Of a stretch of DNA of 64,000 bases, positions 1 to 64,000 are shown in pieces. Position 1 is the stretch's first letter, and each line of letters opens with the position of its first letter. Origin of the DNA: Eledone cirrhosa (Eukaryota); contig OZ024755.1 of the NCBI GenBank assembly GCA_964016885.1, positions 15,748,001 through 15,812,000 on the forward strand. Direction: 5' to 3'. The position numbers and the translations under genes were made by a program. The notes under the pieces were generated by a model. The model was not told the origin of the DNA. It ran no database searches and saw only the letters and a program-made list of their open reading frames with translations.

Positions 1-1953
1 CTTATAAACAGATAAAATGAATTATAAATCAGCTGCATTAGGCTTATAAAAATGTTTTACAAGAAACTACGAGTATATAGGAATACATAGAATTAAGAGA
101 TATTAGCATACGGTCTCCATTCTTACGGAAGTTAGACAGAGTAGAAGAATATTGAAGCAATATACAAACATGTCAACTAAAAGTCTTTAAAAAGTTGATG
201 ATCGAAAGCATTCTGCTAGTTGTATGAGATTACGAAAAAAATAGAGAAATAAATCTGGTGACCAATGTGATTCATGGCACTTCTGCTGAATATATTTCAA
301 AATATTGAAATAAACACGTTTGTTTAACCTGCATCTCAATAACCCGTTATAAAAGAAAATATGGCATGAACACACTGCACATACTTTCACCTGCTAGAAA
401 TTTCAAGCAGATATCCCCCAATGTACACTATACGATTTTAAGGATTGATGTTTTTATACAATGCTTCACATAATATACAGAAGTAAGAGATGGTAACGGT
501 ATAACGTCTTTAATAATTGATCTACTTGTGCGGGGTAAGTTTGGGCTGAAATTTAACATCAACAGCAATAACACAAGTCTATAAAAAACATACACCACTA
601 TATTTGTTTGTGACTTAATCATCAACGATGATCATTTTGCACGACCTCGTAGTTGGAGGAGTTTAAGTCTGTCCTAGAATCTCTTCAAGTCAGAGTTACC
701 CCAGTTTCATTGACGTTAAGTGACTGAGAGTACAAGCTGGCCCGTCACAGCGTTAAGCTCCATTTACTACTGTTGCTGTTACTGCTGCTTATTACCAGCT
801 GAGTGGACTAAAGGAAAGTGAAATATACCGTTTTAATCAAAAACATAAGCCATCCGGTCCTGTGATAAACTCAGGATTTTATGATCCTGAACACAATACA
901 TGAACCACTTTAAAGGCTGAAAGAATCTACCTCTCATGGGTTGGGATGGGGTTCGATATAATAGATTTTCATACACACCATATTGCTTAAATTAAAAACC
1001 ATTATAATTTATGTAAATATTTGAAGTTAATTATCGGTTATCATGATATCATTATCTTGTTATTTAGGATATTGCTTAAAGTAACCTGATTCTATATACG
1101 TGTAAATGTTTGAGCTATTACTAATGAAATATATATTTTTACCGATAGTCAATACATATTCGGGGCACTATATTCGTTAAAGGGCATCACATGACAATCA
1201 AAACATTGTTTAAGTTCGAGACCATGTTGTGGTCCAGTATTTTTTTTATTTCAACATAGTACCTTCTGATTTCTCCTTAATCCGAAAAGATAAATGTTTC
1301 CCCTTTTGCTAAAAATAATGATCTAATATATTGCTGATGTTGTTGTTTTGATTATTTAGAATGAACATAGCCTCTGTTAAGGTGTCATCATATCCTTCGT
1401 CCGGTTTAGCCTCACCATCAAGCCCTCTGGTGTCTTTAGAAAGTCCACTCTGTTGTAGGTATTCGAACCATATCTCCGGTTTTGGTTACACTATCCTCTT
1501 TCGCTAGTGTTCAACAGTCCTTGGTGGCCCAGAAAAAATGTCATGGTCATGACGCTTCTTTCCCTATATGATCCTTAGTACAAACTCAATCATTAACAAT
1601 CTTAAGAAGACAGTGGACTAACAGACATTCAATGATGTCACTCCTCCAGATGACAAGTGGTTATCAACGGTTTATACTTGATCCGGTAATGAGGCTCTAT
1701 CGAAATGATGATGAGCAATGAGAAGTTAAGTTGGCTAAACTGACAGATATTTCTGCACATTCAGTAATTAAGATTTATTAAAACCAAACATAGCAGAAAT
1801 AAACAGTACGACAATTATTTGACTTTTCTGTGTTTTTTTTTTTTTGTTTCCATTGCATTGCTCTTCCCTCATATGAATATATGTATATGTCTTTGTGCAT
1901 ATATACATATATATGCGCACACATGTATGCATACATATATACATTCACTATAA

Positions 1954-2022
<69 letters not shown>

Positions 2023-2524
2023 CATGCACGCATATATGCATACATATGTATATATATGTATGTGTGTGTGTGTGTGTGTGTGTGTACACTATAAAACACT
2101 CGCATTTACATATATATAAACTACACACACATATGTGTGTGTGTGTATGTGTATGCCTCGCATGCGTTTGTGTGTGTAACAGAAAAATGTTCCAGTCGTG
2201 TATTTCTATCCAGTAACATATGTTGAGACTACACAATACTACAGTAAGTTATACAAGAGGGAAGCTGCGCATCTTCTGTTTACAAACTCCATAATAAGAT
2301 CAAGCAATAAAATGACAAAATGTTGTTCAGCAGAACAAGAGTAAGGTTTTTGTTGTTGTTGGTGGTGGTGGTTTGTTTATTTTTTACTGCCTGCTATAAT
2401 ATGAAGTGTTCTTTGTTATGTTTAAGGCATACCAGAGAGAGAAAGTTAATTAAATAAATCATATAATGCATGTGAATTCAAATATTGGCAGTGTTGATAC
2501 ATAAACATACATACATGCACACTC

Positions 2525-2688
<164 letters not shown>

Positions 2689-2695
2689 TGCGTAT

Positions 2696-2730
<35 letters not shown>

Positions 2731-2777
2731 CATACATATATGTATATATATTCATTTCATTAAGGTTAAATAGTGAG

Positions 2778-2824
2778 TCTTGTTACTGTGGAGTTTCGCC
2801 TGTTTTAAGCAGACGAAACTCCAG
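2778..2824. repeat. Fold-back remnant of hammerhead family B (two inverted 3' halves)
   Basis: tcttgttactgtggagtttcgcctgtt matches 7436-7462. It is followed by an inverted cagacgaaactccag. There is no CUGANGA half. Confidence 0.6.
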
Positions 2825-3239
2825 ATTGATTGATCTAAACTCCCTTTTCGGTTGAATTGAAAATGACAGCTATGTTTAGCGTTCCTACGAAATTGTCTCC
2901 TGACTACTTGTTGCCAATTTCATTCTCTTTATTACGCATGTCTTCTTTTAAAGAAAACGTGTGTTGTTGGCTTGGTTCAAAAATCTTTCCCTATTGCCGC
3001 TGACTCCCTCTGATGAGAAATGTGTCTGGCAATAGTGATTGTCTTCATTAACTAAGATGGTTAGTATTGTTCTTGCTTTGCAACTGCAGTAAGGGGAAAA
3101 TGACGCGAGTATACGCATCTTTTACTTTAAATTTATTTTGTTCGTGCCTGCCTTGTTTTGAATATATATATATATATATATACGATATTAACAATAAATA
3201 AATATTGTCAATATTTATTTATAAAACTGCTCTATATTA

Positions 3240-3304
3240 TATTTTACCTGATGAAAGCACACCATAATTTAACTTGGTGTCCTTGAAATATGTATAATGA
3301 AATA
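3240..3304 (+). ncRNA. Minimal type I hammerhead ribozyme motif, family A (within a dispersed repeat, ~3215-3425)
   Basis: tattttac-CTGATGA(3248)-aagcacacca..tggtgtcctt (stem II, 1 mismatch)-GAAA(3285)-tatgta-TA-atgaaata. The flanks are homologous to 45990-46123 (+) and 45690-45900 (-). Confidence 0.65.
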
Positions 3305-4966
3305 AATATGGTTTTATAAATATAGTTTCCATTTTTTAATATCGTATTACTCCAATTATTTGTTGAGTGCTTTATATCAGTTATAAAAATATTTGCTTGT
3401 TGTATCCCAACAATTTAAATAGAACTTTTACATATATATATATATAATATGTCAATCAACAAGTTATTTGTCTATAATTAAGACATTTCAATAAAAAGAT
3501 AATTCATCAACTCAGAGTAGCAATTAAACATATTAAACTTAGGCCTCAGACAAATTAAAATAAGCCAATTTTACCCATATACTATCCCCAATCGCGGTTA
3601 CTAAAATTAAGAAACAATATCAATTATTTGAATAAATTAAAACAACCAATATATGAGTAACACTGACTTTGTCTAACAAATCGAAATTTTGGTTTAAGTT
3701 TATATATATATATATGAGAATGAGAGAGCTGCGAGTGATGGAGAAAGTAAAGTGACTACCCCGTGTGTACCGTATACGCCAGCACATAGAATATCTAACA
3801 AGCAAACGTCAGTGAATGATTTAATAGAAAAATGACACGACTTTATGTTGGCCAACGGCTATATCTCTGAGTCAACAGGCTTTTCTTCTTGCACAAGCAC
3901 GTACACAATGATTGGGAAACATATAGGAATCAAATAGAGACAGAGAAGGGAAGAACAGAAAAAGTTATGTAGAGGAACAGAGAGAGACTGAGAGATAGGG
4001 AGGAGAGAGCGGTCTTGAAAAAGAGACAGTGGAGGGTGTTATAGACGGAGAGACAGAAAGGAAGAACAGAAAGAGATATATAGAGAGGAAGAGAGAGAAT
4101 AAGAGAGAGGAGAAGAGAGCGATGTAGAGAAAGAAACATGGGACTGTGATAGAGGGAGAGACAGAAGGGAAGACCAGAAATTTATTTTGCTCGAGAAAGT
4201 TTTATAGAGGAAGATAGGGGCTGAGTGAGTGAACGAGCGAGAAAGATAATGTATGATAGAGGGAAATGGCGATGTAGAGGAAGTACGGGTGGCTGTGATG
4301 GCGGGAGAGAAAGAAAGGAAAAAACGTAAATTTATTTTGCTCGAGAACGGGTTATATAGAGGAGGGAGAGAGGGGGGAAAATGGGTGAATGAACGAAAGA
4401 AAGAGTGAGAGATAGGGGGAGAAAGCGTTGTAGAGGAAGGGACAGTACGGCTATATATAGAGGGAGAGACAAAATTAGCTGAAGGGACAGACACAGGGAG
4501 AGAGTGAAAATAAAATAAAGACATATTAAGATGAAGAAGAGATGGAATATAAAAGAGGAGAGTTATACAACAGTTGTCATTCCAATCATACATATATTAA
4601 GGTGGCTATAGGAAAGGAGACATGTTAAGGTGTATAGTTTCAGTTGAATATATGTGAACACACGTCACCTCTATCAACTTCCGATCTATGTGGAACCAAA
4701 TGTAACATAAGTGTCATGTTACATTTTTATCCTTTTGCCGCACCCTATCCCTATCCCAACACCCCAACCATTCCATACGCAATTATAGTCGATTAAATAT
4801 TTTATAAAAAAGTTGGCCACCAAGTATATTTTTTTCTGATGATAATAAAAATGAGAAAATACGTATATTTTATGAGCGAGAAAGGCACACAGTGTTGTGG
4901 ACACAGTTACAACGAACAACACGAAGTAAAGAGAAAGCGAAATGAACAAAATACAAAAACAATATA

Positions 4967-5043
<77 letters not shown>

Positions 5044-5051
<8 letters not shown>

Positions 5052-5429
5052 ATACTTGGGGAGGGTCATACTGTTGCCAGAAATAATAACAGAACACACT
5101 CACTGTTTGGTTGGTTTTCGCTTCTGTATCTTTTATATCTTTATTGTTAATTTATTTGGTAATCAATGTTTATCATTTACTGACCAACGGTTAAAAATAC
5201 CACTGATGATGTTGCAGATGTGCAACGAAAGTACTTTGTTAGACTATATATATATATATTTATATCTGTATTTTTAACTGTTGGTCAGTCAATGATAAAC
5301 ATTGATTGCCAAATAAATTAACTATAGAGATATAAAAGATACAGAAGCGAGAACTAACCAAACAGTGAGTGTGTTCTGTTATTATTTCTGGCAATATTAT
5401 TACATGACCCTCCCCAAGTATAACAATAT
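5044..5429. mobile_element. Fold-back element with ~157-bp inverted arms (5044-5200 / 5268-5429) and TGTTATAC...GTATAACA ends
   Basis: Arms are reverse complements with scattered mismatches. The left end abuts (TA)n. A similar terminus (tgttatactttgagagcgtcat) recurs at ~53683. Confidence 0.7.
5197..5242 (+). ncRNA. Minimal type I hammerhead motif, family C, in the spacer of the fold-back
   Basis: atacca-CTGATGA-t-GTTGCA-gatg-TGCAAC-GAAA-gtac-TT-tgttag. Perfect 6-bp stem II, palindromic AAAGTACTTT stem III region, degenerate stem I. Confidence 0.6.
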
Positions 5430-5499
5430 CTGTTTCGACACACGATTTCATATCAAAACCTTGCTAAACACATACACACACACACACATATACATATAT

Positions 5500-5537
<38 letters not shown>

Positions 5538-5601
5538 GATGGTGAAATATAGCTTCCGCCGTATTTTTTACTAATTTTCAAAACAGGGCTAAGCGCTGTA
5601 T

Positions 5602-5679
<78 letters not shown>

Positions 5680-5699
5680 AATAGTGATAAATGGTAATG

Positions 5700-6022
5700 A
5701 CTGGAACTTCGTCGATTACGAAGATGAGTGTTCCAGTTGATACAATCAACAAAACACTGCTCTTAAAATTAACTTGCAAATGGTTGAGCATTTCACTGTC
5801 ATACGTACTCTTAACGTAATTCTCAGGGAGATTCATTGTGACACGAAATGTGACATAGCCGACCCGTCAAAATACAAGTACAACTCATTTTTTTTTCAGC
5901 TGAGTGGACTGGAGCAACATGAAATAAAATGTTTTGCTTAAGGATACAACGCTCCACCGGGAATCGAAATCATGAACTTACGATGGTGATCTGAATATTT
6001 CTAACCATTAAACCACGCACCT
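5700..6022 (-). mobile_element. tRNA-derived CORE-type SINE (octopus OR2-like)
   Basis: Minus strand reads tRNA-like head (tggttag..ttcgattcc), then gcgttgtatccttaagcaaaacattttatttcatgttgctccagtccactcagctg, resembling the CORE domain. Shares its 3' body with 41061-41392. Confidence 0.7.
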
Positions 6023-6040
6023 TCGTAATAAATAGTAATA

Positions 6041-6147
6041 ATAATTGTTATTATGTTGGCACAAGGCCAGCAATTTCCCAGTACATTACTGGTACTTTAT
6101 TTTATCGACCCCGTAAGGATGAAAGGCAAAGTTAACCTCGGCGGGAT
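6041..6147 (-). mobile_element. Meta-type tRNA SINE, 3' part
   Basis: Reverse complement of gccgaggttaactttgcctttcatccttacggggtcgataaaataaagtaccagt. Confidence 0.8.
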
Positions 6148-6186
6148 GTTGACATGTTGTTTTCCTGTATTATGATGAGTTCAAAT

Positions 6187-6380
6187 GGGCGGTGGATTGG
6201 CAGTATCGGTAGAGGGTCGGACGCCATGCTTTTCAGCAAAGAGTTACGGCTCTTTATGATCTGAGTTCAAATCCCGCCGAGGTTAACTTTGCCTTTCATC
6301 CTTATGGGGTCGATAAAATAAAGTACCAGTAACACACTGGATTATTGCTGGCCTTGTACCAAAAGTAAAAACAATTATTA
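6187..6380 (+). mobile_element. Full-length Meta-type tRNA SINE
   Basis: A-box-like tggcagtatcgg, B-box gagttcaaatc, central gcctttcatccttatggggtcgataaaataaagtaccag resembling the Meta/MESC domain, AT-rich tail. Confidence 0.85.
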
Positions 6381-6392
6381 TAAATAGTAATA

Positions 6393-6506
6393 ATAATTGT
6401 TTCTACTTTTGGCACAAGGCCAGCAATTACTCAGTGCATTACTGGTACTTTATTTTATCGACCCCCATAAGGATGAAAGGCAAAGTTAACCTCGACGGGA
6501 TTTGAA
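6393..6506 (-). mobile_element. Meta-type SINE, 3' part (inverted against 6187-6380)
   Basis: Reverse complement of the same consensus. Confidence 0.8.
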
Positions 6507-6634
6507 ATAGTAATAATAGTAATAATAATACAGAAAAGATACATGTCAACAAGGAAAAAAACGCCGCCTTACGGTAATTCCAGGGACATACACACAAAAC
6601 CTTGGGTCACTACGAGGGTCGACTAAAAGGTGAA

Positions 6635-6818
6635 TTGGCAGTATCGGTAGAGCGTCAGACAACATGCTTTAGGGCATAGAGTTACGGACCTTTACAATCT
6701 GAGTTCAAATCCTGTCGAGGTTAGCTTTTCCTTTCATCCTTACGGGGTCGATAAAATAAAGTACCAGTAATGCACTGGGGTCAATATAATTGTTGGCCTT
6801 GTGCCTAAATCAGAAACC
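6635..6818 (+). mobile_element. Meta-type SINE, near full length
   Basis: ttggcagtatcggtagagcgtc...gagttcaaatcc...ctttcatccttacggggtcgataaaataaagtacc. Confidence 0.8.
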
Positions 6819-6840
6819 AGTAATTACTACTGCTATGTAT

Positions 6841-6972
6841 TATGTGTATTGAAATATGTGTATGTGTATTTAGATATGTGTATGTGTATTTAGATATGTA
6901 TACGGTATTTAGATATGTGTATATAGATATGTGTATGTGTACTTAAATATATGTATGTGTATTTAAATATAT
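6841..6972. repeat. Minisatellite, ~20-bp unit (ATTTAGATATGTGTATGTGT)
   Basis: About six degenerate tandem copies. Confidence 0.75.
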
Positions 6973-7353
6973 CCAATCATCAAAATTATTTCATAGTAAA
7001 AACAAGAAAATAAATTAAGTGCCAATCGATCTTTGGAAAAGATATTACATATTTTCTCTTTACTTCATCTAATGGAAGAGCGAGTTTATAAAATGCGAAT
7101 TAATCCTCGACAGTAGTGAGTGTGATGTGAATTATTAAACAACTACAGATAACAAATCAATTTCTGTTATCTGAATGTAAATCAATAACGACGCAATGTA
7201 ACAACAATTTGGGCTCTGCTCTGCTCTATTCTCTTCTGCTGCTATTAAAGTGATATTTCTTCTGTCTTTCTCGTCTGTGACTACCAGAAGATCTACGCTT
7301 GTTGAACGCATAACTGACGCTATGACGGAGACGACTTCCCACCAGTATCACCA

Positions 7354-7402
<49 letters not shown>

Positions 7403-7435
7403 GATATATTCATGCTATTAAGTCTAAATACTGAG

Positions 7436-7485
7436 TCTTGTTACTCTGGAGTTTCGCCTGTTTATAACAGGGTCTTCAGACAAGA
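7436..7485 (-). ncRNA. Type I hammerhead ribozyme motif, family B, complete
   Basis: Minus strand: UCUUGU-CUGAAGA-C-CCUGUU-AUA-AACAGG-C-GAAA-CUC-CA-GAG-UA-ACAAGA. Stem I 6 bp, stem II 6 bp (C.C at its base), stem III, GUA cleavage triplet. Confidence 0.8.
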
Positions 7486-7487
7486 AT

Positions 7488-7530
7488 TTGTCTGATGACT
7501 GTGATAAACAGGCGAAACTCCAGAGACTCA
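7488..7530 (+). ncRNA. Inverted, damaged partner copy of hammerhead family B
   Basis: ttgt-CTGATGA-ctgtgataaacaggc-GAAA-ctccagag, then a 7-nt deletion (taacaag) that removes the cleavage site. Confidence 0.6.
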
Positions 7531-8324
7531 CGATGTAACCTTAATAAAATGAATACTTAAACTCTACTTCGGTATTGATTATTCTTATCTCTCACCCGTC
7601 AACCACATATGGATATATATATATACAACCGAGTTTAAATTCTTAAAAACAATAAATAACTACTTTAACAGGTGCAGTAGTCATTTGTGATAAATTTGAA
7701 ACAAAAATACATGTGTGTGTGTGTGTGTTTACGCACGCGTCAACAGCTTTCCCGTTTCTGGTGTCTATGACATTGCAGCTCTTACATTTTGAATGACTGG
7801 CAGGCACAACATATGACGCGCAGAGTGAAACGATACCTAAAGTAACTGAAAGTTACAAACCAGGCAATGCCGGTCTTAAGATTTGATCGAAACGTTCTTA
7901 TATTATGAATGCCAAAAATGTCCCCTTGATGTTGTTGTAAATATATTGTGTGGTCAAAGCAAAGTTCATCAATCATAGGAAAGATAATCTGATTATAAAA
8001 TGTATAAAACTATAGGAATTTACAATATACAAAGCTATGCTAAAATCATCGAACCGTATCGCCAGTCTTCAATCGGATTACTATCCACCTGGATACTGAC
8101 GCAAGAAATTTAATTCTTTAATTCTTTTGCTGGTTTCAAGTCCATAGAAGGCGGCCATGCTGTCACACCACTGGTATAACATATCATCATCATCTTCATC
8201 AACAGCATCATGGTTATTTTTATACCAACATTTTCAAATTTACCTTTTTTCTCGATAACAAGCCCAGTTTACATTAATTCGGCCTTTATAGTCACCCAAC
8301 GTCTTGTACTTTGTGGCTAATACA

Positions 8325-8742
8325 GAAATAAGCACCAGTAATGCACTGGGGTCGATTTAATCGACTTTCCCCTCTACAAACAATTACTGACCTTGTGCCT
8401 CTAGAAGAAAGAGTTATGGCCCTTGCCATTCTGAGTTCAAATCCCACCGGGGTCGATAAAATAAAGTACCATTAATGCACTGGGTAATTGCTGGCCTTGT
8501 GCCAAAAGTAGAAACAATTATTACTATTTCAGCTGTCTGAAAATTGACAGTATCGGGAGAACTTCGGACAACATGCTTTGCGGCATATAATGATGTCTTT
8601 TTAGGTTCTGAGTTCAAATCCCGGCGAGATTAGCTTTGTCTTTTATCCTTACAGGGTCGATAAAATAGAGTACCAGTAACGCACTAGGGTCGATCTTTCC
8701 TCCTCCTTTCAAATTGCTGGCCTTGTTCCAAAAGTAGAAACG
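8325..8742 (+). mobile_element. Cluster of three Meta-type SINE copies/fragments
   Basis: Tail fragment ~8325-8410, internally deleted copy ~8415-8522, older near-full copy ~8545-8742. Confidence 0.75.
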
Positions 8743-9249
8743 AAGTATAGCTTTGTAAGGCTTGGGTACATACAGTATTTGTTGTGGTTTTTATATTCAG
8801 TTAATTAATTACTCATTTCATTAATAACAGAGATCTTTTATCTAATTTTATGACTTTTCCTACTCTTCGGTTTTCGTTTGACTATCTATGGTCATCGAAG
8901 TGTTGCCTTACAACGTATCTTGGGCCAACACAGCCGGGAAAAGCCCATCCCTCACTTTTCCTGCCTATATGTTTTTCATCCTTGCTTTAGACTTTGATAT
9001 TCTTAAACGGGTAGATATATGTATCTGACGATTTAATTTATTCATTTTTACGTATTAGATATTTATTGCTTACATTCTTAGTGGTTTTTGTTTCATTTTA
9101 TTGCGTATTCTTTCTTTTAAAATCTCTACCTTAATTTTATTCATTTTTTGGTTTGAGTTTTTAGGATATGTCATCTTAAGTTAGGTAGTCTGTTGGGGTC
9201 CTGCTTTCAGCTTAGATCCGGACTTTTTGTCCTCCAAATTTTACACAAC

Positions 9250-9452
9250 TACGAGAGTCGACTGAAACGTTCCTAGATTGTCTATGAAGGATTGATGCTA
9301 GAGTTGTGAAATATTGCATGCATTAATTTCACCTCTTCTTATTAATAACTGCCTTGTTACTTTCCAAGGGACTATGTTGAAAAATAAGTCTTATGTAGTC
9401 ATTCCTTGAGAGTATCGTGGTCAGCCTATGAACGTTTCAGCCTACCCTCGTA
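9250..9452 (-). mobile_element. Tc1/mariner-type MITE (~200 bp)
   Basis: TA-cgagagtcgactgaaacgttc ... gaacgtttcagcctaccctcg-TA terminal inverted repeats. The interior is the reverse complement of 55922-56123. Confidence 0.8.
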
Positions 9453-9883
9453 TGTTGTCAAAATGTTGTTCAATACAATATATTCCTTCCACTGCCATTT
9501 ATGCTTCTCTTTCTGAGAGAGTTGAGTAGTAAATTCCTGGGTATCGAAGTATTTTGGGGTTTTGTGAGTGGTGGAAAGAGTGTAGAGTTTATTTATACGT
9601 GATATAAGATCGCCAAATTCTATGGAAATATTTAATAAATCAATATATCAATTATATGCCATAATTACCAATACACTTTGCATGTCGTATTTATGCAGTT
9701 ATCTTTCGAATTTTCAATTTTTTTTCGATTTAATATTTATTAACCGTAAATATTGAATATGTTTCAGAAGAATCTAGTAGAGTTCTGTTTCTGTATTTGT
9801 TCCCAAGCTTTACCGGTCAGTGTCTTTTACAGTAGCCTCAAACCAATTATGTCATTATTAAGACAATTGGATAATAACACAAT

Positions 9884-10270
9884 GAACGTAACTTAATATT
9901 AAAACTTGGTTTACCAAGGTTGTATATAATTGCCACTAGGTGTACAGTATAGCAAGATTTCATTGAATTTAGATAGAATTCTATATTATAAAGTCGTTAA
10001 CTTCATCAACACTGCTAAATTGTATGGATTATTCTACATCAAAGTAGAATCACTGACAAAGATTACTGATTGTAATACATCATCTCCATTGATTTACTTA
10101 TACATCTAAATTAAAGGCAGTTTCCTTTAAATAAACTACGTTTACGCTAGTCGTATATTCATCTTTTCGTTCAATATATAGTATATATTCAAAATCTGTA
10201 TACACGCCTTTCTCACGTTATATAATATACTGAGCATTGTATTTTGTAAGTTCTTCAAAATCTCTACACA
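9884..10270. repeat. Left arm of long inverted repeat (partner 13595-13980)
   Basis: 9910-10150 is the reverse complement of 13714-13954 with one mismatch seen. The flanks are clearly more diverged. Confidence 0.9.
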
Positions 10271-10401
10271 TGCCTTTCGTTCAAGATATAGTATTTTATC
10301 AAAGTTTGTATACAAACGTTTCTTAACGTTATAAAGTATTGAGCATTCGCTTAATATATAGTATATCATCAAAGTTTGTATACATACCTTTCGCAACGTT
10401 A

Positions 10402-10478
10402 TACGAGGATCGACTGAAAGGTGACTATGAAGCAGTGATGCTAGAGCTGTGTCATTTTCCATGCATTGATTTCAACTA
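10402..10478 (-). mobile_element. Left part of a split mariner-type MITE (continues at 13042-13115)
   Basis: tacgaggatcgactgaaag...gatgctagagctgtg...catgcattgatttcaact is colinear with the start of the 9250 copy. Confidence 0.7.
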
Positions 10479-10590
10479 TTATGGAGAGGGCGAGAGAGAT
10501 GGAGGCGATGACAGTGGGAGTTCGGCTCTTCTGTGTTCGAACCTGGTGTGTAGTGTCAGTTGTCCGTAAGGAGGTAGTGATTCATATATA

Positions 10591-12766
10591 TCATCATCAT
10601 CATCTTCGTTTAACGTCCATTTTCCACGCTAGCATGGGTTAAACGGGAGTTGTCCACTTGAGGCAAGGTTGGTCGGGTTACAATGTCTCGCTCATATAGG
10701 ACTATCTGGCAGGTTTTCTACGGCTGGATGCCCTTCCTAACACCAACCACATTTACAGTGTGGAACTGGGAACTTTTTACCGTGTTACCTACACGACCAC
10801 ATTACAGCGTGGACTGTGTGTTTTTTTCTCGTGACACCTACATGATCTCTATCTCGATCTCATTTATCTCATTTATTTGGACTGGATGTTGTGGTACCAA
10901 CTTTATAGAGAGAGGGTGGTGTTGGTGAGAGTGGGAGGATAGGGTAGGGGTAGTGGATTGGGGTGTATGTTTGGTTAAGAGGTGCCTACTGACTGTAGGT
11001 TTCGCTTTGTACATAGGCAAGGCGGGTCTTCTGTATTACTGCGTAGCGCCAAAGATCTCGGTCCAGTGACATTGTCTTAGAGAGGTGCAAGTGTGTAAGG
11101 TCGGAATTTATCAGATCGTCCCAGTTTTTCTGGGTCTACCTACTCCGTAACTACCATCAATTTTGATCGCCCTGCACTTTTTTATACAGCTGTCGTCCTT
11201 CATGCGCATCACGTGGTCATACCAACGTAGTCTTCTCTCGAGTAAACAGCATCTGATCCCTCTTATTCCTAAATTCTCACTTAGTTCATTTATGCTCTGC
11301 CGTTCACGTATATTACTATTACACATCCAACGGAGCATGCATGCTTCGTTCCTTTCCAGTCTGCGCAGGTCCTCTGCACGCAATGCCCATGTCTCACTGC
11401 CATGTAGCATTGCTGTTCGTATACAAGCATCATACAATCTGCCTTTCATTTTTAGAGAGAAACCTTTTGTGGCCAACAGCGGTATAAGCTCTCTGAACTT
11501 TTTCCATCCCGTTCTGACTCTGGCTACTGTACTTTCAGAACACCCTCCATTACTGCTGATTTCGTCACCCAGGTAACGGAAAGTAAGTGTCTACTATTTC
11601 TATAGAACCATCTGGGCAATAGAAGGGGCTAGTATCCTGTGGACACTTGCTACCTATTGCACCTGAGCATCGGCCACATATAAAGTCTACGTTCTTAGAT
11701 AGTTTACCTGTGATCCCACTACATCTTTTATGTACCCATACTTTGTATTTGGGACATAAAATTGAATTTATGCTTACTCCTTTCCTACACTGAGCAAGGC
11801 CATTTCCCTGAGGGTACCTGTGCCTTATTTTCCTTTCTACAAACTAGGACTTTAGTCTTAGACAAGTTAACTTTAAGGCCTTTTAATTCTAGGCCATGCT
11901 TCCATGTTTGGAATTTCTTTTCTAGTTCAGCCATTGATTCAGCTATGAGCGTTAGATCATCTGCGTATAGGAGTTCGCATGGGCAGCCGGTCTTGAACTC
12001 CTCTGTTATAGCCTGAAGGGCAATAATAAATAGGAGGGGGCTAAGGACAGAGCCTTGGTGAACACCAACTTTTACACTAAATTCTTCACAATATTCATTG
12101 TTAATTCTAACCTTACTGACTGTTTCATTATAAATAGCTTGTATAGCTCTCACAAGCCACTCAACTACACCTAGTTTTCTAAGAGCCCACCAGATAATGG
12201 AGCGGGGGACTCTGTCAAAGGATTTTTCCAGGTCTACAAAAGCTAAGTAGAGGGGTTTACTTTTAGCTAGGTACTTCTCTTGTAGTTGTCGTACAAGGAA
12301 AAGAGCGTCTGTTGTACTTTTACCTGACACAAACCCAAACTGCATTTCATCTAGATCAATTCGCTCTCTGACTAGTTGCGCTATAACTCTTTCTGTGACC
12401 TTTATGACCTGGTCAACTAACTTAATACCTCTATAGTTTCCTCTATCTAGAGCACCTCCTTTACCCTTGTAACAGTTAATGATGATGCTGCTACGCCAGT
12501 CTTTTGATATGACCCCATTCTGTATTACTTGGTTAACTATACGGGTGACCATAGTGTGTCCCACCATTCCAGATGCCTTCAACATCTCAGCAACTATCTC
12601 CGAAGGCACAGCTGCCTTGCCTGTCTTCATATCTTTGATTGCCTTACTTATTATACTACCTTTAACTTGTACCGCTGGTCCTTCTATTGGATCGATTTGG
12701 GGCAGATTATCTTTTTCCCACTTATTCTCCTCATTTAATAGTCTCTCGTAGTGACACTTCCAGGCT
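10591..12766 (-). mobile_element. 5'-truncated RTE-clade non-LTR retrotransposon (RT, PHD-like finger, C-terminus, 3' UTR, (ATG)n tail), frameshifted
   Basis: ORF 11785-13008 has QFGF, FVDLEKSFDRV, GVHQGSVLSP, LLYADDL. ORF 11111-11476 has MLHGSETW..RRLRWYDHVMRM..GRPRKT, typical of RTE. Tail ggacgttaaacgaagatgatgatg. Frameshifts at ~11787 and ~11585. Possible TSD tatcatcatca/tatcagcatca. Confidence 0.92.
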
Positions 12767-12839
12767 ATCAGCATCAGTGAGGGCAAGTACACCGTTATCA
12801 TTACGGACACACTTCTCCCCGTTATCATTACGGACACAC

Positions 12840-12912
<73 letters not shown>

Positions 12913-13041
12913 TAGAGTGCCTAGTAGAGCTAGTAGCATAAATAACTGGCAACACATGCTGATAAATGATACCACGAAAGTGGAAGCACTTTCACCTGAG
13001 ACTAGCATAGTAACGAATCATACAATATACACACTTTTAAA

Positions 13042-13115
13042 CTTATTAATAACTGTTGTGTTTCTTTCCAGGAATTATGTTGAAAAATAAACCTCATTTC
13101 GTCATTCCATGACGA
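13042..13115 (-). mobile_element. Right part of the split mariner-type MITE
   Basis: cttattaataactg...tatgttgaaaaataaacctcatttcgtcattccatga resumes the MITE consensus where 10478 stops. Confidence 0.7.
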
Positions 13116-13356
13116 GTAAGGTGTTTTATTCTTAAGTATCATACTTTATTACTCGTTATTCCTTCTGCTAGGAGTTACAACAGCCAGATAACATAAGAAA
13201 TGCAAACATTATCTGTCTGATTCAATTTGAGGATCGGCACCTTTTAAAGGTTGATAAACTAAAGTACCAGTAACGCACTGGAGTCGATTTAATCGATTTT
13301 CCACCTCTCCCCAAAGAAATTGTTTGTCCTTGTACCTAAATCAGAAGGCATTATTT

Positions 13357-13539
13357 TGGCAGTATCGATAGAGGGTCAGACGCCACGCTTTACAGCAAAG
13401 AGTTACGGCCCTTTATGGTCTGAGTTCAAATCCGGTCGAGGTTAACTTTGCCTTTCATCCTTACGGGGTCGATAAAATAAAGTACCAGTAATGCACTGGG
13501 TTATTGCTGGCCTTGTGCCAAAAGTAGAAATAATTATTA
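13357..13539 (+). mobile_element. Meta-type SINE (preceded by a tail fragment at ~13250-13350)
   Basis: Same consensus as 6187-6380. Confidence 0.85.
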
Positions 13540-13594
13540 ATAGTAATAAAAGAAGCTGTAACTCAATACATTATATAACGAATAGAAAGTTATG

Positions 13595-13980
13595 TATACC
13601 GATTTTGAAGAATTTATAAAGTACAATGCTTAATATATTATGTAACGTAGAGAAAGGAATGCACACAGATTTTGAAGATATAGTATCTACTCAACGAATA
13701 GATAAATATATAACTAGCGTAAACGTAGTTTATTTAAAGGAAACTGCCTTTAATTTAGATGTATAAGTAAATCAATGGAGATGATGTATTACAATCAGTA
13801 ATCTTTGTCAGTGATTCTACTTTGATGTAGAATAATCCATACAATTTAGCAGTGTTGATGAAGTTAACGACTTTATAATATAGAATTCTTTCTAAATTCA
13901 ATGAAATCTTGCTATACTGTACACCTAGTGGCAATTATATACAACCTTGGTAAAATTAGTTTTAACATTAAATTACATTC
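13595..13980. repeat. Right arm of long inverted repeat (partner 9884-10270)
   Basis: See left arm. Confidence 0.9.
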
Positions 13981-14092
13981 ATTGGATTTTTCTTCATTTG
14001 TCATAACAGTTGGGTTACACATACATATTATATCGAATATATTTTACCAAATATAGTGTAAGAACTGACAAAGTACCGCCTGCTCTTTGTGG

Positions 14093-14126
<34 letters not shown>

Positions 14127-15080
14127 GGGTAGTCGAATCCATAGCTATGAATACATCCGCCACCTTATTGAGTTCGGTTGAGGTGGAAATGGCCATACAC
14201 GACAATTAACTTCTGCGAGATTGACTAGCTCTTTCACTCCGTATCCTTGCCATCCTCCGCGGTACCGCAATTGCTATTCTGTCCACCATTACAATGTAAG
14301 CATTTGTATGAAACCCGGTGATTGGCTTTATTTTACAAACACACATTATTCTCTAAAAAAGTGACAGTCACCGTGTTTTATTCCATGGCCAATCTATGTG
14401 TAGAGGATCGCATACTACAATTGTGTATGACATGGTAATATGTACCATACTTTCGCTGAGGGCTTTAGGCCTTCATACAGTTGCGAACCGGTGCAGACAG
14501 ACATCCACTCGACTCTACCTCCCTTGATGCAGTGAAAGATTGAGAATTTCACAGCTGGAAGGAGAATAGGCTTTACCAGCACTGGACAGGTACTTCCTTT
14601 ATCGACCCTGAGGGGATGAAATACAAAGTAGAACTCGGTAACATTTGAACTTATCAAGATCCGGGGGATAATATCAAACGCTCAAACGACTGAGGTGGAA
14701 ATATGTAAAAGGAATAGAAAGGTTTTTGAACAATACGTTCATGTTTGATATGGCTGGCAATATAAATTCAAATATCAAAGATATCTCCGCTATGTTTAGT
14801 CTTTAGATATTAGTAATGCAATCTAATATATTAATACATTAGTTGACCAACCGTTTGTAGTATATTTGTGTGTGAGTGTGTACGTATGTCTGCGTTTATT
14901 TCCTGCAACTTAGCGATGCCACATTAGAAAGAGGGCGATAAAATAAGCACCAGGGTTTATATAATCGACAAAACCCTTTTGGCCGCAGTCTGATGACTGA
15001 AAATAATAAAAGAATCTATATATATACACACAGATTTATATATATATATGTTATATATATATATGTTATATATATATATG

Positions 15081-15145
<65 letters not shown>

Positions 15146-15907
15146 CTAGAAAGAGAGAGATAGTGCTCTGTGCCTATACATATATATATAAACAATTGCA
15201 TAAATATACATTATATTTATGTGTGTGTGTGTAATAAAAACAGCATTAATAAAAAGTAAGCTATTTATTCAGCAGAACGTAGAGACAGGAAAACAGTGAA
15301 GGTTGTTAAAGAAAATGTGAACGAGATTACCATTAATTCTTCGTCGACAGAAGAGATAATGGAGATGGTGCCAAGTATAATACCAATGTCGTGTAAATAG
15401 TAATAGGCCACAGATATTTCTTCGTCTTAGCTCTCTCCCCCTCTCTCTCTCTCTCTCTCTCTCTCTCAGTCGATATTAACGAAAATACAGCGAAAAAGCG
15501 TTAACACTCTTTAGCCAGCAAATTCTTCGATCGTTGGCGATATTTGCTTGCAAGCAGCGTAAGGGAAATGCAATCTGTTTCCATCTTAAATAAATAGTTT
15601 AATATAGGGAAAGTTACCAAACTTTGGAAATTACAAGGAAGCACCCGCATTTTGATTGATTCATCGATGAAATAATGGCAACTATCCATCAAATAACTGT
15701 ATTTCTCTGGATCGTTATGACTCCTCCAATGTCAATGTGACATTGTGGGATTGGAAAAGAGTTTTTATTTGTCTTGTTTTTGAGTGTTTTTTATTGTTTT
15801 ATTTTTATTTTCGTTCTATAACAAAACAGATAAAGTGTTTCAGTTGCTGTGATAAGCTAAAATGTCACACTACGATCATTAGTTTTCTATTACAGACATC
15901 AAGTGAA

Positions 15908-16035
15908 GACGTGTGGTTTCATGTTTATAGTGTTTGGCTCGCTGTCGTACAGTCATCACTTCGATTCCAGACGGCCCTTTGGGTCCTTGAGCAAGATATT
16001 TTATTTCTCGTTGTTCCAGTCTATTTAGCTGGAAA
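15908..16035 (+). mobile_element. Diverged CORE-type SINE 5' part
   Basis: ttcgattcc...gtccttgagcaagatattttatttctcgttgttccagtctatttagctg. Confidence 0.65.
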
Positions 16036-16066
16036 AAATATATTGTAACCTTGATAGAAAGGGTTA

Positions 16067-16250
16067 ACGAGGGTCGCTGACAAGTTCGTTGGTTGACCAA
16101 GATACTCTCATGGAATGACCAAATAAAGTTTATTTTTCAACAAAGAAAAACAGTGCAAGAAGAATTGAATGTACAAGAAATGAATGCATTAAATATTTCA
16201 CAGCTCTAGCATCACTCTTTCATAGTCTCCTATGAACTTTCCAACCGACA
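16067..16250 (+). mobile_element. Diverged mariner-type MITE copy
   Basis: acgagggtcgctgacaagttc...catggaatgaccaaat...ctctagcatcactc...cctatgaactttcc. Confidence 0.7.
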
Positions 16251-16520
16251 CTTTTAATACTTTTATTTTGATATTATAGGTACTGCTTACACCGTATCAT
16301 AATATATCAGTTTCTCTTTATTCGAAACAATCTATAAAATGGTTGAAGAAAATCATTATCGCCACACTAATATAACTATTTAAAAGGATATCAGTATAGT
16401 TTATTTAGTTTATTTTCAAATCGCTGTCTAAAACCGAAGTATTTATAAGATATGATCAATTAAATTTAAATATAATCCAAATTTAGACATTAATGACATA
16501 CACATAAATATTCTCACTTT

Positions 16521-19500
16521 TGTTCTTTTATGGGGGGGTCCGATTTTTATTTGGGGGCCCCGTGTTTTTATTTGGGTGCCTGTTTTTTTATGGGGCGGTC
16601 CGTTTTTTATTTGAGTGCCCCGTTTTTTTATGGGGGGGGTCCGTTTTTTATTTGGGTGCCCCGTTTTTTGTTTGGGTGCCCCGTTTTTTTATGGGGGGGT
16701 CCGTTTTTTATTTGGGTGCCCCGTTTTTTTAATAGGGGGGGGCCGTTTTTTTATGGTGGGTCCGTTTTTTATTTGGGTGCCCCGTTTTTTATGGGGGGGT
16801 CCGTTTTTTATTTGGGTGCCCCGTTTTTTTATGGGGGGGTCCGTTTTTTGTTTGGGTGCCCCGTTTTTTTTATGGGGGGGTCCGTTTTTTATTTGGGTGC
16901 CCCGTTTTTTATTTGGGTGCCCCGTTTTTTTATGGGGGGGTCCGTTTTTAATTTGGGTGCCCCGTTTTTTTATGGGGGGGTTCCGTTTTTTATTTGGGTG
17001 CCCCGTTTTTTTATGGGGGGGGTCCGTTTATATTTGGGTGCCCCGTTTTTTATTTGGGTGCCCCGTTTTTTTATGGGGGGTCCGTTTTTTATTTGGGTGC
17101 CCCGTTTTTTATGGGGGGGTCCGTTTTTTATTTGTGTGCCCCGTTTTTTTATGGTGGGTCCAGTTTTTATTTGGGTGCCCCGGTTTTTATGGGGGGTCCG
17201 TTTTTTATTTGGGTGCCCCTTTTTTTTATGGGGGGGGCCGTTTTTTATTTGGGTGCCCCGTTTTTATATGGGGGGGTCCGTTTTTTATTTGGGTGCCCCG
17301 TATTTTATTTGGGTACCCCGTTTTTTTATGGGGAGTCCGTTTTTTATTTGGGTGCGCCGTTTTTTTATGGGGGGGGGCGTTTTTTATTTGGGTGCCCCGT
17401 TTTTTATTTGGGTGCCCCGTTTTTTTATGTGGTGATCCGTTTTTTATTTGGGTGCCCCGTTTTTTTATGGGTGGGCCGTTTTTTTATGGGGGGTCCGTTT
17501 TTTTAATGGGTCCGTTTTTTAATGGGGGGGGTCCGTTTTTTATTTGGGTGACCCGTTTTTTATTTGGCTGTCCCGTTTTTGTATGGGGGGGGTCCATTTT
17601 TTATTTGGGTGCCCCGTTTTTTTATGGGGGGTCCGTTTTTTAATTGGGTGCCCCGTTTTTTTATGGGGGGGTCCGTTTTTATTTGGGTGCCTCGTTTTTT
17701 ATTTGGGTGCCACGTTTTTTTATGGGGTGTCCGTTTTTTATTTGGGTGCCCCGTTTTTTTATGGGGGGTCCGTTTTTTAATGGGGGGGTCCGTTTTTTAT
17801 TTGGGTGACCCGTTTTTTATTTGGGTGCAACGTTTTTTATTTGGCTGCCCCGTTTTTTTATGGGGGGGGCGTTTTTTTATTTGGGTGTCCCGTTTTTTAT
17901 AGGGGGTGCCCCTTTTTTTATTTGGGTGCCACGTTTTTTTAGGGGGGGGGGGCGTTTTTTGTTTGGGTGCCCCGTTTTTTATTTGGGTGCCCCGTTTTTT
18001 TATGGGGGGGTCCGTTTTTTATTTGAGTGCCCCGTTTTTTTATAGGGGGGTCCGTCTTTTATTTGGGTGCCCCGCTTTTTATTTGGGTGCCCTATTTTTT
18101 ATTTGGGTGCCCCGTTTTTTTTATGGGGGGTCCGTTTTTTATTTGGGTGCCCCGTTTTTTTATAGGGGGTCCGTTTTTTATTTGGGTGCCACGTTTTTTT
18201 AGGGGGGGTCCGTTTTTTGTTTGGGTGCCCCGTTTTTTATTTGGGTGCCCTGTTTTTTTATGGGGGGTCCGTTTTTTATTTGGGTGCCCCGCTTTTTATT
18301 TGGGTGCCCTATTTTTTATTTGGGTGCCCCGTTTTTTTATGGGGGGGGCCGTTTTTTATTTGGGTGCCCCGTTTTTTTATGGGGGGGCGTTTTTTTATTT
18401 GGGTGCCCCGTTTTTTTATGGGGTGTCCATTTTTTATTTGGGTGCCCCGTTTTTTATGGGTGGTCCGTTTTTTATTTGGGTGCCCCGTTTTTTTATGGGG
18501 GGGGCGTTTTTTATTTGGGTGCCCCGTTTTTTATTTGGGTGCCCCGTTTTTTTATGTGGTGATCCGTTTTTTATTTGGGTGCCCCGTTTTTTTATGGGTG
18601 GGCCGTTTTTTTATGGGGGGTCCGTTTTTTTAATGGGTCCGTTTTTTAATGGGGGGGGTCCGTTTTTTATTTGGGTGACCCGTTTTTTATTTGGCTGTCC
18701 CGTTTTTGTATGGGGGGGGTCCATTTTTTATTTGGGTGCCCCGTTTTTTTATGGGGGGTCCGTTTTTTAATTGGGTGCCCCGTTTTTTTATGGGGGGGTC
18801 CGTTTTTATTTGGGTGCCTCGTTTTTTATTTGGGTGCCACGTTTTTTTATGGGGTGTCCGTTTTTTATTTGGGTGCCCCGTTTTTTTATGGGGGGTCCGT
18901 TTTTTAATGGGGGGGTCCGTTTTTTATTTGGGTGACCCGTTTTTTATTTGGGTGCAACGTTTTTTATTTGGCTGCCCCGTTTTTTTATGGGGGGGGCGTT
19001 TTTTTATTTGGGTGTCCCGTTTTTTATAGGGGGTGCCCCTTTTTTTATTTGGGTGCCACGTTTTTTTAGGGGGGGGGGCGTTTTTTGTTTGGGTGCCCCG
19101 TTTTTTATTTGGGTGCCCCGTTTTTTTATGGGGGGGTCCGTTTTTTATTTGAGTGCCCCGTTTTTTTATAGGGGGGTCCGTCTTTTATTTGGGTGCCCCG
19201 CTTTTTATTTGGGTGCCCTATTTTTTATTTGGGTGCCCCGTTTTTTTATGGGGGGTCCGTTTTTTATTTGGGTGCCCCGTTTTTTTATAGGGGGTCCGTT
19301 TTTTATTTGGGTGCCACGTTTTTTTAGGGGGGGTCCGTTTTTTGTTTGGGTGCCCCGTTTTTTATTTGGGTGCCCTGTTTTTTTATGGGGGGTCCGTTTT
19401 TTATTTGGGTGCCCCGTTTTTTTATAGGGGGTCCGTCTTTTATTTGGGTGCCCCGCTTTTTATTTGGGTGCCCTATTTTTTATTTGGGTGCCCCGTTTTT

Positions 19501-22500
19501 TTATGGGGGGGGCCGTTTTTTATTTGGGTGCCCCGTTTTTTTATGGGGGGGCGTTTTTTTATTTGGGTGCCCCGTTTTTTTATGGGGTGTCCATTTTTTA
19601 TTTGGGTGCCCCGTTTTTTATGGGTGGTCCGTTTTTTATTTGGGTGCCCCGTTTTTTATTTGGTTGCCCCGTTTTTTATGGGGGGTCCGTTTTTTATTTG
19701 GGTGCCCCGTTTTTTTATGGGAGGGTCCGTTTTTTATTTGGGTGCCCCGTTTTTTTATGGGGGGTCCGTTTTTTTATTTGGCTGCCCCGTTTTTTATTTC
19801 GGTGCCCCGTTTTTTTATGGGGGGTCCGATTTTTATTTGGGTGCCCCGTTTTTTATTTGGGTACCCCGTTTTTTTATGGGGGGGTCCGTTTTTGATTTGG
19901 GTGCCCCGTTTTTTTATAGGAGGGTCAGTTTTTTATTTGGGTGCCCCGTTTTTTATTTGGGTGCCCCGTTTTTTTATGGGGGGGGCCGTTTTTTATTTGG
20001 GTGCCCCGTTTTTTTATGGGGGGGTCCGTTTTTTATTTGGGTGCCCCGTTTTTTATGGGGGGGTCCGTTTTTTATTTGGGTGCCCCGTTTTTTTATGGGG
20101 GGGTCCGTTTTTTGTTTGGGTGCCCCGTTTTTTTTATGGGGGGGTCCGTTTTTTATTTGGGTGCCCCGTTTTTTATTTGGGTGCCCCGTTTTTTTATGGG
20201 GGGGTCCGTTTTTAATTTGGGTGCCCCGTTTTTTTATGGGGGGGTTCCGTTTTTTATTTGGGTGCCCCGTTTTTTTATGGGGGGGGTCCGTTTATATTTG
20301 GGTGCCCCGTTTTTTATTTGGGTGCCCCGTTTTTTTATGGGGGGTCCGTTTTTTATTTGGGTGCCCCGTTTTTTATGGGGGGGTCCGTTTTTTATTTGTG
20401 TGCCCCGTTTTTTTATGGTGGGTCCAGTTTTTATTTGGGTGCCCCGGTTTTTATGGGGGGTCCGTTTTTTATTTGGGTGCCCCTTTTTTTTATGGGGGGG
20501 GGCCGTTTTTTAATTGGGTGCCCCGTTTTTATATGGGGGGGTCCGTTTTTTATTTGGGTGCCCCGTATTTTATTTGGGTACCCCGTTTTTTTATGGGGAG
20601 TCCGTTTTTTATTTGGGTGCGCCGTTTTTTTATGGGGGGGGGCGTTTTTTATTTGGGTGCCCCGTTTTTTATTTGGGTGCCCCGTTTTTTTATGTGGTGA
20701 TCCGTTTTTTATTTGGGTGCCCCGTTTTTTTATGGGTGGGCCGTTTTTTTATGGGGGGTCCGTTTTTTTAATGGGTCCGTTTTTTAATGGGGGGGTCCGT
20801 TTTTTATTTGGGTGACCCGTTTTTTATTTGGCTGTCCCGTTTTTGTATGGGGGGGTCCATTTTTTATTTGGGTGCCCCGTTTTTTTATGGGGGGTCCGTT
20901 TTTTAATTGGGTGCCCCGTTTTTTTATGGGGGGGTCCGTTTTTATTTGGGTGCCTCGTTTTTTATTTGGGTGCCACGTTTTTTTATGGGGTGTCCGTTTT
21001 TTATTTGGGTGCCCCGTTTTTTTATGGGGGGTCCGTTTTTTAATGGGGGGGTCCGTTTTTTATTTGGGTGACCCGTTTTTTATTTGGGTGCAACGTTTTT
21101 TATTTGGCTGCCCCGTTTTTTTATGGGGGGGGCGTTTTTTTATTTGGGTGTCCCGTTTTTTATAGGGGGTGCCCCTTTTTTTATTTGGGTGCCACGTTTT
21201 TTTAGGGGGGGGGGCGTTTTTTGTTTGGGTGCCCCGTTTTTTATTTGGGTGCCCCGTTTTTTTATGGGGGGGTCCGTTTTTTATTTGAGTGCCCCGTTTT
21301 TTTATAGGGGGGTCCGTCTTTTATTTGGGTGCCCCGCTTTTTATTTGGGTGCCCTATTTTTTATTTGGGTGCCCCGTTTTTTTATGGGGGGTCCGTTTTT
21401 TATTTGGGTGCCCCGTTTTTTTATAGGGGGTCCGTTTTTTATTTGGGTGCCACGTTTTTTTAGGGGGGGTCCGTTTTTTGTTTGGGTGCCCCGTTTTTTA
21501 TTTGGGTGCCCTGTTTTTTTATGGGGGGTCCGTTTTTTATTTGGGTGCCCCGTTTTTTTATAGGGGGTCCGTCTTTTATTTGGGTGCCCCGCTTTTTATT
21601 TGGGTGCCCTATTTTTTATTTGGGTGCCCCGTTTTTTTATGGGGGGGGCCGTTTTTTATTTGGGTGCCCCGTTTTTTTATGGGGGGGCGTTTTTTTATTT
21701 GGGTGCCCCGTTTTTTTATGGGGTGTCCATTTTTTATTTGGGTGCCCCGTTTTTTATGGGTGGTCCGTTTTTTATTTGGGTGCCCCGTTTTTTATTTGGT
21801 TGCCCCGTTTTTTATGGGGGGTCCGTTTTTTATTTGGGTGCCCCGTTTTTTTATGGGAGGGTCCGTTTTTTATTTGGGTGCCCCGTTTTTTTATGGGGGG
21901 TCCGTTTTTTTATTTGGCTGCCCCGTTTTTTATTTCGGTGCCCCGTTTTTTTATGGGGGGTCCGATTTTTATTTGGGTGCCCCGTTTTTTATTTGGGTAC
22001 CCCGTTTTTTTATGGGGGGGTCCGTTTTTGATTTGGGTGCCCCGTTTTTTTATAGGAGGGTCAGTTTTTTATTTGGGTGCCCCGTTTTTTATTTGGGTGC
22101 CCCGTTTTTTTATGGGGGGGGCCGTTTTTTATTTGGGTGCCCCGTTTTTTTATGGGGGGGTCCGTTTTTTATTTGGGTGACCCGTTTTTTATTTGGGTGT
22201 CCCCTTTTCTTATGGGGGGTCCATTTTTTATTTGGGTGCCCCGTTTTTATGGGGTGTCCGTTTTTTATTTGGGTGTCCCGTTTTTTATTTGGGTGCCCCG
22301 TTTTTTAAGGGGGGTCCGTTTTCTATTTGGGTGCTCCGTTTTTTTATGGGGGGGTCCGTTTTTATTTGGGTGACCCGTTTTTTATTTGGCTGCCCCGTTT
22401 TTTTATCGGGGGGTCCGTTTTTTATTTGGGTGCCCCGTTTTTTTATAGGGGGGTCTGTTTTTTATTTGGGTGCCCCGTTTTTTTAAGGGGGGGTCCGTTT

Positions 22501-25500
22501 TTTATTTGGGTGCCCTGTTTTTTTATGGGGGGGGGGCCGTTTTTTATTTGGGTGCCCCGTTTTTTATTTGGGTGCCCCTTTTTTTTATGGAGGGTCCGTT
22601 TTTTATTTGGGTGCCCCGTTTATTATGGGTGGGTCCGTTTTTTATTTGGGTGCCCCGTTTTTTATTTGGGTGCCCCGTTTATTATGGGTGGGTCCGTTTT
22701 TTATTTGGGTGCCCCGTTTTTTATTTGGGTGCCCCGTTTTTTTATGGGGGGTCCGTTTTTTTATTTGGCTGCCCCGTTTTTTATTTCGGTGCCCCGTTTT
22801 TTTATGGGGGGTCCAATTTTTATTTGGGTGCCCCGTTTTTTATTTGGGTGCCCCGTTTTTTTATGGGGGGGGTCCGTTTTTTATTTGGGTGCCCCGTTTT
22901 TTTATGGGGGGGCCGTTTTTTATTTGGGTGCCCCGTTTTTTTATGGGGGGTCCGTTTTTTATTTGGGTGCCCCGTTTTTTATGGGGGGTCCGTTTTTTAA
23001 TTGGGTGCCCCGTTTTTTTATGGGAGGGTCCGTTTTTATTTGGGTGCCCCATTTTTTATTTGGGTGCCACTTTTTTTTATGGGGGCTCCGTTATTTATTT
23101 GTGTGCCCCTTTTTTTATGGGGGGTCCATTATTTATTTGGGTGCCCCGTTTTTTTATGGGGGTGGTCCGTTTTTTATTTGGGTGCCCCGTTTTTTATGGG
23201 GGGTCCGTTTTTTATTTTGCTGCCCCGTTTTTTATTTGGGTGCCCCGTTTTTTTATAGGGGGGTCCGTTTTTGATTTGGGTGCCCCGTTTTTTTATAGGA
23301 GGGTCAGTTTTTTATTTGGGTGCCCCGTTTTTTATTGGGGTGCCCCGTTTTTTATTTGGGTGCCCCGTTTTTTTATGGGGGGGTCCGTTTTTTATTTGGG
23401 TGCCCCGTTTTCTTATGGGGGGTCCATTTTTTATTTGGGTGCCCCGTTTTTATGGGGTGTCCGTTTTTTATTTGGGTGTCCCGTTTTTTATTTGGGTGCA
23501 CCGTTTTTTAAGGGGGGTCCGTTTTTTATTTGGGTGCTCCGTTTTTTTATGGGGGGGTCCGTTTTTATTTGGGTGACCCGTTTTTTATTTGGCTGCCCCG
23601 TTTTTTTATCGGGGGGTCCGTTTTTTATTTGGGTGCCCCGTTTTTTTATAGGGGGGTCTGTTTTTTATTTGGGTGCCCCGATTTTTTAAGGGGGGGTCCG
23701 TTTTTTATTTGGGTGCCCTGTTTTTTTATGGGGGGGCCGTTTTTTATTTGGGTGCCCCGTTTTTTATTTGGGTGCCCCTTTTTTTTATGGAGGGTCCGTT
23801 TTTTATTTGGGTGCCCCGTTTATTATGGGTGGGTCCGTTTTTTATTTGGGTGCCCCGTTTTTTATTTGGGTGCCCCGTTTTTTTATGGGGGATCCGTTTT
23901 TTATTTGGGTGACCCGTTTGTTATTTGGGTGTCCCGTTTTCTTATTGGGGGTCCATTTTTTATTTGGGTGCCCCGTTTTTATGGGGGGTCCGTTTTTTAT
24001 TTGGGTGTCCCGTTTTTTATTTGGGTGCCCCGTTTTTTAAGGGGGGTCCGTTTTTTATTTGGGTGCTCCGTTTTTTTTATGGGGGGGGGTCCGTTTTTAT
24101 TTGGGTGACCCGTTTTTTATTTGGCTGCCCCGTTTTTTTATCGGGGGGGTCCGTTTTTTATTTGGGTGCCCCGTTTTTTTATAGGGGGGTCTGTTTTTTA
24201 TTTGGGTGCCCCGTTTTTTTATGGGAGGGGTCCGTTTTTATTTGGGTGACCCGTTTTTTATTTGGCTGCCCCGTTTTTTTATCGGGGGGTCCGTTTTTTA
24301 TTTGGGTGCCCCGTTTTTTTATAGGGGGGTCTGTTTTTTATTTGGGTGCCCCGTTTTTTTATGGGAGGGTCCGTTTTTTATTAGGGTGCCCTGTTTTTTT
24401 ATGGGGGGGGCCGTTTTTTATTTGGGTGCCCCGTTTTTTATTTGGGTGCCCCGTTTTTTTATGGAGGGTCCGTTTTTTATTTGGGTGCCCCGTTTATTAT
24501 GGGTGGGTCCGTTTTTTTATTTGGGTGCCCCGTTTTTTATTTGGGTGCCCCGTTTTTTATTTGGGTGCCCCGTTTTTTATTTGGGTGCCCCGTTTTTTTA
24601 TGGGGGGGCCCATTTTTTATTGGGGTGCCCCGTTTTTTTATAGGGGGGGGTCCGTTTTTTATTTGGGTGTCCCGTTTTTTTATGGGGGTGGTCCGTTTTT
24701 TATTTGGGTGCCCCGTTTTTTATGGGGGGGTCCGTTTTGATTTGGGTGCCCCGTTTTTTATTTGGGTGCCACGTTTTTTTATGGGAGGTCCGTTTTTTAT
24801 TTGGGTGCGCCGTTTTTTTATGGGGGGTCCGTTTTGATTTGGGTGCCCCGTTTTTTATTTGGGTGCCACGTTTTTTATGGGGTGTCCGTTTTTTATTTGG
24901 GTGCCCCGTTTTTTATGGGGGGTCCATTTTTTATTTGGGTGCCCCGTTTTTTTATGGGGGGGTCCATTTTTTATTTGGGTGCCCCGTTTTTTATGGGGGG
25001 GTCCGTTTTTTATTTGGGTGCCCCGTTTTTTATTTGGGTGCCCCGTTTTTTATTTGGCTGCCCAGTTTTTTTATGGGGGGGCGTTTTTTATTTGGGTCTC
25101 CCGTTTTTTTATAGGGGGTCCGTTTTTTATTTGGGTGGCACGTTTTTTTAGGGGGGGCGTTTTTTGTTTGGGTTAGGGTTAGGGTTAGGGTTAAGGTTAG
25201 GGTTAGCGTTAGGGTTAGGGTTAGGGTTAGGGTTAGGGTTAAGGATAGGGTTAGGGTTAGGGTTGGCGTTAGGGTTGGGGTTAGGGTTAGGGTTAGGGTT
25301 AGGGTTAGCGTTAGGGTTAGGGTTAGGTTTAGGGTTAGGGTTAGGGTTAGCGTTAGGGTTAGGGTTAGTGTTAGGGTTAGGGTTAGGGTTAGCGTTAGGG
25401 TTAGCGTTAGGGTTAGGGTTAGGGTTAGGGTTAGGGTTAGGGTTAAGGTTAGGGTTAGGGTTAGGGTTAGGGTTAGGGTTAGGGTTAGCCTTAGGGTTAG

Positions 25501-26388
25501 AGTTAGGGTTAGGGTTAGGGTTAGGGTTAGGATTAGGGTTAGCGTTAGGGTTAGGGTTAGGGTTAGGGTTAGGGTTAGGGTTAGGGTTAGCGTTAGGGTT
25601 AGCGTTTTTTATTTGGGTGCCCCGTTTTTTTATGGGGGGGTCCGTTTTTTATTTGGGTGCCCCGTTTTTTTATGGGGGGGTCCGTTTTTTATTTAGGTAC
25701 CCCGTTTTTATTTGGGTGCCCCGGTTATTATGGGGGGGTCCGTTTTTTATTTGGGTACCCAGTTTTTTATTTGGGTGCCCCGTTTTTTTATGGGGGCGAT
25801 CCGTTTTTTATTTGGGTGCCCCGTTTTTTTATGGGGGGGTCCATTTTTTATTTGGGTGCCCCGTTTTTTAATGGGGCGGGTCCGTTTTTTATTTGGGTGC
25901 CCCGTTTTTTATTTGGGTGCACCGTTTTTTACTTGGGTGCCCCGTTTTTTTATGGGGGTGTCCGTTTTTTATTTGGGTGCCCCGTTTTTTATTTGGGTGC
26001 CCCGTTTTTTATTTGGGTACCCCGTTTTTTATTTGGGTGCCCCGTTTTTTTATGGGGGGGGTCCGTTTTTTATTTGGGTGCCCCGTTTTTTTATGCGGGT
26101 GGTCCGTTTTTTATTTGGGTACCCCGTTTTTTATTTGGGTGCCCCGTTTTTTTATGGGCGGGTCCGTTTTTTATTTGGGTACCCCGTTTTTTATTTGGGT
26201 GCCCCGTTTTTTTATGGGGAGGTCCGTTTTTTATTTGGGTGCCACGTTTTTTATTTGTGTGACCCGTTTTTTTATGGGGGGTCCATTTTTTATTTGGGTG
26301 CCCCGTTTTTTTATGGGGGGGTCCGTTTTTTATTTGGGTGCCCCGTTTTTTTATGGGGGAGGCCGTTTTTTATTTGGGTGCCCCGTTT
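16521..26388. repeat. ~9.9-kb satellite of ~20-bp monomers A (CCGTTTTTTATTTGGGTGCC) and B (CCGTTTTTTTATGGGGGGGT)
   Basis: Continuous tandem array of interspersed A and B monomers, strongly G/T-rich on the + strand, with kb-scale internal duplications. Confidence 0.97.
25170..25604 (+). repeat. Interstitial telomeric array (TTAGGG)n, ~72 units, with variants (mainly TTAGCG)
   Basis: Read directly. All units lie in one orientation and satellite continues on both sides. Confidence 0.97.
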
Positions 26389-26439
26389 GCGTAGGTGTGT
26401 ACGTATATATATATATATGTCTGTGTGTGTGTGTGTGTG

Positions 26440-26580
26440 TGTGGAGTTGCCGGCTGAGTGAAAAGAGTATTCAATACCGAAGTAGAGTTTTAATGTTACT
26501 TTTATTAATATCACAGACCCTGTAATACACAGGCGAAACTCCAAAGTAACAAGATTCACTATTTAGCCTTAATAAAATAA
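26440..26580. repeat. Partial hammerhead family B copy with an inverted 5' segment
   Basis: 26515-26553 agaccctgtaatacacaggcGAAActccaaagTAacaaga. 26440-26508 is the reverse complement of ~7540-7606. Confidence 0.65.
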
Positions 26581-26612
26581 ACCTATAATAATATACAAAT
26601 ATATATATATGT

Positions 26613-26664
<52 letters not shown>

Positions 26665-26812
26665 CGAAGGAATTGTGGTAAGGAACCAGATGGACCATAA
26701 CGCACCAAAGTACTCAATACTTAGTGTAGTATGACCCCGACGGCAGAGCTCAAACCGTTTCGACGGCTATATATATATATATATATATACATACACGTAT
26801 ACATATGCTCAC

Positions 26813-26882
<70 letters not shown>

Positions 26883-27100
26883 GAATATAAAAGAAAGATA
26901 AACACAGATATATACATATATGTGTTCAAATCGTAAGGGACCAGATTCGCTAAGAGGAAAAGAATACTAACTCTGGACACTTTCTTTTATATTCAATTAT
27001 AATATACGACTCGGAAAAACCTCTTTCCTGGAGCTATTTTATTGTAAGAGACTAGTTTGAGTTTCTAACTCAATATATACCTTTTGATATATACCTTTTG

Positions 27101-27132
<32 letters not shown>

Positions 27133-27433
27133 ATATATAAACTTTGCGGTAGCCCAAATGTCTGAGTGTGTTTTATAATGGCCACGACTGAAACCAGTAA
27201 ACAAAAAATAATAAAATAAAAGAACTATTATCATTTCGGATGATTCTATTGCCTGTTACTTCTAAATTGTGATCTTGCACCTCACTTCCACACGTGTTCC
27301 ATCCCTTCCTCGTCCTTAACCGGAGTCCGCCCTTTGAACTCGACTATTCAAGCAGTATTCTAACGCTCTGCTATAAGAGACGAATAGATTTATTGTGGCT
27401 AACTTTATTGTAAACGACCGAAATTTCGACATT

Positions 27434-27491
<58 letters not shown>

Positions 27492-29372
27492 CGTATGTCT
27501 GTGTGTATAAATATTTCCCCTGTGTTTATAGAATGTGTTTGTATATATATTTTCTGTGTGGGTGTGTGGGCTTCATTTATAGCTTACAAATATATACATA
27601 CATGCATAGATACATACATACACACATACATACACACGCATACACACATACATACATACATACATACATACATACATACATACATACATACATACATACA
27701 TACATACATACATACATACATACATAAACAGAGACAAATAAACCAATACATATTTCATTTTTCAATATTATTTAAAAAGAAATCACTTTAGCAATCAGTA
27801 TTTCTTGTCATAATTTAATTACCATTATCAGTCAATTTTTAGGTTTTTAATTCCAAAAAAATATTTATTTCTATTTTGATTCCTTTATTTCTATTTTTGT
27901 TATTTTACTTCAATTTTTTCCAACGATTTGTTTACAAATTTATTAAACATCATCTTTGTGTTTTGTTGTTTTGTTTTGTGGTTATTTAATCGTTTCACCA
28001 AATTAGTTCTTGCCTCTACGTTCTGGTTATTTTAAAGACATTGCTTGCTTTCTTATTGATTTCAGATATTGATACGTCAACACCATGAAATGTATAAGAG
28101 TTGAGTATTTTCGATCCAATCGATTCCTTGTAAATTGACTAGTATTTATTTTATCGGCGTATTTAACTTAGCAGTAACAACAGCTAACATCTTAAGGTTA
28201 TGTTTTCTTTGTTAAAGCAGGGGTTTAGCCTTCTAGCATCTATGAAAGGTTTTATATTCACCATGGAGTCTTTTTTTTTAACAATTTATTACGGCCGGAT
28301 GTGTCTATTTGCACCAATCCTGTTAGTCGCCTTTTATGTCACGCAATGTAAATAGATATAACAAAACAAGTAATTTTTAGCGAATAAACAAGCCGGAAAT
28401 CTGGAGAGCAACGCACTTTATCGGTCCTTGAAAAATTTAAGGAAAAGTTGATTTTTGCGTGATTTGGGCTCAGAACGTGTAAAGCCGAAACATAGCACAG
28501 CGTATTTTATTCGACGCTCTCATGATTCTGTTAATCTACCACAGTTGACTTAAATAAACGATGGTTTCAATGTAAGCACAAAGCCAAACATCTAAAGGCA
28601 AGTGAGTCGACTCCAGAACTTGACTAGTTCTTTATGTTGTAGAACACCTCCTCCTCCCCCAGAAGGAGACATGGTGAAGTTTTCCTAAGCGGCATTCGAA
28701 CTTCAGCCATAAAAAGCCGAAATAGATACCGCAAATCATTTTGTCCGACGCTCAACCGATTCTGCCAAACCACTTTTCACCAGACTCTCGTATGTCTGTG
28801 TGTGCGTTTTTGTCGTGTAGAGAATAAATCTTGTAGAATTGAATTAAATAAACCGCTAAGGCAAATATGTCTGAGAGAGTTCGTATTATTCGCACATAAA
28901 TAAGGTTGTTTTTTTATTTCTTTTCATAAATTTGTGTACATAAACTACCCGAAACACCAACGGAGGTGATTATGTTCCACTTGTTTCATTATACTCTATT
29001 CGAATCCCAAGAAAGATTTTTTTCGAGAACGTAAAACTTTATACAACTTTGTATATCATTATACATTTATCTTCTCCCAAGCTTATCACAACAATAAACT
29101 ATTTACTTGTTATTATCAGTCCCTTGCTTCTGATAAAGAATTCGATTTTCTTCATTAATACTTATATTCAACTTAATTTATTCATTAATCTGCTTGTTTA
29201 TTCATTCCTATCTCTCATTAACAACAATTTATTATAACCACGTATAGAAAAGCTGAAAAGAACTATGCAAAACGTCAGTCTTTGTAATGTATGTAGGTAT
29301 GTTTATTTTCCTGTTGTTTCGTATGAATACATATCAATCTATTTCCATTTTCTCACACACGCACACACTCTC

Positions 29373-29411
<39 letters not shown>

Positions 29412-29412
29412 C

Positions 29413-29448
<36 letters not shown>

Positions 29449-29499
29449 ATGTACTGTATCTATCTCTAGCTTTCTTTACATACATATCTTTCAAGCTTC

Positions 29500-29554
<55 letters not shown>

Positions 29555-30185
29555 TCTCTCTTTCTCACCCCCACCCCACCCCCCACCCCCCACCCCCATC
29601 TCTCTCTCTCACACACACACACTCTCTCTTTCTCACCCCACCCCCACCCCCACCCCCATCTCTCTCTCTCTCTCTTTTGTATGATTTCAACCTCCTTCGC
29701 TCCCCCGCTATCTATCTATCTATCCAGCTATCTATATATCTATGACGTAGCTGGCAGCAAATTTTTAAATGCAACAAAGCAAGCCGTTTTTCTAATTATC
29801 TTGCAGTCGTACCTAGTATTTCTTTCCATTGAATTACACATTATTACATTACTTCATATTACATTCTATCCTATTATTTCATATTAATACTCTACACGGC
29901 ATTATAGCGATCTCATCAAATCATTCGCTTAATATTTATTGTTTCCCAACCTTAATCGGCTCATTTAGACTTACATCAGATTCAACCGAATGAAACAGCA
30001 ATAATTATTTCCGATTTATTCACAAAACGTCTGCTTTTCCTTCTTTTACTATCAGGTACTTCTTTTCTTAAAGATTCTCAATTTCTCTATTTCTATCTAT
30101 CATCCTATCTATCCTTCAATCTATCTTTCTATTTGTCTATCTATCTCTATAGTTCTATCTATTTAACTATCTATATGTTTGTCCC

Positions 30186-30222
<37 letters not shown>

Positions 30223-30492
30223 TTGTATATTTATCTATCTATCCGTCTATCTGTATATTTATCTATCTTTCTTTCTATCTATGGAGTTACTCCCCTTTTT
30301 TCTGTGCCTTTCATTTCTATTTACTTTTCACCTAAACCGCCGATCTCATATACATATATATATCTAAACATACATACAAACATGCATACATACACACATA
30401 AACACATACATACATAGATACATATATAATACAAACATACTTACGTACATATGTATGTGTATATATGTATATATATATATATATCTATGTAT

Positions 30493-30605
30493 GTGTGGCT
30501 GAGTGGTTAGAGAATTGGATTCACAATCTTGAGGTTGTGAGTTCGATTCCTGGACCGGGCGGTGCGTTATGTCCTTGAGCAAGGCACTTTATTTCACGTT
30601 GCTCC
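30493..30605 (+). mobile_element. CORE-type SINE 5' part with clear Pol III boxes
   Basis: A box tggctgagtgg, B box gttcgattcc, then gtccttgagcaaggcactttatttcacgttgctcc. Confidence 0.8.
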
Positions 30606-30713
30606 TTCTACCTGGAGTTGCGACCGATAGATAGTATTAGCAACTGGAAAGACCAACGGAAACATTGTTTCCTCGGTCCGATTTGACGAAAATCGATCGC
30701 TAAAAAAAAAAAA

Positions 30714-30749
<36 letters not shown>

Positions 30750-30778
30750 ATATATATATATGTGTGTGTATATCTATA

Positions 30779-30844
<66 letters not shown>

Positions 30845-31018
30845 TTATACCTCAATACAATAAACTATCACTCACATTTTCAGCAATTCCAACTCTGTAT
30901 CTCTCTTTTCTCTCTTAACATTGTCCAATTCCCACTAGGTATGTATATCCTGTTCTTTCTTTTCCTCATTCAGCTAGAATTCTCAATAACTCTCTGTATG
31001 CATGTGTGCGTATAGATC

Positions 31019-31066
<48 letters not shown>

Positions 31067-31067
<1 letters not shown>

Positions 31068-31251
31068 GTGTGTGTGTGTGTGTGTATGTGTGTGTCAGTT
31101 TATAAAAATATATATATGTATATGTATGTGTATATATATGCTTATATATTTGTATATATGTGCATATATACATGCACATATATACAAATATATAAGCATA
31201 TATATACACATACATATACATATATATATTTTTATAAACTGACACACACAT

Positions 31252-31275
<24 letters not shown>
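31067..31275. repeat. ~205-bp near-perfect palindrome centred at ~31168
   Basis: gtcagtttataaaaat...gtgcat/atatac/atgcac...atttttataaactgac. Confidence 0.9.
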
Positions 31276-31312
<37 letters not shown>

Positions 31313-31314
<2 letters not shown>

Positions 31315-31419
31315 AGACGAATGGGAAAGATGGTTATGTGTATATACCTATGTATATATAGATACACATCGATGTACATATAATGCATAAATGGTTATCT
31401 ATCTACCAATACATATATA

Positions 31420-31508
<89 letters not shown>

Positions 31509-31531
31509 ATGTATATTATACATATATATGA

Positions 31532-31592
<61 letters not shown>

Positions 31593-31691
31593 TATATATG
31601 TATTGATAGATAGATAAGCATTTATGCATTATATGTACATCGATGTATATCTATATATATCTATGTACAACCATCTTCCCCATTCGTCTCT
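31313..31691. repeat. Inverted repeat (~110-bp arms) around a (TA)n spacer
   Basis: agagacgaatggg..catcgatgtacatataatgcataaatg versus catttatgcattatatgtacatcgatg..cccattcgtctct. Confidence 0.85.
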
Positions 31692-32045
31692 CTTTCATTT
31701 CATTCACTTCTCCTAAACACTGATTCTCTTTCTTTCATCATCTGATCCTCGGTCGAGTGAGCTTCACTATTATTTTCGTTGTTTTCACCCCCGTAGACCA
31801 TCATTCGATTCGCCAGCACATTTATTATCAGTCTATGCTCAAAATGGACGCAATTGCATTTATTATCAATTTCTTGGTTCGTGTGCAGCGTTAGTCTCTG
31901 GGCAATGGTTCGTTAAGTCACCAGTATTCAATATTACTATATACCACGGCATCCGTTCTTGTTTCTCTTTCTTTCTATCTTTCTTTCTTTCCACTATTTA
32001 TATCGTTCTCTATGTATCGGTATGTTTATATGCATGTACATATAT

Positions 32046-32132
<87 letters not shown>

Positions 32133-32613
32133 TATATATAAGCAATAGATTCGCCTACTTGATTGGCTTCCTCCTTGTACTTCTACGGCTCATTTTTTTA
32201 TCGCCGCCATCCCAACTGAATCCCATAGTTCCGTTTCGTTTCCTGCAAATATTATTCACTGTTCTCCACTCGCCATAAACCCTTTAGTCCTATCACTCTT
32301 GTTATTTCCAATCTCTTTCAAACAATTTCCAGCTTCAAATTAGGCATTGTCCTTCTTTCCTGAACTTCTTCCTTCCTCAATATTCACTAATCAAGCTCAT
32401 TTATCCATTCCCCACATCCGTATTATCTTTTTCCAATATTTTCATAATCTTCGCTCCTCTTCCATCTCTATGTCTCCCTCATCGCCTTAATTTTGGCAGC
32501 CATCTTTATGCTATTCATCGTTATTTATTTTCCATATGGTTAGTCTAACCACGATTAATATATCAATTGACTTTGTTACATTTACGTACAATATATATAT
32601 ATATATATATACA

Positions 32614-32732
<119 letters not shown>

Positions 32733-32797
32733 TTATAGATAGATATTTATACATATATATATATAAATTTATATTTACATATATATATATAAATGTA

Positions 32798-32870
<73 letters not shown>

Positions 32871-33611
32871 AACGTTATGAGGCACTTGTTCACCTCCTCT
32901 TTCCCTCTCTATCGATCTATCGATCTATCAATCTATCTATCTCTTTCTTTTCTTTTTTCTTCCTCTCACTCGAATCGTATTTGTTCAGACTTGAAGAAGG
33001 GTGATCTTAATCAGATTTAAATGCCCAAGCGACCCCGCATATCCTTATTTTGCATTTAGGTGTTTGCTGGTCCTGTTTGCCATTTACATATTGTGTATGT
33101 ACATTAGCTTTATACATTCCTCAGCGTATAGGAAACTTGGAAAACCCTTTCATTGGACTGTACCTGTATGTTATCACCTATTTTTAGACGTAGAGGGTCG
33201 AGTACCACCAAATTTAATTGCCCAAGACTGCTCTTCTACGGCCTTCTTTAGAATGTCTAGGCCCATGGGTGGATGGATATGTAGTCGTTTCAGTTGACCA
33301 GTATACATGCTTCGCATTTACTTAAATTTACTCAAACTATCAGATAGACCGGGAAGACAAATTCGACTCTGATGATTATTAGAATATAAAACGAGAAGAA
33401 ACATTAAAGAATACCATAAGATAGTTTGTCTATTGTTGTTACTACCGAACCATCGAAATTCGAATCATTCAAACTTCTAATTATAATAATTATAATAAAA
33501 TAATTTCCTTCCTTTTTTACATCCAAATTATCCAAAGAACTACCAGATGGAACCAAGCCTTCTGAAAATCGGTCAGAATTAATAATATAATTTCTAAGAA
33601 CAGAAACAATT

Positions 33612-33696
<85 letters not shown>

Positions 33697-33877
33697 TCTC
33701 TCTCTATCTATCTATCTTTATATAAACTCCCCCCCCTTGTATTTGTCCCCTTCTTTTGTGCCCTCGTGGCAAATAAATAGAAACTTATCTGTCTATCTCT
33801 CTCTCTCCCTCCCTCTCTCTCTCTCTTCCCTCTCTCTGTCTCTTTCTCTCTCTGTCTTTTCTCTCTCTCTCAATCTT

Positions 33878-33912
<35 letters not shown>

Positions 33913-34800
33913 TTCTTTCACTTTCTTTTTATCGATCTCTCTCTCCTTTTCTCCCTCTCTCCCTCTCTCCCTCTCTCCCTCTCTCTCAATATCTCGATTG
34001 TTCTCTCTCTCTCTCTCTCTCTCTCTCTGCCAAAGATAATACAAATTTGCTATCATTCGTCACTTTAATGTATCAATGATTGTCACTAATTCCCAATCCG
34101 ACCATTTTCTGCTGCTATTTAGCAACCTATAAAATTAACACTAAATGAAATAGATACATACACGTGGGTGAAAATATTTTAATAATAATATCAAGTTAAA
34201 ATAAAAGAGAGTATATAGGTTTTATTAAATCCATTGATGAGGGCGAATCATTTTAATTGGTCAAATATAATGGTTAAATATGCTTCTGCAAAATATATGT
34301 TACACCTTATGATTATTTTTATATGAAGAAACAAATTTTAAACTTGTCCCAGCACTGAAGTCTCACCAGACTGGTGTTTATCCCGGTTTAAATTGGTGAC
34401 TGATAGGACAAGACTCGTCGCAGTCCGTCACAGGGTTAAATTCCAGCTACTGCTGGTACTAATGTTTTTCAGTTGAGTGAACAGATGCAATGTTGAAATA
34501 AATATTGTCTTGTGTTTTTCAAGGACACGTCATGCCACCGGGAATCTAACCAACTACTTTACAATTGTGAGTTCAACACTCAAACCACTAGGTTACATAA
34601 AAAGGCAGGGTTAACCGCTAGCTACTCATTTGGTCATTCCATAAGAGTTTCTTGGTCAAGTCATCCTAGGAACTTTTCTCTCGATCCTCGTGCACTCCGC
34701 AAATAAACACATAAACAGCACGCATTTATACAAACGTTTGCAAGTACAAATGTGCATACTCATACCCACATATAGATTGATGGGAATATAGATAGATAGG

Positions 34801-34861
<61 letters not shown>

Positions 34862-34999
34862 TTATTTGCCACAAGGGCGCACAAGAAAAGGGGACAATAC
34901 AATGATATTGCCGGGGATTTTGCATACAACGTGTAAAAAAAAATTTTAAACAAACAAATTCAACAATCGAAATCCTCAGTAGTGGGGACGCGTTACAAC

Positions 35000-35867
35000 T
35001 TTTAGAGTCAATTTAGCCATTTATGATGCCGTTGTAGCCATTTTAGTCATTTATGATGCGGTTTTAGACATTTTAGTCATTTATTATGACGTTTTAGCCA
35101 CTGTAGTCATTTATCATGACGTTTTAGTCATTTATTATGACGTTTTAGCCATTTTAGTAATTGATGATGCTGTTTTAGTCATTTTAGTGTCATTTTAGTC
35201 ATTTGTGATGCCATTTTAGCCCTTTTAGTGTCATTTTAGTCATTTATGATGCCGATTTAGCCATTTTAGAGTCAATTTAACCATTTATGATGCCGTTTTA
35301 GACATATTAGTCATTTATGATGACGTTTTAGCCATTTTAGTAATTTACGATGCCGCTTTAGCCATTCTAGTGTCATTTTAGTCATTCATGGTGCCGTTTT
35401 AGCCATTTTAGTCATTTATGATGACGTTTTAGCCATTTTAGTAATTTACGATGCCGCTTTAGCCATTTTAGTGTCATTTTAGTCATTCATGATGCCGTTT
35501 TTAGCCATTTTAGTCATTTATAATGACATTTTAGTCATTTATGATGACGTTTTAGCCATTTTAGTCATTTGTGATGACGTTTTAGCCATTTTAGTCATTT
35601 ATCATTTTAGTCATTTATCATGTCATTTTAGACATTTTAGTCATTTATGATTACGTCTTAGCAATTTTAGTCATTTATGATGCCGTTTTAGCCATTTTAG
35701 TATCATTTTAGTCATTTATGATACCATTTTAGCCATTTTAGTCATTTACATTGACGTTTTAGCCATTTATTATGACGTTTTAGCCATTTTAGTCATTTAT
35801 GATGCCGTTTCAGCCATTTTAGAGGCAATTTAGCAATTTATGATGCCATTTTAACCATTTTAGTCAT
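35000..35867. repeat. Satellite with ~30-bp unit (TTTTAGCCA TTTTAGTCA TTTATGATGCCG)
   Basis: Tandem array built from 9-12 bp subunits in variable order. Confidence 0.92.

Positions 35868-64000: not shown

What the first reader, a model, noticed from the sequence alone, without database searches (positions are those of the whole stretch)
25158..25618. TTAGGG array inserted in register within the satellite
Seen: the array begins right after a monomer's ..TTTGGG and ends TTAG-CG, where CG starts the next monomer, so CGTTTTTT(G/A)TTTGGG flanks both sides. G-strand polarity matches the satellite and there is no CCCTAA arm. Established: end-to-end fusions leave head-to-head arrays, while telomerase can extend G-rich 3' ends at breaks. 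Inference: telomerase-mediated repair of a break primed by the satellite's GGG, or telomere-satellite recombination. The satellite may seed or derive from telomeres.
Basis: partly seen in the sequence, partly recalled or inferred. Interest (0 to 1): 0.75.

Follow-up and report, generated by a model that had tools for sequence, protein, structure and literature searches.

The report
One-off telomere-repeat scar in satellite DNA
A 430-base run of the animal's own telomere repeat sits once, far from any chromosome end, inside an ordinary satellite DNA array, and is likely the scar of a DNA break patched by telomerase or by copying from another internal telomere-like array, a kind of repair scar already well described in mammals.

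Summary
In detail: 72 TTAGGG-type hexamers (25173-25604, one orientation, no indels) interrupt a 20-bp satellite, 15.8 and 29.3 Mb from the contig ends. Three sister copies in the same array show the empty site. The block replaces at least 4 bases, makes no target duplication, and has 4 nt (GGGT) in register at its 5' junction (chance about 4%). That is the anatomy of the short interstitial telomeric sequences (s-ITS) of Nergadze et al. The wider claim fails: this is the only such junction found in about 1.3 Mb of this satellite, and none of seven telomere junctions seen carries the satellite. Telomerase is not proven. Ten of the 21 substitutions are one change (TTAGCG type), almost absent from true telomeres (1 in 13,280 units), so units were copied after insertion or came from a degenerate donor. 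The genome holds megabases of degenerate TTAGGG satellite, but no matching donor was found. Spanning reads were not tested. Verdict: new member of a known kind, low interest. The scan noted similar scars earlier in two other genomes (unchecked AI notes).

The parts
16523..25173 (+). Left arm of a 20-bp satellite: about 434 monomers of two types (a T-run then ATTTGGGTGCCCCG; a T-run then AT, a G-run, TCCG), with 1.1-3.3 kb higher-order duplications
25170..25173 (+). 5' junction: satellite GGGT in register with the telomere repeat (4 nt exact; 6 of 7 counting the preceding TT)
   Evidence: chance about 4% on this strand
25173..25604 (+). TTAGGG block, 72 hexamers, 53 canonical, 10 with C at position 5, no indels. 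Bases foreign to the satellite: 25174-25602
25599..25606 (+). 3' junction: the last unit reads TTAGCG, whose CG and following TT also begin the next monomer. Blunt if the donor was canonical, 4-nt microhomology (CGTT) if the donor carried TTAGCG
25603..26388 (+). Right arm of the satellite, about 39 monomers, richer in the TACC variant than the left arm
17950..17994 (+). Empty sister copy 1 of the insertion site (monomer intact, GCCC present)
19076..19120 (+). Empty sister copy 2 of the insertion site
21212..21256 (+). Empty sister copy 3 of the insertion site

Best explanation
This is a single short interstitial telomeric sequence that replaces at least four bases of one satellite monomer, and it likely arose when telomerase extended a germ-line break ending in the satellite's GGGT, end joining likely sealed the new repeats to the far side, and later slippage or unequal exchange likely spread one variant unit through the block. 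Shown: position, unit make-up, uniqueness, the empty sister sites, the minimal 4-base loss, no target duplication and the 4-nt 5' register. Inferred: the break, telomerase, the joining step and the later copying. It is probably a neutral scar with no function.
For: Empty sister copies agree with both flanks (4 substitutions in 124 aligned bases left, 4 in 95 right, each of 3 copies), so the repeats entered a pre-existing satellite. TTAGGG is this genome's terminal repeat: 5 of 20 contig starts and 4 of 15 contig ends examined carry multi-kb tracts, one with 2,197 perfect units in a row. The 5' register of 4 nt has a chance of 4.1% on this strand, 0.4% on the other and 1.0% in the rest of the window. 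Deletion plus 5' in-register bases is the commonest pattern of mammalian s-ITS (PMC2246262 Tables 1 and 4; PMC7215372 Tables 5 and 6). The block's 11 substitutions other than G5C (2.5%) are of the same order as the flank divergence from the empty copies (3-4% pairwise). It is purer (74% canonical) than the large degenerate arrays sampled (mostly 41-62%). No donor was found: two variant-laden words have no exact match elsewhere in the genome, and alignment to 405-716 kb of fetched ITS DNA scores no better than shuffled unit orders (19.0 vs 21.1 +/- 2.4, 33 of 40 shuffles as high; 2 shared variant units vs 2-4 in 200 shuffles).
Against: Telomerase alone cannot give the sequence seen. Ten of 21 substitutions are G-to-C at position 5 (P about 1e-6 at equal rates, 0.004 if that class took a fifth of all changes), and nine terminal tracts hold 1 TTAGCG against 13,280 TTAGGG, so a second copying step must be assumed. 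No significant internal periodicity shows it (P = 0.15). The last unit is TTAGCG, so a donor with that variant would give 4-nt microhomology at both ends. One case with a 4% coincidence is weak evidence. In a tandem array the deletion is defined only modulo the monomer, and the right-flank match rests on common monomer types. The right arm differs from the left in one variant (5 of 23 vs 4 of 192, P = 0.0009). No telomerase-RNA fragment is attached, and the TERT gene and spanning reads were not tested.
Confidence: 0.5

Rival explanations
1. Templated repair or gene conversion from one of the genome's degenerate internal TTAGGG satellites: a broken satellite end invaded a TTAGCG-bearing array through GGGT, copied about 430 bases, and returned through CGTT. 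No telomerase step at this site.
For: Explains both junctions at once (4 nt each) and the repeated variant. The genome holds very large degenerate arrays (C1:217.8-218.1 Mb, C2:241.9-243.6 Mb, C8:23.7-23.9 Mb, C9:21.5-21.8 Mb and more). The C2 array carries TTAGCG, TTGGCG and TTGGGG and the TTAGCG-TTAGGG-TTAGCG motif (12 of 15 exact hits). One stretch (L055) has 9 TTAGCG and 50 canonical units in 72.
Against: No exact or better-than-chance donor. None of 4,774 in-frame 72-unit windows had both 53 or more canonical and 6 or more TTAGCG units. The C2 array averages about 10% TTGGGG against 1.4% here. Only 0.4-0.7 Mb of overlapping, non-random ITS loci were aligned, a fraction of the total, and donors turn over.
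Confidence: 0.28
2. Capture of a free canonical telomere fragment (broken end or circle) by end joining, without telomerase acting here, followed by the same ageing and copying of a variant.
For: Named as the alternative route in PMC2246262. Terminal tracts are long and pure.
Against: Gives no reason for the 5' register or the polarity unless microhomology was used, and still needs the variant to spread later.
Confidence: 0.07
3. Microsatellite-like growth from a TTAGGG seed that arose by point mutation in the satellite (the TTTGGG of one monomer type is one base away).
For: Eight single TTAGGG words occur in the window's satellite arms. Satellites that mutate towards telomere motifs are reported in Arabidopsis (bioRxiv 10.64898/2026.05.10.723265, section 6). 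Other ITS here each have an amplified private variant.
Against: The monomer's own TTTGGG is intact just before the block and its GCCC is lost, which slippage does not predict. No two- or three-unit intermediates were found beside the satellite. The preprint itself finds multi-unit islands unlikely by point mutation alone.
Confidence: 0.06
4. Rearrangement scar: a healed end of this array was joined to a piece of a different array of the same satellite (translocation or large deletion).
For: The right arm's TACC share (22%) resembles the large C1 array (19-34%) more than the left arm (2%). It shares 30% of its 24-mers with the left arm, against 53-99% for five equal pieces of the left arm.
Against: The monomer order runs on as in the empty copies for several monomers. 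The right arm is no closer to eight C1 samples than to the left arm (5 of 16 variant monomer types shared vs 2-5; blastn 87.8% vs 85.8-88.1%). Array edges diverge anyway, and the block could have isolated the arm.
Confidence: 0.06
5. Assembly or sequencing artefact (chimeric read or miscalled satellite).
For: The junction is unique, and no read evidence could be obtained (uninformative).
Against: The block has 21 substitutions and no indels, whereas errors in this assembly's terminal tracts are mostly indels. It needs two junctions that both fit the empty site, and no source with the same variants exists in the assembly searches.
Confidence: 0.03

Closest known systems
Short interstitial telomeric sequences (s-ITS) inserted at double-strand breaks in primates, rodents and horse (Nergadze et al. 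2007, PMC2246262; Santagostino et al. 2020, PMC7215372)
   Same: Internal, one orientation, inserted into pre-existing unrelated DNA with a small deletion and in-register bases at the 5' junction. Its 0.29 mismatches per unit equal the 'old' primate class (0.29-0.30, Table 3). Using repeat copies as the empty site is also their method.
   Different: 72 units is longer than the 2-25 copies given for human s-ITS (PMC6410037). The host is a tandem satellite, one variant dominates, there is no telomerase-RNA fragment, and the animal is probably not a vertebrate (inferred, not tested).
Heterochromatic ITS (het-ITS): large degenerate telomere-like satellites (review PMC6410037, passages)
   Same: Same motif and an overlapping set of variants. 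Such arrays are abundant in this genome.
   Different: This block is 0.43 kb, single copy, purer and not amplified.
Fusion ITS such as human 2q13 (PMC6410037)
   Same: Internal telomere repeat.
   Different: No head-to-head CCCTAA arm, and no subtelomeric repeat on either side.
CenTel centromere-telomere mosaic satellites of Arabidopsis (bioRxiv 10.64898/2026.05.10.723265; abstract and section 6 read)
   Same: Telomere-repeat island abutting a truncated satellite monomer; the satellite is one base from the telomere motif.
   Different: There the composite unit is amplified to megabases and proposed to arise in cis. Here it occurs once and looks inserted. Centromeric status of this satellite was not tested.

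Membership tests
s-ITS (break-repair type) | Repeat equals the organism's telomere motif | tested here: met
   Nine terminal tracts of TTAGGG
s-ITS (break-repair type) | Far from chromosome ends | tested here: met
   C15 is 45.08 Mb; site at 15.77 Mb. C15's own telomeres are not assembled in its first or last 10 kb
s-ITS (break-repair type) | Short, single-orientation, single-copy block | tested here: met
   432 bases, + strand only; both junction words unique in the genome; longer than typical human s-ITS
s-ITS (break-repair type) | Empty ancestral site showing insertion into pre-existing DNA | tested here: met
   Three paralogous empty copies. No orthologous or allelic empty site was available
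s-ITS (break-repair type) | Break-site change of a known class (none, deletion, addition, duplication) | tested here: met
   Deletion of at least 4 bases, no duplication; size defined only modulo the monomer
s-ITS (break-repair type) | [quoted passage not shown] | tested here: met
   4 nt; chance 4.1% for a random position and phase
s-ITS (break-repair type) | Arrived at full length in one step | tested here: inconclusive
   The repeated G5C variant needs later copying or a variant donor
s-ITS (break-repair type) | Made by telomerase | not testable with these tools
   Inference from register and polarity only; TERT gene not searched
TERC-ITS subclass | Extra telomerase-RNA-derived segment beside the repeats | tested here: not met
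   Nothing lies between satellite and repeats at either junction
Fusion ITS | Head-to-head TTAGGG and CCCTAA arms | tested here: not met
Fusion ITS | Subtelomeric DNA on both sides | tested here: not met
   0 of 7 telomere junctions in view have this satellite in their 0.3-10.6 kb flank; they share another AT-rich repeat
het-ITS or CenTel-type mosaic satellite | Large amplified block or repeated composite unit | tested here: not met
   One junction pair in about 1.3-1.4 Mb of the satellite
het-ITS or CenTel-type mosaic satellite | Centromeric or heterochromatic location | not testable with these tools
   No chromatin data

The most novel reading that the evidence does not exclude
Telomerase added only a few repeats, the blunt 3' join with the satellite's CG created the TTAGCG unit, and slippage then grew the block to 72 units carrying that junction-born unit backwards while cutting the right satellite arm off from homogenisation. 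The locus would then be an unamplified first step towards the mosaic telomere-satellite arrays seen elsewhere in this genome (C9:21.5-21.8 Mb), and a sequence-level case of telomerase-type break repair in a probable cephalopod. TTAGCG is also first or second among variants in 3 of 12 other ITS sets, one of them a short block without a CG junction (C6:86.05 Mb), so the junction-born step is not required.
Probability: 0.15. Interest if true: 0.45.

Novelty: new member of a known kind. Interest (0 to 1): 0.22.

Why it matters
As one locus it matters little: it adds a probably non-vertebrate example to a repair scar documented at hundreds of mammalian loci. Its small merit is that the satellite's own duplicates supply the empty site, so the junction can be read without a second species. 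It also shows that a T/G-rich satellite full of possible telomerase primers was used this way only once in about 1.3 Mb, which argues against the satellite being a telomere-seeding element. The larger lead is incidental: megabase degenerate TTAGGG satellites inside the giant chromosomes of this genome.

Tried and rejected
Target-site duplication: rejected, both copies of the flanking word exist in the empty sites. End-to-end fusion: rejected. Recurrent satellite-telomere junctions: none found. Of 11 hits, one is this site, 8 lie in the C9 compound array of another T-rich repeat (1 of the 8 loci read, the rest judged from matched letters and place) and 2 are two-unit tracts in unique DNA; the 2 hits are not in the satellite. 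One search missed this site itself because of a variant base. My first pattern (248 hits) caught degenerate ITS arrays, not satellite junctions. A (TTAGGG)10 search listed only one C1 array in its first 100 places, so no census of short ITS was obtained. Donor search negative. An apparent 42-base spacing of variants is not significant. Origin of the right arm inconclusive. No gene spanning the array was found: of 206 filtered frames of 45 aa or more, only a reverse transcriptase passed a Pfam cut-off; shorter exons and 60001-64000 were not covered. The run search on the left junction sampled only 2 words and is no evidence either way. Strict G4 motifs (loops up to 7) are absent from the satellite, so no G4 fragility is claimed. 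Five literature searches listed no paper on junction-level ITS analysis in cephalopods; only the top 20 of each listing were seen and the library is incomplete. Supplementary tables of PMC2246262 and PMC7215372 were not opened and may hold closer cases (ITS inside repeats).

Full report
Observation. The block is real in the sequence and far beyond chance: 67 matches of a 12-base telomere word against 0.46 expected, all on + and all at 25167-25604. It parses as 72 hexamers without indels, 53 canonical, with 21 substitutions. It splits a 20-bp satellite into a left arm of about 434 monomers and a right arm of about 39. The window is G000:C15:15748001-15812000 and C15 is 45.08 Mb, so the site is 15.8 and 29.3 Mb from the contig ends.

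Is TTAGGG the telomere here? Yes. Five of 20 contig starts and 4 of 15 contig ends examined carry multi-kb tracts in the right orientation. Nine tracts hold 13,280 TTAGGG and 1 TTAGCG; their proximal variants are mainly TTGGGG. In the 7 tracts whose inner junction was in view, the neighbour is an AT-rich subtelomeric repeat, not this satellite. One caution: a short patch of the satellite lies about 9 kb from the right end of C7, where no telomere is assembled. AT-microsatellite richness suggests an octopod, as does an earlier scan note; I did not test this. TTAGGG is reported for an octopus telomere (PMC6160780, one passage), and interstitial TTAGGG for all chromosomes of a slug (PMC12506671, passages).

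The empty site. The seven monomers before the block recur, with their rare variants, three times further left in the array. The junction word occurs only at those three places and at the insertion, and in none of ten other satellite loci fetched. In the three copies the monomer continues through GCCC into the next monomer; at the insertion those four bases are replaced by 429 bases of repeat. Flanks differ from each copy by 4 substitutions in 124 bases (left) and 4 in 95 (right). So the repeats entered an existing array with a small deletion and no target duplication. Caveats: the deletion is defined only modulo the monomer, and the right-hand match rests on common monomer types.

Junctions. 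At the 5' side the satellite's GGGT is in register with the repeat. For a random break and phase this happens in 4.1% of cases on this strand, 0.4% on the other, and 1.0% in the rest of the window. At the 3' side the join is blunt for a canonical donor, but has 4-nt microhomology if the donor unit was TTAGCG. Nergadze et al. (PMC2246262; passages and sections 8 and 14 read) report deletion as the commonest break-site change (50-52%) and 4 or more in-register bases in 17% of rodent loci against under 0.4% expected. The horse study agrees (PMC7215372, passages).

Recurrence. A 33-base satellite word has 4,885 exact matches in the genome, about 1.3-1.4 Mb of satellite by local densities, including an array of at least 200 kb on C1. 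Both exact junction words occur once. Four looser searches found no other junction of this satellite with two or more TTAGGG units in either polarity. Simulated sensitivity for pure inserts is 96% and 77%. In 100 kb of the C1 array fetched there was no TTAGGGTTAG word. The satellite is therefore neither a telomere seed nor visibly telomere-derived.

The variant problem. Ten of 21 substitutions are G-to-C at position 5, too many for independent mutation, and not from terminal telomeres. Either units were copied within the block, or they came from a donor. The genome has many degenerate TTAGGG arrays, from 0.2 kb to 1.7 Mb, each with its own dominant variants, so in-place copying of variants is normal here. 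TTAGCG ranks first or second in 3 of 12 other sets. A donor was sought by three genome-wide words and by alignment to fetched loci. One word had 14 exact hits elsewhere, two had none exact, and alignments did no better than shuffles. The fetched pool (up to 716 kb, overlapping and non-random) is only part of the ITS DNA, so a donor is not excluded. The remaining 11 substitutions (2.5%) match the flank divergence in order of magnitude, which fits an initially pure block of similar age.

Right arm. It carries more of the TACC variant than the left arm (5 of 23 vs 4 of 192, P = 0.0009), like the C1 array. By variant monomers, longest shared runs and blastn it is no closer to C1 than to the left arm. 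Isolation by the block, an old array edge or a rearrangement all remain possible. No spanning gene was found to settle it.

Mechanism and odds. That this is a one-off s-ITS in a pre-existing satellite I put at about 0.85. Within and around that: telomerase-primed repair with later copying 0.50; templated copy from a degenerate ITS 0.28; capture of a telomere fragment 0.07; growth from a point-mutation seed 0.06; rearrangement scar 0.06; artefact 0.03. Only the anatomy is shown; every enzymatic step is inferred.

Comparison and verdict. It works like, and by every feature testable here belongs to, the break-repair s-ITS class. It fails the tests for fusion ITS, TERC-ITS, het-ITS and CenTel mosaics (review PMC6410037, passages; Arabidopsis preprint, abstract and section 6). 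Earlier scan notes describe similar scars in a diatom satellite and a giant-virus-like contig (unchecked); no note on this feature appeared among 8 shown for this genome. New member of a known kind; interest 0.22.

Noticed in passing
G000:C1:217.83-218.13 Mb (L001-L030, L139); C2:241.91-243.64 Mb (L054-L064, L133-L137, L189-L190); C2:9.08, 127.9, 149.05, 251.19 Mb; C3:236.16 Mb: Degenerate TTAGGG satellites of up to about 1.7 Mb deep inside three of the four giant contigs (379-443 Mb), each with its own variants (TTAGCTG on C1, TTGGGG and TTGGCG on C2). Candidates for fusion relics or pericentromeric het-ITS; probably of more interest than the finding itself.
   Followed up: partly
L186:1293-1311 (G000:C8:23.842 Mb): Direct head-to-head switch from a TTAGGG arm of at least 137 kb to a CCCTAA arm of about 23 kb, the arrangement expected of an end-to-end fusion or an inversion. 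C2:241.926 Mb (L137) shows the opposite, tail-to-tail switch.
   Followed up: partly
G000:C9:21.50-21.76 Mb (L123, L143-L150, L171-L173): Compound satellite of at least 260 kb: degenerate TTAGGG blocks of 0.2-1.4 kb alternate with T-rich TTTTTCGA-type blocks in the same polarity, resembling CenTel-type mosaics.
   Followed up: partly
L130:4629-5129 (C2:155.59 Mb); L129:3544-3878 (C1:315.28 Mb): TTAGGG tracts enclosed by inverted arms (100 nt at 96%; 66 nt at 95%), like miniature transposons carrying telomere repeats. A possible further route for spreading ITS.
   Followed up: partly
L062, L064, L136 (C2:243.63-243.64 Mb): The C2 TTAGGG satellite abuts, after a TTAGCG unit, a different GC-richer satellite of roughly 190 bases (period judged by eye); the junction is itself duplicated.
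   Followed up: no
L125 (C1:208.79 Mb); L081 (last 10 kb of C7); L127 (C1:290.526 Mb): The same 20-bp satellite is interrupted or adjoined by another repeat (TTTAG-based 5/10-base units, in two inverted arms on C1), and the large C1 array switches strand once. Foreign blocks inside this satellite are not unusual.
   Followed up: no
L122 (C6:86.05 Mb): A 494-base short ITS in unique DNA with private variants TTAG, TTAGAG and TTAGCG; the closest counterpart of this block seen.
   Followed up: partly
window 11788-13017 (-): 410-aa frame with a reverse transcriptase domain (PF00078, E 6e-30), probably a LINE fragment.
   Followed up: no
window 48514-48846, 49541-49711, 58264-58434 (all -): Single C2H2 zinc-finger-like matches below the Pfam cut-off; exons or transposon ends.
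   Followed up: no
window 35012-35867: A second minisatellite with nested periods of about 30, 41, 71 and 101 bases.
   Followed up: no
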